A stretch of DNA of 42,916 nt, taken from a virus (lineage: Duplodnaviria > Heunggongvirae > Uroviricota > Caudoviricetes). The position numbers and the translations under genes are program-made. Below the pieces are notes generated by a model, which saw only the letters and a list, made by a program, of their open reading frames with translations, did no database searches and had not been told where the DNA came from. Of this stretch, positions 1 through 42,916 are shown piece by piece; within the stretch, counting starts at the first letter, position 1, and every line of letters starts with the position of its first letter. The DNA lies in IMG/VR virus record IMGVR_UViG_3300034157_000063. One strand, written 5' to 3'.

Positions 1-644
1 TGAGAAACCCATGCAATAGCAGCCGGACTGGCTGCAACACCTTCTTTCCATTCTGATGACCCGTATCTGAATTCACAAGTTTTATTAGATTTTTGGAAAT
101 AAGCATTCACTCTAAATGCTCCGTCAGGCGACTTAATAATGGTTCCTGTTGTGTTAGGCTTAATGCCATACAAGCCAGTTATCATGCCCAAGTCTTTAAT
201 CGTTGTAGAGCCTGCTGATTTAGCAAATGGAAGGATGAACCCCTGCTGTGTGCCGACTGATGGTCGAGTGGTTGAACGATAATTTATTTGATCAATTTCT
301 GATTCAACTGGACCTACAAACCTGACCTCAGCCGTTGTGTTGTTTTGTTCTCTTTTTTGAACTTTTCTTATCTTGGTCGTGGTGCAACCCGTACCTGCTT
401 GCTCAAATGATTCACCTGCAATAACGCTACTGGTAGCTGGCAACCATTTTTCACATACAAATTTTTGACTGTCCTGCCAATCTGTATATAAAGGAGTGAT
501 TGTGTTCCATGTTTGATTCATGTGAATAGGATCTTCTGCTAAGGCATTAAAACTAAAACCTAATTGCCCAGCTATGTATACACTCAGACCGATTATAACA
601 ATGGGTGCTATTATATTATTTTTATTTTTGTTATTATTTTTCAT
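1..644 (-). CDS. Exported protein, truncated at the window edge; carries a CxxWxP...GESFEQ...C...R.VQ.REQ module
   Basis: Hand translation from ATG 644: MKNNNKNKNNIIAPIVIIGLSVYIAGQLGFSFNALAEDPIH..., open to base 1. Hydrophobic N-terminus ending in ALA. Not in the supplied ORF track. Confidence 0.8.
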   Translation of the reverse strand, partial: MKNNNKNKNNIIAPIVIIGLSVYIAGQLGFSFNALAEDPIHMNQTWNTITPLYTDWQDSQKFVCEKWLPATSSVIAGESFEQAGTGCTTTKIRKVQKREQNNTTAEVRFVGPVESEIDQINYRSTTRPSVGTQQGFILPFAKSAGSTTIKDLGMITGLYGIKPNTTGTIIKSPDGAFRVNAYFQKSNKTCEFRYGSSEWKEGVAASPAAIAWVS

Positions 645-729
645 TAATAAATACCTTTTTTTAATATTTTAATATATAGCATTATAATGTCAATTAGATT
701 ATTAATAATCTTTCAAAATTAATGCTCGA

Positions 730-759
730 TTGACAATCATTCATCAATTGATGTATAAT
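730..759 (+). promoter_or_regulatory. sigma70-type promoter
   Basis: TTGACA-N18-TATAAT upstream of ORF 789; the spacer contains the perfect palindrome CATCAATTGATG. Confidence 0.7.
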
Positions 760-788
760 ACGCACTAACTTTTAAATGGATTCTTACT

Positions 789-1166
789 ATGGCGATTTTA
801 AAAATGAAGTTATCGGATAGATTTACATGGAAACAAGGTCGGCAGTCTTCTGGATACAGTAAGATTTCGCTGATTCAAGCTATGTGGCCTATTCCTTTTG
901 ACCTCTATTTACTTAAATTTCCAGAAGGTTCTCAAATCCCTGAGCATGTTGACAAAGTGGATGAAGGATTTAGGCATTACCGTTTAAATATTATCTTGAA
1001 AAAGTCTCTTTCTGGTGGTGAGTTCATGGCTGAAAATAGCATTATTAACTGGCCTAGAATTAAGTTTTTTAGACCCGACATCTCAAAACACTCAGTGACA
1101 AAGGTTGTGGGGGGTTCAAGGTATGTATTAAGTTTTGGATTTTTATTAAAAAATAAGGTGAAATAA
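789..1166 (+). CDS. 2OG-Fe(II) oxygenase superfamily protein
   Basis: HxD (IPEHVD), distal His (HSVT) and Arg (GSRYVLSFG) of the double-stranded beta-helix fold. Confidence 0.7.
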   Translation: MAILKMKLSDRFTWKQGRQSSGYSKISLIQAMWPIPFDLYLLKFPEGSQIPEHVDKVDEGFRHYRLNIILKKSLSGGEFMAENSIINWPRIKFFRPDISKHSVTKVVGGSRYVLSFGFLLKNKVK

Positions 1167-1168
1167 TT

Positions 1169-1423
1169 ATGAGTGAAGCTTGCTGTAAACACGCACATGT
1201 CCCCTATATTATGGGTGAACGTGCTATTAAAAAAGACTTTCTGGTTGAAAATTTTGGTGATACTGCCACTTTTGAACACAGGATTGAAGCTAATCCCTAC
1301 AATACACCAGAAAAAAAGCTAAGAGATATCAATGTTACTTATGTTATTAAAGACAAAGTAGAAATTAAACTGTGTACCTGTGAATGTCATGTCCAAGGTA
1401 TGGGACTGTACGTTTTACATTAA
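1169..1423 (+). CDS. Small Cys/His-rich putative metal-binding protein, paralog 1 of 3
   Basis: N-terminal CCKH, C-terminal LCTCECH, terminal His. Confidence 0.8.
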   Translation: MSEACCKHAHVPYIMGERAIKKDFLVENFGDTATFEHRIEANPYNTPEKKLRDINVTYVIKDKVEIKLCTCECHVQGMGLYVLH

Positions 1424-1438
1424 ATTAGGAGAATCACT

Positions 1439-1690
1439 ATGAGAGCTTGTTGCCAACATGATGGTATCAGATTTATTGAAATGGATAAAAGTGTTAACAA
1501 GTCTTTCCTGACTAAACACTTTGGCCCAGAAGCGACCACTGTTTATCGAAAAGAACCCCATCCATTTAGTTCAATTAGAAGACAACTTCCTGATCAGGAT
1601 ATTTTATATGTTCTTCATGATGGTCAAGAAACCAAATTGTGTGATTGCGATTGTCATCTGAACGACCCAAACTTATGTGTTATGCATTAA
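1439..1690 (+). CDS. Small Cys/His-rich putative metal-binding protein, paralog 2 of 3
   Basis: CCQH...LCDCDCH...MH; SD GGAG. Confidence 0.8.
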   Translation: MRACCQHDGIRFIEMDKSVNKSFLTKHFGPEATTVYRKEPHPFSSIRRQLPDQDILYVLHDGQETKLCDCDCHLNDPNLCVMH

Positions 1691-1712
1691 ATAGAACTAG
1701 GAGCAATAAATT

Positions 1713-1955
1713 ATGGTAATGCCATGTTGTAATCACTGTTATAAAAAATATATCAAGGCTGATGGCGAGATTAGTCAGCAATTTGTTGAGTCTGCTTTTG
1801 GTAAAGGATCTGTGATTGAAGTTCGTCAAGAATCTAATCCATTTACTCGCAATAATCTACCGTTACTGGAACGAACTTATGTGATTAATGGTAAAAAAGA
1901 AGAATCCCTTTGCACATGTGCTTGTCATGTCGAAGGCATTAATTGTATGCATTAA
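1713..1955 (+). CDS. Small Cys/His-rich putative metal-binding protein, paralog 3 of 3
   Basis: CCNH...LCTCACH...MH; SD AGGAG. Confidence 0.8.
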   Translation: MVMPCCNHCYKKYIKADGEISQQFVESAFGKGSVIEVRQESNPFTRNNLPLLERTYVINGKKEESLCTCACHVEGINCMH

Positions 1956-2046
1956 GACAATTAGATAAATGAAACAATTGAAAAAAAAATCTGTATCTGT
2001 TATACTTCGTTTATGTAGTGTGCTTGTTTAACTTAGAGGAATTACA

Positions 2047-2850
2047 ATGATTGATTTACAACAAAAGTTAGTTAAAAATTCGATGGTTTTTGATCGAAAG
2101 AACTTATTTCAGCGAAATACTAAACTGACTGAGGAAATGGGTGAGTTGGGTGAGGCTATTGTGCTTAATGACCGCTCAGAAATGCTTGAAGAAACCATTG
2201 ATACCTTGCTGGTAGCGGTTTCTATTCACCTTGACCTTGTTGAAGATTTTGAAAGCCTTAATACTATCATTGATGATGCTTTTTCCCAAAGCAGCACTTA
2301 TCAAAGTGAAAAAGTCCATATGGCTTTTATTACATTGACAGGTTATGTAGGCCGCTTTGCAGAAGCCATTCAGAAATATTCAGGCGTTGCCACTAGCTCT
2401 TACAAGGGAAAAGTCTCAAAAGAAGAAGTCCTTTCACGTATTGATAAAGTTATCGAACAATGTGCTGTTCTGATGGCTATGCAAACAAGTAATCATGATA
2501 TTGTGAATGAAATCATTTTGAAAAAGAATGAAAAATGGCTCAATCATGCACGAAAAGGTTATTTACTTGCTGATGTCAACCAAGCTGTTTACATCACAAA
2601 AGGTTCTAATATAGTGACAGAAATTAGAGAAAATTTGAAAGCAATGGATACGGTTAATGCTGTCTTTATTGACTACGAAGAACTGGCTCATCGCCTTTCC
2701 GATTTAAGTGATATTGAATCGGTTATTCATATTGATGAACGTTATGATGACAAAAAAGACATTGTTATGTTAACCAATGTGCCTGTTGGGGTTGCTGATA
2801 GACTGGTTAGTGTTAAAACTTATTTTAAAATTATTGCATTTGTAAACTAA
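2047..2850 (+). CDS. MazG-like nucleotide pyrophosphohydrolase domain protein
   Basis: KLTEEMGELGEAI...LEETID (EExxE...ExxD) followed by a second, degenerate MazG-like helical repeat (VGRFAEAIQKYSG...KEEV). Confidence 0.7.
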   Translation: MIDLQQKLVKNSMVFDRKNLFQRNTKLTEEMGELGEAIVLNDRSEMLEETIDTLLVAVSIHLDLVEDFESLNTIIDDAFSQSSTYQSEKVHMAFITLTGYVGRFAEAIQKYSGVATSSYKGKVSKEEVLSRIDKVIEQCAVLMAMQTSNHDIVNEIILKKNEKWLNHARKGYLLADVNQAVYITKGSNIVTEIRENLKAMDTVNAVFIDYEELAHRLSDLSDIESVIHIDERYDDKKDIVMLTNVPVGVADRLVSVKTYFKIIAFVN

Positions 2851-2872
2851 AAAAGGCTCATAAGAGCCTTTT
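2851..2872 (+). terminator. Intrinsic terminator
   Basis: AAAAGGCTC-ATAA-GAGCCTTTT. Confidence 0.7.
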
Positions 2873-2910
2873 GTTCTTTAATTAACAGTAAAACTAAAGG
2901 AGATTTTATC

Positions 2911-3327
2911 ATGTTAAAGACAGTAAAAAAGCTTTTCGGATTTAAAGTTAAAGAAACTGAAGAAAAGGTTAGTATTTCGACCGTGGAACACGCCAAAAAA
3001 GAAGACCATGATCGTATCTTAGCAAAAGCTAGGCAAGAAAGAGCGGATCGTGAAAGGCGTGATCGTGAACGTATGCGAACATCTGACAGTGGCAGCGATG
3101 TATATTTAAGCCCATATCATCCATTGAATCCTATTCATAACACTTTCGATGATGACGCATCAAGCAAACATCGTAAACATGACAGTGGTTTCTCTGATGG
3201 TGGTAGTCCTGTGTATCATCATAATACACATGTTGGTGACAGTGGTGGTCATAGCCCTAGCAGCCCTAGCGGTGGTGGTGGTGGTGATAGTGGTGGCGGC
3301 GATGGCGGCGGTGGTGGTGGTGATTAA
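2911..3327 (+). CDS. Hypothetical protein with Gly/Ser/Asp low-complexity C-terminus
   Basis: SD GGAG; charged N-terminal half and SGGGGGDSGGGDGGGGGD tail. Confidence 0.75.
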   Translation: MLKTVKKLFGFKVKETEEKVSISTVEHAKKEDHDRILAKARQERADRERRDRERMRTSDSGSDVYLSPYHPLNPIHNTFDDDASSKHRKHDSGFSDGGSPVYHHNTHVGDSGGHSPSSPSGGGGGDSGGGDGGGGGGD

Positions 3328-3328
3328 T

Positions 3329-3351
3329 AAAGTCTCTTCGGAGGCTTTTTT
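3329..3351 (+). terminator. Intrinsic terminator
   Basis: AAAGTCTC-TTCG-GAGGCTTT plus T-run. Confidence 0.75.
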
Positions 3352-3352
3352 G

Positions 3353-3381
3353 TTGACCAAAATTTAAATGTTTGCTATACT
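3353..3381 (+). promoter_or_regulatory. sigma70-type promoter
   Basis: TTGACC-N17-TATACT. Confidence 0.7.
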
Positions 3382-3413
3382 CTCTCCATAGAAAACAAAC
3401 AGGATTAAATCAA

Positions 3414-4322
3414 ATGTTTAAAGTAATCACGCACTCTCAACAATTTCACCTTGACGAATTGATGGCTGTTGCCCTTTTGGAACTGTATGTATTCAAGGGT
3501 GAAAAGTTTGAACTCAGTCGCACCCGTGATAAAACGATTGTTGCTGCAGGTCAAGATGATGCTAACACCTTTGTGATTGACGTAGGCTTGAAATATGATC
3601 CAGCTATGCGTAACTTTGACCATCACCAGAACGACAGTAGCCTTTGCTGGCCTGATGGGGTTCCCTTGTCTTCTTGTGGTATGGTTTGGAAATGGCTTCG
3701 AGACAACAAGATTCTTCATCAGAAGATGAATGATGAAACAATGGATATCTTTGAACGTGATTTTATTCGCCGTGTGGATATGCAAGATAACGGTATTTCA
3801 AAATTCAGTGATTGTAACTTCTTGGTGATGTACAATCGTAAGCCCGATGATCCTCGTGAACAAGATAAACAGTTCATGTATGCTCTGAAAGCAGCGAAGT
3901 CTCATTTGATTAACTATTTTGCGTATGTTCGTGGTAATATGAAAGCAGAGAAATCCATTGTAAAAGCTATCAAAAACAGTGAGCAATATAAAGACATTGT
4001 AGTCTGTGATAGTAACATCAAGGATGCTGCTAAACGTATTTCTCAGTTGACTGATAAAAAGATGGTTATCTATCCTCACAGTAATGGGGCATGGGCTATC
4101 GAAACCGTTCCATTGAATGCGAACGATGAGTATTCGAAGAAAATCCCAGCCCCGAAAGAGTGGTTGGGATTGAGCGGAGAAGAACTGGAAAAAGCTTCTG
4201 GTATTAAAGGCTTGTTCTTTTGCCATAAGGGGGCTTTTATCACCATGTTTAGAGGCGAGCTTGATGACGCAATTAAAGTTGCTCGTGTGATGATTTTGAA
4301 ACATGAAGGCCACATTCAGTAG
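3414..4322 (+). CDS. MYG1 (UPF0160) family nuclease/hydrolase
   Basis: THSQQFHLDELMA, RTRD, DVG..YDP...FDHHQ, LSSCGMVW; start moved to ATG 3414 after SD AGGA. Confidence 0.85.
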   Translation: MFKVITHSQQFHLDELMAVALLELYVFKGEKFELSRTRDKTIVAAGQDDANTFVIDVGLKYDPAMRNFDHHQNDSSLCWPDGVPLSSCGMVWKWLRDNKILHQKMNDETMDIFERDFIRRVDMQDNGISKFSDCNFLVMYNRKPDDPREQDKQFMYALKAAKSHLINYFAYVRGNMKAEKSIVKAIKNSEQYKDIVVCDSNIKDAAKRISQLTDKKMVIYPHSNGAWAIETVPLNANDEYSKKIPAPKEWLGLSGEELEKASGIKGLFFCHKGAFITMFRGELDDAIKVARVMILKHEGHIQ

Positions 4323-4348
4323 CCTTCTTTATTAAAAGGAGTATTGGT

Positions 4349-4594
4349 ATGCAAGAAAATAAAGTAATGGGCACTATTTGTAATGAACAAGCTGTTCAAG
4401 CTTTTGTTGCACAGTCCGAACGCGATAACATTCCACTGGTGGTTATCAATGATGAAATTGATTTCTCAACGGATGTCATTTCCATGATTAAACATCATCA
4501 AAACCATAACCTTGATTTGATGATTGTGGTGGCTGAGCATGTAGCACTGAATAAATCAATGGCTCCTGAACTGTTGAATGTTCGTTGGATCTAA
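4349..4594 (+). CDS. Hypothetical protein
   Basis: ORF with SD AGGAG. Confidence 0.7.
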   Translation: MQENKVMGTICNEQAVQAFVAQSERDNIPLVVINDEIDFSTDVISMIKHHQNHNLDLMIVVAEHVALNKSMAPELLNVRWI

Positions 4595-4605
4595 TCGGTC
4601 TTTGA

Positions 4606-4635
4606 GAGACGGTGGATAGCCCACCGTTTCTTTTT
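4606..4635 (+). terminator. Intrinsic terminator
   Basis: GAGACGGTGG-N5-CCACCGTTTC plus T-run. Confidence 0.75.
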
Positions 4636-4661
4636 GAAACACTTTACCTGTCCTTAAAACC

Positions 4662-4690
4662 TTGATGTTTATGAGTGCTTATAGTATAAT
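4662..4690 (+). promoter_or_regulatory. sigma70-type promoter
   Basis: TTGATG-N17-TATAAT. Confidence 0.6.
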
Positions 4691-4715
4691 AGGCAGATTA
4701 ACAAGGAGATTAAAA

Positions 4716-4931
4716 ATGCCCATCAAAAAGTCTAGTCAAAAAGTCACTAAAACGAATGTAAGTGATAAATGGATTTCAGGTGTGATCGGTGGTATTTGTA
4801 AAGCGTATGGCTTTAACCCATTCTTGGTGCGTCTTGCATTCCTAGCACTTATCCTCTTTACATCAGGTGCTTTCATTCTGTTGTATATTGTGCTTGCGTG
4901 TTTAATGCCCAGCGAAGTTGAAGCTCAATAA
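4716..4931 (+). CDS. PspC-domain membrane protein
   Basis: DKWISGVIGGI...LVRLAF...ILLYIVLACLMP; start ATG 4716 after AAGGAG. Confidence 0.85.
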   Translation: MPIKKSSQKVTKTNVSDKWISGVIGGICKAYGFNPFLVRLAFLALILFTSGAFILLYIVLACLMPSEVEAQ

Positions 4932-4962
4932 TTTAATTTTTTAATAAGCGGAGTATTATTAT

Positions 4963-5520
4963 ATGTCTCAAAAAATCTATATTGCTGGCCCAGATGTCTT
5001 CTACCCAAGAGCTGTTGAAATTGGAGAAGCTAAAAAAGCAATCTGTGCCAAATATGGTTTTGTGGGAGTTTTCCCACTGGATCTATTGCCAAAAGATCTC
5101 TTTTCTAATCCACGTTATAACAATGCTCAACGTGCTGACATTTGTAAGAAGGCTTGTATTGAAGGCGTTCGCTCGTGTGACATCGTTGTGGCAAACATGT
5201 CTCCATTCCGTGGTACAGGTATGGACGTAGGTACCGCTGCTGAAATGGCCGCTGCTGACATGATTCACAAACCTGTTTATGGTTACTCAACCGACAGTCG
5301 CACTTACCTTGAAAAGCTTATTGCTACTGGCGAAATTGTTTTTCTTGATGGTTGCTACTTAGATTCAGAAGGTCAAATCATTGAAAACTTGGATCGCATT
5401 GACAACTGCATGGTGACTGAATGCTGCCAGAAGATTATTTTCCCTGATGACAAGTCCACCACTAACCTTGAAGTATTTGAAAAAGCGATTGCTTATATTC
5501 ATGAAAAATTTAAAGAGTAA
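4963..5520 (+). CDS. Nucleoside 2-deoxyribosyltransferase family protein
   Basis: KIYIAGPDVF, DIVVANMSPFRG, DVGTAAEM, KPVYGY. Confidence 0.85.
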   Translation: MSQKIYIAGPDVFYPRAVEIGEAKKAICAKYGFVGVFPLDLLPKDLFSNPRYNNAQRADICKKACIEGVRSCDIVVANMSPFRGTGMDVGTAAEMAAADMIHKPVYGYSTDSRTYLEKLIATGEIVFLDGCYLDSEGQIIENLDRIDNCMVTECCQKIIFPDDKSTTNLEVFEKAIAYIHEKFKE

Positions 5521-5601
5521 TTGAATTTTAAGGTAAATTGAGCTATAATCTGTTTTCGCGTGTCATCTTAGGGTGACACTTTTTATTTTAAGGAGCTTTT
5601 C

Positions 5602-6132
5602 ATGCAACTTCGACACCTTGTATTAACCAGTATGCTATCTATTTTAGCCTTCTCAACCAGTGCTGCCGAAGCTACTGAGCCTGTTATTAAGAAATCTACT
5701 GAAATTTCTACCTTTGGTATTACACTGGGGCAACCTGTCAAAGATCTTAATGTTCTAAAAGTTGAGACGATGGGCGAAAGATATTCAGTTGAACCTAGTC
5801 ATCCTATTGAATTTTTTGATTCGTATAACGTTACAACCACTCCAGAGTATAATGTTTACAAAGTTTTTGCTTCAGGTGAGATTAAAAACTCTACCTATAC
5901 TTGTAATGAAGCCGCTGCATTTCTCAGTAAAGAATTTGAGAAAACATATGATACAAGTTTGTTTAAACCATTGTCGCCAAAGGTGGGGCAATACATATAC
6001 ATGAGCAAAGATGTTAGTGTTTCTATTATGTGTATTGGACAAAATTTGGGCTATACTTTTGCTTATCAAAAAGACCTTTCAAGTTATCCTGTCCCCATTG
6101 ATAAATTTAAAGAATTTAATATTAAAATTTAA
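5602..6132 (+). CDS. Exported protein, FGIxxG family paralog 1
   Basis: Signal peptide ending AAEA; FGITLG; two conserved Cys. Confidence 0.75.
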   Translation: MQLRHLVLTSMLSILAFSTSAAEATEPVIKKSTEISTFGITLGQPVKDLNVLKVETMGERYSVEPSHPIEFFDSYNVTTTPEYNVYKVFASGEIKNSTYTCNEAAAFLSKEFEKTYDTSLFKPLSPKVGQYIYMSKDVSVSIMCIGQNLGYTFAYQKDLSSYPVPIDKFKEFNIKI

Positions 6133-6138
6133 TTTATT

Positions 6139-6162
6139 AGCCGAATACTGTGTTCGGCTTTT
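6139..6162 (+). terminator. Intrinsic terminator
   Basis: AGCCGAA-N7-TTCGGCTTTT. Confidence 0.6.
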
Positions 6163-6186
6163 CCATTCTTAAAAATAGGAGATATA

Positions 6187-6690
6187 ATGTTTAAATCAAT
6201 AATGCTGTTTATGACACTCGCTTTTTCTGCTTTGACCACATCCGTACAAGCTCAGGATATGCGTATTCAATCCTTTGGTATTGAGCTAGGGTCACCTTAT
6301 AAATATTACAATTACTCAGACTATCGGTTTGGCACAAAGATTAACGTATTACCCCAAAATGATATGCCTAAAGTGTTTAGCCGCTATCAAATCACATTGA
6401 CACCCGAGAACATGGTGCATACTGTTTACGCAGAAGGTAATATGAAAAAGAAAGAGTTTACTTGTCCTGAAATGGCCTATAATCTGGCTGGGATGTTTAA
6501 GAATCATTATCTTCCATCCATTATCTCTTATACGGAACGTGATGGCTTCTATGAATACTCTGGAAGTGATCAACGTGTTAAAATGTATTGCGACGGTGAT
6601 AAAATCTACTATGAAGCCAGTTTGAAGAAAGATCTGGAAGAACCAACGTCTAAGGTATTCACCGTGGAAGGTATTCAAAACAACCTTTAA
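6187..6690 (+). CDS. Exported protein, FGIxxG family paralog 2
   Basis: Signal peptide ending VQA; FGIELG. Confidence 0.75.
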   Translation: MFKSIMLFMTLAFSALTTSVQAQDMRIQSFGIELGSPYKYYNYSDYRFGTKINVLPQNDMPKVFSRYQITLTPENMVHTVYAEGNMKKKEFTCPEMAYNLAGMFKNHYLPSIISYTERDGFYEYSGSDQRVKMYCDGDKIYYEASLKKDLEEPTSKVFTVEGIQNNL

Positions 6691-6774
6691 TAGCCTTTAA
6701 AATATATTTTGCATTCTAGTATTGATAACGTATACTAGAATTGCTTAATATTGTATTTAATTAAAGGATTAATT

Positions 6775-7266
6775 ATGTTATTTAAATTACCCATATTGTT
6801 ATTTTCGTTAGCTTTTTCAACTGTTTCGATGGCTGAACGATTTTCAGTTCCTGATCTAGCCCTTGATGCCTTTGGTATTAAGGTTGGCTCAGAGTATAAA
6901 GATTATCGTTATATCAGTTATCCTTTTAAAACAAAAATCAATATCACACCAGAAAAGCCACTTCCAGAACTTTTTAACCATTATCAAATTGTCTTAAACA
7001 GAGACAGCACTGTTCACTCAGTCTATGCTTATGGGGATGTCTATAAAGATTGGGGATCTTGTGATGTGGATGCTAGAAAACTGTTCCTACAATTACAAGA
7101 CGACTATAAAGGCTTTGTTAATGGCTGGATGGACACTAACCGTTATTATCTACTGTCTGGTAATACTCAGGATTTAATTGTTAAGTGTAACGAGAAGAAT
7201 AGACTCTATTTTATTGCGAAAGTAAAGAAAGAAATTATTCCAGATCCACCGAATATGCCGAAATAA
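6775..7266 (+). CDS. Exported protein, FGIxxG family paralog 3
   Basis: Start ATG 6775 after AAGGA; signal peptide ending SMA; FGIKVG. Confidence 0.75.
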   Translation: MLFKLPILLFSLAFSTVSMAERFSVPDLALDAFGIKVGSEYKDYRYISYPFKTKINITPEKPLPELFNHYQIVLNRDSTVHSVYAYGDVYKDWGSCDVDARKLFLQLQDDYKGFVNGWMDTNRYYLLSGNTQDLIVKCNEKNRLYFIAKVKKEIIPDPPNMPK

Positions 7267-7331
7267 CCTGTAGACAAGTTTTTGATTATCAAGTATAATT
7301 CTTTTTTTATTCAAATGGAGAAGTATACGAG

Positions 7332-7490
7332 ATGTCAGACAAACTAGCAAAGCAAGTAGAACAGAAACTGCAGCAACTGCGTTTTGAAATCAAATCCAAT
7401 GCGGGCTATCTGGACAAGAACCCAGACGTTAAAGATCGCATTGAAGATCGAATCAAAGTGATGGTTGCCAAGTTGGAATCTATTGCGTAA
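7332..7490 (+). CDS. Small helical/coiled-coil protein, 52 aa
   Basis: SD GGAG; MSDKLAKQVEQKLQQLRFEIKSNAGYLDKNPDVKDRIEDRIKVMVAKLESIA; followed by a terminator; absent from the ORF track. Confidence 0.75.
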   Translation: MSDKLAKQVEQKLQQLRFEIKSNAGYLDKNPDVKDRIEDRIKVMVAKLESIA

Positions 7491-7498
7491 CTTATTAG

Positions 7499-7524
7499 AA
7501 TAGTGCTTCGGCACTATTTTTTTT
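7499..7524 (+). terminator. Intrinsic terminator
   Basis: AATAGTGC-TTCG-GCACTATT plus T-run. Confidence 0.85.
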
Positions 7525-7602
7525 GTCTGTTTATATTATTTGCCTATTCTCATAAAAAATGATATAATACACATCAAATTACAGCATTCAGGAGTCAAAA
7601 TT

Positions 7603-7917
7603 TTGAATAAATTTATTACACGAGCTGTGAACCATGTTCGTTACACCACACACGTCATTATCAGTGATGAAGATTTCATTAAAGTTATTAAAGAAGACGA
7701 TTATGTCTTTAATTCCATTGTGAATAATTCATTAGATTGGGATAATTTGGAAAGTTTGATTTTGAACTCATTCTGTTTGTCTATGATTGATAAACGTTGG
7801 CCGACACCAGAAGAACTTTCAAGCATGACTGAGGCTGAATATGACGCCTTTCATGATGAATTTCAAAAAGGGTGTATTCAACATGGTTTTGGGTATGCTA
7901 AAAATACTCAAGAGTAA
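7603..7917 (+). CDS. Hypothetical protein
   Basis: Probable TTG start at 7603 after AGGAG, in frame with track ORF 7540. Confidence 0.65.
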   Translation: MNKFITRAVNHVRYTTHVIISDEDFIKVIKEDDYVFNSIVNNSLDWDNLESLILNSFCLSMIDKRWPTPEELSSMTEAEYDAFHDEFQKGCIQHGFGYAKNTQE

Positions 7918-7990
7918 CAAAACATTTTAATTGTAAGGGTATCTATATCGCCTTCAAGCATATAGTTTAATAATTTATAGGAGTGTCATC

Positions 7991-8818
7991 ATGGGTGGTT
8001 CTGTTCAATTAGTTGTTCGCAATAAAGAAGGTGCTATCACTGCATTGCCAGTGTGGACAAATAGCATGGCTTCATTGTTGCTTAAAAACCCTAAATTTCT
8101 TGCAGGTGACTTCTCCTATTTGACTGAGTTTGTTAATTATCACCGTGAACTGATGGCCGATTATGACGCCAACCATGTCACTCGCACCTTTAAAGATTCG
8201 AATGCTGGCTTGTTTGGTTCTAAACCCTTCGGTGGTTTGGCTCCTATTGAATATGGTATTGTTGTGATTGACTTCAAAGAAATGAAAATCATTGACATGC
8301 AAGATTACACCAGTGCTTCCAATATTTATATGGCAGTAAAACGCACTGTGGGTGGACAAGATCTTGAAGTGGTTTCTTTGAGCAGTTCTGGTAAAGACGT
8401 TCAAGATATTGAAGAATTTATTTCAAAAGGATTTATTAAGGCCGTTAAGACTTCGTTTGAATCAGATATCAACTTCGATATTTCTGATTTACGAACTCTG
8501 CATGATGTATTGAACTTCTTGGATGATAAGCTTCATAACGTTGATATTCCAATGTCTTTTAAATTTCAAGATATGTCATCTGTTTTAAAATCTTTGGATA
8601 AGCACCTTAGTATTGACCCAATGATTAAGCTTCGTGAGATGGAGTCATTTCAACTTGATTTGGTCATTGATCAACAAGGTTTTGAAGTGCTGACGTATAA
8701 ACCTCGTAACCGCGAAAATATTTCAAAGGTAAAAGAAGAAATGATTAAACTGGGATTTCCTTTGACTGCTTGTGATAATGATCGTTGGGAGCTTTTCGAG
8801 CAATCTCGATCTGAATAG
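7991..8818 (+). CDS. Hypothetical protein
   Basis: 275-aa ORF with SD AGGAG. Confidence 0.8.
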   Translation: MGGSVQLVVRNKEGAITALPVWTNSMASLLLKNPKFLAGDFSYLTEFVNYHRELMADYDANHVTRTFKDSNAGLFGSKPFGGLAPIEYGIVVIDFKEMKIIDMQDYTSASNIYMAVKRTVGGQDLEVVSLSSSGKDVQDIEEFISKGFIKAVKTSFESDINFDISDLRTLHDVLNFLDDKLHNVDIPMSFKFQDMSSVLKSLDKHLSIDPMIKLREMESFQLDLVIDQQGFEVLTYKPRNRENISKVKEEMIKLGFPLTACDNDRWELFEQSRSE

Positions 8819-8826
8819 GTTATTGT

Positions 8827-9534
8827 ATGATAATTGTAGCCATTAATAGTTTACTAACGAAAGGTGAAACCTTTTTAACTAAGGTATTCGACAATAGAAC
8901 CGACACTTCAGTCAGTCGTGTTGACCTTCTATTTAGTTTTGTTTTTTCACCATTTATGCTACTTTTATTTTTTAATCTTATCAATATTTTTAAAAGTTTA
9001 ACAATAACAGTCATCAAGGAAGATGCTCTTTTGTGGAAATATATGTTTTATTTCCCTTTAACTTCCTTTCTATTCTTATTTTTTGTTTATGCGTTTTACA
9101 TGTATAAACATCGTTCTATTTTCATGTATTCACTGGGAAACCCGGTTTTAAAACTATTAGGTTTTTTGATGTTTGTCTTTTTTGTTTCAATGTCTTATGA
9201 AAAAATACATATTTGTTTGGCTACTGTTCTATTACTCATTAATGCTTTTTCGATTGTTTCGTTGATTGGGACTAATCTTATTGTTTCAGAAAATATAAGA
9301 AATTCAAAAGAGATTAATCAATTCAAAATCACATTTTTTAGTCTTGAAGGCGAACAACGTGGATTTACATTTTTAAGAAATATTCGTATCTTTTACTATC
9401 CTACTCATGTCCTTTTAGAACAATATAAAATAAGTTACAAGGATGTTCGGATTTTCGAACATCAATTTAGTAAAAAGTTATATGATTTTGATACAGATGA
9501 ACTTACTGTAGTAAAGATGTATGCATTTCATTAA
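8827..9534 (+). CDS. Multi-pass membrane protein
   Basis: About four long hydrophobic segments. Confidence 0.7.
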   Translation: MIIVAINSLLTKGETFLTKVFDNRTDTSVSRVDLLFSFVFSPFMLLLFFNLINIFKSLTITVIKEDALLWKYMFYFPLTSFLFLFFVYAFYMYKHRSIFMYSLGNPVLKLLGFLMFVFFVSMSYEKIHICLATVLLLINAFSIVSLIGTNLIVSENIRNSKEINQFKITFFSLEGEQRGFTFLRNIRIFYYPTHVLLEQYKISYKDVRIFEHQFSKKLYDFDTDELTVVKMYAFH

Positions 9535-9565
9535 TGATTACATTGTTAAAAAATGTTAATAAAAT

Positions 9566-9594
9566 AAAAACCCGGTCATCGCTACCGGGGTTTT
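9566..9594. terminator. Probable bidirectional terminator between convergent genes
   Basis: AAAAACCCGGT...ACCGGGGTTTT. Confidence 0.7.
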
Positions 9595-9601
9595 CTTTGG
9601 T

Positions 9602-10228
9602 CTAAATTCTAGCCATTTCAGTTAACAGTCCATATTCTTTGAAATCCTTTTCAATAACATTATCCCATGCTTGAAAAACCCTTTTCCTGTGAACATTCAA
9701 CCTGTTCACCGTCATGTCACCGTCCAAATTAAACACAATATGCATACTGTGATACGCACCCGAAGCAATCATTGATTGATTACTGATCAGTTGGCACATC
9801 TGTGATTTAGTGTGCGAAAAGTTTAAAACAATTTCATGGTTTTCTGGCCTATCCCATTCAAACTCAAAATCAATAAAGCACCTGATGGAATCAATATAAG
9901 AGTGCATCTGATTTGTTTCTAAATCCAATAACCTTAATGCATCAAAAAAATCAACTTGTTGGTTGCCATAATCAATCACTTTCTGAATAATGGGATGAGC
10001 TGGATACCGTGTTTCTATCTTGCCTTCTTTAAAGGTTAAAAAATCAAAATTTAAGCAGTCATTATTATTGTTAGCGAAAAGAACCGCTTTTTTATGACTT
10101 GTTTTCAAATTAAATTGATTTCCATGAGTTTTTTTAATATCATTAATTTCGATATCAAACTTAGACAGCATTGTTTTAATGTTTTCGAAATTTGCATAAC
10201 TGTCAACGTCAGTATTTTGTGTATTCAT
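9602..10228 (-). CDS. Hypothetical protein with C-terminal Y..L.EM..I motif
   Basis: Ends KEYGLLTEMARI. Confidence 0.75.
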   Translation of the reverse strand: MNTQNTDVDSYANFENIKTMLSKFDIEINDIKKTHGNQFNLKTSHKKAVLFANNNNDCLNFDFLTFKEGKIETRYPAHPIIQKVIDYGNQQVDFFDALRLLDLETNQMHSYIDSIRCFIDFEFEWDRPENHEIVLNFSHTKSQMCQLISNQSMIASGAYHSMHIVFNLDGDMTVNRLNVHRKRVFQAWDNVIEKDFKEYGLLTEMARI

Positions 10229-10255
10229 TTTTTAAGCCTCTTGACTTTTAAGTTG

Positions 10256-11092
10256 TTATATTTCTGCCATTTCATTTAATGCAACATACTTTAATAAATT
10301 GTCTGCATTCATCTCAGCGAAATCACTTTTTGAGATTTCTATTTTATAGCGTTGATACAAAATGTTGAATATATAGTTTCTGACTGTCTTGTTAACCATG
10401 TTCAATATATTTTCTAATGTTTCGATTTCATAGATGCCATTCTTTTCTAATACATAAATATTAGGAAAGTTTTTGTCTAGTGAAATACAAATTTTTGTTC
10501 TTTTTGAAGTGTTTAATGGTAGTGATGTTTCCATAACAGGAATATATTTATTCCTAGATTCATCTTTAACAATAATCATTTTAATGATTTGTGTCACAGA
10601 AAGATTAATGACGCTCTTATTCCAAGGATACAGTTTAAATTCGTAATTAAAATGGTCAAAATTTTCCCAGTTTTTCACACCATCTTTCGGTTCTTTAAGC
10701 CGATCTTTCTTTCTTTTAAAGAATGATAACCATGAAAAATCTTCAATGTTTTTTGTTTTTAAAGGCTCGACTGTAAATGATAGTGCTTGATACAAATCAG
10801 ATAATTTGTTTATTGTTGATTTATACAAAGTCATATCAAAGGGATATAAATTTGTCAATACTGTCAGCATTTTTTCTTGGTCGTCTACTGTCCTAGAACG
10901 AATTGAAAAGTGAAATGATTGAATCTCTTTAAATGCATGGATGCTGCATTCATCAAGTGAATTTTTACTAAAAAGATGATGATTATGTCGGTATGTGTAT
11001 TCAAATTCACCCTCTAAATTGTCAATAATAGACTCTAGAACCTCTTTGGTTAATTTAGCATGACTATCAATCTTTTCCTTTTCCATACGCAC
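10256..11092 (-). CDS. Hypothetical protein with C-terminal Y..L.EM..I motif
   Basis: Ends LKYVALNEMAEI; SD AGAGG. Confidence 0.75.
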   Translation of the reverse strand: MRMEKEKIDSHAKLTKEVLESIIDNLEGEFEYTYRHNHHLFSKNSLDECSIHAFKEIQSFHFSIRSRTVDDQEKMLTVLTNLYPFDMTLYKSTINKLSDLYQALSFTVEPLKTKNIEDFSWLSFFKRKKDRLKEPKDGVKNWENFDHFNYEFKLYPWNKSVINLSVTQIIKMIIVKDESRNKYIPVMETSLPLNTSKRTKICISLDKNFPNIYVLEKNGIYEIETLENILNMVNKTVRNYIFNILYQRYKIEISKSDFAEMNADNLLKYVALNEMAEI

Positions 11093-11211
11093 CTCTTTTA
11101 ATGCCTTATTTTAACAGAAAACACTCTATATATCAAGTTAAACTATCATTGCTAAAATCTCTCTCATCTGTTATAATCTAGCCCTTGCTGTATTTAATTC
11201 TTGGAGATTAT

Positions 11212-12669
11212 ATGTCTAAAATATCAACTGATGATTGCAAAGATTTCTTGATGAAGACTTACCCTGACAGTAACCGTACTAAATGGAAACGTGTGAGTAA
11301 GTATAAAGATGATAATGGTCTGGTCTGTCGGGACTTTAATAACCCTACCGTGGGCGATGTAACACTTGTTGAAGTGAATGACACGCTCGAACTCAAACAA
11401 TCAGTCGCTGTTGATGTTGCACCAGTCACTATTAAAGATAATACCATTATCGTGAAATCCTTTTCTAAAAAAGACATGACCGATGCAAAACGTCTTGTAA
11501 GCAAATATGTAAATAGTGATGGCGAAGAAGAAATCTCTGATGACAATAAAGGCTTTATTGCTATCCCATCCCAAGTTATCTATCGTTTTAGTATTCTGGA
11601 TGGTGACTATAAAGATATTCTTGACGGCATTAACGTGAATGGTGATTATAACGCTAAGTTGGATAGCTTCTGTCTTGAAATTTTCCCAGCAGTGGGCGAA
11701 TACAATGAACACATGGACTATCTTATTGGTTCATTTTTGCCAGAAAATGATGGTGAGGCAATGGAATGTACGTTTGAATTCAGCTATGAAGAACCTATCA
11801 GTATCAAAGAAATGGCTCAGAAAATGGCAAGTGCTGGATTTATCTACAGTAAAGATGATTGTTTCCTTGCTGATACCGTCAGTAAGCTTGAGTTTGTCAA
11901 TGAAGTGATTAAAGTTGAATCGTCTTCGCTGATTGATGTTAAAGCTGCATTTGAAGAAGCTATCAAAACAGATGATGGCGATGTACTTGATGAAGCTCTT
12001 TCTAATGGTGGTCTACTGAATTTTAAATATAAGAAAGCTATTCCGTTGGTTTATTGTATGCAAAACAACCTTGTTAATTGTTTTAAAGTCTTGGTTAAAC
12101 ATGAACCTAATTTAGCAAAAGGTGTTAAATATTCTGGTAATCCTGTATGGGCAGAAGCTGTTTCTGAGGTCGTTCTTGGTCATTCATTTGATTATCTCAC
12201 TTACTTGCTAGAACAGGGTAAATATGATTTCAAGAAAGCTAGCCCAGTAGAGAATCAAATGCTGATGTCTGTTCTGGTTGAAAGAAACTTGTTGGATACA
12301 TACAGGAATATTCTCAATGATAAAGTTCGCTCAGCCTTAACGCTACACATGATGATGGATGATCCCGACCCTTTTAGTAATCCTAATATTGCACAAGATC
12401 TTCATGATGCTATGTATAAATACGCTAAATATATGAATGAAGTTGGTTATTTCGGAGCCAGATTTAGTATGGGCATTGTATCACCACCTATTTTAGACAT
12501 GATGGTTGACGCTAAATTTAGAATCCATTATGAGTCGTTGGAGCTTGATCTTGAATCTCAAATTGAATTATTTAAAACAGGTAGACGCGGTGATGGATTC
12601 ACCAAATCCCAAGTGGATGATGCCATTGTTCGTTACACAAAAGCGATTGAGAAACTTAGAAAAGGCTAG
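11212..12669 (+). CDS. MSKI(S/T) family protein with ankyrin-like C-terminal region
   Basis: Start ATG 11212 after GGAG; N-terminus matches ORFs at 17772 and 18529; PLVYCMQNNLVNCFKVLVKHEPNL is ankyrin-like. Confidence 0.75.
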   Translation: MSKISTDDCKDFLMKTYPDSNRTKWKRVSKYKDDNGLVCRDFNNPTVGDVTLVEVNDTLELKQSVAVDVAPVTIKDNTIIVKSFSKKDMTDAKRLVSKYVNSDGEEEISDDNKGFIAIPSQVIYRFSILDGDYKDILDGINVNGDYNAKLDSFCLEIFPAVGEYNEHMDYLIGSFLPENDGEAMECTFEFSYEEPISIKEMAQKMASAGFIYSKDDCFLADTVSKLEFVNEVIKVESSSLIDVKAAFEEAIKTDDGDVLDEALSNGGLLNFKYKKAIPLVYCMQNNLVNCFKVLVKHEPNLAKGVKYSGNPVWAEAVSEVVLGHSFDYLTYLLEQGKYDFKKASPVENQMLMSVLVERNLLDTYRNILNDKVRSALTLHMMMDDPDPFSNPNIAQDLHDAMYKYAKYMNEVGYFGARFSMGIVSPPILDMMVDAKFRIHYESLELDLESQIELFKTGRRGDGFTKSQVDDAIVRYTKAIEKLRKG

Positions 12670-12720
12670 TCCTTTTCTACTGTTTATGCTATAATCGTTA
12701 CACTAAAAGGGGAGTTTTAT

Positions 12721-13149
12721 ATGAAAAGTGTTGTTTTGTTCTTAGACTTTGATGGCGTGTTTCATCCGTTGATGAGCAGTGGTCTTAAATTCGTGGATCT
12801 CCCTAATTTTGAAAATTTCATTCGTAAACATAAAGACCGTTTTGATTTTAAACTGGTGATTAGCAGCACTTGGCGTCGAGAATATACCTTGTCTCAAATC
12901 TCCAAGTTCTTTTCACCAGACATTGCTCTTTTGCTGGTAGGCGTTACGCCTGTTCTCAATACCATTGGTGACGGTGTTCGTTATGAGGAAGCTCAACAAT
13001 GGCGTGCCTTCAATGATATGACTTCGCCTTGGTTTGCTCTGGATGATGACCATTATGCATGGGATCGTGTTGAACAGCTTGTTTGGTGTCATGATAAATT
13101 TCAAGAGCGTGAAATCGGTATTTTAGAAGAGAAACTTAACGCCCTCTAA
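12721..13149 (+). CDS. HAD-family phosphatase resembling the HAD domain of RNA-repair ('Swiss Army Knife') proteins
   Basis: LFLDFDGVFH, VISSTWR, VGVTP, R.EE..QW, WFALDDD. Confidence 0.8.
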   Translation: MKSVVLFLDFDGVFHPLMSSGLKFVDLPNFENFIRKHKDRFDFKLVISSTWRREYTLSQISKFFSPDIALLLVGVTPVLNTIGDGVRYEEAQQWRAFNDMTSPWFALDDDHYAWDRVEQLVWCHDKFQEREIGILEEKLNAL

Positions 13150-13256
13150 TAGCTTGTAAAACATATAAATCAATCTGTTTCAATCTTCGTGGTTGATACG
13201 TGGTTGATTTTTTTTCATTTTCGTATATTATTAACTTAAAGAAGGAGTTAGCATTC

Positions 13257-13955
13257 ATGAGAAAAACAAATATAAAAATTAAAGGTGGTATTGAGATTGT
13301 ATCAATTATGATAACTGCAGGTGTTCTCTGTGCCCTTGCTGCTATTCTTTTATTGGTATTAACATTTACTCTTAAACCAGAAAGTGTTATCAAAAATGAT
13401 GTTGCGTCAACAAAAGAATTATTTAATGCAATTGATACTCAGATGGCACTTAAAAGTCATGGTGTGTTCATGACCTTAGATCCAACAGGTGAAACTTATG
13501 ATCTGGTTAGTGCTGTTGTAACCAACAATGGTATAGAGTCTGTGAAAGATTTTAAAAATTATAAAGAAATTAATCCTGCTATGGTTGATTATTATACTGA
13601 TTTTCATGAAGATAAAGAATCTGCTTATACTGTAACATATTCTATCAATTTTAGTGAAAGCAAAGTTGACAATATTTATCTTGTTAGAAAAATTCAACAT
13701 GAAAGTTATTTTGGTCCTAATGAACATGCTACGTTAAGTCATATTATATTCAACTTAAATAAAGAACATAACATTAAACCAGCAACCAGTCTTCGTCTTG
13801 AACTAACACCCATAAAAATGACTAATGGGGAAGCTTATCACTACTTCGCAAAAGAAGCAGATATTACTAAACCCGTTGCTTTTGATGCTTGTAAAGAAAC
13901 GCTGGATTGTGTCTATATCTCACGATACCGAACAACGATTCCAAAATCACTTTAA
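13257..13955 (+). CDS. Membrane-anchored protein
   Basis: Start ATG 13257 after AAGGAG; basic N-terminus followed by one transmembrane segment. Confidence 0.7.
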   Translation: MRKTNIKIKGGIEIVSIMITAGVLCALAAILLLVLTFTLKPESVIKNDVASTKELFNAIDTQMALKSHGVFMTLDPTGETYDLVSAVVTNNGIESVKDFKNYKEINPAMVDYYTDFHEDKESAYTVTYSINFSESKVDNIYLVRKIQHESYFGPNEHATLSHIIFNLNKEHNIKPATSLRLELTPIKMTNGEAYHYFAKEADITKPVAFDACKETLDCVYISRYRTTIPKSL

Positions 13956-14033
13956 ACTGCTTAGGCAGTTTTTTGTTGTCTTGCGACTTTTAAATCTTTC
14001 TGATATACTCTTGGATGGCTTAGGAGAATTATT

Positions 14034-14495
14034 ATGACTAAAGAAGAATGTGTACTATTTCTGGATTTTGATGGAGTTCTCCATTTCTTTTTTCCAGAAG
14101 AAAATAGTACGGATGAAGAAAATCAGTTTTTCTATTTCATCCCACAGTTTGAACGCTTTATTAGAGCGTTCACTGATAAAGTTAACTTTAAAATTGTGAT
14201 TTCCAGCACTTGGCGTGACAACAAAACGTTTAATCAACTTAAAGCCCCTTTTTCAAAAGATATTCAAGAAATGATTGTAGGTGTTACTCCCAATCATTAT
14301 GATAACAGTGAAGGTAGCCGTTTACGTGAAGCCCAAGAATGGTTGATGATTAATCAATATGATGGTTCATGGATAGCGATTGACGACAATGCCAATATTT
14401 GGTATAATGCACCCGAGTTATTTTTCTGCGAGAATGGTCTTAAACAATCTGTTATTGATGATTTCATTGCTCGCTTTGACCTATTAAGGAGTTAA
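14034..14495 (+). CDS. HAD-family phosphatase of the RNA-repair type, paralog 2
   Basis: LFLDFDGVLH, VISSTWR, VGVTP, R..EA.EW, WIAIDD. Confidence 0.8.
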   Translation: MTKEECVLFLDFDGVLHFFFPEENSTDEENQFFYFIPQFERFIRAFTDKVNFKIVISSTWRDNKTFNQLKAPFSKDIQEMIVGVTPNHYDNSEGSRLREAQEWLMINQYDGSWIAIDDNANIWYNAPELFFCENGLKQSVIDDFIARFDLLRS

Positions 14496-14498
14496 TCC

Positions 14499-14975
14499 AT
14501 GAAGTATGATTTAACTGTAGCCAGTGAATTCGAAATTGTTCACGATTGTTACCGTTCATTTAGTATTGATATTTTGGCTATGCCTAAGAATTTTATCTTT
14601 CGAACTTTTTTTGAGAGTGAGTTCAATGCTTTTCGTGTCATTAATCGTGAAGACAGTGAGTTGATTGAATTGCGTTCACCTAGACTTGGCTCTACTTATA
14701 TTGAAAAGAAAGAACTCAAGTCAGCCTTAGATCTTAATAAGCCAATTGTCATGTTTCTTAAAAATAGCAAGATCAAAGTTGTTATTCCTAAGCCTAACTT
14801 TGAATGGTTGTTTAGCACCGGGCGTGAAGACATTAAATGGAACCCCGTAGCTTCTGAACATGGTCATTTTATTCTTGAATTTGATGATAAATTTGACAAA
14901 CAATTTACTGTCTCACAAATCGCTTATTACAAGCACCCACGAGTTCAAGACATGGCGGATGTGTTCCCATTTTAA
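14499..14975 (+). CDS. Hypothetical protein
   Basis: ORF coupled to the upstream gene; SD AGGAG. Confidence 0.7.
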   Translation: MKYDLTVASEFEIVHDCYRSFSIDILAMPKNFIFRTFFESEFNAFRVINREDSELIELRSPRLGSTYIEKKELKSALDLNKPIVMFLKNSKIKVVIPKPNFEWLFSTGREDIKWNPVASEHGHFILEFDDKFDKQFTVSQIAYYKHPRVQDMADVFPF

Positions 14976-14988
14976 TTGAGGTTTCATA

Positions 14989-15918
14989 ATGAATATTAAT
15001 ACTAAGAAAAGTTTTGATGGAAAACAAGATAGACTGACCCACATTGCCAATCAGGCTAATCACAACGATGTTATTCTATCGCTTTTTTTCAGTGGTCGAA
15101 ATCTATTTATTGCCAATACCCTTTATCAGATTGAAACCTATTTGGGTAAGTTGGGTTTTGGTGTTCGTGCTGAATGGAAAGAAAGTAGCTTCAGTCATCC
15201 ATTCATTTATATTTATTACAACCATAAAAATAAACATCATCAGTATTCTTGCGAATTGAAACGCAGTAAAGAAGGTGGTTGGGATTCTGATCGTTCAAGT
15301 TCTATCATGTATAAACTCGATAGAATTACTTCTACTGAATACACACCTTATCAAATCAGTGCTCATATTCTTGCTTTGCAGCACGCTTTAGCTAGTCAGG
15401 TATTTTTTGATATGGTTAATGGTTTAGTCAATGCCTGTAATTATCCTTTTGGTGATACGACTACCAGTTATGATGATAAAATTAAAGCATTGAATGCACT
15501 CGAAAATGGTCGTGGAACTGATAATCTCGCTGAATTGTTTGAAATGAATCGTAAATATTCAGTGTGTAACCTATTGCGAGAAATCAAACGAGAATTCAGG
15601 TGTAGTGGGTTTGATGTAATTATTCACGATCCTGACCTGTCTACGGACACTTCTTTTATTACTGTTGAGCTATTGAAACCTAATGCAACCTTTGACATTA
15701 AAGTTCATCGTATTAAAGTTGATGAAATTCCAAACGGAATCAGCCCATACATGTATAAGTTTGGTTATGCTTGCAATATGAGTAGTTCAAAGTCAAAAGC
15801 ACGCCATTTGGCCGACTTTCAGGTGTATACATTACAAACACCTTTTGAAGACAAAATGGATGAACTTGTTAATGGACTTAACTACCCATTCAGTTATGAA
15901 AGCCAGTCTTCATTTTAA
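14989..15918 (+). CDS. Hypothetical protein with internal two-fold duplication
   Basis: Both halves end in ..LVN(A/G).NYPF and carry MYK motifs. Confidence 0.75.
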   Translation: MNINTKKSFDGKQDRLTHIANQANHNDVILSLFFSGRNLFIANTLYQIETYLGKLGFGVRAEWKESSFSHPFIYIYYNHKNKHHQYSCELKRSKEGGWDSDRSSSIMYKLDRITSTEYTPYQISAHILALQHALASQVFFDMVNGLVNACNYPFGDTTTSYDDKIKALNALENGRGTDNLAELFEMNRKYSVCNLLREIKREFRCSGFDVIIHDPDLSTDTSFITVELLKPNATFDIKVHRIKVDEIPNGISPYMYKFGYACNMSSSKSKARHLADFQVYTLQTPFEDKMDELVNGLNYPFSYESQSSF

Positions 15919-16006
15919 TTGAAAAAAGATACTATAAACAGCCTATTACAATTGATATATTGTGTAGGTTGTGGTATTATAATGTCTCTTAATTAGAGGA
16001 TATACG

Positions 16007-16105
16007 ATGAAAGCTAGTCAAATTACTCAGAAGTCTAAAACTGCAATGCTGTCGCTTGCTTTTATTACTCTTGTTACGGCTGTTGGTTTTACTATTGTTT
16101 CATAA
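16007..16105 (+). CDS. 32-aa single-transmembrane small protein
   Basis: SD AGAGGA and upstream TATAAT; MKASQITQKSKTAMLSLAFITLVTAVGFTIVS; absent from the ORF track. Confidence 0.65.
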   Translation: MKASQITQKSKTAMLSLAFITLVTAVGFTIVS

Positions 16106-16190
16106 TGTTTCAAGAGGATGTAAATCTATTGCAACCCACCCTACGTTTGATATAATTAATTAATAAATTACTAATGGAGTTTTAACTTTG

Positions 16191-17006
16191 ATGAAGAAAA
16201 CAATTTCGTATGCTATGATTTTTTCTGCAATTTTCATGGTCGGCTGTGAACAAAAAGAATACCAAACACCCACGGAACGTGGTGTGTCGAATTCAACACC
16301 AACTCAAACACAAACTACTGCCCCTAATAGCCAAGCTTATCAGGCCGTTTCAGAGACTGCAGAAGATAAAGAGTTGAAAGATATGGTTGCTAAAATGAAA
16401 GCCCAAGATCCTTCGATTGTTGACGCTTATTACAGTGTTGATGAAGCTGGTCAAAAGGTGCTTAACCTTGTAAAAGAAGAAGCCGGTGCTGCCGTTGATG
16501 CAGCAGGTAATGTGGTTGAAAGTGCAACCAGTGGAAGTGGTCTTAGCACATTTATGTGGGCTATGGCCGGTGGTTTGACTGCCAGTGCTTTGTTTAACGC
16601 ATTCAACAAGAATAAAGGTAACATGGCTGCTGTGAATAGTCAGTATCGTCCAATGGATACTAAGCGTGGCACTTATTCATCGTATCAAGCACAAAAGCAA
16701 TCTGCTGTCAGCAACTACCGTTCTAAGTTCACACCAGTCAATGGCATGAACTCAAATCGTAATGCGTTGTCGCCATCTGCGAATACAGCTACTCGACCAG
16801 CCACATCTGTGACTAATGCACCAACTAACAAATTTACACCCGTAACACCGAACTCAGCAACAGGTGCCCCGTTGTCTAAGGATGCTTACAGAACTCAGGT
16901 TGTAACTAAACCTAAGACCACTAGCTCAAGTTACCAATCAGTGCAACCTGCAAAAAAGACAAGTATGTTTAAGCGTAGTGGTAGCATTTTCAAAAAACGC
17001 CGCTAA
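16191..17006 (+). CDS. Lipoprotein with low-complexity, basic C-terminal tail
   Basis: Lipobox FMVGC; internal hydrophobic TFMWAMAGGLTASALF; start may be TTG 16188. Confidence 0.8.
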   Translation: MKKTISYAMIFSAIFMVGCEQKEYQTPTERGVSNSTPTQTQTTAPNSQAYQAVSETAEDKELKDMVAKMKAQDPSIVDAYYSVDEAGQKVLNLVKEEAGAAVDAAGNVVESATSGSGLSTFMWAMAGGLTASALFNAFNKNKGNMAAVNSQYRPMDTKRGTYSSYQAQKQSAVSNYRSKFTPVNGMNSNRNALSPSANTATRPATSVTNAPTNKFTPVTPNSATGAPLSKDAYRTQVVTKPKTTSSSYQSVQPAKKTSMFKRSGSIFKKRR

Positions 17007-17025
17007 AATATAAAGATACACGAAT

Positions 17026-17054
17026 AAAGACTTACTTCGGTAGGTCTTTTTTTT
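17026..17054 (+). terminator. Intrinsic terminator
   Basis: AAAGACTTAC-TTCG-GTAGGTCTTT plus T-run. Confidence 0.85.
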
Positions 17055-17082
17055 GCTTTTCAATAAAGAGGATTAATAAGTA

Positions 17083-17733
17083 ATGATTAAGCTATTTTCA
17101 GTATTATGTATGGCACTACTCCCTACATCAGTCTTTGCTGGTGAATTAGAAGTGGGTGGCACTGTCCCTACCATTGTTATTAGTGAATACCAGATAGAAA
17201 CCAGTAAAGAAGCTTTAAAAGAAGTGGCTCAAATGACCTATAAGACCACAACAAAGAAAAGCATGAAAGAAAACAATTACATTGTGAACAGTGAAGCGAT
17301 TAGGACTTCCAATATTTTATTAGACGCCGGTACCGACATCAAAACCGTTCTGGGTAGGTATGGGAAGCTTAATAAGTTTGGACAACCCTTTGTCTATGCC
17401 GATATAGAATTGAACAATGGCAGTATGGCAATTACAGCTCATCAAGAATACAAGCTATACGAAGACAAAGAGATGATTTTAACATCTCAAAATACGGTAG
17501 GTGCTTTGTATATTGATAAAAACAAGTTCTTACTCTATTCCAGTCATAATTTGAAGACTACTAATAAAGCCATCACAGGTAAAGATGGAAAGAAGATACC
17601 AGCTAGTGAGTTTTCAAAAGATATGGTGTTAACTCAAACCGTTAAGACGCCGGGTCCAAAAATATTGAATATGGTTTTTGAAGATAACTCTCCCAATATT
17701 ATTCATGTCTTTGTTGCAGACATTGTATATTGA
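17083..17733 (+). CDS. Exported protein
   Basis: Signal peptide ending VFA; SD GAGG. Confidence 0.75.
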   Translation: MIKLFSVLCMALLPTSVFAGELEVGGTVPTIVISEYQIETSKEALKEVAQMTYKTTTKKSMKENNYIVNSEAIRTSNILLDAGTDIKTVLGRYGKLNKFGQPFVYADIELNNGSMAITAHQEYKLYEDKEMILTSQNTVGALYIDKNKFLLYSSHNLKTTNKAITGKDGKKIPASEFSKDMVLTQTVKTPGPKILNMVFEDNSPNIIHVFVADIVY

Positions 17734-17736
17734 TAC

Positions 17737-17763
17737 AAAAAAGCCAGATTATATCTGGCTTTT
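17737..17763. terminator. Bidirectional terminator
   Basis: AAAAAAGCCAGAT-TAT-ATCTGGCTTTT between convergent genes. Confidence 0.8.
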
Positions 17764-17771
17764 CTTATTAC

Positions 17772-18497
17772 TTATTTAATATTTAATTTTTTTAACATAC
17801 AGCCATTAGTGTCAAGATATTCAGTGCTGTTCTTATATGTAAAACCATAATGTTGCAATAGTTCTATCATATCAGTAATGGATAATTTTTTTGTAAAATC
17901 ATTGCTATCAACTTCAAAATGATATTCGTCAACCTTATCAAAATATTCTGGTAGTATTTCTTTTAAAATATCACTGACATATAAGTCTGGCTCAGAATTA
18001 AGGCTGTCGTAAAACACAATACATAACGAATCTCTTCCATCTATTAGCATCGGCGTATCTAAACCCTTGGTTATAAATTTAGACATGTTATTATAGGTTT
18101 CATAGGGAAAGTAAAAATAAAATTCATTAGCAACCTTCACTTTATCTTCAAGTGACAACCTTGATGTTTCTTTCATAAATATTGCCATTGCTTCTTCTTC
18201 ATCATCGCCTTCATCGTTTTCAAGACGCTTAATATTCTTTTTTATAAACTTTTTGGCGTTAAACTCTTTTGGTTCATCAGATTTAGCTTTCTCAACTATA
18301 TCAGACTCGTTTACTACGGAGAGATGACCTAAGACATCTTCTTTGATAAGACAAGTTTCATCATTAAATTTAAAAACGCGAATAACATCGCCATTGGCAT
18401 CTTTATATTTTCGATCTCGCTTGATGTTTACAGTGGATGTCAGTCCAAATTGATCTTTAATGTAATTTTTGCAATCTTCTGTTGTAATCTTACTCAT
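17772..18497 (-). CDS. MSKIT family protein, paralog
   Basis: MSKITTEDCKNYIKD...KRDRKYKDANGDVIRVF. Confidence 0.8.
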   Translation of the reverse strand: MSKITTEDCKNYIKDQFGLTSTVNIKRDRKYKDANGDVIRVFKFNDETCLIKEDVLGHLSVVNESDIVEKAKSDEPKEFNAKKFIKKNIKRLENDEGDDEEEAMAIFMKETSRLSLEDKVKVANEFYFYFPYETYNNMSKFITKGLDTPMLIDGRDSLCIVFYDSLNSEPDLYVSDILKEILPEYFDKVDEYHFEVDSNDFTKKLSITDMIELLQHYGFTYKNSTEYLDTNGCMLKKLNIK

Positions 18498-18528
18498 ATT
18501 ATTTTTCCTACTGGTAGTTAATGATGGT

Positions 18529-19248
18529 TTATTTTAAATTTAGGTGTTTGAGCATACAATCATCTTCTTCACCAAAAAACTCTGGGCAATTTTTGTATGA
18601 AAATCCAAGGCTATCAAATAACGTAATGACATCATTAATCGTCATATCTTTATTGGTATTATTACGTTTCATTTCGAAAATATTTTCATCAACCTTTTCG
18701 AAAAAAGTAGGAATAATAACTTTTACAATTTCATCAAGGTATAATTCAGGATCAGAAGATAAGCTATCATGGAAAAAGATCCCATAAGTCAGCGTTTCAT
18801 ATTTTCCAGATCTAAACATGGGCGTATCAAGTCCATTTGTAACGGAATCTACATCATTGTCATAAACCAATGGGAAACAATAATAAAACTCATTTGCTAA
18901 TTTTAGCTTATCTTCTGCAGATAGCCTTTTACCTTCCTCTAAATATTCATGTGAGACTTCAATCTCATCATTTTCATCATCGCTCAGTTTTTTAATGTAT
19001 TTTTTGAGAAAACTTTTGGCATTAAAGTTTTTTTCTTTTTGAGTAACCATTGCTTCAGTTACTATTGATAACTGGCCTTTATTGTCTTCTTTGATAAGAT
19101 AGGTATCGAGATTATTGATGAGAAAAACACGAATAACATCACCATTCGCATCTTTATATTTTCTATCTCGTTTGATGTTGGCCGTTGAACTAAGGCCAAG
19201 GATGTCTTTAATAAAATTTTTGCAGTCTTCTGTTGTTATTTTGCTCAT
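18529..19248 (-). CDS. MSKIT family protein, paralog
   Basis: N-terminus nearly identical to the 17772 ORF. Confidence 0.8.
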   Translation of the reverse strand: MSKITTEDCKNFIKDILGLSSTANIKRDRKYKDANGDVIRVFLINNLDTYLIKEDNKGQLSIVTEAMVTQKEKNFNAKSFLKKYIKKLSDDENDEIEVSHEYLEEGKRLSAEDKLKLANEFYYCFPLVYDNDVDSVTNGLDTPMFRSGKYETLTYGIFFHDSLSSDPELYLDEIVKVIIPTFFEKVDENIFEMKRNNTNKDMTINDVITLFDSLGFSYKNCPEFFGEEDDCMLKHLNLK

Positions 19249-19349
19249 GTGATGACTCCATTTTGGTCTTTATAATAGCATAAAATATGAAGTTATGTCA
19301 AAGCATTTAGATCTATGCTAGAAAAGATTCCTAGCATAGTTTCTATTAT

Positions 19350-19835
19350 TTAAAAGTAGACTGTTTCTGTGGATGTTGTAACAATTTCATGCTCTACAAT
19401 GGTTAGTCCTAATATTTCTAGCGGCTTTTTTAAAGAATCAATTTGAACACCTACTTGAACTTCACTGTTATCTTCTATTTCTTCAGCTATACTTTCCCAG
19501 TTATCATAGAACAACTTAGCTCTGTTAATAAGAACATCAATAATTTCATCGGTTGGTTTTTCTCTGGTGTTGATAGTTAACACCTTATCATCTGAACTAC
19601 AATGAAAAGCACAATACATAGAATCCTTTTTTATAGAGTTAGACTTCCACCAATCCATGAACTTTATATCACTGTATTTGTAATAATCAGCAACTATATA
19701 GCTTTCATCATAAAACTCTTCATTTCTCTCATAGTCATCGCTATGAGTCCCTGTTAAATATGCTCCAAAAATATTTACTATTGAATAAATACTTTGGTTG
19801 CATTTTATTTTTACATCATATTCATATTTATGCAT
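19350..19835 (-). CDS. Hypothetical acidic protein
   Basis: 161-aa ORF with SD GGAG. Confidence 0.7.
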   Translation of the reverse strand: MHKYEYDVKIKCNQSIYSIVNIFGAYLTGTHSDDYERNEEFYDESYIVADYYKYSDIKFMDWWKSNSIKKDSMYCAFHCSSDDKVLTINTREKPTDEIIDVLINRAKLFYDNWESIAEEIEDNSEVQVGVQIDSLKKPLEILGLTIVEHEIVTTSTETVYF

Positions 19836-19968
19836 TTAAAGCTCCTATAAAAGCTTGCATTATATATAGTCTTCATTCTAAAATCAAGTTTTTAATTTCT
19901 TTTGTTCGTTGAATGTGATTGAAATATTAACCATTTTATGATATAATCCATCAAATTATGGAGTATCT

Positions 19969-20757
19969 ATGAACGACAATAAGATTCCACAACCGATTGC
20001 TGACTTATTTGACTCTCGTTACCCGAAAAGCAAATTTGAGTCCAAATCGATCAATGATATTATCATTTTCAAATCTACCTTTGATAAAGAAAAACAGTTT
20101 GTTGACTTTATTTTTAAGAAAAATTCCATTACTACCATAAAAACTAATAACAAATATCTTCCAGAAGTTAAAAAGCTTTTGTCTATTAATAAGATGAAAC
20201 GTAGTGACTTTAAGATTATAGACGATTTTTTTACTATAATAAATTTAAATAGTAATTTTAACAAAATTTTTTACACTGAAAACAGAGTGCTTCCCACTGA
20301 AATTTGTTCTTTCAAACGTGAAGGTACGACATCTTCCTTTACATTACCTTTTATTGCTAACACACATTCTCGCACTTATCTTATCACTAAGATCAGAAAA
20401 AGTTATTTTATGTATTACTTAGAAAATCATTTTAAAATGACCAGAGATGGGACGATCTTGATTGTGCCTATGATTACCTTGTTTGAACATCAGAAAAATG
20501 AACATGTCTTTGCCTTTAATATTTATGACCAGTCTATTCATCGTATTCGTAATGAAGAATTTTACTTTGAAGATTTATTTGAAAACAATGAGCCGTTTAA
20601 CCCAGAATATCATGGTGATATTTTTGTCGATGAATATATTGATAACTACATTCTTAATACACTTGACGATGATGATGAAATTAGAGAATCCCTTATTGTA
20701 TTGCCAAGGGATCGTCTGAGTGAAAAAGTAGACATCCTTTCTATGTATATGATTTAA
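19969..20757 (+). CDS. Hypothetical protein
   Basis: SD GGAG; ends EKVDILSMYMI. Confidence 0.75.
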   Translation: MNDNKIPQPIADLFDSRYPKSKFESKSINDIIIFKSTFDKEKQFVDFIFKKNSITTIKTNNKYLPEVKKLLSINKMKRSDFKIIDDFFTIINLNSNFNKIFYTENRVLPTEICSFKREGTTSSFTLPFIANTHSRTYLITKIRKSYFMYYLENHFKMTRDGTILIVPMITLFEHQKNEHVFAFNIYDQSIHRIRNEEFYFEDLFENNEPFNPEYHGDIFVDEYIDNYILNTLDDDDEIRESLIVLPRDRLSEKVDILSMYMI

Positions 20758-20836
20758 ACATGTTGCCTATAATTTAAATTGACAAAAATTGTTACATGAT
20801 ATAATATTGCATCACTTTTATTATAGGAGAATTATT

Positions 20837-21064
20837 ATGTTTTATGTCTATCATGGCTATGTTTCACCCGACAACTACGATTCAAGCGAACGTCCTACTT
20901 ATCAACTTAGTTCTTTTCATACCGAAGATGAAGTCATAGCATTTAAAGAAGAGTTTGAAGCAGATCTTCATGATGAATGTATGAAACCTATTTTCAGAGT
21001 CATTACTGGTAGAGAAATGTCATTGAAACCCGTAGAAACCGTCACTACTTGGAAACTGTCATAA
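20837..21064 (+). CDS. Small hypothetical protein
   Basis: Start ATG 20837 after AGGAG. Confidence 0.7.
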   Translation: MFYVYHGYVSPDNYDSSERPTYQLSSFHTEDEVIAFKEEFEADLHDECMKPIFRVITGREMSLKPVETVTTWKLS

Positions 21065-21078
21065 CTTAGGAGTTATCT

Positions 21079-21984
21079 ATGCACTATATTAAGTATGTAT
21101 TAAGCTTTATCTTATTACTGGCATTGGCTGGTTGTAATGATGATAAACATGTCGATTATGAAAAGAATAATTTAACATCAAGTGATATTGATACTGCAAT
21201 GACTTATTTTAATCAAAAATTAATCGAGACTTTAGCTGAAGCTAAGAGTTTAAAAGACCCTTTTGATGCCTATGTTCTCTTAGTAAAAGCTTATTATGGT
21301 GCAGACAGCAATCGAAAACCTATTTCTTACACAGTGCCATCAAAAAATATTATTCTTACTCAATCTAGATTTGCAGTCTCTGGTACAATTGAAGTTCCCT
21401 ATGGTGATGATAAATTTTTGATTAACTTAACCGATAGAAAAGAAGCCCTATCTCTTTTATTTGATTCGCTAGACTCCGCATTAGCACAAGGAAACAAGAA
21501 AGCATTTATTGACCTATATGATTCCAAAAAATCATATTTTGAAAATGATATACAAAGTCTTAAAAAAGTAGAACAACTACAAATCAAATATGCACCCGCT
21601 TTTATGACAATGGCCGAATCACTTTCAGTCGGTGACCCTCTTGATGATGAACTTATTCTTCTATACGCTTATCAAAATAATAAAGGATTCTTCTATACCA
21701 AAAACTCAGCTAAGGCTGTTGACTATTACCAAAAACTTTACCCTACTAACAAAACAGTAGCCCTATACATTATTGGTGTGTATCTTGAAATCAATGATTT
21801 TGAGAATGCCTATTTCTGGAAGGTTCGTTGTATAGATACGTGTGCTAATATGTATGACACCTTATATGCTCCTATTGCTAAAAGGACTAAGGTAGATGAT
21901 ATATTTAGAGAAAGACTAAATAGCACTCAATTTAAAGAAATTGAGAAAGCTTCTAATGATCCATCGAGAACCAGTTTTAAATAA
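21079..21984 (+). CDS. Lipoprotein with Sel1-like repeat
   Basis: Lipobox LAGC; YQNNKGFFYTKNSAKAVDYYQK and FENAYFW are Sel1/TPR-like. Confidence 0.75.
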   Translation: MHYIKYVLSFILLLALAGCNDDKHVDYEKNNLTSSDIDTAMTYFNQKLIETLAEAKSLKDPFDAYVLLVKAYYGADSNRKPISYTVPSKNIILTQSRFAVSGTIEVPYGDDKFLINLTDRKEALSLLFDSLDSALAQGNKKAFIDLYDSKKSYFENDIQSLKKVEQLQIKYAPAFMTMAESLSVGDPLDDELILLYAYQNNKGFFYTKNSAKAVDYYQKLYPTNKTVALYIIGVYLEINDFENAYFWKVRCIDTCANMYDTLYAPIAKRTKVDDIFRERLNSTQFKEIEKASNDPSRTSFK

Positions 21985-21997
21985 TCTAACATACCGC

Positions 21998-22026
21998 TTG
22001 AATTATTTTAAGCGGGCTGTTATAAT
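21998..22026 (+). promoter_or_regulatory. sigma70 promoter of the Ser/Tyr leader
   Basis: TTGAAT-N17-TATAAT with extended -10 (TGtTATAAT); overlapped by inverted repeat CCGCTTGAA...TTTTAAGCGG. Confidence 0.8.
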
Positions 22027-22060
22027 GGATACTATTATTTACTTTGTGGAGAAATACAAA

Positions 22061-22111
22061 ATGAAACCTACATTTGCTGTATCCTATTATTATTCATCAT
22101 ATTCTAGTTAA
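22061..22111 (+). CDS. Putative attenuator leader peptide MKPTFAVSYYYSSYSS
   Basis: SD GGAG 22048-22051; codons 8-16 are TCC TAT TAT TAT TCA TCA TAT TCT AGT, then TAA. Confidence 0.8.
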   Translation: MKPTFAVSYYYSSYSS

Positions 22112-22200
22112 CTGACCAGAGTAGAGGTCAGTTATGGCCTCGAATTCTTGGATAGTAATTATCTTAGACCCTTTGAAGGCCACCTTCAGAGGGTTTTTTT
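22109..22200 (+). promoter_or_regulatory. Attenuator RNA structure (pause hairpin, antiterminator, terminator)
   Basis: 9-bp hairpin TAACTGACC/GGTCAGTTA (22109-22134); TGGCCTCGAA (22135-22144) complementary to TTTGAAGGCCA (22172-22182); terminator overlaps that segment. Confidence 0.75.
22168..22200 (+). terminator. Intrinsic terminator (attenuator terminator)
   Basis: ACCCTTTGAAGG-CCA-CCTTCAGAGGGT (12 bp, one G-U) ending in a run of 7 T. Confidence 0.9.
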
Positions 22201-22290
22201 ATGTCCATAGTGGCAGGGTTAAGTTCAACCTAAAATAATGTAAGTTATTGATTTAAAAAGAAAACAGTTGAAAATAATTTAAAATAGTTG

Positions 22291-22319
22291 TTGACAAAGA
22301 CGAAAGAAGTTGATAGAAT
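22291..22319 (+). promoter_or_regulatory. Second, strong sigma70 promoter for the tRNA array with an A/T-rich UP-like element
   Basis: TTGACA-N17-TAGAAT preceded by AAAATAATTTAAAATAG. Confidence 0.8.
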
Positions 22320-22371
22320 GTTAAACATGAAGAGTTGAGAAGCAAAACGAAAAACTCTTAGTAACACAAAT

Positions 22372-22459
22372 GGAAGATTGGTCGAGTGGCCGATGGCGTC
22401 AGTCTTGAAAACTGAAGGGTGTAATAGCTCCGTGAGTTCGAATCTCACATCTTCCTCCA
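22372..22459 (+). tRNA. tRNA-Ser(UGA), atypical U73 discriminator
   Basis: Acceptor GGAAGAT/ATCTTCC, anticodon arm TCAGT-CTTGAAA-ACTGA, long variable arm, TTCGAAT T-loop, encoded CCA. Confidence 0.95.
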
Positions 22460-22481
22460 AATTTAGTTGTAACTGTATTAT

Positions 22482-22564
22482 GGGTGTTTGGCAGAGTGGC
22501 CGAATGCGACGGGCTGTAAACCCGTATCGAGAGACGCGGAGGTTCGAATCCTTCAGCACCCACC
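22482..22564 (+). tRNA. tRNA-Tyr(GUA)
   Basis: GGGTGTT/AGCACCC, ACGGG-CTGTAAA-CCCGT, A73-CCA. Confidence 0.95.
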
Positions 22565-22586
22565 AAATTAGATGTAAATAGTATAT

Positions 22587-22674
22587 GGAAGCTTGGCCGA
22601 GTGGTTTAAGGCAACAGTCTTGAAAACTGTCGAGTGTAACAGCTCCGTGAGTTCGAATCCCACAGCTTCCGCCA
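22587..22674 (+). tRNA. tRNA-Ser(UGA)
   Basis: GGAAGCT/AGCTTCC, ACAGT-CTTGAAA-ACTGT, G73-CCA. Confidence 0.97.
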
Positions 22675-22697
22675 AATTAGATACAATGTTTTATTAT

Positions 22698-22781
22698 GGG
22701 GGCTTCGCATAGAGGCCGATTGCGGGAGACTGTAAATCTTCATCGAGAGACACGGTGGTTCGAATCCATCAGCCCCCACCA
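22698..22781 (+). tRNA. tRNA-Tyr(GUA)
   Basis: GGGGGCT/AGCCCCC, GGAGA-CTGTAAA-TCTTC, A73-CCA. Confidence 0.95.
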
Positions 22782-22807
22782 AATTTAGATACAATAGTAA
22801 CAACAAT

Positions 22808-22896
22808 GGACGCCTTTCCTGTCAGCGGTCTGTAAAACCGCCGCCTTAATAAGACAGGTCGGTTGGCGTGAGGTTCGAATCCTTGGGCGTCCACCA
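22808..22896 (+). ncRNA. D-arm-less tRNA-Tyr(GUA)-like RNA with an expanded variable region
   Basis: GGACGCC/GGCGTCC acceptor, GCGGT-CTGTAAA-ACCGC anticodon arm, TGAGG-TTCGAAT-CCTTG T arm, ACCA end; only 10 nt where the D arm should be; 27-nt variable region. Confidence 0.85.
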
Positions 22897-22917
22897 AATT
22901 AGTTGTAAACCGTATAT

Positions 22918-23005
22918 GGAAGCTTGGCCGAGTGGTTTAAGGCAACAGTCTTGAAAACTGTCGAGTGTAACAGCTCCGTGAGTTCGAATCCCACAGCTTC
23001 CGCCA
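22918..23005 (+). tRNA. tRNA-Ser(UGA), identical copy of 22587-22674
   Basis: 88-nt exact repeat by eye comparison. Confidence 0.97.
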
Positions 23006-23011
23006 AATTAT

Positions 23012-23062
23012 GGGGAGAAGGGTTGGTTTTTATTTATAGAAGCCGATATCCGCTACCCACCA
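23012..23062 (+). ncRNA. Candidate 51-nt minihelix-like RNA ending in ACCA
   Basis: Begins AT|GG like the other array units; GGGGAG/CTACCC acceptor-like stem (one mismatch); TTGGTTTTT/AGAAGCCGA stem; ACCA 3' end. Confidence 0.45.
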
Positions 23063-23081
23063 TTTCATCGTCAAAAACTTG

Positions 23082-23109
23082 AAGAACAACGCAATGTTGT
23101 TCTTTTTTT
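23082..23109 (+). terminator. Terminator closing the tRNA array
   Basis: AAGAACAAC-GCAAT-GTTGTTCTT plus T-run. Confidence 0.85.
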
Positions 23110-23219
23110 GTTTTCAATTTATTTAAAACCACTCAAATTTTATTAATTCAAAACATTCTTGTAGACCAAACCTTAAAAATATCATAAGATATTAAAATAA
23201 ACTAGAAAAGGTTTGTTTA

Positions 23220-24122
23220 ATGTATCAATTACAATCATTTGCAAAAAATGAAAAAGGCAGAGACTTCATTGTGGGTGATATACATGGTATGTATGACTCA
23301 TTAATGAAACTTCTCGAATCCGTTAACTTCGATAAAAACATTGATCGACTATTTTCTGTGGGTGATTTAATAGATCGCGGCCCCAAATCAATGGAAGTGC
23401 TTTACCTTAATAACCAGAGTTGGTTTTTCTCCGTATTAGGGAATCATGAAACCATGTTGCTCACTGGTCATTTATCGTATTCAAAAGATTGGGTGACGAA
23501 TTTAAGTAAAAAACAAAAAGAAAAATGTCTGGATATTATCAAGACCTTACCGATTGCTATTGAAATAGAAACCAGTCTTGGCCCTATTGGATTGGTTCAT
23601 GCACAAGTGCCTACCCAGTTCAATGACTGGCATGAGTTCAAACACTATCTCACTGCAGCTAACCTATCCTATGAAATGAGTTCTATTAATGATTCTGGTA
23701 GTGTGATTAGAGATGCATTGTGGGGGAGAAAGCGTATTTACAGAGAATTGAAAAAGAATGGCACCGCCTTTGCCAGAAAAGCTTACATCAAATTTATTAA
23801 AGATGGCTTATGGAATAGAACGACCTTATACAGAATCATTACAACCCGAAAAACATTGCCTTACATCAAGCATGGGATATCATTCTCATTCAGATACATC
23901 ATTGAAAAATTTAAGCGAAAATTACATCATCAAAGTTATATCGACAATATAGCCTATACCTTTCATGGACACACACCTGTTAAGAAACCATTACTGTTAG
24001 GTAACCAGTTCTTTATAGATACGGGTGCTGTGTATGGAATGAAGAAAAACAAACAAGGATCTTTAACCATGATAGAAATTTGTGAGGATCTGAAAGTCCA
24101 CACATTAATTATCGACCAATAA
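23220..24122 (+). CDS. Calcineurin-like metallophosphoesterase (lambda NinI/PphA-type Ser/Thr phosphatase)
   Basis: GDIHG, VGDLIDRGP, LGNHE, VHA, LWGR, HGHT, IDTGA. Confidence 0.9.
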   Translation: MYQLQSFAKNEKGRDFIVGDIHGMYDSLMKLLESVNFDKNIDRLFSVGDLIDRGPKSMEVLYLNNQSWFFSVLGNHETMLLTGHLSYSKDWVTNLSKKQKEKCLDIIKTLPIAIEIETSLGPIGLVHAQVPTQFNDWHEFKHYLTAANLSYEMSSINDSGSVIRDALWGRKRIYRELKKNGTAFARKAYIKFIKDGLWNRTTLYRIITTRKTLPYIKHGISFSFRYIIEKFKRKLHHQSYIDNIAYTFHGHTPVKKPLLLGNQFFIDTGAVYGMKKNKQGSLTMIEICEDLKVHTLIIDQ

Positions 24123-24126
24123 TGGA

Positions 24127-24501
24127 TTATTTTGTTGTATAAATTTCTGTTAGTCTTTCAAAAAGAATACCTACATTTAAAGTTTTTTCAATGTAATCAG
24201 TATAATCACCATGTTTACCAAAATCAGTGACTTTCTTTTCAGACCACAAGCCTTGTTCAGTCAATTGCTTATACTGAGCAGCATTGATAGTGGGAGCAAT
24301 AAGCTCAATTATTTCACCAAAAATCTCACTTTCTGGATCGCCTTCATCTTCGATTTCAAATTGATCATCTGAGTAATCTGCATGACTACCACCTACTCCA
24401 CCAATGACCCATCTATACTGGATAGGTGATTTATCAAGATCGTGGATAGGCTTTATTGCAGCAATAAGATCATTCACATCTTTAATTTTTTTTACATTCA
24501 T
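24127..24501 (-). CDS. Hypothetical protein
   Basis: 124-aa ORF with W..GG..G and YTDY motifs. Confidence 0.7.
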   Translation of the reverse strand: MNVKKIKDVNDLIAAIKPIHDLDKSPIQYRWVIGGVGGSHADYSDDQFEIEDEGDPESEIFGEIIELIAPTINAAQYKQLTEQGLWSEKKVTDFGKHGDYTDYIEKTLNVGILFERLTEIYTTK

Positions 24502-24627
24502 GGTTCACACCCTTTTTGAAAGCTAATAATACAATATGTAACCTTTAAAATCAACATTATTATAGTAATTATTGCCAATATAAAGGTTTTATGGTATAAT
24601 AACCATCTAATTTCAGGAGTTAATCAT

Positions 24628-25029
24628 ATGTCTACAGAACGCAGTGCAGTATTGGTCATTGGCTGGCAACATAACGATGTTACTAGTTTGACAGACAAAC
24701 TCTATCCTATTGCTCGTAAATTCGAGATCGAACACGATACTGATGACTTGCCTAATATCCTCAGCGAAGACTATGCTCATCTCTTTACAAAGCCTATGAC
24801 AAAAGAACTGAAAGCCTACTGCAAAGAACATGAAATTGAAATCGTGGCGGGTGCTGATGGTGACGAAGGTGGTTCTTGGTATTTCGGTTTTGGTATTCCT
24901 TATGTTCAAGGCAAGCCTGTTACTGACTTCTTAACACTTGTTCATGACCTCAGCACTGTGCTGAAAAACTCCGTAGAAGGTATTGAAATCAGTGAACCAA
25001 AAGTCTACAACGTGATTAGTTGGTTCTAA
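24628..25029 (+). CDS. Hypothetical protein
   Basis: SD AGGAG and upstream TGgTATAAT. Confidence 0.75.
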   Translation: MSTERSAVLVIGWQHNDVTSLTDKLYPIARKFEIEHDTDDLPNILSEDYAHLFTKPMTKELKAYCKEHEIEIVAGADGDEGGSWYFGFGIPYVQGKPVTDFLTLVHDLSTVLKNSVEGIEISEPKVYNVISWF

Positions 25030-25044
25030 TCAAATTTAATGTAT

Positions 25045-25072
25045 AAAAAAAGCTCCTTTCTAGGAGCTTTTT
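25045..25072. terminator. Bidirectional terminator
   Basis: AAAAAAAGCTCCT-TTCT-AGGAGCTTTTT. Confidence 0.8.
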
Positions 25073-25084
25073 CTTTGTCAACGA

Positions 25085-26242
25085 TTAATCATCGACTTCT
25101 TCTTCATCTTCTTCGTTCTCTTCATCGAGATAAGCTACCACATTAAGCAGTAACGGAACATCCGTTGCCATGCAGTCAGAGAAATAAGTATTCACTCTAA
25201 ATCCTTTGAATGAGTCAAAGACAAGAAATTCACTTTCATCATCAAAATGATCCATATAGTAATTAGCTGATTTAGGGTAACTAATCCCTTTCATTTCAAT
25301 AGGGAAGTTATAATAACTGTATGGATTACCCATTTCTTTCATCAGGTCGAGATACGTCTCGTAATGGTTCATTTCATAGTCCATATTACCGGAAGAAATC
25401 TGAGCACAGTTCCACACTTTAATTTGAGAGTTCTCTTTATTGAACACATAAGCAAAGATAGTGTTTTGTGATTCTTGAACAATCATTAAGCATTTTTCAT
25501 TGTTTACACAATACGCATGGTTATCCAAGTCATTGAATTCTAATTGCTTATCTTCTGTATATCTTCCGTCTCTTAGTTTTGGAATCCACTTAACAAAAAA
25601 TTGAATAAGTTCATCGTCAAAACGTTGTGTATGAATAGCAAATTTAGTAGTAACCAACGATTCAATCGTTGCTTGTTCTTCCGGTGTGAACAACGATTTA
25701 AGTTTTACCATTACCTTTAACGTTTCATCACTCAAATAGATACTGACTGACTGGAATGTGCGGCTGGCAATAATGTTGTTATAAAAAGGATCAAGACGAT
25801 CAACTTCCGGTTTAACAAACTGTTTTAGGTCGCAGACTTCACTAATCTTCGTAAGATCCTTCTTAAAGGTATCAAGGTCTTTTGATACTTTGTTCTTCAA
25901 GATGTCTTGAATTTCAAATACAGGCTCTGTTTTGTAATGAGACAGGAAGATACGGTTATCTTGAGTATTATGACGCAATTCATAACGTTCGCCATCCAAA
26001 GTAAATTCAATTTTACCTTCTTTGTTTTTACCTTTTGTATCTTGTTCAATTTTAGCAAAGACAGCAGTTTGTTCTGCATCTGTCATTTTTCGGTATTCTT
26101 CCATTGTGCAGCCAAGGTTGAAATTAGCATTCGCTTCGAATTTATTGATAACTTGAATGAACTGTTCGGCTTCTGGTGAAAAAAGCACTTCTGATAGTTT
26201 AAAGATTAGATCGTCGGTTGTTACTCGTTTTTGGGTAGTCAT
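25085..26242 (-). CDS. Hypothetical protein with acidic C-terminus
   Basis: 385-aa ORF. Confidence 0.8.
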   Translation of the reverse strand: MTTQKRVTTDDLIFKLSEVLFSPEAEQFIQVINKFEANANFNLGCTMEEYRKMTDAEQTAVFAKIEQDTKGKNKEGKIEFTLDGERYELRHNTQDNRIFLSHYKTEPVFEIQDILKNKVSKDLDTFKKDLTKISEVCDLKQFVKPEVDRLDPFYNNIIASRTFQSVSIYLSDETLKVMVKLKSLFTPEEQATIESLVTTKFAIHTQRFDDELIQFFVKWIPKLRDGRYTEDKQLEFNDLDNHAYCVNNEKCLMIVQESQNTIFAYVFNKENSQIKVWNCAQISSGNMDYEMNHYETYLDLMKEMGNPYSYYNFPIEMKGISYPKSANYYMDHFDDESEFLVFDSFKGFRVNTYFSDCMATDVPLLLNVVAYLDEENEEDEEEVDD

Positions 26243-26320
26243 AGAGTGTGTTCCTATATTATTTGAGTATTAAAAAACATTCTTATTTTATCATATTTCA
26301 AGCATTATTTCTATATATAG

Positions 26321-27010
26321 TTAAATCTTTTGCATTTCATCCACGAGTTGAAAATCTTTAATGATTTTTTGAGTGCCATTGTAATCTTTAACAACGGTTT
26401 CAAGATCCACATTGTATTTTTTGATAATATGATCATCTTCGAAAATAAAATAGATCACTCGTTCTCTTACGTTGGTGCAGTAATCTGGTGAATTCCACAA
26501 TTTACTGTTTAATTTTTCGATGCTATTTACATCTGAAACATTATATTTGTTTGTGGCAGTGTTTACAGAGCTAACAATTTCAATGTAAACATCTTCATTA
26601 CTCTTGACTTGTGTTAAGTTAGCGTCATTAAAGGCACATTCAAAGATGAAATTGAATTCATCAATATCTGCAATTTCTTTATATTGACGGGCATAGTCAG
26701 CCATGACATTGTTATCAATATCAAAATTAATATCGGTAAATTTAAATGAAATTAACATGGTAAAAGCATACACATAGGTTACTTTTTCAAAACGAGATTT
26801 ACCTTGTGATTGATCATAGAATGATTCATTGAAATAATGACCAAATGCTGAATTTTTGAAGTTGCTTGTAAAATTGTTACATTTGACCATCTTGGTCATA
26901 TTTTCAACGGAGATATCAATCTCTTTCCAATTTAACTCTGGAACGTCTTCTTTATAGGCCATAAAAAGTCCATTTGATGTTAAAGTGGGAGATTGTTCTA
27001 TTGTTGACAT
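26321..27010 (-). CDS. Hypothetical protein
   Basis: SD GAGG; ends FQLVDEMQKI. Confidence 0.75.
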   Translation of the reverse strand: MSTIEQSPTLTSNGLFMAYKEDVPELNWKEIDISVENMTKMVKCNNFTSNFKNSAFGHYFNESFYDQSQGKSRFEKVTYVYAFTMLISFKFTDINFDIDNNVMADYARQYKEIADIDEFNFIFECAFNDANLTQVKSNEDVYIEIVSSVNTATNKYNVSDVNSIEKLNSKLWNSPDYCTNVRERVIYFIFEDDHIIKKYNVDLETVVKDYNGTQKIIKDFQLVDEMQKI

Positions 27011-27082
27011 GATAGATCCTCTAATTGAAGGCCAATTATATCATAATTAGCCTTTATTAACAATGTATATTGTCACCGCCTA

Positions 27083-27502
27083 TTAACTAGCTTTTCTAAG
27101 TCTATTGTTATCAATGACTTTTTCTGGTATAGCTATTATCGCTACGTTTTTGTAAAAACTTTCATCCAATGAGAAGGCTGGAAAGTCAACATCAATGTCT
27201 GGGTTCATTTTCTTAAAACTATCTTTAAGAAAAATAGTCTCCACCAGTGTTAAAGCACTGAATACATCGCCTGTTACGAGTAGGTGATAGTTATTCTTGT
27301 CCAACTGCTCTACATAGGCTTCAATTGCCATTTTCGTTAGCAATGCTTCGGATTCCGATAGGTCTTGGTTTTTTAATTTCTTTTTCAAGGATACCAAAAC
27401 ACATTCAATGTCTTGAAAATCACAAAAACTACTAAATTTAATGGTATTTTCGATTTCTAAGATGGCTTGATTTATTTTAACAAATGAATGATGTCTACTC
27501 AT
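27083..27502 (-). CDS. Hypothetical protein
   Basis: Start moved to MSRH because the track's 'ME' is the GGAG SD. Confidence 0.65.
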   Translation of the reverse strand: MSRHHSFVKINQAILEIENTIKFSSFCDFQDIECVLVSLKKKLKNQDLSESEALLTKMAIEAYVEQLDKNNYHLLVTGDVFSALTLVETIFLKDSFKKMNPDIDVDFPAFSLDESFYKNVAIIAIPEKVIDNNRLRKAS

Positions 27503-27590
27503 GTAATTACTCTCCATAATTTGTTGTAAAAAGCTGTCTATTATAACATAAACCTAGTGTACATATCAAGAATTATTATAAGCATATGAC

Positions 27591-27620
27591 AAAAAAAAGC
27601 CCTCACGAGAGGACTTTTTT
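27591..27620 (-). terminator. Intrinsic terminator
   Basis: A8-GCCCTC-ACGA-GAGG-ACTTTTTT. Confidence 0.65.
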
Positions 27621-27633
27621 GTTATGACTTTTC

Positions 27634-28320
27634 TTATGACATGTCTTTCAATAACTTAAAGGCATCTTCACAGTCTTCAAGATAGGGAACAGACATTGAT
27701 TTTTTCCATTCTTTACCAACCATGTTCAAGAAGTAATTGATAAAACGAATTTCAGCAAAATGTTCAATGTGCGATTCATCAAAGTTTGATGGAATAACAT
27801 AACCAGAAGAAATATCCACTGGTAAGATTTCGCTTAGTTTTACAGATGGATTGTTTTTTCGCATCAATTGTGAAATGGAATTAGTGTTGATGTAATTTGT
27901 GAAGCCTGTTTTAAAAGCCTCAAAACTAGTGTCTGTTTTATTCTCATTGTATCGGGTTTCAATTTTAAATTCATTCATAATCTTATTAAACGTTGTTTCA
28001 TGACAGATGAAATAATCGAGATAAAATTCTTTATCCCTGTATACCACTTCTTTTTCCTTTCCACGCATTCCGGTGAAATCATTAATATCTACATCACGAC
28101 CCATGACATCAGAAACCATGCTCAGCATAATGCTACATTTAGTCTTATCAGTAAAACTAAAGTCTTCATATCCATATTCAATGGGGACAGCAATCGGGAA
28201 TGGCATGATATTATAATTAGTCGTAAACGACTCTAATTGATGCTTCTTAATTAAGATAGGAATCAACATAGCAAGATTCTCATCATAGAAATGTTTTCCA
28301 GTAATAGCACAATTTTTCAT
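27634..28320 (-). CDS. Hypothetical protein
   Basis: 228-aa ORF with SD GAGG. Confidence 0.75.
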   Translation of the reverse strand: MKNCAITGKHFYDENLAMLIPILIKKHQLESFTTNYNIMPFPIAVPIEYGYEDFSFTDKTKCSIMLSMVSDVMGRDVDINDFTGMRGKEKEVVYRDKEFYLDYFICHETTFNKIMNEFKIETRYNENKTDTSFEAFKTGFTNYINTNSISQLMRKNNPSVKLSEILPVDISSGYVIPSNFDESHIEHFAEIRFINYFLNMVGKEWKKSMSVPYLEDCEDAFKLLKDMS

Positions 28321-28404
28321 TGAAACATCCTCATATTTTAGTTAACGCATTATATCACATTGCAATCAAAAATCATACTGCATTTGTATTGAATTATTGC
28401 GTGT

Positions 28405-29310
28405 TTAAATTTTAATCATTTCGACAAGGATAAAATATTCTTTTAGTTCTTCAGTGGTGAGTTCATTAACATCACATTTTCTCATTTTCAACGTTTCACA
28501 AATTACATTTTTAGCTTCTGCTTTAAATTGATTTTCGAAAAAATCTGTTAACGATTGATTGTCAACGTCAATGCTATTTAACTTTCTTAAAAAACCATTT
28601 TTCAAGGACTGTTCACTGGCAGCAAAATACATCCTTTCAGGATTATTGATGGGAATGATACACATTATCTTATTATGTGCTGAATAGGGTAATTTAATTT
28701 TAAAATATGGCTTAATTGTTTCATCAGGTTCTACAAGATGAATAACTTCGATATTAATATAGGACTTCTTAAAATAGTTCTTTTGAGCACCCATACCTTT
28801 TTGAAGAATATTATTGAAACTGACTGTTGCAATATTTTTGTCTTTAAATTTTAATTCATTGAAATAACCATTATTGGAGAAATGAGTGTTCATGTGTTGG
28901 TTATATTGTTTCATTTCAACACTGTTTAGCAATCCCGATTCAATACCTTTTTTAATGAAGATATCGACAATATTGAGAGCTTTCTCAAAATCTGGTTTAT
29001 ATTTTTCTTGAAAAAAATCAGCTATCTCATGACATTGCTGGCTCATAATAGACACCATCGTAGGCCCGTTAAACATAACACTGATTGTCGGGAAGTAGTG
29101 TAACTTTTCATAACTGCTTTTGATTCTATTTTCAAAAGAAATTTCCATAATCCATTTGTTATCTGCAGTTGTTGCTTTATAAATTGTGGTTGCAATAACA
29201 TTATTTGAAAACTTCGCTTGTTCTTCATTGTATTGATTAAATACAAATACAGGTGAAAGGGATCTCGCAAAATGATTAACAGATGACTTATTCAGTAATG
29301 TTTTAAACAT
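28405..29310 (-). CDS. Seven-paralog array member 7
   Basis: FNNILQK, KKSY, PYFKIKLPYS; ends ELKEYFILVEMIKI; start after GGAG. Confidence 0.85.
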   Translation of the reverse strand: MFKTLLNKSSVNHFARSLSPVFVFNQYNEEQAKFSNNVIATTIYKATTADNKWIMEISFENRIKSSYEKLHYFPTISVMFNGPTMVSIMSQQCHEIADFFQEKYKPDFEKALNIVDIFIKKGIESGLLNSVEMKQYNQHMNTHFSNNGYFNELKFKDKNIATVSFNNILQKGMGAQKNYFKKSYINIEVIHLVEPDETIKPYFKIKLPYSAHNKIMCIIPINNPERMYFAASEQSLKNGFLRKLNSIDVDNQSLTDFFENQFKAEAKNVICETLKMRKCDVNELTTEELKEYFILVEMIKI

Positions 29311-29381
29311 GAAAAACTCCACAATTATGACTAATTAATGGAGTATTATACCATATAACACTTAGCTAAGTCCATGTTTTG

Positions 29382-30305
29382 TTATATTTTAATCATCTCG
29401 ACCAGCATAAAATAATCTTTTAATTCATCGGGAGATAAATTATCTAATTCAGTTTTCTTAATTTTCAATGTTTTAGAAATCGTTGTTTTTATTTCATTTT
29501 CGATTTCACCCTTGAAATAGGCTGTTAATGCTTCTTTTTTTATGGGCATTGATAGTATTTTATCAATAGGCGTATATCTTAACGAATCATCATCACCCAC
29601 TAAATACATGGTGTCCACCCCACTGATTGGAATAACATAGGTGTTTTTATTGGTAGCTGACGTAGGTAATTTAATTTTGAAGTAAGGTTTCACATCATTG
29701 TTTGAATCCACTAAATGAATGATACCTACACTAATGAATGATTTTTTGAAATGTGTTCCATTTTTACCAGACCCTTTTTGAAGAACATTGTTAAAGGTTA
29801 TTCTGGCATAGTTTTTATCCCATATTGAAATAGTTCCATGATAGTGATTGATGTGCATGTGTGAAATCATGTGTCGTTTGTATCTTTTTACAGCAACACT
29901 CTTAAACAGACCAGAGTCAAGACCTTGTTCAATAAATATATCCAGAACATTAAAGACTTTATCGAAGTCAGGTTGATAGAGGTTTTCAAGAAAGTTGGCA
30001 ATGTCTACACTTTGTTGATTTCTTTCAGCCACTGATTCCTTAGTGAAATGGGTTAGCTTCTTTTTTGTGTCTTTTTCGAATGAAATATAGGGATAAAACT
30101 TTTTTCTAATAATGTTGCCTTGTTTTGTTCCGTAAAATTGTGTTACTAATTGCCAGCCTTCGTTAGCTTGTGCTATATATTTTGTAGATTCGCAATCATT
30201 AAAACCATCGTAATAATCATCGGTGTATTTTGAGTATTTAAACAACGGCTCAAAGATTTTGAGTATATTGTTGGCTTCTTGATGGTTCTTGTATGAGTTA
30301 AACAT
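29382..30305 (-). CDS. Seven-paralog array member 6
   Basis: Same motifs; ends ELKDYFMLVEMIKI. Confidence 0.85.
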   Translation of the reverse strand: MFNSYKNHQEANNILKIFEPLFKYSKYTDDYYDGFNDCESTKYIAQANEGWQLVTQFYGTKQGNIIRKKFYPYISFEKDTKKKLTHFTKESVAERNQQSVDIANFLENLYQPDFDKVFNVLDIFIEQGLDSGLFKSVAVKRYKRHMISHMHINHYHGTISIWDKNYARITFNNVLQKGSGKNGTHFKKSFISVGIIHLVDSNNDVKPYFKIKLPTSATNKNTYVIPISGVDTMYLVGDDDSLRYTPIDKILSMPIKKEALTAYFKGEIENEIKTTISKTLKIKKTELDNLSPDELKDYFMLVEMIKI

Positions 30306-30331
30306 AATATTCTCCAAAACGTTCCATTCGA

Positions 30332-31258
30332 TTAAATCTTCAGCATTTCAACGAGTACAAAATATTCTTTCAATTCTTCTGGTGTTATTCCATCCATATC
30401 TGATTTATTAATTTTCAATGTTTTAGAAATAGACGTTTTCATTTCTTTGTAAAACTCTTTATCAAAAAAATCTTTTAAATCTGTTTCGTCCATTGAAATT
30501 GAAGGCAATGTATCAATGCATTCTCTTCTCAACTTGTCATCGTTTGCCATGAAGTAGACAATAGGCTTTCCTGTTAATGGAATCACACATGTTGCTTTTC
30601 TAGACTCTGAATATGGTAATCTTATTTTGAAATAAGGGTGCATTGTGTTATCAGAGTGAGCTAGATAATCAATAGATACACTAATGTAGGATTTTTTGTA
30701 GTGAGTAGTGCCACGATAACCAGAAACCCCTTTCTGCAGGATATTGTTAAAAGTCACGGTGCCAAAGTTATTGTCGCCTATGGTAATAGTTCCAGAATAA
30801 TGATTGGTGTTTAAATGAGTTTTCATCACTTTTTTGTATTTTCTCTCTGCAAGGCTTTTGAACAATCCGCATTCAATTCCTTTCGCAACAAAGAGTTTAA
30901 GGACAGTAAACATTCTGTCAAAATCTGGATTATAGGTCTTTTGTAAGAGTTCTACAATTGCTTTGCCTTTTAGTCTTCTGTCTTTATGTTGTTCTTCGTC
31001 AAAATTACGAACACGCTCGCCCTGTTGTCTAAATTTAATTTCTGGATAATAGACTTTTACATCTTCTTTTGAGTTTTTATTGTTATAAAATGTAAGAATT
31101 AAAGCCCAGTTATCATCGGTTATGGCTGTATAGGTGGTAGCACAAAACCCTAAATCGGAAGAGTTAACGTTGACATCAAATTTCACAAAATTAAATACTG
31201 ATGAAAACAAAGTGACCAGATGGTTGGCTTCTAGGTGGTTCGGATAGGTATTAAACAT
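30332..31258 (-). CDS. Seven-paralog array member 5
   Basis: Same motifs; ends ELKEYFVLVEMLKI. Confidence 0.85.
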   Translation of the reverse strand: MFNTYPNHLEANHLVTLFSSVFNFVKFDVNVNSSDLGFCATTYTAITDDNWALILTFYNNKNSKEDVKVYYPEIKFRQQGERVRNFDEEQHKDRRLKGKAIVELLQKTYNPDFDRMFTVLKLFVAKGIECGLFKSLAERKYKKVMKTHLNTNHYSGTITIGDNNFGTVTFNNILQKGVSGYRGTTHYKKSYISVSIDYLAHSDNTMHPYFKIRLPYSESRKATCVIPLTGKPIVYFMANDDKLRRECIDTLPSISMDETDLKDFFDKEFYKEMKTSISKTLKINKSDMDGITPEELKEYFVLVEMLKI

Positions 31259-31324
31259 AATATACTCCAAAAATATTTAATAATTGTATCATAAACAAAT
31301 AATGATTGCCATTGTTTTTACAAT

Positions 31325-31352
31325 AAAAAAAAGACCTTTTCTAAGGTCTTTT
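31325..31352 (-). terminator. Intrinsic terminator inside the paralog array
   Basis: A-run-GACCTT-TTCT-AAGGTC-TTTT. Confidence 0.7.
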
Positions 31353-31365
31353 AATCAGCGTAATC

Positions 31366-32292
31366 TTACATTTTAACCATTTCTAACAAAATAAAATGAT
31401 TTCTTAATTCATCGTCCGCGAATTTAATCAAATCATTTTTTTTAATCTTTAATGTTCTTGACAGTACACTTATTATTTCGTTTCTAAATTCTTCTTTGAA
31501 GAAAGATTCCAAATATGTTTTATCTGTTGAATGTTGTTGGAGGTTATCAATAAATCCTTTTCTTAAATGATGATCGTCATTTGCAATATACATTTTTGAG
31601 CCATCAAAAGAAACCATACAGTTTATTTTCTTATGCGAAGAATATGGGAGTTTTATTTTAAAATAAGGCGTAATTTCATTGTCTGAACTGACCATGTATG
31701 CAATATCTATGCTTAGATGAGATTTTTTAAAATGGCTTTCCCCAGCTCTCAATGTTTGAAGCACATTATTAAATTTAATTTTTGCGAATACAACGCTATT
31801 AAAGAATAATCTATTATATCCTATTCCGTCTTCATACCTACGAAATTGTGTCATTGAATGTCTTTTATATGGCATAATTTTAACATTGTTATAGATACCA
31901 GTCTCAACACCTTGTTGAAGAAATATTTCTATAATCTCGATTGCTCTATCAAAGTTAGGATTGTATATATTTTGGAAATATTCAATGATGCTATCAGCTT
32001 GAACTTTATCAGCATCTTTTTCAGTATATGTTGATCTATCTCCATGTGAATATCTTTTATCTCTATGTTTTTCAAATTCAACACATGGATAATAATACCT
32101 AGTGTCTACATCTGTTTTCTCACCTTGTTCAAAAGCGGCAACGATATTCCAAGCATTATCATTTTCAGCTACATAGTTTGACTTATCATACTTGTCATTA
32201 CATTTTTCTTGAAACTTTGTAAAATTTAATACTGGGTTGAATAACTCTACTAATTTATTCATCTCAATGTAATTAGGACATTTTTTAAACAA
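31366..32292 (-). CDS. Seven-paralog array member 4
   Basis: Same motifs; TTG start after GGAG. Confidence 0.85.
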   Translation of the reverse strand: MFKKCPNYIEMNKLVELFNPVLNFTKFQEKCNDKYDKSNYVAENDNAWNIVAAFEQGEKTDVDTRYYYPCVEFEKHRDKRYSHGDRSTYTEKDADKVQADSIIEYFQNIYNPNFDRAIEIIEIFLQQGVETGIYNNVKIMPYKRHSMTQFRRYEDGIGYNRLFFNSVVFAKIKFNNVLQTLRAGESHFKKSHLSIDIAYMVSSDNEITPYFKIKLPYSSHKKINCMVSFDGSKMYIANDDHHLRKGFIDNLQQHSTDKTYLESFFKEEFRNEIISVLSRTLKIKKNDLIKFADDELRNHFILLEMVKM

Positions 32293-32376
32293 GATGTTCT
32301 CCAATATATTTATAAAATTAGCATAACATAAAAAATAAGAAATACTATTGTATACATATAATTTTATAGAATTTTC

Positions 32377-33258
32377 TTAATATTTTATCATATCAACAAG
32401 AATAAAATAATTTTTTAATTCATCTTGTGACAACTTCTTTAGATCTGCTTTTTTCATTTTTAAGGTTTTTGAAATTGAGTTTATGACTTCAATATTAAAA
32501 ATGTTTTTGAAATATAAATTTAAGGACTCATCATCTGTTTGATGAGCTTCTAAATGATCAATGAAGTTAAGTTGAAATTCATGATCTGTTTTAGTGAAAT
32601 ACATTTTAGAACAATCAAAAGATATAATACAGTTTACCTTTTTATGTGATGTATAAGGGAGTCGAATTTTAAAATATGGCATAAGTTGTTTATCGCTACC
32701 TACTAGGTATATGAAATCTATTGACATGACAGATTTTTTATAATTAGTTTCACCAGATCTTAAACTTTGAAGAATGTTATTAAAATTTATACTGGCATAA
32801 ATTCGATTGTAAACTCCATGTATATGTGTTCTTGAATGTCTTTCATATTTTTTTAGAGTAATCTTTTGAAATATTCCAGAATCTAAACCCTGCTTGGTAA
32901 AAATTTCAAGAATATTTATCATTCTGTCAAAATTAGGTTTATAAAGTTTATGAAAATAATTAATAAATTCGTCTGATCTTTGAATTTCTATTTTTCGTTC
33001 TTCGTCTGTTAAAGTAATATACCTATATTGTTCTTCATAATTTTTAAATTTGATAGATGGCGATTTTGCTAAATACCAATCATGTTTTTCAAAATGTTTT
33101 GGATAATTTATAACAATTCTCCATTTATCACTGGCTTCTGCAGTATAATTTACACCGTAATGTATATCAGTTTCTGTAAATTTTTCAAAATTTAAAAATG
33201 GTTTAAATAATTCAATAAAATTATTACTTTCGACATGAAAATCATATTTTTCAAACAC
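32377..33258 (-). CDS. Seven-paralog array member 3
   Basis: Same motifs; GTG start after GGAG. Confidence 0.85.
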   Translation of the reverse strand: MFEKYDFHVESNNFIELFKPFLNFEKFTETDIHYGVNYTAEASDKWRIVINYPKHFEKHDWYLAKSPSIKFKNYEEQYRYITLTDEERKIEIQRSDEFINYFHKLYKPNFDRMINILEIFTKQGLDSGIFQKITLKKYERHSRTHIHGVYNRIYASINFNNILQSLRSGETNYKKSVMSIDFIYLVGSDKQLMPYFKIRLPYTSHKKVNCIISFDCSKMYFTKTDHEFQLNFIDHLEAHQTDDESLNLYFKNIFNIEVINSISKTLKMKKADLKKLSQDELKNYFILVDMIKY

Positions 33259-33343
33259 TCGACACTCCAATATATGTTATACAATTAGCATAACATTAAA
33301 AACAATAAATACCATTGTATAGATATATTAAAGTATGATATTT

Positions 33344-34252
33344 TTAAATTTTTACCATTTCTACAAGAATAAAATATTCCTTCAATTCATCAGTTGTTAA
33401 TCCAGTTAATTCAGACTTCTTAATCTTTAATGTACCCACAATCACATTCTTGACTTCATTTTGTAGTTCTTTTTTAAAGAATGCTGATAGGGTCTTGTCA
33501 TCAATTGCGACTTCTTCATTCAGTGTGTCCACATATTTTTCTTTTAACGTATTATCTGATTCGGCCATATACATTTTAGAGCTTCTGCACAATGGAATAA
33601 CACAGGTAATTTTCTTTGTTGCTGAATAAGGTAGTCGAATCTTAAAATAAGGTTTCAACTCATTGTCAGAACTAAGTAGGTGGACTATTTCTATATTGAT
33701 GTAAGCTTTCTTGAACGATCTACCTTGACACTTACTATCTTTCTGCAGCACTTTATTGAATAATACAGTAGCACAATTAGTGTCATTAAATGATATTTGA
33801 TGATAATACTTATGCGTCCCAAAATAGTTACTAATATGTTGTGTTTCATCTTTTAATTTCACATTATTAAAAATTCCAATGTCAACGCCTTCTTTTATAA
33901 AAATATCAATAACATTAAGCACCTGATCAAAATCAGGAGTATACTTATTTTGAAATAGTTCAGTGAGTTCAGCCACCTTATCTCGTTTAATAGCCGTTAC
34001 ATAATCAGATACAGTTCGTTCAAACTTAACTTCTGGATAATAATGTTTTTGGTCGTGTTTACTTCTAAAACGGTTATCGAATGACACAACCATTTTCCAA
34101 TTATCGTCAGTGTTGGCTGTATAAATTGTTGTCCCAATATCCCTTTCATAGCTTTTATGATTTTCTTCATGGAATGTGGTAAAGTTAAATACGGATGAAA
34201 CTTGTTCAACCAGTTTATTAACATCCTCGCAATTTTTATATTTTTCAAACAT
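33344..34252 (-). CDS. Seven-paralog array member 2
   Basis: Same motifs; ATG start after GGAG. Confidence 0.85.
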   Translation of the reverse strand: MFEKYKNCEDVNKLVEQVSSVFNFTTFHEENHKSYERDIGTTIYTANTDDNWKMVVSFDNRFRSKHDQKHYYPEVKFERTVSDYVTAIKRDKVAELTELFQNKYTPDFDQVLNVIDIFIKEGVDIGIFNNVKLKDETQHISNYFGTHKYYHQISFNDTNCATVLFNKVLQKDSKCQGRSFKKAYINIEIVHLLSSDNELKPYFKIRLPYSATKKITCVIPLCRSSKMYMAESDNTLKEKYVDTLNEEVAIDDKTLSAFFKKELQNEVKNVIVGTLKIKKSELTGLTTDELKEYFILVEMVKI

Positions 34253-34288
34253 AATTGGCTCCAAATAATTATTGATTACTACAAAAGT

Positions 34289-35206
34289 TCAAATGTTCAC
34301 CATTTCAACGAGAACAAAATATTCTTTCAAGTCATTAATAGTTAAATCTTTCAAGTCTGTTTTACTAATTTTTAAACGAGCTGCAATTGTGCTTTTGATT
34401 TGTTTCTCAAATAATTGTGTAAACATATCATGAATATTAGATTCATTTAAAGCTTCTGATGTTTGTTGGTCTATATGGTATTTTTCCAAATGGTTATCAT
34501 CCAAAAAGAAATACCCTTTATCACCCGTCATTGAAAGTACACAACTGATTTTCTTATTTTCAAAATAAGGTAACCGAAGTTTAAAATAAGGGTGCATTGT
34601 ATTATCAGAATGCACCAAGTAAATAACATCCACATTGATGTAAGATTTCTTAAAATGCTTTGCCTGTATACCATCGCCTTTTTGTAGAATATTGTTAAAA
34701 TATACATCTGCGATGTTTTGATCTGTCATGTGAATTTTTTTGTCATAATGATGAGATAAAACATGAGATTCAATGCTTTTTTTGTAGTATTTTTTATCGA
34801 CTACGTTAATCACGCCAGCTTGGGTGCCTACATCAATGAACCAGTCCATAATTTCAGTAATTTTATCAAAATTAGGGGTATACATAGTTTCTAACATACG
34901 AACAATAGATCTAACATCATTTCTAATCTTATCAGAGTTGAAGACTTGGACTTCATTGTCAACAAAAACGAGTTTGGCAATCTTATGTTTAAGTTGCTGC
35001 TGGTTTTTATGGGTTTTAAGTGGATTCATGAATGTTACTTCAATATCTCTTTGACCTACTTGTGATGTGGCCTCATACATAGTTTTAAAGACATAACCGT
35101 GCCGGTCAGCGTAGTTTTCTTCTTTGAAGGTGTTAAATTGAAAGTCGTTTTTCAATGTCATTAACAGATTGTTGACTTCAATATGATTTGGATAGATTTT
35201 AAACAT
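34289..35206 (-). CDS. Seven-paralog array member 1
   Basis: Same motifs; ATG 35206 after GGAG. Confidence 0.85.
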   Translation of the reverse strand: MFKIYPNHIEVNNLLMTLKNDFQFNTFKEENYADRHGYVFKTMYEATSQVGQRDIEVTFMNPLKTHKNQQQLKHKIAKLVFVDNEVQVFNSDKIRNDVRSIVRMLETMYTPNFDKITEIMDWFIDVGTQAGVINVVDKKYYKKSIESHVLSHHYDKKIHMTDQNIADVYFNNILQKGDGIQAKHFKKSYINVDVIYLVHSDNTMHPYFKLRLPYFENKKISCVLSMTGDKGYFFLDDNHLEKYHIDQQTSEALNESNIHDMFTQLFEKQIKSTIAARLKISKTDLKDLTINDLKEYFVLVEMVNI

Positions 35207-35273
35207 AACATTCTCCACAAATATTTGCCATATTGTATCATAATTCATTAGAAAACGCTATTGAAATAGATGC

Positions 35274-35296
35274 AAAAAGCCTCCGAAGAGGCTTTT
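35274..35296 (-). terminator. Intrinsic terminator
   Basis: AAAAGCCTC-CGAA-GAGGCTTTT (UUCG loop on the minus strand). Confidence 0.8.
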
Positions 35297-35308
35297 ATTT
35301 AACGCTTA

Positions 35309-35815
35309 TTAATCATTTGTCCACATCATATAATGGTTGTAAAATTCAGCTTTCACTTCAAAATTAACGGTAATTTCGTATTTTACAAGCGTAATGAACA
35401 GCTTTGTGTTATTGGTTGATACGGTTGGTTGTTTTACTTGGAATCCTTTTTCTTTTAATATTATCAATGAATCCGTCAAACCTTTAGTTGTATTTTTATT
35501 TGCCAGTTCTGCAATTAATGAAAACACATCTTTAAAATCAATAAACTCAGAAGACTTATTACCTTGTAGTGTATTCATAATTTCTATTCTGGCGTAGTTA
35601 AAGTCTCTTGCATTGTTTTTAATAATATTAAAAGGATAAGGTGTTTCTCCAAAATAGAAAGAAGCCGCATGACCAGTAAAGCTGACATCATCAATGATGA
35701 CACCTGTGCTTTCACTGGTGATAGTCAGTGGATCAGATCTACTATGTCCTAATAATATGGTTAAAACTTTTGCTAAATTTATACAGGTTTCTCTATCTTT
35801 GGTATCATGGCTCAT
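35309..35815 (-). CDS. Hypothetical protein
   Basis: SD GAGGA. Confidence 0.7.
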   Translation of the reverse strand: MSHDTKDRETCINLAKVLTILLGHSRSDPLTITSESTGVIIDDVSFTGHAASFYFGETPYPFNIIKNNARDFNYARIEIMNTLQGNKSSEFIDFKDVFSLIAELANKNTTKGLTDSLIILKEKGFQVKQPTVSTNNTKLFITLVKYEITVNFEVKAEFYNHYMMWTND

Positions 35816-35829
35816 TTTAAAATCCTCAG

Positions 35830-36597
35830 TTATTTAAATATGGTTTGTAATTCTTTAAACTTTTCATCATTCTTTATATCTTGAATAGTTTTTAGGTTAT
35901 CATTTATGTCTTTGTTCTCGAAATAAACAGTGATAGCATTCATGTATTTACTTTCATAACCTTCATCTAAAACTTTTATAATGCTTTTATCTTTCACATA
36001 AATCCTTCTGTTTGAATTTTCTTTGGCTAGAAATGAAAAAAATGGTGTGTCTTCTTCATAGCCTAACGCCAGTAGTTCTGTTCTGAATTTCTCTTTAACG
36101 TAACTTTTCTGTGTTCTTGTTATATTTTCTTCATTCTCTTTTAGATTGCCATTAGCATAATCAAATTCATATTCTGATTGAACAATAATGTCTAATTTAA
36201 CTTTGATTACATAACCATATGAATAATCATAAGAAACATTATAACTACCTTTTTCATTGGTTATATTGAAATCATTGTAGGCTGACTTCGCAATGTTTAA
36301 TTTTAATATCGAACCGCTTTCAACTGGTTTTATTGATTCTACATAAGGTGTTAACTCTGAATATTTATTAAGACTAGAAAAATATGCTTTTTTTTCGTAT
36401 TCTTTGGAATACATACCCGTTTTATTAAAAAAATTATAAGTATCTGTTTTTTCAGGAATGAAGATTTCAATTGATTCTTTTTTTCCCGGTAGTTCTATTA
36501 AAGTTTTGATGTTTGGCGGGAAGCTTATTGCCAGTTCATTGGCTAATACGTTCATGGATACGAACAAGCCAGCAAACAAGACTAAAAATTTGTTCAT
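35830..36597 (-). CDS. Exported protein
   Basis: Start MNKFLVLFAGLFVSMNVLA (signal peptide) after GGAGA. Confidence 0.75.
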   Translation of the reverse strand: MNKFLVLFAGLFVSMNVLANELAISFPPNIKTLIELPGKKESIEIFIPEKTDTYNFFNKTGMYSKEYEKKAYFSSLNKYSELTPYVESIKPVESGSILKLNIAKSAYNDFNITNEKGSYNVSYDYSYGYVIKVKLDIIVQSEYEFDYANGNLKENEENITRTQKSYVKEKFRTELLALGYEEDTPFFSFLAKENSNRRIYVKDKSIIKVLDEGYESKYMNAITVYFENKDINDNLKTIQDIKNDEKFKELQTIFK

Positions 36598-36723
36598 TGT
36601 TAAATCTCCTTTTGCAAAGAAATATACCTTAAGTAATAGAAAAGTCAATTTTTGCAAAGAAAAAACTGGATTTAATTATTATATTTGATACTATACTTAG
36701 ACTTGTTATTGTGGAGTATAATT

Positions 36724-37245
36724 ATGGAATGTGTGGTTAAAATACAGTTAAAAGAAAATGCCCCTATCAAAAAGATCCTCAGCATCTTTAAAGTCAATAA
36801 AGCGAAAGAAAGAGCTTCATTACTGGACAAGGATAGTGAGTATTTTAATCTTAAAAATGTATTGTCTATTCCTTATGGTATGCTTGGCGAAGATCCTCAA
36901 ATTGTCATGGATTTTATTGTCTTTAAACTCACCGAAGCTTATGGTGTGCCTGAACTCCATGTGACTTCTGGTCAATCTTTGCCTTGTTATTACATCAATA
37001 ATACCCAAACGTTTCTCACTATGGATAACGAGCTGCAGCCTTATGGGATTAAGTTAGATGATTTAACGAATTTAACCATCGAAGATGCTATTGCATTAAA
37101 AAATGATAAGACAGTTGACCATTCTATTGGCTTTGTGGAAAGTCGAACAATCATGGATAGCCAGTTAGAAGGGATTAAAACAGAAGTTAAAGACGCCATA
37201 GAACGAGCTGAATTCATTCTCTATGATCATTTGGACAAAAAATAG
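36724..37245 (+). CDS. Hypothetical protein
   Basis: ATG 36724 after GGAG. Confidence 0.7.
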   Translation: MECVVKIQLKENAPIKKILSIFKVNKAKERASLLDKDSEYFNLKNVLSIPYGMLGEDPQIVMDFIVFKLTEAYGVPELHVTSGQSLPCYYINNTQTFLTMDNELQPYGIKLDDLTNLTIEDAIALKNDKTVDHSIGFVESRTIMDSQLEGIKTEVKDAIERAEFILYDHLDKK

Positions 37246-37308
37246 GCTTCATTATTTTAATATTAGTTTTATATGTTAAAATTAGTATATTGAACATGAG
37301 ATTTTAAG

Positions 37309-37950
37309 ATGGAACCTATTGAGCTAAGAAAGGACTTGTTGATTTGGATTGACTTGGAAACCACAGGTCTTGATGAAGATGATAATCTGAATGGTGTTCA
37401 CACTCATAAAATCCTTGAAGTTGGAATGCATATCACTGACGCAAACTATAATATCATTGATAAAGGTTTTGAAATCGTTATTCATCATAAAGAATCTGAC
37501 CTATTGTCGTTAATGAGTGATTATGTCAAAGATATGCATACTAACAATGGACTACTTGAAAAGGTTAAGAATTCTCCATTTTCTTTGGCGATGGCCGAAA
37601 AGATGATGTTAGATTATGTAAAAGACTTTAACATTTCACCACGTTCGAGTCCTATTTGTGGGAATAATGTGGGATTTGACAAGAACTTCATTACGGCACA
37701 AATGCCTACTTTTGATAAGTTCCTACACTACCGAAAACTCGATGTCAGTAGTTTCAAAGAAGTAGCATGGAGACAATATCCAGAGATTGCTGCACAACTT
37801 CAAAAGCCTAATAAGCATAGAGGACTTGATGACATTCAAGAATCCATTAAGGAATTAAAATTCTATTTAAATAATATCTTCATACCACAAATACCAAAAA
37901 TAGAAGATAAACCTGAAACGCCACAAAGCATTAAAAAATTCAAACCTTAA
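37309..37950 (+). CDS. orn: Oligoribonuclease (DEDDh 3'-5' exoribonuclease)
   Basis: LIWIDLETTGLD, MHTNNGL, PICGNNVGFD, LHYRKLDVSS, HRGLDDIQESIKEL. Confidence 0.93.
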   Translation: MEPIELRKDLLIWIDLETTGLDEDDNLNGVHTHKILEVGMHITDANYNIIDKGFEIVIHHKESDLLSLMSDYVKDMHTNNGLLEKVKNSPFSLAMAEKMMLDYVKDFNISPRSSPICGNNVGFDKNFITAQMPTFDKFLHYRKLDVSSFKEVAWRQYPEIAAQLQKPNKHRGLDDIQESIKELKFYLNNIFIPQIPKIEDKPETPQSIKKFKP

Positions 37951-37958
37951 TTCAAGTT

Positions 37959-37985
37959 AAAAAAAAAGCCTCATTACGAGGCTTT
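37959..37985. terminator. Bidirectional terminator
   Basis: A-run-GCCTC-ATTAC-GAGGC-TTT between convergent genes. Confidence 0.7.
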
Positions 37986-38540
37986 GGTTTTGGTGAGATA
38001 TTCTTTCAATTCGGCACCACTGGCAAACGTATCTCTAATATCTTCTTTCTTGATATTCTTACGTCTGTCTTGAAGCTTGATAGCACCATCTTTAACACTG
38101 ATAGCCAAGAAATCTACTGATTTGTCTTTGTTTTGGAACGCTACTGAGAAGGACTTCAATCCACCCAAGGAACCTTGGAATGCATTAATCTTCCATTGTG
38201 CGTCTTTGAACACTGATTTATTCAGGTCAAACATAAAGCGGAACAGATCAACTTGATTGCTAATTTCTTGTTCCAGACCATTTTTTAGTTCAACAACATA
38301 AGTGTCATCGTTGTTTTTAACGCTCTGAATGGCTTCATCTACTGACTTGTAGCCATGCTTCAGTTCAAACAGTTGACCAACATGGAACCCAACAAGGTTC
38401 TTTTTAAACCCTTCGATAAAAAATGCAGAACGGTTATTTTTACGAATCGACTGGTCTTTTTCTACAATCTTGATAGCTTCTTCCTTTGAATAGCCGCGTT
38501 TCTTCAACACTTCTAGGGATTCACTTTCGTAATTTTGCAT
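37974..38540 (-). CDS. Hypothetical protein
   Basis: Start MQNYESE after GGAGA. Confidence 0.75.
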   Translation of the reverse strand: MQNYESESLEVLKKRGYSKEEAIKIVEKDQSIRKNNRSAFFIEGFKKNLVGFHVGQLFELKHGYKSVDEAIQSVKNNDDTYVVELKNGLEQEISNQVDLFRFMFDLNKSVFKDAQWKINAFQGSLGGLKSFSVAFQNKDKSVDFLAISVKDGAIKLQDRRKNIKKEDIRDTFASGAELKEYLTKTKAS

Positions 38541-38720
38541 TGGCACTTCTCCTGTTTTGTTTGAGCCGAAAAGTATAGGGCTTGAATTGAATGATGTCAA
38601 CATATTTTTAAATTATATTAAAAATAAAATATCTCCTAATTTTATTTATAAAAATTATTTTCATATTGTTACTATAATATAATTGTGTTAATATTTAAAT
38701 ACATAACAATAAAAAAGATA

Positions 38721-40385
38721 ATGAAAAAAACAATCTCCATTGCACTTATGGCTATAACGCTGCAGGCAACGGCCTCAAATTACAGTGTGGTTATAGGCGT
38801 TAAAGATAAAAATATCAATTTTGTAAATAAAATTACGACTCCAACTCCACCTGCTGATTCTGGCATTGAAGGTTCTTCTAGTTTATCTAAACAGACTATT
38901 AATCGTGGAGAAACAACCGTTATTTCTTGGAACTATACTGATATAGATTCTATTACTATTGATGGCGTTGGCACCTATAATCAGTCCAGTGGTAGTGTAA
39001 ACGTTAAACCAACCACTTCAATTACTTATTCAGTGACTATACATAAAGGAGAAAACGTAAAACATGAAAACCTTTCTGTTGATGTCATACAACTCGCTCC
39101 ACAAATTTCGTTGACAGCTACCAGTTATAAAATAGGCGTAGGTAAGAATGCAATTATTAATTGGTCTGTTACTAACTCAGATGACATTTCTATTAGTAAT
39201 GTGGGTAATAATTTGGCGAAGTCAGGAACTTACAATGTTTCACCGACTACCGACACCACGTATACATTAATTGCTAAGGGTTACGAAGATATTCCAGAAA
39301 AAACAGATTCAATTACTATAAAGGTTATCCCGAACGCTGTTATTAATAGTTTTGATGTTAATAATACAACCTTTAATAAAGGTGAAACAGCTATTTTCAC
39401 TTGGGACATTACAAATGCCTCTAAAATTACTTTAAATGGGGTTGTTATCCCTGTTGCTACAACAACATCATCCATTAAGCTTAATACGGTTGGAACAGTG
39501 ACTTATGACCTTGAAGTAACTAGTTTAAGTGGACAAACAACAAAACAAACGAAGACATTAACTGTCAATGAATCGAACATGATTAATTTCTTTAGTGTTA
39601 ATGGTACTGAAACGTCAACAGTAACTGCCGTTTCAACACTTATAAAGTTTACATGGGATATGGTAACACCGAAGACTTTAAAAATAACAAATAATAGAGG
39701 ACTTTCAACAACATTGCCTATTGCGTCTAAAACATATAGTTACACATTTAATCATCCAGTAGGCGATACTATTTATACATTAGAAGCTACCAATGAAAGT
39801 GGTGAAAAATTCACAAAAACAGTCACAGTAAAATCTGTTTCATCTCCGGTTATCAATACAGTCACATCAATGTCAAGTATTTATGTTGGAGAGTCTTATA
39901 CACTTGAATGGACAGGAACTGGTATTACTCGTTATACATTAAGATCAGATGACGCTGGGACAGGCATTCCAACCACAGATACTGAATACACCAGTGGTAG
40001 TTCATTCGTTGTGCCTAATCCAGTTGCATCTAACAATATTATAAGTATTTTCCTTATGGGGTATAACGAAGCTGGTACGTCTGTTCAAAAACTTATAAGA
40101 TATTCGGTGATTGATTCACCGACTATTGCTCTACCAACGATCAACACCAATTATCGCAACAGTATCACGGTAGCTCCTAATGCAGCTCTTACATTTACCG
40201 TATATAGTATGTCTGGTGGTTCTACATTAGTTGGCCGAGACAGCTCTAATAGTTATGATGTTGCATTTCCAACCCATGCACCAGCAATAACGGGAACTTA
40301 TGAATATTACATGGCAGCCTACAAAACGGTGAACGGTGTAACTCGTTATTCAAACCTACTTAAAGCGACAGTTATAGTCAAATAA
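38721..40385 (+). CDS. Exported protein with tandem Ig-like beta-sandwich repeats
   Basis: Signal peptide ending ATA; about five to six Thr-rich ~80-aa repeats, each with a conserved Trp (ISW/INW/FTW/FTW/LEW) and TY.L motifs. Confidence 0.85.
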   Translation: MKKTISIALMAITLQATASNYSVVIGVKDKNINFVNKITTPTPPADSGIEGSSSLSKQTINRGETTVISWNYTDIDSITIDGVGTYNQSSGSVNVKPTTSITYSVTIHKGENVKHENLSVDVIQLAPQISLTATSYKIGVGKNAIINWSVTNSDDISISNVGNNLAKSGTYNVSPTTDTTYTLIAKGYEDIPEKTDSITIKVIPNAVINSFDVNNTTFNKGETAIFTWDITNASKITLNGVVIPVATTTSSIKLNTVGTVTYDLEVTSLSGQTTKQTKTLTVNESNMINFFSVNGTETSTVTAVSTLIKFTWDMVTPKTLKITNNRGLSTTLPIASKTYSYTFNHPVGDTIYTLEATNESGEKFTKTVTVKSVSSPVINTVTSMSSIYVGESYTLEWTGTGITRYTLRSDDAGTGIPTTDTEYTSGSSFVVPNPVASNNIISIFLMGYNEAGTSVQKLIRYSVIDSPTIALPTINTNYRNSITVAPNAALTFTVYSMSGGSTLVGRDSSNSYDVAFPTHAPAITGTYEYYMAAYKTVNGVTRYSNLLKATVIVK

Positions 40386-40407
40386 TTTTTAACAATTAAC
40401 AACAATG

Positions 40408-40436
40408 AAAGCCTTATATTCTGTATAAGGTTTTTT
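40408..40436 (+). terminator. Intrinsic terminator
   Basis: AAAGCCTTATA-N5-TATAAGGTTTT. Confidence 0.7.
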
Positions 40437-40568
40437 GTTTGTTAAAATACTATAATGTTTATTTAAAACCCTTTAAAATCAACCTTTTACGACCTTGAAA
40501 ATACGACAAAAAACTTGCTTTTTCAATCATTAAATGCTAAAATATATAGACAGAGAAAGGGACTATAA

Positions 40569-41639
40569 ATGACACATAAAGTATACATAAACTACAACGA
40601 AGTTCAAGGTTTTTTAGAGCAACTTGTCACACCCATCAAAGAAGAAAAAATCAGAGCATGGTTCAATAAGAAGTTAGCTAATCATTTGATGACCACTTAC
40701 AATAACGTTGCTGAGTTAGAAGTCGAAACTGTTTATTCTTATTTCAATAACCAAGAAGTACCGATGGTTATTCAAAAAGCTGTTGAAAATGAAGAAAAGA
40801 TTTATCACTTCAAAAAATCAATCGCTTTTAAAAATAAAATATCACAAGTGGTCGATTATCTTAAACACCTTGAAAGTAAATCCGTGAACATCGCTGGTAT
40901 GCCTTTTGACGTGGCTTATGAACAATCAGATAAATGGCACAAAAGTTTTTCTAAACCTAAAAGAAAAGCCCTTTCCGTTGATATGACGGGCCTTAATCTC
41001 ATCAAGACCTTTGATAATGATTGTTTCCTTGCTGAGTTGGTAAGCAAAGAACAGTTTACTTATGAAAGTAAAATGATGTCACATTGTGTTGAAAGTTATT
41101 ATGGTCGTGATTATTCAAAAGTGTTGACTTATCGCACGGCTGAAAACAAACCAATGTTGACCATTGAAGTAGTCGATAAGCATAAAGGTTACTTCCGTAT
41201 TGTTCAAGCGAAAGGTTTTGCAAACAAAGGCTTTATTCCAGAAGAACATGTTAAAAACGTATTAAATTATTTTGATTCACTTCCAGCATCAGTTTCATAT
41301 GAGGACTGCTTGATTTTTGGTCATATGATTGATGAAAGTGAACCGCTTATCATTATGCCAGAAGGTTCTGTGTTTAATTGTGGTCGTTATGAATCTGAAA
41401 TTGAGTTTAAATGTTGTGTTGGTATTCCAAAAGGTTCAGTGTTTGAGGGCGATTTAAGATTGTCTGCTGCACAACTGCCTATTTTGCAAGACATTACTGT
41501 AAATGGTGATTTAATTATTGATAACTCATTGATTGTTGCGATTATGGATACAGTAAAAGTAACAGGTGAAATTTACATTTCACGATCATTAACCAGTATT
41601 GTTGCACCAGAACTTCAATCAAAAGTAAGGAGAGACTAA
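40569..41639 (+). CDS. PcfJ-like domain protein with a C-terminal beta-solenoid-like tail
   Basis: ESKMMSHCVESY...LTIEV...IVQAKGFAN; GDLRL...VNGDLII repeats. Confidence 0.7.
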   Translation: MTHKVYINYNEVQGFLEQLVTPIKEEKIRAWFNKKLANHLMTTYNNVAELEVETVYSYFNNQEVPMVIQKAVENEEKIYHFKKSIAFKNKISQVVDYLKHLESKSVNIAGMPFDVAYEQSDKWHKSFSKPKRKALSVDMTGLNLIKTFDNDCFLAELVSKEQFTYESKMMSHCVESYYGRDYSKVLTYRTAENKPMLTIEVVDKHKGYFRIVQAKGFANKGFIPEEHVKNVLNYFDSLPASVSYEDCLIFGHMIDESEPLIIMPEGSVFNCGRYESEIEFKCCVGIPKGSVFEGDLRLSAAQLPILQDITVNGDLIIDNSLIVAIMDTVKVTGEIYISRSLTSIVAPELQSKVRRD

Positions 41640-41927
41640 TTGAATATAGAAGACATTGAATTTGTATCAAAGAAAGTGCGTGACCTTTACCAATCAGTAA
41701 GAGAAGGCAACATTAACACTGTTGCTGACATTCATACGAAAGTTCAAGACATTCGTAGATTGGCGATAGAAAAGGAAGTGCCTATTTTCATTGATGAAAA
41801 AGAACTTGTTAAAATAATGCAAACCAGTGAAATCGGTGTGCCAGAAGAATATGAAGAAGAAGAATCATCCGAATCCGAGGAATACGAAGAACAAGAAGAT
41901 GACGAAGAAAATGAGCAAGAGGACTGA
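41640..41927 (+). CDS. Small acidic protein
   Basis: TTG start after AGGAGA; Glu-rich tail. Confidence 0.7.
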   Translation: MNIEDIEFVSKKVRDLYQSVREGNINTVADIHTKVQDIRRLAIEKEVPIFIDEKELVKIMQTSEIGVPEEYEEEESSESEEYEEQEDDEENEQED

Positions 41928-41929
41928 TA

Positions 41930-42916
41930 ATGATTGTTTTGGGATCAAAGGCGTTACACTTAAATTTAAATAATAATGTTGAACGTTTTGAGAAATCAGA
42001 CATTGACGTTGTTATGTGTATGGATGACTTTAAATCTTTTATCTCAAAAAATCAGCCGTTCATTACGAAAATGGTACCAACATCATCGACTAAATACGCC
42101 ATTCGTTTAGAAAATATTCGAATTCAGCATTATGAAATCGAAATTGCATTCAAAGGATCTTCTCAATGGTTGTTGGATAACCATGAAAATATCTCTGCTG
42201 GTCAGTTTAACGATGATTGTGGTAACGTTTTTCAATTTGTGAACAGTGAAATTCTTTATCTTACAAAAAAGTCACATATTCATTACCCTATTCATTATGA
42301 TAAGAGTATTGCTGATTATTCTTTATTGAAAGATGTGGTTGATTTTGAAAAGGTAGAACAATATAAAGAATACTTTACACTTCGCTCACAAGAAACAAAA
42401 GAGCGTATCAATAAACGATTACCAACGCTTAATAGAACTAATGAAGAATTTTTCGACCGTTCTAAAAATGTCGTGGGCTATGTGTTTGAACATGATGACA
42501 TTCATGAAGCAATTAAGCATTACGAACGTCCAGTGTATGAGATGATGAAGAAAGACTTTTCCAAAGCATGGTGCGAAAAAGATATGTTCCATAATCTCCC
42601 ACATGAATACAAGGTTAGATGTGTTCAGGAAGAGGCTTATGTGATTGCTCTTGAACGTTACATCATTCTAAGAAAGGGACACTACAAAGACCCACAGATG
42701 GCTTACAAGGCTGCACTGCAGCGTATCTGCACCACTTTGTGTTCTGGCTTCTTTCGAGACTTTGCAGTTGATAACTATTTTGAGATTTTGGACGCTTATT
42801 CCGAAAATTACGTCAACAAGTTTAAAGACAAGCTCTTTTCTGGGTTGGTTAAAAAGCTAGAACATGTGCCACATGATAAATATGAAGATGTATTGAAACA
42901 TATGATTGCCGCTTAA
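41930..42916 (+). CDS. Pol-beta-like nucleotidyltransferase-motif protein fused to a conserved helical domain
   Basis: VLGSKAL...SDIDVV (GS...DxD); C-terminal HDDIH, EEAYVIALER. Confidence 0.6.
   Translation: MIVLGSKALHLNLNNNVERFEKSDIDVVMCMDDFKSFISKNQPFITKMVPTSSTKYAIRLENIRIQHYEIEIAFKGSSQWLLDNHENISAGQFNDDCGNVFQFVNSEILYLTKKSHIHYPIHYDKSIADYSLLKDVVDFEKVEQYKEYFTLRSQETKERINKRLPTLNRTNEEFFDRSKNVVGYVFEHDDIHEAIKHYERPVYEMMKKDFSKAWCEKDMFHNLPHEYKVRCVQEEAYVIALERYIILRKGHYKDPQMAYKAALQRICTTLCSGFFRDFAVDNYFEILDAYSENYVNKFKDKLFSGLVKKLEHVPHDKYEDVLKHMIAA

Follow-up and report, generated by a model that had tools for sequence, protein, structure and literature searches.

A Ser/Tyr leader and a switchable terminator before a Ser/Tyr-only tRNA array: a probable ribosome-mediated attenuator in a giant uncultured phage

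Leader-peptide attenuation is a textbook mechanism that is known to control enzymes of amino-acid biosynthesis and a few synthetases, and to our knowledge all described leader-peptide attenuators regulate one or the other. The leaders of thr (Thr and Ile) and ilvGMEDA (Ile, Leu and Val) contain mixed codons, and shortage of any one of the amino acids relieves termination, while the leader pheM of the E. coli pheST operon controls phenylalanyl-tRNA synthetase, an output matched to the leader codons. T-box RNAs respond to the state of one particular tRNA through a specifier codon that binds it when uncharged, and switch between a terminator and an antiterminator with no need for translation.

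The locus analyzed here lies in a 42,916-nucleotide stretch of phage DNA (the window; Caudoviricetes, IMG/VR record IMGVR_UViG_3300034157_000063), where a promoter (P1), a short ORF ending in Ser and Tyr codons and an intrinsic terminator precede a set of tRNA genes for the same two amino acids (Table 1). With the his leader of enterobacteria (hisL; RF00514) it has in common the promoter, the short ORF, the cognate codons just before the stop, the intrinsic terminator and more than four overlapping helices arranged in a chain, alternate ones being mutually exclusive; it differs in using two amino acids, in having tRNA genes as output and in carrying a second promoter (P2) after the terminator. 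The only sub-threshold Rfam matches were to attenuator families, the best being the trpB motif RF04312 (32.9 bits, threshold 59) and the second His_leader RF00514 over 22094-22202 (32.2 bits, gathering threshold 49); as this score is below the gathering threshold it is no evidence of homology to RF00514, and the module resembles the architecture of both families without being a member. Like the thr and ilvGMEDA leaders, this single leader combines codons for different amino acids, but those leaders control the pathways that make the amino acids, and since extra tRNA transcription cannot cure an amino-acid shortage, the meaningful input here would be the amount of usable tRNA. The likeness to pheST lies in leader-peptide codons matched to a regulated component of the translation apparatus, although that component is, in pheST, a synthetase protein and not tRNAs, and there is no sequence similarity. 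The likeness to T-boxes is the sensing of tRNA state by a terminator/antiterminator switch upstream of translation-supply genes for that amino acid; here, however, a Shine-Dalgarno sequence, an ATG and a codon run are found instead, and the T-box model gave no Rfam match at E up to 10 over 21950-22350. In contrast to the enzymes and synthetases controlled by known leader-peptide attenuators, only tRNA genes follow here, up to the terminator at 23081, and no published description of leader-peptide or attenuator control of tRNA genes was found in a literature search of a limited library. The attenuation logic would appear to be closed onto the tRNAs themselves, the predicted sensor consisting of codons that the output decodes.

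Table 1 Features of the leader and tRNA array, in window coordinates
Feature	Position	Strand	Evidence or detail
Inverted repeat CCGCTT...AAGCGG overlapping the P1 -35	21994-22015	.	read from sequence
Promoter P1, TTGAAT-17-TATAAT, TG-extended -10	21998-22026	+	consensus scan, 10/12 matches
Shine-Dalgarno GGAG	22048-22051	+	sequence; 9 nt 5' of ATG
Leader ORF, 16 codons + TAA, MKPTFAVSYYYSSYSS	22061-22111	+	sequence; ORF intact in homologs
Nine-codon Ser/Tyr run TCC TAT TAT TAT TCA TCA TAT TCT AGT	22082-22108	+	last nine leader codons
Long leader hairpin (anti-antiterminator), predicted to form without ribosome	22086-22159	+	MFE of full leader
Hairpin S1:S2	22109-22134	+	22109-22117:22126-22134, 9 bp, -12.0 kcal/mol; 5' arm starts at stop codon
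Hairpin S2:S3	22124-22141	+	22124-22130:22135-22141, 7 bp, -10.9 kcal/mol
Antiterminator domain S3:S4	22135-22182	+	-16.5 kcal/mol; MFE of every transcript truncated at 22182
Intrinsic terminator S4:S5	22166-22200	+	stem 22166-22179:22183-22196, -19.7 kcal/mol, loop CCA, T7 22194-22200
Promoter P2, TTGACA-17-TAGAAT, TG, A/T-rich upstream region	22291-22319	+	11/12 matches
tRNA array	22372-23005	+	ARAGORN, Rfam
tRNA-Ser(UGA) #1	22372-22459	+	
tRNA-Tyr(GUA) #1	22482-22565	+	
tRNA-Ser(UGA) #2	22587-22674	+	
tRNA-Tyr(GUA) #2	22698-22781	+	
Tyr-like RNA	22808-22896	+	no ARAGORN call
tRNA-Ser(UGA) #3	22918-23005	+	
Terminator closing the tRNA transcription unit	23081-23111	+	terminator scan, 11 pairs then T run

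All elements of an attenuator that a preliminary description of this DNA had listed were found again, with small corrections to their coordinates. This includes the Ser/Tyr-only composition of the array, for which ARAGORN and Rfam together gave three tRNA-Ser(UGA) and two tRNA-Tyr(GUA), with other isotypes absent from the whole window; the Tyr-like RNA was not called by ARAGORN and scored only 23.7 bits against tRNA-Sec in Rfam. Neither serS nor tyrS was found within the window. An ATG at 22201, in the U-tract of the leader terminator, was rejected as the start of a gene, as it has no Shine-Dalgarno sequence and the length and sequence of its ORF are unrelated among the three types of leader described below.

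The module recurs in 11 metagenomic loci that comprise seven distinct sequences and three peptide versions (types A, B and C: SYYYSSYSS, SSSYYYSYSR and SYYYSYYSH), each before a Ser/Tyr-only array. In all 11 loci the promoter, the Shine-Dalgarno sequence, the ATG and the in-frame Ser/Tyr run are kept and the stop falls at the first base of S1; across all homologs P1 has an invariant -10 and an almost invariant -35, GGAG or AGGA is found 9-10 nt from the ATG in all three types, and the ORF is intact in all seven sequences, with every indel between types in frame. Loss of the leader from homologous arrays had been named beforehand as a possible refutation, and the leader was present in all loci reaching far enough upstream, while the arrays themselves vary in number, order and Ser anticodons and still carry Ser and Tyr isotypes only. 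Leader nucleotide identity is 97-100% where the adjacent protein gene is ~70% identical, a degree of conservation that could stem from recent exchange and not from selection acting on the leader, since the whole module is conserved, spacer included. In a close relative, L001, both flanks differ and P1, the leader and the terminator are nonetheless kept. Within IMG/VR, probes specific for the leader and the Tyr-like RNA matched no contig other than that of L001; a 16-mer probe taken from the codon run was discarded, being too unspecific (120 unrelated AT-rich matches). Around phosphatase relatives with 59-64% identity (L141-L144, L148, L149), no tRNA array was found nearby, nor were more distant leaders, and in a related 437-kb genome the 21 tRNAs outside the Ser/Tyr array have no such leader, with no convincing ATG-started, codon-matched small ORF.

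The nine-codon run is the longest Ser/Tyr run in the six frames of the window, in which ~5e-4 such runs are expected, Ser and Tyr together making up just 12.2% of the phage's codons. Its Tyr and TCN Ser codons are decoded by the array, and its final AGT has no matching tRNA in the window's array. Codon -1 (counted back from the stop) is the sole variable codon of the run (AGT, CGC and CAT in the leader types), and a stall at this position is predicted to be uninformative; the predicted control codons are those at positions -9 to -3. Between the terminator and the array, 52 nt 5' of the first tRNA, lies P2, whose hexamers and TG are conserved in every homolog reaching that far. A caveat raised earlier, that a second promoter at 22291 can drive the array independently, is therefore well founded: as P2 is near-consensus and conserved and lies after the terminator and before the tRNAs, any effect of the attenuator can only come on top of a basal level of transcription.

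All versions of the module keep a series of four helices (S1:S2, S2:S3, S3:S4 and S4:S5) that follow one another and are mutually exclusive, with energies in that order of -12.0, -10.9, -16.5 and -19.7 kcal/mol in types A and B and of -12.6, -12.0, -19.4 and -13.7 kcal/mol in type C, where the terminator, present in all homologs, thus has a weaker stem. The S3 strand, TGGCCTCGAA (22135-22144), pairs with the 5' arm and loop of the terminator (22172-22182) by 6 + 4 bp with A22176 bulged, and this antiterminator encloses a stem at 22146-22168 composed of 22146-22148:22166-22168 and an inner hairpin, 22150-22154:22160-22164. In type C the antiterminator is built with different bases, GGCCUCUA:UGGAGGCC. 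The region of the antiterminator state has a z-score of -5.4 against dinucleotide shuffles, and a further fold in the module one of -2.7. The terminator described earlier as a 12-bp U-tailed stem is present, with a core of 11 bp (22169-22179:22183-22193).

The preliminary description had also noted that the pause hairpin starting at the stop codon barely reaches the antiterminator. This hairpin (S1:S2) exists, and the difficulty is resolved by two helices that had not been listed. One is S2:S3, which cannot coexist with S1:S2 and which ties up the 5' arm of the antiterminator. The second, an 11-bp stem in which the Tyr codons pair with 22149-22159 (22086-22096:22149-22159), is part of a long hairpin stacked on S1:S2 that also pairs 22101-22104 with 22142-22145 and 22106-22107 with 22139-22140; the same hairpin is the MFE of 22082-22165 (z = -3.3) and is common to types A and B, while type C forms a different codon-containing hairpin on S2:S3. 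All positions of S1:S2 are paired in the seven sequences, and in L001 one pair has changed on both sides, from T-A to C-G. S2:S3 is likewise paired throughout, and the one pair that has changed on both sides there (A-T to G-C) involves the same S2 nucleotide, 22130. The most diverged version thus carries a three-way compensatory change (22113/22130/22135) by which both helices are preserved, a covariation that comes from a single diverged lineage and carries no statistical weight (matched by 61-72 of 500 shuffles). The MAFFT alignment misplaces the codon run of type B and the 3' half of type C, and the pair counts were for this reason limited to S1:S2 and S2:S3.

Folding of the leader with and without ribosome masking had been suggested as a check, and its outcome depended on how folding was treated. 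Equilibrium MFE folding by transcript length with ribosome masks was set aside as a discriminator, as it did not separate the stalled from the stop position, and a three-state logic became visible only once the order of synthesis and the barriers between folds were considered. Entry into the antiterminator faces a barrier of 3.1 kcal/mol with S1:S2 formed and of 9.7-13.8 kcal/mol from the S2:S3 or long-hairpin states, and passage from the antiterminator to the terminator one of 14.6 kcal/mol. In a barrier-limited co-transcriptional simulation, a home-made heuristic whose outcome depends on the threshold, termination was obtained at every setting without a ribosome or with one positioned on the stop codon or on codon -1, and in all runs but one (type A, barrier 6, lowest setting) with a ribosome at codon -2. 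Stalls at codons -6 to -4 gave antitermination in all three types at most thresholds, the limits being that type A at barrier 8 switches solely at codon -6 and that type C at barrier 6 never switches. The same switching logic was found in just 2 of 110 shuffles.

Taken with the folding models, the sequence makes it fairly likely that the Ser/Tyr leader and switchable terminator before the Ser/Tyr-only array act as a ribosome-mediated transcription attenuator, as had been proposed; this interpretation is supported by a promoter, a Shine-Dalgarno sequence with ATG, a run of cognate codons, mutually exclusive helices in a chain and a terminator ahead of the genes, all present and conserved. From these we infer that the leader is translated, that ribosomes stall on it and that the terminator is then read through. 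Transcripts from P1 would start near 22033 and encode the 16-codon leader, and the position of the leading ribosome would select among the overlapping helices. With no ribosome, the Tyr and Ser codons would pair with 22139-22159 in the long hairpin on S1:S2, S3 would be locked and the terminator at 22166-22196 would form. A ribosome at the stop codon would cover S1, so that S2 pairs with S3 and the terminator again forms. A ribosome stalled about 9 to 3 codons before the stop would mask the codon strand and leave S1 free; S1:S2 would then form first, and S3, left unpaired, would zip onto the emerging 5' arm and loop of the terminator, allowing RNA polymerase to read through, past P2 and into the array. 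Slow decoding of Ser and Tyr codons would in this way raise transcription of the Ser/Tyr tRNA genes above the basal level from P2 by a contribution from P1, and the supply of these tRNAs would be under negative feedback. Slow Ser/Tyr decoding thus probably leads to more Ser/Tyr tRNA, a trp-operon-style control in a giant uncultured phage. If this is true, phage tRNA genes are regulated on demand and not merely expressed, which would open a direct way into a long-standing question, the purpose of phage tRNAs (codon supply versus the replacement of tRNAs destroyed by host defences), and the attenuator, a short and self-contained element, would be a compact natural sensor for the decoding capacity of chosen codons.

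The idea that leader codons covary with tRNA isotype, the failure of which had likewise been named beforehand as a refutation, gains from an unrelated, published huge phage, LR756502.1, in which an Arg(ACG)-Ser(UGA)-Arg(UCG) array is directly preceded by a Ser/Arg-rich ORF (MKTTIKNTSSRSRSSKSGEVRLYS) and a terminator. A truncated fold of this leader contains an antiterminator pairing, and no second promoter was seen between its terminator and the tRNA. By sequence, this unit appears to be an independent analogue of the Ser/Tyr module.

A different explanation for the strong terminator (-19.7 kcal/mol with T7) and the separate near-consensus promoter after it is that P1, the ORF and the terminator are a stand-alone small gene or RNA, with the peptide or the ~170-nt RNA acting in trans and the array transcribed from P2 only. 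The very high conservation of the whole RNA agrees with this, and a precedent exists in Sinorhizobium, where rnTrpL and peTrpL are known as an attenuator RNA and a leader peptide with functions in trans. We nevertheless consider a stand-alone unit unlikely, as it leaves unexplained why the peptide consists, in three versions, of exactly the array's two amino acids, why type C, despite its different bases, retains a helix in competition with the terminator, and why LR756502.1 has a codon-matched unit with no second promoter seen. A role in trans could coexist with attenuation.

The leader might also act as a general translation sensor, reporting the coupling of ribosome and RNA polymerase or global capacity after host shut-off, with the codon run kept mainly as a helix strand and codon identity irrelevant. 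The block TCCTATTATTATTCA in the run is nucleotide-invariant and forms the 11-bp stem in types A and B, so that RNA pairing alone could conserve it, and the outcome of the simulation is set by the position of the ribosome and not by the identity of the codons. Outside this block, however, the run changes yet stays Ser/Tyr (a two-base change of TCA to TAC in type C, and AGT TCA added upstream in type B), the type C MFE lacks the 11-bp stem while the run is still kept, and the isotype match to the array together with the Ser/Arg match in LR756502.1 would have to be coincidence, which makes a sensor blind to codon identity quite improbable. The view that nothing is regulated, the terminator merely ending transcription from a same-strand 301-aa gene 180 nt upstream (its product has no relative in IMG/VR) and insulating the array while the ORF and alternative pairings are incidental, can draw on the many weak alternative pairings available in AT-rich sequence and on the ~7% of shuffles in which stalling likewise abolished the terminator, but is extremely improbable given that P1, leader and terminator are kept in L001, where the preceding gene lies on the opposite strand, that the ORF and Shine-Dalgarno sequence are intact in 11 of 11 loci, and that the low chance of the codon run, with the isotype match not yet counted, is joined by the fold z-score of the antiterminator region.

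If the locus is an attenuator, a speculative trigger for it would be a host nuclease that destroys tRNAs. According to two reports (PMC11555353; PMC13096335), phage-supplied tRNA-Tyr counters the tRNA-Tyr-cleaving Retron-Eco7 PtuAB and Septu systems, and the strength of its expression matters. These cases differ in that a strong constitutive promoter is described there and not a sensor, and no defence system or nuclease is linked to the phage studied here. It is possible, though doubtful, that the module serves as the sensing part of a counter-defence circuit, in which nucleases cutting tRNAs with long variable arms would cause stalling in the leader and so boost replacement Ser/Tyr tRNAs; speculatively, the nucleases could be Septu- or PtuAB-like for tRNA-Tyr and of another kind for tRNA-Ser. 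As L001 encodes both serS and tyrS, the phage's own synthetases could charge such replacements. Were this so, codon-matched leader attenuators would be a general, undescribed means by which giant phages tune or defend their tRNA supply.

The inverted repeat over the P1 -35 may be an operator. It is weak or absent in type B leaders, and in L001 its arms are longer (CAGCTTGAAT/ATTCAAGCTG) and carry a double change from C-G to A-T.

The window has a GC content of ~33% and derives from a large phage that has not been cultured and has few proteins that can be recognised; its leader-to-array unit spans 21994-23111. The elements named in the preliminary description, from the promoter and Ser/Tyr-codon leader to the terminator and tRNA array, are present in the sequence, the leader ORF having been placed one base off, and no tRNA isotypes besides Ser and Tyr were found in the window. 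The nine-codon Ser/Tyr run that closes the leader is longer than any other found when the 42.9-kb window is read in all six frames; ~5e-4 such runs are expected, and Ser and Tyr make up 12.2% of codons across the phage's own ORFs. We consider it probable that this unit is a leader-peptide attenuator, in which slow decoding of Ser/Tyr codons would allow read-through from the upstream promoter, P1, into the Ser/Tyr tRNA genes, on top of their transcription from the second promoter, P2. An inverted repeat overlapping the -35 element of P1 is longer, with a compensatory change, at the related locus L001 and absent from the loci with type B leaders; judged from sequence, it is a candidate operator that may regulate P1 itself.

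Features of the leader-to-array unit and of related loci (S1-S5, successive leader segments; energies in kcal/mol)
Feature	Coordinates	Detail
Window
Inverted repeat	21994-22015	overlaps P1 -35
P1	21998-22026	TTGAAT-17-TATAAT, extended -10 TG; promoter scan
SD	22048-22051	GGAG
Leader ORF	22061-22111	16 codons, MKPTFAVSYYYSSYSS; last nine TCC TAT TAT TAT TCA TCA TAT TCT AGT
Long hairpin, Tyr codons	22086-22096:22149-22159	11 bp
Long hairpin, middle	22101-22107:22139-22145
S1:S2	22109-22117:22126-22134	tip of long hairpin; types A/B -12.0, type C -12.6
S2:S3	22124-22130:22135-22141	types A/B -10.9, type C -12.0
S3:S4, antiterminator	22135-22144:22172-22182	S4, terminator 5' arm and loop; types A/B -16.5, type C -19.4
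S4:S5, intrinsic terminator	22166-22196	T7 tail; types A/B -19.7, type C -13.7
P2	22291-22319	near consensus, TTGACA-17-TAGAAT with TG
tRNA array	22372-23005	Ser(UGA), Tyr(GUA), Ser(UGA), Tyr(GUA), Tyr-like RNA, Ser(UGA)
Tyr-like RNA	22808-22896	L001:2330-2418
Terminator closing array unit	23081
LR756502.1, locus L163 (370791-380885)
Ser/Arg unit	4630-4757	ORF MKTTIKNTSSRSRSSKSGEVRLYS; terminator 4728-4757
K/H/F unit	2140-2289	28-codon ORF and terminator
437-kb relative (G001)
serS	230770-231981 (L159)	504.7 bits
tyrS	243062-244297 (L161)	380.8 bits

The phosphatase neighbouring the module led to L001, on a 437-kb IMG/VR contig (79% protein identity), where the module sits 2.4 kb upstream of the phosphatase. 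The Tyr-like RNA used as a probe led to three further metagenome contigs, and relatives of the upstream 301-aa protein to seven more loci (L152-L158), six of which extend into the leader. In total, the leader was present in 11 loci as seven distinct sequences and three peptide versions: type A (that of the window), type B (MKPTFKFSSSYYYSYSR) and type C (MKTTLMTTSYYYSYYSH). All three share P1, an SD at 9-10 nt, an ATG and the in-frame Ser/Tyr run, and in every version the TAA stop forms the first three bases of hairpin segment S1. Differences between types within the run remain Ser/Tyr, as type C has TAC for TCA, a change of two substitutions, and type B has AGT TCA inserted; the only freely varying codon is the last before the stop (AGT, CGC or CAT). 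The homologous arrays hold different numbers of tRNAs in different orders, and their Ser anticodons vary (UGA, CGA, GCU, AGA), yet they consist exclusively of Ser and Tyr tRNAs. At L001, where both flanks are unlike those of the window, the gene upstream is oppositely oriented, indicating that the leader moves together with the array rather than being the end of a preceding gene. Leader identity is 97-100% at the nucleotide level where the adjacent protein gene has ~70% (49-58% at the protein level); the spacer, P2 and tRNAs are conserved to the same degree, so that conservation argues for the whole module and not for the leader specifically. Reading the leader, with its own promoter, SD and terminator, as a stand-alone small gene or sRNA appears unlikely.

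One module-bearing contig, Ga0308158_10000001 (L139), is 77-83% identical to the window across several kb and has a listed length of 1,859,102 bp, compared with 437-604 kb for the others; a chimeric assembly, a concatemer and a very large element are all possible explanations. Four contigs (L152, L153, L155 and L156; three from Logan, one from ENA) end 300-480 nt past the 301-aa gene, within the stretch from leader through P2 to the first tRNA, probably broken at the repeated tRNAs, and short-read assembly surveys will thus undercount such modules.

The expectation in the preliminary description that leader codons covary with tRNA isotype holds in LR756502.1, a published 642-kb uncultured phage with an unrelated genome, found via a weak tRNA-Ser match. 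Its Ser/Arg-rich ORF is followed by a terminator that ends 14 nt ahead of tRNA-Arg(ACG), with tRNA-Ser(UGA) and tRNA-Arg(UCG) next, and in the truncated fold of this unit GGUUCGA is paired with the terminator 5' arm. A second unit, with a K/H/F-rich ORF, precedes Phe-His-Phe and three Lys tRNAs. A second promoter between terminator and tRNA was not seen in LR756502.1. In the 437-kb relative, 21 tRNAs were found in addition to the Ser/Tyr array, none with such a leader. The LR756502.1 units indicate that leader content follows array isotypes in an independent lineage. Set against this matching, a sensor of leader translation that is blind to codon identity is quite improbable.

The minimum free energy fold (MFE) of the full leader (-47.9 kcal/mol) consists of one long hairpin and, after it, the terminator. 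RNA truncated at 22182, in which the terminator 3' arm is absent, forms S1:S2 and the antiterminator, which also holds 22146-22148:22166-22168 and an inner hairpin, and masking of S1 gives S2:S3. The helices previously listed were confirmed, and folding adds others to form a chain of successive, mutually exclusive pairings (codons with the 3' segment, S1:S2, S2:S3, S3:S4, S4:S5), as in the his leader. In type C, an A-to-G change at nucleotide 22130 of S2 is accompanied by T-to-C changes at both of its alternative partners, 22113 (S1) and 22135 (S3), leaving both competing helices intact; this covariation was equalled by 61-72 of 500 shuffles and carries no statistical weight, since it comes from a single diverged lineage. 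Dinucleotide shuffles of 22109-22182 fold at -14.5 +/- 2.8 kcal/mol, compared with -29.4 kcal/mol for the native stretch (z = -5.4); for 22082-22165, the hairpin that includes the codons, z is -3.3. The only Rfam families that the leader matched were attenuators, both below threshold (32.2 bits for His_leader, against 49; 32.9 bits for the trpB motif, against 59), which is architectural resemblance and not family membership.

Equilibrium folding did not show whether ribosome position selects the fold: under every mask, full-length RNA favoured the terminator and RNA truncated at 22182 the antiterminator. Any choice between the two would have to be kinetic, as it is in classical attenuators. 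Direct-path barriers into the antiterminator were 3.1 kcal/mol with S1:S2 formed and S3 free, 9.7 kcal/mol from the S2:S3 state and 13.8 kcal/mol from the long hairpin; passage from antiterminator to terminator required 14.6 kcal/mol and exchange of S1:S2 for S2:S3 ~15 kcal/mol. These barriers and the co-transcriptional simulation, in which pairs were retained at each added nucleotide unless the new MFE was reachable under a limit of 6, 8 or 10 kcal/mol, are our own heuristic computations and not a validated kinetic model. Termination was predicted for all three types at every limit when no ribosome was present and when one sat at the stop or on the last codon before it (codon -1); codon -1, where a stall is predicted to resemble a ribosome at the stop, is the run's one freely varying codon. 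Codon -2 also gave termination, save for type A at limit 6 (antiterminator). For each of the three types, stalling at codons -6 to -4 gave antitermination at most limits, the exceptions being type A at limit 8, which switched at codon -6 only, and type C at limit 6, which never switched. This three-state behaviour was reproduced by only 2 of 110 shuffles of the 54 nt between stop and terminator. An incidental structure is very improbable.

The proposed attenuator would share its working principle with those of his, thr and ilv, from which it differs in that its output is tRNA genes and it is a member of no curated family. tRNA genes would be a new output class for attenuators; no description of attenuator or leader-peptide control of tRNA genes was found in the literature searched. 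The phage-defence nucleases PtuAB (Retron-Eco7) and Septu are known to target tRNA-Tyr, and phages evade tRNA-Tyr-cleaving defence via strong expression of their own tRNA-Tyr (PMC11555353; PMC13096335). This makes a circuit that would sense tRNA depletion by host defence an attractive but speculative reading of leader and array.

The 437-kb relative encodes serS and tyrS; both score above curated cut-offs and precede its Ser/Tyr array by 15-29 kb, and neither is within the window. Weaker matches, at 209474 and 414631, point to two more synthetase-like genes. Just before tyrS (L161:1290-1500) are a promoter (TTGACC-17-TATACT), an SD and a 15-codon ORF (MKATFHFQKSFTVRY) whose peptide start resembles the MKPTF of the tRNA leader and whose last codon is Tyr, followed by a weak hairpin and T run; this unit has too few Tyr codons to count as an attenuator. 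Window and L001 have 100% identity over the 89 nt of the Tyr-like RNA, the flanking tRNAs having diverged. This RNA has a long variable region and a GUA anticodon loop and lacks a normal D arm; its 25-nt 3' end is present in four large metagenome contigs. ARAGORN made no call for it, and its Rfam score against tRNA-Sec was only 23.7 bits. On the minus strand, window 28405-35248 holds seven tandem ORFs of ~300 aa each, a paralog series that also follows the phosphatase in L145 and L146; one member tried had no Pfam or PHROG match. Also in the 437-kb relative are an amber-suppressor tRNA with anticodon CUA (L133:1948-2021), to which ARAGORN assigns the label Pyl, and a tRNA-like gene whose anticodon has four bases, agaa (L135:4863-4938); they hint at stop-codon recoding or frameshift suppression.

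Follow-up and report, generated by a model that had tools for sequence, protein, structure and literature searches.

A megaphage Ser/Tyr tRNA operon with a pseudoknotted tRNA-Tyr and divergent tRNA-Tyr anticodon stems: a possible evasion of tRNA-Tyr nucleases

Why does a phage carry several genes for tRNA-Ser and tRNA-Tyr side by side, and what has shaped their sequences? The locus considered here lies in a viral DNA stretch of 42,916 nucleotides (IMG/VR record IMGVR_UViG_3300034157_000063), hereafter called the window. A first-pass annotation had proposed that its tRNAs are redundant and sequence-diversified as a hedge against nuclease recognition rather than as a supplement to codon usage. 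Counter-defence by phage tRNAs is a young field, whose few cases are the tRNA-Tyr of T5 and T6, the tRNA-Lys of T5 and the tRNA-Thr directed against OLD.

The Ser/Tyr operon, its leader and its megaphage context

The presence of a tRNA array at 22372-23005 is confirmed, as five tRNAs called by both ARAGORN and RF00005 span exactly this interval, with RF00005 scores of 50.5-60 bits for a cloverleaf gathering score of 29 bits. A sixth, non-canonical tRNA-type gene and a short hairpin complete the array:

22372..22459, plus strand: tRNA-Ser(UGA), type S1 (ARAGORN; RF00005, 52.8 bits)
22482..22565, plus strand: canonical class II tRNA-Tyr(GUA), anticodon stem ACGGG/CCCGT (ARAGORN; RF00005, 60 bits)
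22587..22674, plus strand: tRNA-Ser(UGA), type S2 (ARAGORN; RF00005)
22698..22781, plus strand: canonical class II tRNA-Tyr(GUA), anticodon stem GGAGA/TCTTC (ARAGORN; RF00005)
22808..22896, plus strand: pseudoknotted, non-canonical tRNA-Tyr(GUA) with no D hairpin (family covariance model, 95.5 bits)
22918..23005, plus strand: tRNA-Ser(UGA), type S2, second copy (ARAGORN; RF00005)
23012..23062, plus strand: 51-nt hairpin with a tRNA-like start, GGGGAG, and ending with CCC-A-CCA, preceded by the usual inter-tRNA spacer (fold z-score -2.3)

The three loops CTGTAAA and their flanking stems (ACGGG/CCCGT, GGAGA/TCTTC and GCGGT/ACCGC) had been quoted correctly. Two of the three GUA-loop genes are indeed canonical tRNAs, but the third, at 22808-22896, is not, and it is missed by ARAGORN in bacterial mode and by RF00005. 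The Ser genes are redundant, as had been claimed, but they are not diversified, because the two S2 copies (22587-22674 and 22918-23005) are identical over 88/88 bases and the same type is unchanged in a relative: one Ser(UGA) gene of the related contig L276 matches 22587-22674 with no base differing. A 37-nt string of S2, covering D arm and anticodon arm, has exact matches in 11 unrelated viral contigs, and sequence searches indicate that phage tRNAs of the Ser(UGA) type are widespread and conserved. Variation among Ser genes is mainly found at the wobble base, the copies being otherwise identical or conserved; the S1 orthologue of L276 has 2/88 bases changed, one of which makes the anticodon AGA, and that of L001 has the anticodon CGA. 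The Tyr gene at 22698-22781 has its closest orthologue in L276, namely the third Tyr gene of that contig. L001 has two hairpin elements with the same ends as that at 23012-23062, and L276 has one; the element of the window is a candidate tRNA minihelix-like RNA or gutted tRNA-Tyr remnant.

The window belongs to a megaphage, the closest relative of which is 437 kb long. The phosphatase neighbouring the array is 79% identical to one encoded by this 437-kb viral contig (98% complete according to CheckV), synteny is shared, and a virion-protein PHROG match lies inside the window. Three further megaphage contigs share the operon order, the leader and the odd RNA; the 604-kb and 520-kb metagenome records were covered around the operon. 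In three relatives, the operon likewise contains no isotype other than Ser and Tyr, the Ser anticodons being CGA, GCU, UGA and AGA. The six tRNA-type genes form a dedicated Ser/Tyr operon of a megaphage. The annotated restriction to two isotypes holds for the operon and its relatives, but it describes the operon and not the genome, because the 437-kb relative has 27 tRNAs of many isotypes in other parts of its genome. In this relative, phage tyrS and serS genes are found at 16-30 kb from the operon, and a T4 Rnl1-like RNA ligase is also encoded; it has neither RtcB nor synthetases of the class I (tRNA-synt_1) or class IIb (tRNA-synt_2) families.

DNA and protein searches of the GenBank phage collection gave no close phage relative, their matches being limited to tRNA-Ser, and the flanking 301-aa protein, used as a query, did not lead to related viral loci. 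Pfam and PHROGs assign no family to most of the neighbouring ORFs, and therefore no nuclease, homing endonuclease or tRNA enzyme is tied to the array within the window. The gene located 3' of the array encodes a lambda-phosphatase-like metallophosphoesterase, which also has similarity to ApaH and a weak one to the Pnkp phosphoesterase domain. Its candidacy as a tRNA-healing enzyme was dropped, as such a role could not be told apart from an ordinary NinI-type one and the gene is 2.4 kb away from the array in the relative.

Upstream and downstream of the array, the following expression signals are predicted:

21998..22026, plus strand: promoter-like site P1, TTGAAT, 17 nt, TATAAT, the latter hexamer being preceded by TG (consensus scan, 10/12)
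22061..22111, plus strand: leader ORF MKPTFAVSYYYSSYSS, with GGAG 9 nt before the ATG
22112..22203, plus strand: post-stop hairpin, then intrinsic terminator (stem 22166-22196 and T run; terminator scan and folds of three orthologues)
22291..22319, plus strand: promoter-like site P2, TTGACA, 17 nt, TAGAAT (11/12 consensus matches)
23081..23112, plus strand: operon-closing, intrinsic terminator-like hairpin and T run (terminator scan)

P1, which is a consensus match only, lies upstream of the leader ORF and is kept in L001, L271 and L276. The leader ORF has 16 codons, and its last 9 codons are all Ser or Tyr codons (9/9). The leader peptides of the relatives differ (MKTTLMTTSYYYSYYSH in L001 and L271, MKPTFKFSSSYYYSYSR in L276), with the Ser/Tyr run kept, and both leader hairpins are also retained, some of the changes being compensated. 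Judged from these sequences, the leader and the hairpins at 22112-22203 are a candidate ribosome-mediated attenuator: when charged Ser or Tyr tRNA is scarce, ribosomes would stall in the leader and the terminator would fail to form. An alternative GGCCT/AGGCC pairing, which can be drawn by eye, would be the putative antiterminator. The leader peptide may thereby tie the expression of tRNA genes to the availability of the same tRNAs. The tRNAs start 170 nt beyond the leader terminator, on the same strand, and the near-consensus promoter P2 is located in between, 53 nt 5' of the first tRNA, with hexamers that are invariant in 4/4 genomes. As a strong promoter separates the attenuator from the tRNAs, the attenuator may matter little; read-through from the leader would supplement the output of this promoter.

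The pseudoknotted tRNA-Tyr and its family

The gene at 22808-22896 escapes the standard models. It gives zero matches to RF00005 at E-values up to 10, its best Rfam match is tRNA-Sec (23.7 bits for a threshold of 47), and the fold given by ARAGORN in mitochondrial mode, which is different and forced, was set aside as unconvincing. Its proposed elements, all on the plus strand, are:

22808-14 with 22886-92, plus strand: acceptor stem
22818-23 with 22853-58, plus strand: helix a
22825-29 with 22837-41, plus strand: anticodon stem (GCGGT/ACCGC)
22832-34, plus strand: anticodon GTA
22842-45 with 22865-68, plus strand: helix b
22859-64, plus strand: GG-bearing loop
22869-85, plus strand: T arm
22893, plus strand: A73, followed by CCA at 22894-96

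Below a 7-bp acceptor stem, the D hairpin is absent and the strand following U8/U9 pairs instead with the loop of the variable region, forming helix a; helix b closes the variable region and crosses helix a. In 31 sequences, helix a is 99.5% paired, with 4/6 pairs changed on both sides, and it is also displayed by members of class B. Helix b is 96.8% paired, with 2/4 pairs changed on both sides, and occurs as CGCC/GGCG, CTGC/GCAG, CCTT/AAGG or CCGC/GCGG. In the covariation analysis of these 31 sequences, 95% of the cells are paired, versus 38-48% when the partners are slid. The covariance model gives 95.5 bits to the window copy, 31-52 bits to class B members, which were outside the training set, and at most 26 bits to canonical tRNAs. 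As a joint MAFFT alignment of both classes was structurally inconsistent, per-class alignments and an anchor-based parse were used.

The family, as defined in the present analysis, comprises more than 50 sequences found in many phage contigs, and the window copy bears its marks, i.e., GUA in a 7-nt loop, A73, GG after the second strand of helix a and a canonical T loop. When scans were performed without fixing the anticodon, true family members carried GUA exclusively, the class B scan recovering few members because its gap was set too short. There are also rare genes on the same scaffold that have either a Cys anticodon with U73 or an Arg anticodon with G73, as these isotypes require, which argues for charging and decoding. 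The family is thus real and, as far as sequences can tell, appears functional; the pseudoknotted gene would yield a tRNA that can be charged and can decode, and would not be a relic. The literature searches made on D-armless or pseudoknotted phage tRNAs returned nothing relevant, and no paper on this family was found. Since a tRNA with such a pseudoknot core is missed by standard annotation, phage tRNA-Tyr genes are under-counted; this tRNA could also be used as a probe of the limits tolerated by TyrRS, EF-Tu and the ribosome.

Divergence of the anticodon stems and its possible causes

When orthologous genes of the related megaphages are compared, Tyr-type pairs differ at 17/40 anticodon-stem positions versus 13/273 positions elsewhere, and Ser pairs at 0/40 versus 6/284. 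The concentration of the Tyr differences in the anticodon stem is significant (Fisher p about 1e-9), bearing in mind that three distinct genomes were compared and that paired stem changes are not independent events. These differences are mainly compensated stem swaps. The pseudoknotted gene follows the same pattern: in the fourth genome, L276, two stem pairs are swapped (4/10 stem positions versus 0/72 elsewhere). The diversification of Tyr genes is therefore real and that of Ser genes absent, and the conservation of the operon, together with the stem-concentrated Tyr differences, exceeds chance. The Tyr anticodon stems are all distinct within a genome and differ between related phages. Rapid stem turnover is not general, as close relatives in other lineages of the pseudoknotted family retain the same anticodon stem.

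A change concentrated in a recognition region is the type of signature expected from escape, and it is seen in Tyr genes across three distinct genomes. From the sequences, the Tyr stem pattern is suggestive of an arms race against a defence that cuts tRNAs, and the locus could offer a natural signature of such a race sited in the tRNA-Tyr anticodon stem. In addition, the core of the pseudoknotted copy is wholly rewired and its variable arm, which is the published PtuAB/Septu cut site, is remodelled. The two isotypes match published targets, Tyr being that of PtuAB/Septu and Ser(UGA) being listed among the VapC targets (PMC10264068); a literature check had been called for on the latter point, and this listing lies outside a phage-defence setting. 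The hedging proposal is thus backed by genuine comparative evidence for Tyr, where compensated stem swaps, a rewired copy and the P2-OLD precedent speak for it, but not for Ser, where genes are identical or conserved and vary at the wobble base.

The best explanation overall, to which we would give about even chances, is that the Ser/Tyr operon sustains decoding and that the Tyr copies are kept as an evasion of a tRNA-Tyr nuclease. The operon would keep Tyr and Ser decoding going during infection. The host or a rival element would attack tRNA-Tyr with a nuclease reading features of the stem or of the variable arm. Tyr copies with varied stems, and one with a rewired D/variable region, would be retained so that at least one phage copy escapes; the Ser genes would serve supply and not evasion. 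A role in supply or autonomy probably coexists with defence evasion.

A more specific version is proposed tentatively, as we find it rather doubtful in its entirety: a self-contained, demand-sensing Tyr/Ser module of megaphages would combine phage TyrRS and SerRS, a leader-switched operon and a set of tRNA-Tyr genes, one of them giving a pseudoknotted tRNA that is invisible to nucleases, yet chargeable and decoding on the ribosome. If true, this would reveal a natural tRNA architecture that is new, and no other tRNA operon would be known before it to be under ribosome-mediated attenuation. The nucleases evaded by such a module would be those recognising the canonical D/variable arm or particular anticodon stems.

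Translational autonomy could also suffice: the operon, serS and tyrS would increase the capacity to decode Ser and Tyr codons, to the benefit of an AT-rich, Tyr-rich giant-phage proteome, and defence would play no part. The leader would then tune output to demand, and stem differences would be neutral or decoding-tuning. The leader rich in Ser/Tyr codons, the serS and tyrS genes within 30 kb of the operon in a relative with 27 tRNAs, and the four Ser anticodons of the relatives fit this explanation equally well. The widespread, conserved Ser(UGA) type also speaks for it, as does the codon usage, with 4.9% of codons for Tyr and TCA as the most used Ser codon. Ser (7.2%) and Tyr are nevertheless not singled out by codon usage, several amino acids being commoner: none of Lys, Ile, Leu, Glu, Asp, Asn, Val, Phe and Thr is rarer than Tyr, and none has such an operon here. 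Autonomy also leaves unexplained the confinement of Tyr change to the stem (17/40 versus 13/273) and the base-for-base retention of a rewired tRNA-Tyr, and it does not account for small complete phages that have three tRNAs and spend one of them on the pseudoknotted Tyr. We regard autonomy on its own as unlikely, while considering it seriously.

A nuclease could alternatively be encoded by the phage itself or by competing megaphages, each of which would destroy the tRNA-Tyr of the host or of a rival and replace it with its own, immune Tyr genes; in that case, the stems would turn over in step with a weapon of the phage and not with a host defence. The distinct stems within a genome and their variation between related phages agree with this, and a shared selective agent would fit the near-equal stems, TTTGA and CTTGA, of two otherwise dissimilar Tyr genes of L276. 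The many neighbouring ORFs without a family leave room for such an enzyme, but the family matches obtained in the window with Pfam and PHROGs gave no tRNase candidate, and this speculative scenario appears improbable.

The pseudoknotted RNA could itself be a non-decoding decoy or inhibitor of an enzyme that binds tRNA-Tyr, be it a nuclease, a modifier or TyrRS. The anticodon loop of tRNA-Tyr is kept in full, as are A73 and CCA, whereas the canonical core is not, and in the lineage of the window it stands alongside two or three canonical Tyr genes. Such a function is at odds with near-complete arrays and two complete phages, G004 and G006, in which the pseudoknotted gene is the only Tyr tRNA (neither phage has tyrS, and G004 has 19 further tRNAs), as well as with the Cys and Arg genes of the same scaffold and their isotype-correct discriminators; it is a slightly poorer candidate still than a phage-encoded nuclease. 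Finally, the odd RNA and the hairpin-ACCA element, neither of which is called by standard finders, could be functionless, decaying tRNA pseudogenes, a reading that deserves almost no credence and is already contradicted, at the sequence level, for the pseudoknotted RNA, which is 100% identical between genomes whose flanks are about 70-80% identical (89/89 bases in L001 and L271) and shows strong covariation across its family of more than 50 sequences.

Comparison with known systems

Leader-peptide transcription attenuators are known from the trp, his, pheA and pheST operons of enterobacteria. As in these, the candidate attenuator places a short ORF carrying consecutive regulatory codons, putative alternative hairpins and an intrinsic terminator ahead of genes that serve the amino acids in question. 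It differs from them in that the genes that would be controlled are tRNAs, that two amino acids would be sensed together and that a second strong promoter lies 3' of the terminator; no leader-peptide-controlled tRNA operon was described in the literature searched.

PtuAB/Septu systems deplete tRNA-Tyr by cutting its variable arm, and T5 escapes the PtuAB of retron-Eco7 (Ec78) through its own tRNA-Tyr and T6 escapes Septu through amplification of its tRNA-Tyr gene (PMC11555353, PMC13096335). This model system is itself not settled, as one structural study saw no cleavage of tRNA-Tyr by PtuAB in vitro. The window resembles T5 and T6 in that tRNA-Tyr is phage-supplied from a strong promoter, with three Tyr-type genes here placed behind a near-consensus one. 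In T5 and T6, additional tRNA-Tyr copies are of help, and a variable arm that differs at the place of the cut is held responsible for resistance (PMC11555353, PMC13096335); one window copy similarly has a remodelled variable region. Unlike in T6, the Tyr copies of the window are old and divergent and do not result from a recent SegB-type amplification, since spacers differ and no homing-endonuclease family was found beside the array. A further difference from T5 and T6 is that change is centred on the anticodon stem, with one copy of a new architecture.

P2-OLD could be the kind of agent able to drive stem-only turnover. It amputates the anticodon arm with a specificity for the stem sequence (paired CNG) and a preference for tRNA-Thr(UGU), and phage tRNA-Thr escape by stem changes (PMC12445682). 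Where orthologues bear the motif, both swaps of L276 relative to L001 and the window remove the paired C28-N-G30/C40-N-G42. The Ser genes of the operon retain the paired CNG motif in every genome, so that a P2-OLD-like enzyme alone would be insufficient.

Variants of mycobacteriophage tRNA anticodon loops have been proposed to evade VapC, PrrC and colicins (PMC10264068). The idea of phage tRNA variation as an escape from tRNases is common to both cases, but the mycobacteriophage variation affects the loop, whereas the loop is invariant and the stem variable in the window.

The pseudoknotted gene shares with canonical class II tRNA-Tyr a 7-bp acceptor stem, A73, an encoded CCA, a T arm with a TTCGAAT loop, a 5-bp anticodon stem and the CUGUAAA loop. 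Unlike class II tRNA-Tyr, it lacks a D hairpin, the 6 nt that come after U8-U9 pair with the loop of the "variable arm" to form the pseudoknot, its GG-bearing loop follows the variable-arm strand and its score lies below the RF00005 threshold. Animal mitochondrial tRNAs without a D arm are working, truncated molecules, and the lack of a D hairpin is common to them and to the pseudoknotted tRNA. Unlike them, however, the latter is phage-borne and uses its variable region to re-form a D-stem-like helix and a GG loop.

Operon gene content and its megaphage relatives

The canonical tRNA genes of the operon, called by both ARAGORN and Rfam, are the following:

22372-22459, tRNA-Ser(UGA)
22482-22565, tRNA-Tyr(GUA)
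22587-22674, tRNA-Ser(UGA)
22698-22781, tRNA-Tyr(GUA)
22918-23005, tRNA-Ser(UGA)

The first-pass annotation had described three GUA-loop tRNAs with distinct anticodon stems and a common loop CTGTAAA. Stems and loop are indeed present in the sequence, and two of these RNAs are canonical tRNA-Tyr, but the third (22808-22896, hereafter the odd RNA) is called as a tRNA by neither ARAGORN nor Rfam, lax thresholds included. The restriction to two isotypes holds for the window operon but not for the genome, as 27 tRNA matches, an amber-suppressor-type tRNA(CUA) among them, are spread over several clusters of a 437-kb relative. The second and third Ser genes of the window are identical at 88/88 bases.

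The window (G+C about 33%) is densely coding, ORFs covering 88% of it under the standard code; the majority lack a known family and one matches a virion-protein PHROG. The phosphatase gene adjoining the array shows 79% identity to a gene of the 437-kb IMG/VR contig (G001; CheckV completeness 98%), with which DNA synteny runs to both sides.

Operon versions in the relatives

437-kb relative (locus L001, syntenic), Ser/Tyr only: Ser CGA, Ser GCU, Tyr, Tyr, Ser UGA, odd RNA, Ser AGA
604-kb metagenome contig (L271): same gene set as the 437-kb contig
520-kb metagenome contig (L276): Ser AGA, Ser GCU, Tyr, Tyr, odd RNA, Ser UGA, Tyr, Ser UGA

Genes of the 437-kb phage include a bacterial-type tyrS (TIGR00234, 381 bits; at 243.1 kb) and a serS (TIGR00414, 505 bits; 230.8 kb), respectively 16 and 29 kb upstream of the operon, together with trpS (414.6 kb), a fourth, class IIa synthetase (209 kb) and a T4 Rnl1-type RNA ligase (363 kb); tRNA-synt_1 and tRNA-synt_2 family members and RtcB were searched for and are absent from it. 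As the left end of the window aligns immediately downstream of the relative's tyrS, a tyrS orthologue probably lies just beyond the window edge. Among the tRNAs of this relative, one has an amber-reading CUA anticodon and another an 8-nt anticodon loop (contig loci L031 2308-2381; L012 2097-2172).

Directly 3' of the operon, a lambda-phosphatase-like metallophosphoesterase (23220-24122) also matches ApaH and, at a weak level, the phosphoesterase domain of Pnkp, as well as a PHROG that joins this domain to an RNA ligase; the enzyme may act in the healing of RNA ends. Further on, seven tandem paralogues (28405-35248, minus strand; 297-319 aa, 27-44% mutual identity, no Pfam family) form a diversified gene family.

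A near-consensus promoter-like site (TTGACA-17 nt-TAGAAT) is located 53 nt upstream of the first tRNA gene, and a terminator 3' of the last operon gene. Another promoter-like site is located some 300 nt upstream; after it come a Shine-Dalgarno sequence, a 16-codon ORF MKPTFAVSYYYSSYSS, a hairpin and an intrinsic terminator. Of these elements, the terminator and the ORF with its conservation were confirmed. The run S-Y-Y-Y-S-x-Y-S is shared by three orthologous leader peptides that otherwise differ, and the hairpins too are conserved. Such a layout would match a leader-peptide attenuator that responds to the decoding of Ser and Tyr, the switch itself being putative.

Short tRNA-like hairpin RNAs are also present in the operons:

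Window 23012-23062
L001 3431-3482 and about 3125-3213
L276 (minus strand), between the third Tyr and the last Ser

They start with a tRNA-like GGGRAG after the usual spacer and end with CCC-A-CCA; their ends are conserved and their interiors variable, with a recurring mismatch at acceptor pair 4:69. Possible identities are tRNA minihelices, acting as substrates or decoys for 3'-end enzymes, and gutted tRNA-Tyr remnants. Another tRNA-like element of about 75 nt, often immediately 3' of a tRNA, recurs by pattern scan in viral contigs (L035, L036, L044, L048, L058, L060 and others); its 5' strand ...ATCTCTGTA pairs with 3' TACGGAGA-CCA, and a T arm is present, an anticodon arm not obviously so.

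A pseudoknotted RNA in the Tyr slot

In the odd RNA, a 7-bp acceptor stem with A73 and CCA is combined with an ordinary T arm and an anticodon stem of 5 bp, whose loop reads CUGUAAA. Just ten bases separate its acceptor and anticodon stems; six of these (CCTGTC) pair with GACAGG in the would-be variable-arm loop (helix a), and the variable-arm stem CGCC/GGCG (helix b) closes around the GACAGG strand, resulting in a pseudoknot. After the returning strand comes a loop bearing GG. When viral, metagenome and genome collections were scanned for this pattern, more than 50 distinct sequences of the family turned up, in two classes. In a 31-sequence alignment, 95% of cells are paired; helix a is 99.5% paired, with 4/6 pairs changed on both sides, and helix b 96.8%, pairing dropping to 38-48% in a control with slid partners. 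A covariance model trained on class A gives 95.5 bits to the window copy, 31-52 bits to the untrained class B members and at most 26 bits to canonical tRNAs.

That the odd RNA works as a tRNA is supported by several observations. GUA is found in every member from scans without a fixed anticodon, and the odd RNA fills the Tyr slot in arrays with 16-20 other isotypes. One complete phage (G004, 156 kb) has 19 canonical tRNAs, none of them Tyr, plus the odd RNA, and no tyrS; another (G006, 68 kb) has only Gln, Ser and the odd RNA. Like its operon neighbours, it ends with an encoded CCA followed by a similar spacer starting AATT(T)AG, which argues that it would be processed like them.

Rarer genes found with the covariance model share the pseudoknotted scaffold without a D hairpin:

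L157 8433-8520 (+)
L154 663-747 (-)

These two genes carry Cys(GCA) and Arg(UCU) loops with discriminators U73 and G73, the bases that established identity rules demand for these isotypes, which is further support for working tRNAs; the architecture is thus not strictly limited to Tyr. No description of such a pseudoknotted, D-hairpin-less tRNA was found in a literature search.

Anticodon-stem turnover among orthologues

Three distinct genomes were compared, namely the window, L001 (whose operon is identical to that of L271) and L276. Length is uniform within each type (84 nt for Tyr, 88 nt for Ser(NGA)), which allows position-by-position comparison.

Differences between orthologues (anticodon stem; elsewhere)

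Tyr-1, L001 vs L276: 6/10; 2/67
Tyr-2, L001 vs L276: 4/10; 5/67
Window Tyr-2 vs L276 Tyr-3: 3/10; 6/67
Pseudoknotted gene, window/L001 vs L276: 4/10; 0/72
Tyr-type pairs pooled: 17/40; 13/273
Ser pairs pooled: 0/40; 6/284

For the pooled Tyr counts, Fisher p is about 1e-9, the true significance being lower since paired sites are non-independent. Pairing is kept in all anticodon-stem changes. The diversification initially proposed for both isotypes is thus borne out for Tyr, more strongly than one window could show, but not for Ser. In the Ser genes it is the wobble base that varies, being U, A or C within one gene lineage: that of window 22372-22459 reads UGA in the window, CGA in L001 and AGA in L276, where one substitution accounts for the difference. 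Bacteria seldom have a Ser anticodon with A34. The D-arm plus anticodon-arm string of Ser(UGA) is found exactly in 11 unrelated viral contigs.

Within L276, the first and second Tyr genes have near-equal anticodon stems (TTTGA, CTTGA) and 20/67 differences outside the stem, which points to conversion of short patches or to convergent selection inside this genome.

Possible supply and evasion roles, and known tRNA-targeting nucleases

The first-pass annotation saw in the operon a possible counter to tRNA-cleaving defence rather than a codon supplement, two roles that are not mutually exclusive. We see an even chance that the Ser half provides supply and the Tyr half evasion layered on supply. 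That pure supply explains the operon is a more doubtful possibility. Tyr and Ser represent 4.9% and 7.2% of window codons and nine other amino acids are equally or more common, so that codon use does not single out either; these figures concern the phage side, and there may be a mismatch with the tRNA pool of the host. Scenarios of phage-encoded nuclease or rivalry, decoy and pseudogene are unlikely, sharing the small remainder between them.

As regards the combined reading, retron-Eco7 PtuAB and Septu are systems that deplete tRNA-Tyr; the mapped cut falls in the stem of the variable arm, and T5 escapes through its tRNA-Tyr and T6 through tRNA-Tyr gene amplification (PMC11555353, PMC13096335); tRNA-Tyr cleavage by PtuAB in vitro was not reproduced in one structural study. 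For Ser(UGA), whose status as a target had been left to a literature check, the answer is positive outside phage defence, as it is among the listed VapC targets (PMC10264068). A direct precedent for a stem-reading nuclease is P2-OLD, whose cuts fall on both anticodon-stem strands, at a paired CNG motif; phage tRNA-Thr resists it through an altered stem, and the damage is beyond repair by ligases (PMC12445682). This motif is carried by window Tyr-1 and the pseudoknotted gene and by no L276 Tyr-type gene, both L276 swaps relative to motif-bearing orthologues removing it. As the Ser genes keep the motif everywhere, its loss from the L276 Tyr-type genes is only a lead. Phage tRNA-Tyr as counter-defence is already known; what is new, as far as the literature searched shows, is the stem-confined turnover, the pseudoknotted architecture and the leader-peptide element before a tRNA operon.

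Follow-up and report, generated by a model that had tools for sequence, protein, structure and literature searches.

The locus described here raises the question of what a tRNA-like element without a D hairpin is doing among the ordinary tRNA genes of a phage: whether it is the relic of a tRNA gene, a tRNA-shaped molecule with another role, or a tRNA built to a different plan. The element spans 89 nt (22808–22896) of a 42,916-nt stretch of viral DNA, which as a whole we refer to as the window. It lies in an operon composed only of Ser and Tyr units, where it makes up a trio of tRNA-Tyr genes with two cloverleaf neighbors (Table 1), and it is placed like a sixth gene of that operon. The spacers between all six units are similar (21–26 nt, each starting with AAATT), and it is because its spacers match those of its neighbors that the element reads as the sixth gene of the array. 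A terminator-like site (22166–22196) precedes the operon promoter, and the class II cloverleaf of this operon is 84 nt long as compared with 89 nt for the element. No TyrRS is encoded within the window. The majority of the surrounding ORFs fall into no Pfam or PHROG family, a single one gave a match to a virion structural protein, and seven consecutive minus-strand ORFs of 297–319 aa (28405–35248) resemble a tandem paralogue family. Directly downstream of the operon is a plus-strand ORF (23220–24122) for a NinI-like calcineurin-type phosphoesterase (metallophosphatase; PF00149; phrog_246, E = 5e-56), which we found no reason to link to the element. A BLAST search with the whole array against phage and plasmid collections returned generic tRNA-Ser matches only.

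Standard tools do not recognize the element. ARAGORN called the five neighboring tRNAs and missed the gene at 22808–22896, an outcome anticipated in a preliminary description of this DNA, which had expected either a pseudogene call or none. Rfam likewise gave the gene no match at the gathering score, the best sub-threshold match being tRNA-Sec, at 23.7 bits where the cut-off is 47, and the RNAfold z-score of the single sequence was an unremarkable −1.1. Rejection by both ARAGORN and Rfam, together with so ordinary a z-score, is what one would expect of a decaying tRNA-Tyr pseudogene whose D arm was deleted and whose remaining complementarity arose by chance.

Inspected base by base, the sequence bears out the elements that the preliminary description had listed for 22808–22896. 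An acceptor stem (GGACGCC, 22808–22814, paired with GGCGTCC, 22886–22892), A73, CCA, an anticodon arm with GUA, and a TTCGAAT T-loop are present; the D hairpin is missing, and its place is occupied by the ten bases TTTCCTGTCA (22815–22824). Also as described, the variable region is expanded to 27 nt (22842–22868) and bounded by a CGCC/GGCG stem (here, P2), and the CCTGTC of the D-arm replacement is complementary to the GACAGG of the variable loop (here, helix H), the proposed 6-bp pseudoknot. Because the 3′ strand of H sits between the two strands of P2, the helices cross, making this a true pseudoknot. In order, the molecule thus comprises an 8-bp acceptor strand, UU, the 5′ strand of H, one base, the anticodon hairpin, the 5′ strand of P2, an A-rich linker, the 3′ strand of H, a linker starting with UYGG, the 3′ strand of P2, one base, the T arm, the other acceptor strand, A73, and CCA.

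Table 1. Features of the tRNA operon and of the pseudoknotted gene within the window.
Feature	Position	Strand	Remarks
Sigma-70-like promoter of the tRNA operon (TTGACA, 17 nt, TG-TAGAAT)	22291–22319	+	11/12 consensus matches, extended −10; consensus match only
tRNA operon: Ser(UGA), Tyr(GUA), Ser(UGA), Tyr(GUA), pseudoknotted Tyr, Ser(UGA)	22372–23005	+	ARAGORN and Rfam for the five cloverleaf genes
Cloverleaf class II tRNA-Tyr(GUA) neighbors	22482–22565 and 22698–22781		Within the same operon
Acceptor stem 5′ strand, 8 nt including U8	22808–22815	+	Pairs with 22885–22892; 99.2% paired, double changes at 8/8 pairs (78 relatives)
UU linker	22816–22817	+	Fixed by search pattern, conservation uninformative
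Helix H 5′ strand CCUGUC, continuous with the anticodon stem, putative substitute for a D-stem strand	22818–22823	+	Pairs with 22853–22858
Single A between helix H and anticodon stem (position-26-like)	22824	+	
Anticodon arm: 5-bp stem GCGGU/ACCGC, loop CUGUAAA	22825–22841	+	Anticodon GUA at 22832–22834
Helix P2 5′ strand CGCC, class II variable-arm stem	22842–22845	+	Pairs with 22865–22868
A-rich linker UUAAUAA in the variable loop	22846–22852	+	Family: 57% A, 25% U, mostly 7–10 nt
Helix H 3′ strand GACAGG, inside the variable loop	22853–22858	+	Between both P2 strands
Linker UCGGUU with conserved UYGG motif	22859–22864	+	UYGG after helix H in 60/78 members
Helix P2 3′ strand GGCG	22865–22868	+	
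T arm: 4-bp stem GAGG:CCUU, loop UUCGAAU	22870–22884	+	T stem 94% paired
Acceptor stem 3′ strand, 8 nt	22885–22892	+	MAFFT alignment pairing counts
Discriminator A73 and encoded CCA	22893–22896	+	A73 at 22893, CCA at 22894–22896
Terminator-like hairpin, operon end	23081–23105	+	

The evidence for this fold comes from relatives, which were sought in IMG/VR, in a set of one genome per prokaryote species, and in JGI metagenomes with patterns whose only constrained features were TTCC, the CTGTAAA loop, the T-loop, and the spacing; complementarity was never required. Parsing by fixed anchors left 78 distinct sequences whose acceptor stem is intact, and a 74-nt group of pattern matches proved to be ordinary tRNA-Pro(UGG). 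In a MAFFT alignment of the 78 relatives built without structure information, standard pairs occupied 97.5% of cells, as compared with 71% in column shuffles and 40–51% when partner columns were slid by 1–3, and double-sided changes were found at 23 of 27 pairs. The check proposed earlier for CCTGTC:GACAGG, covariation among homologs, was positive: H (CCNNNN with NNNNGG) was 97.2% paired, with double changes at five of its six pairs. P2, formed by the first four and last four bases of the variable region, was 96.2% paired, with double changes at three of four, and some family members lengthen it to 5–6 bp. Alignment-free counts gave the same picture, as a perfect H partner was present within the same sequence in 71 of 78 cases, versus 13.6% when another sequence's region was substituted, and perfect P2 pairing in 66 of 78, versus 10.9% in cross-sequence controls. 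A covariance model built on the MAFFT alignment added ∼25 relatives, for more than 100 distinct sequences in all, and placed the family at ≥70 bits and cloverleaf tRNAs at ≤34 bits.

Further evidence comes from close relatives. An exact 24-mer search led to one IMG/VR contig of 437 kb, and the 89-nt copy is identical in 437-kb (L002/L172) and 604-kb (L119) contigs, around which flanks are 70–75% and orthologous cloverleaf genes 77–94% identical. With 100% identity maintained between genomes whose flanks have diverged this far, and with more than 100 distinct relatives sharing the plan and showing compensatory changes in every helix, the pseudogene reading is refuted. Covariation in H and P2 across the 78 relatives establishes, at the level of sequence comparison, a selected pseudoknotted fold and no random decay, as the preliminary description had argued from the complementarity. 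It is because of these 78 distinct relatives, and not because of single-sequence energy, that the fold can be said to exceed chance.

In fact, single-sequence energy points to a simpler structure. The RNAfold minimum-energy structure encloses the anticodon hairpin in a nested CCUGUC:GACAGG helix and is missing P2, and nearest-neighbor energies are almost equal for the core with H (−29.4 kcal/mol) and the core with P2 (−29.2 kcal/mol), each helix contributing ∼6 kcal/mol to the core. H might accordingly form alone, lengthening the anticodon arm of a three-way junction, with P2 incidental and no pseudoknot. We dropped this nested structure, and consider it very unlikely, because P2 covaries independently: CG, UA, GC, and AU are all found at two of its positions at 96% pairing, the cross-sequence controls seldom reproduce it, and H and P2 share no bases. 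The covariation supports both helices of the pseudoknot and cannot tell whether they form at the same moment.

Around the pseudoknot, the remainder of the molecule is tRNA-like with an altered division of its stems. Because position 8 covaries with position 65, we assign 8 bp to the acceptor stem and 4 bp to the T stem, U8 (22815) pairing with G65 (22885); the 8:65 pair is UG in 38 members, GC in 26, AU in five, CG in five, and UA in three. An 8 + 4 bp arrangement keeps a 12-bp acceptor/T branch, the pairs of which are all covarying or invariant. The unpaired part of the D-arm replacement is consequently UU alone, followed by the 5′ strand of H; members found by the covariance model alone carry UC, AC, or GU at this site. 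The position-26-like base that follows H correlates with the first base of the variable region (A/C in 29 members, G/U in 39, other in 10). Pairing in the anticodon stem reaches 99%, each of the five pairs shows double changes in the 78 relatives, and the 7-nt loop has U33, a purine at 37, and A36-A37-A38. The T arm carries G52-G53:C61-C62 and a T-Psi-C-type loop, both of which were fixed by the first patterns, so that their invariance in the 78 members is not independent evidence. A U51–U63 mismatch in the T stem recurs in 18 of 78 members; the region of T-stem pair 51:63 tunes EF-Tu affinity. The Y of UYGG and T-loop base 57 are associated (Fisher p = 0.002), an association that is confounded by G+C content and seen in the low-GC half only and that gives at most a hint of a tertiary pair. 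One divergent member (L070:1730–1822; 51 bits), on a 440-kb contig with terminal repeats, has a 7/5 acceptor/T branch with a 5-bp H and a 4-bp P2, and the knot is thus independent of the 8/4 branch.

The identity elements of the molecule are those of tyrosine. Bacterial tRNA-Tyr is identified by A73, G34, U35, a long variable arm, and G1:C72, and the gene has A73, the GUA anticodon, G1:C72, and the P2 stem at the position of the variable arm. Of the 78 GUA members, 75 carry A73 and 73 carry G1:C72. The GUA anticodon and its loop were themselves fixed by the first search patterns; in an anticodon-free search, GUA was still dominant among the members returned. Rare members of the family have other anticodons. 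Both members with the Cys anticodon GCA (L103:1219–1307 and L231:8433–8523) have U73, which is the main CysRS determinant; a UCU (Arg) member (L219:660–747) has G73, and a member with a UGA anticodon (L161:3694–3784) has A73. The discriminator therefore appears to covary with the anticodon, which points to charging. CCA is encoded in 57 of 78 members, phage copies having it and chromosomal array copies being without it, a pattern that resembles that of real tRNA genes.

The content of the arrays points in the same direction. Among the 43 arrays in which at least 10 ARAGORN tRNAs surround a member, 41 are without a cloverleaf tRNA-Tyr and two have one. In three arrays (L229, with 37 tRNAs; L244, with 29; and L104, with 26, on a Leptonemataceae chromosome), ARAGORN tRNAs account for the 19 other amino acids, and the sole tyrosine gene is the pseudoknotted one. 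Because the gene fills the Tyr slot and its discriminator tracks its anticodon, we favor a role as an adaptor. Three functions had been suggested in the preliminary description, of which the nuclease-resistant Tyr adaptor fits these observations best, in its adaptor part, whereas a nuclease decoy or inhibitor and a TyrRS/EF-Tu ligand are both disfavored by the array-slot evidence. We also considered that the pseudoknotted gene might be the sole tRNA-Tyr of a bacterium and rejected this, as five of five MAG genomes carry one cloverleaf Tyr elsewhere on the chromosome. In one Planctomycete family, 7 of 121 sampled genomes carry the gene, which fits carriage on mobile arrays.

Phage carriers are more varied. 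The cultured Pseudomonas phages Lyrsu01-03 have an unannotated member adjoining a tRNA-Pro, and in Pseudomonas phage Rembedalsseter (45 kb) an unannotated member, scoring 26.3 bits against RF00005 (cut-off 29), is the only tRNA-like gene of the genome; GenBank phage records leave the family gene unannotated. Some arrays consist of two isotypes with several sequence-diversified copies of each, Tyr always being one of the two: Glu and Tyr in L161 and L120 (with a tmRNA gene nearby), Gln and Tyr in L141 and L146, and Ser and Tyr in the window, L002, L119, and L130. The window and its close relatives hold two or three cloverleaf Tyr genes besides the pseudoknotted copy, which is therefore not needed to complete the set here. 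A full-length TyrRS is found in the 437-kb relative, 16 kb from its array (L198:1411–2670; TIGR00234, 381 bits), and a TrpRS is likewise encoded in the 437-kb IMG/VR contig (L199:1495–2490).

The close relatives of the window also indicate how the gene changes. In the 437-kb contig the identical copy sits in a differently composed Ser/Tyr array, and in a 520-kb relative (L130) the copy differs in the anticodon stem only, where UCGCU with AGCGA leaves all five pairs intact; three of the five pairs are altered, two on both sides and one on one side. The cloverleaf Tyr genes of these related genomes also differ mainly in the anticodon stem. Across 27 close family pairs, change was fastest in the A-rich linker (10.8%), the anticodon stem (10.7%), and the acceptor stem (7.6%) and slowest in P2 (4.6%), H (4.0%), and the T stem (0%). 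Hypervariability of the anticodon stem can be seen in single pairs, but since the A-rich linker and acceptor stem also change fast, these rates do no more than suggest it. The knotted copy thus seems to evolve under the regime of the ordinary Tyr copies, with the knot held constant.

Such parallel diversification would also suit a tRNA-shaped decoy or inhibitor that occupies a tRNA-Tyr-directed nuclease, TyrRS, or some other tRNA-binding protein and has no role in translation, as the anticodon stem diversifies in step with the cloverleaf Tyr genes as if an attacker read the anticodon arm. The two ordinary Tyr genes beside it in the window, which make it redundant as an adaptor, and the small phages that have it as their only tRNA-like gene would be accommodated as well. 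Yet a decoy would not be expected to replace cloverleaf Tyr in 41 of 43 large arrays, three of which are complete only with it, nor to combine A73 with GUA and U73 with GCA, a correspondence that points to charging. Moreover, a decoy should retain the body that its attacker recognizes, and the body is the part that has changed. We consider a decoy unlikely.

The tyrosine-adaptor reading is thus the one we pursue, and on it the gene probably encodes a functional tyrosine tRNA of non-cloverleaf form. In such a molecule, H would stack on the anticodon stem to give a rod of 6 + 1 + 5 layers, about the length of the D stem, tertiary layers, and anticodon stem of a cloverleaf, and this rod may substitute for the D stem and tertiary layers so that the L shape is kept. 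In effect, one D-stem strand and a GG-bearing loop would have been relocated into the variable loop, where the unpaired UYGG could provide the guanines that dock with the T-loop, its GG replacing G18 and G19 at the elbow. The RNA would be excised from the operon transcript like its neighbors; TyrRS would charge it by recognizing A73, G1:C72, the GUA anticodon, and the variable-arm stem, and the charged RNA would decode UAY codons on the ribosome. Recognition of tRNA by the known bacterial translation factors and by RNase P probably involves the D/T elbow. The elbow drawn here is a conjectural reconstruction, which counts against a working tRNA, as do the missing D-loop and the missing U8/D-loop modification sites.

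An altered core on a molecule that keeps its charging elements could also indicate a tyrosine donor for a non-ribosomal reaction, with the odd body serving to avoid EF-Tu. Staphylococcal cell-wall synthesis uses a special tRNA-Gly, and cyclodipeptide synthases also use tRNAs; the recurrent U51–U63 mismatch, in a T-stem region that tunes EF-Tu affinity, would be in keeping with such a role. However, no conserved partner enzyme adjoins the gene, whose neighbors are other tRNAs in all contexts examined, and it is found in arrays of lytic-type giant phages and completes 20-amino-acid sets as Tyr. We give a non-ribosomal donor very little credence and return to the elongator tRNA.

Pseudoknotted viral tRNA-like structures exist at the 3′ ends of TYMV and BMV, that of BMV being tyrosylated. 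They share with the present gene a pseudoknot that builds a tRNA-like shape, but they are plant virus 3′ ends with the pseudoknot in the acceptor stem and no decoding, whereas the present gene stands free, has an anticodon, and carries its pseudoknot in the core. The closest conventional molecule is class II tRNA-Tyr(GUA) (RF00005), with which the gene shares the CUGUAAA loop with GUA, A73, G1:C72, the encoded CCA, a UUCRAAU T-loop, a variable-arm stem between the anticodon and T stems, its operon position, and its spacers. It differs in having no D hairpin or D-loop, an 8/4 rather than 7/5 acceptor/T branch, and a variable loop of ∼19 nt that pairs with the strand preceding the anticodon stem to form the pseudoknot.

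Adaptors without a D hairpin are otherwise known from animal mitochondria (PMC9427863, PMC7609411). Those D-armless tRNAs (tRNA-Ser(AGY) and those of nematodes and mites) are shrunken, have a short unpaired replacement loop, and are organellar, with co-adapted synthetases and EF-Tu (PMC9427863, PMC7609411); the present gene, by comparison, is 89 nt long, has its replacement strand paired through a pseudoknot, and occurs in phages and bacterial hosts. According to a 2024 paper, all known bacterial tRNAs are cloverleaves (PMC11551756). Acceptor/T branches of 8/5, 9/4, 8/4, or 9/3 have been described for tRNA-Sec and allo-tRNAs (PMC5389517), which share with our gene the 8-bp acceptor stem, shortened T stem, and long variable arm; these tRNAs keep the D arm and a serine-type identity, whereas the gene described here has no D arm and combines A73 with GUA, and we found neither a tyrosine nor a pseudoknotted form in that report. 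Our literature search found no paper describing a pseudoknotted tRNA design free of the D hairpin.

Why a phage would carry such a molecule may be approached by analogy with phage T5, whose tRNA-Tyr overcomes the tRNA-Tyr-depleting retron Eco7 PtuAB (PMC11555353), although the mode of action of the retron effector on tRNA-Tyr is not yet settled (PMC12819146). In both cases something other than codon usage may account for the retention of a phage-borne tRNA-Tyr, and the Ser/Tyr, Glu/Tyr, and Gln/Tyr arrays with diversified stems recall T5. The T5 tRNA-Tyr differs in being a cloverleaf that acts by supply. The likely value of the pseudoknotted gene would be that of a tyrosine adaptor whose altered body escapes attack on, or dependence on, the ordinary tRNA-Tyr core, as in tRNA-targeting defense; by the same analogy, an attacker reading the D arm or elbow might be evaded. 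This anti-defense purpose is possible, and it is the least supported step of our account, which we rate well below the structural and adaptor claims.

We incline, with some reserve, to a broader proposal. The family may constitute a second natural elongator-tRNA architecture in bacteria and phages, with a pseudoknotted core accepted by RNase P, TyrRS, EF-Tu, and the ribosome; it could have spread on mobile arrays and phages by evading anti-tRNA-Tyr factors, and it may occasionally have been re-assigned to a Cys, Arg, or UGA anticodon by a change of anticodon and, in some cases, also of discriminator. Animal mitochondria apart, the cloverleaf is regarded as the universal form of tRNA. If the proposal is true, bacterial translation accepts a second tRNA architecture, and genetic code work gains a ready-made, orthogonal-looking scaffold. 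The family would further help in finding out which factors attack or read the body of tRNA-Tyr when phage and host are in conflict, and its members in cultured Pseudomonas phages make it directly testable. An annotation blind spot would be exposed as well, in that arrays seemingly without tRNA-Tyr would in fact have one.

Other tRNAs of the arrays that harbor family members are unusual as well. Bacterial tRNA-Leu is normally class II; in chromosomal arrays of Leptospirales and Planctomycete MAGs (L104:6588–6814; L093, L101), tRNA-Leu is just 73–77 nt long with short variable loops, and one of these short tRNA-Leu has C at position 33. ARAGORN reported a tRNA with a two-base anticodon in a Leptospirales array (L095:3260–3333) and, in the vicinity of a family member on a 147-kb viral contig (L065), a tRNA of suppressor type with the anticodon CUA ("Pyl"). 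Arrays on Flavobacteria-like contigs (L097, L141, and L146) contain class I isotypes of unusual length (Gln, 88–89 nt; Lys, 90 nt; Ile, 93–97 nt; Glu, 89 nt), an indication that further array tRNAs may have long variable arms or carry inserts.
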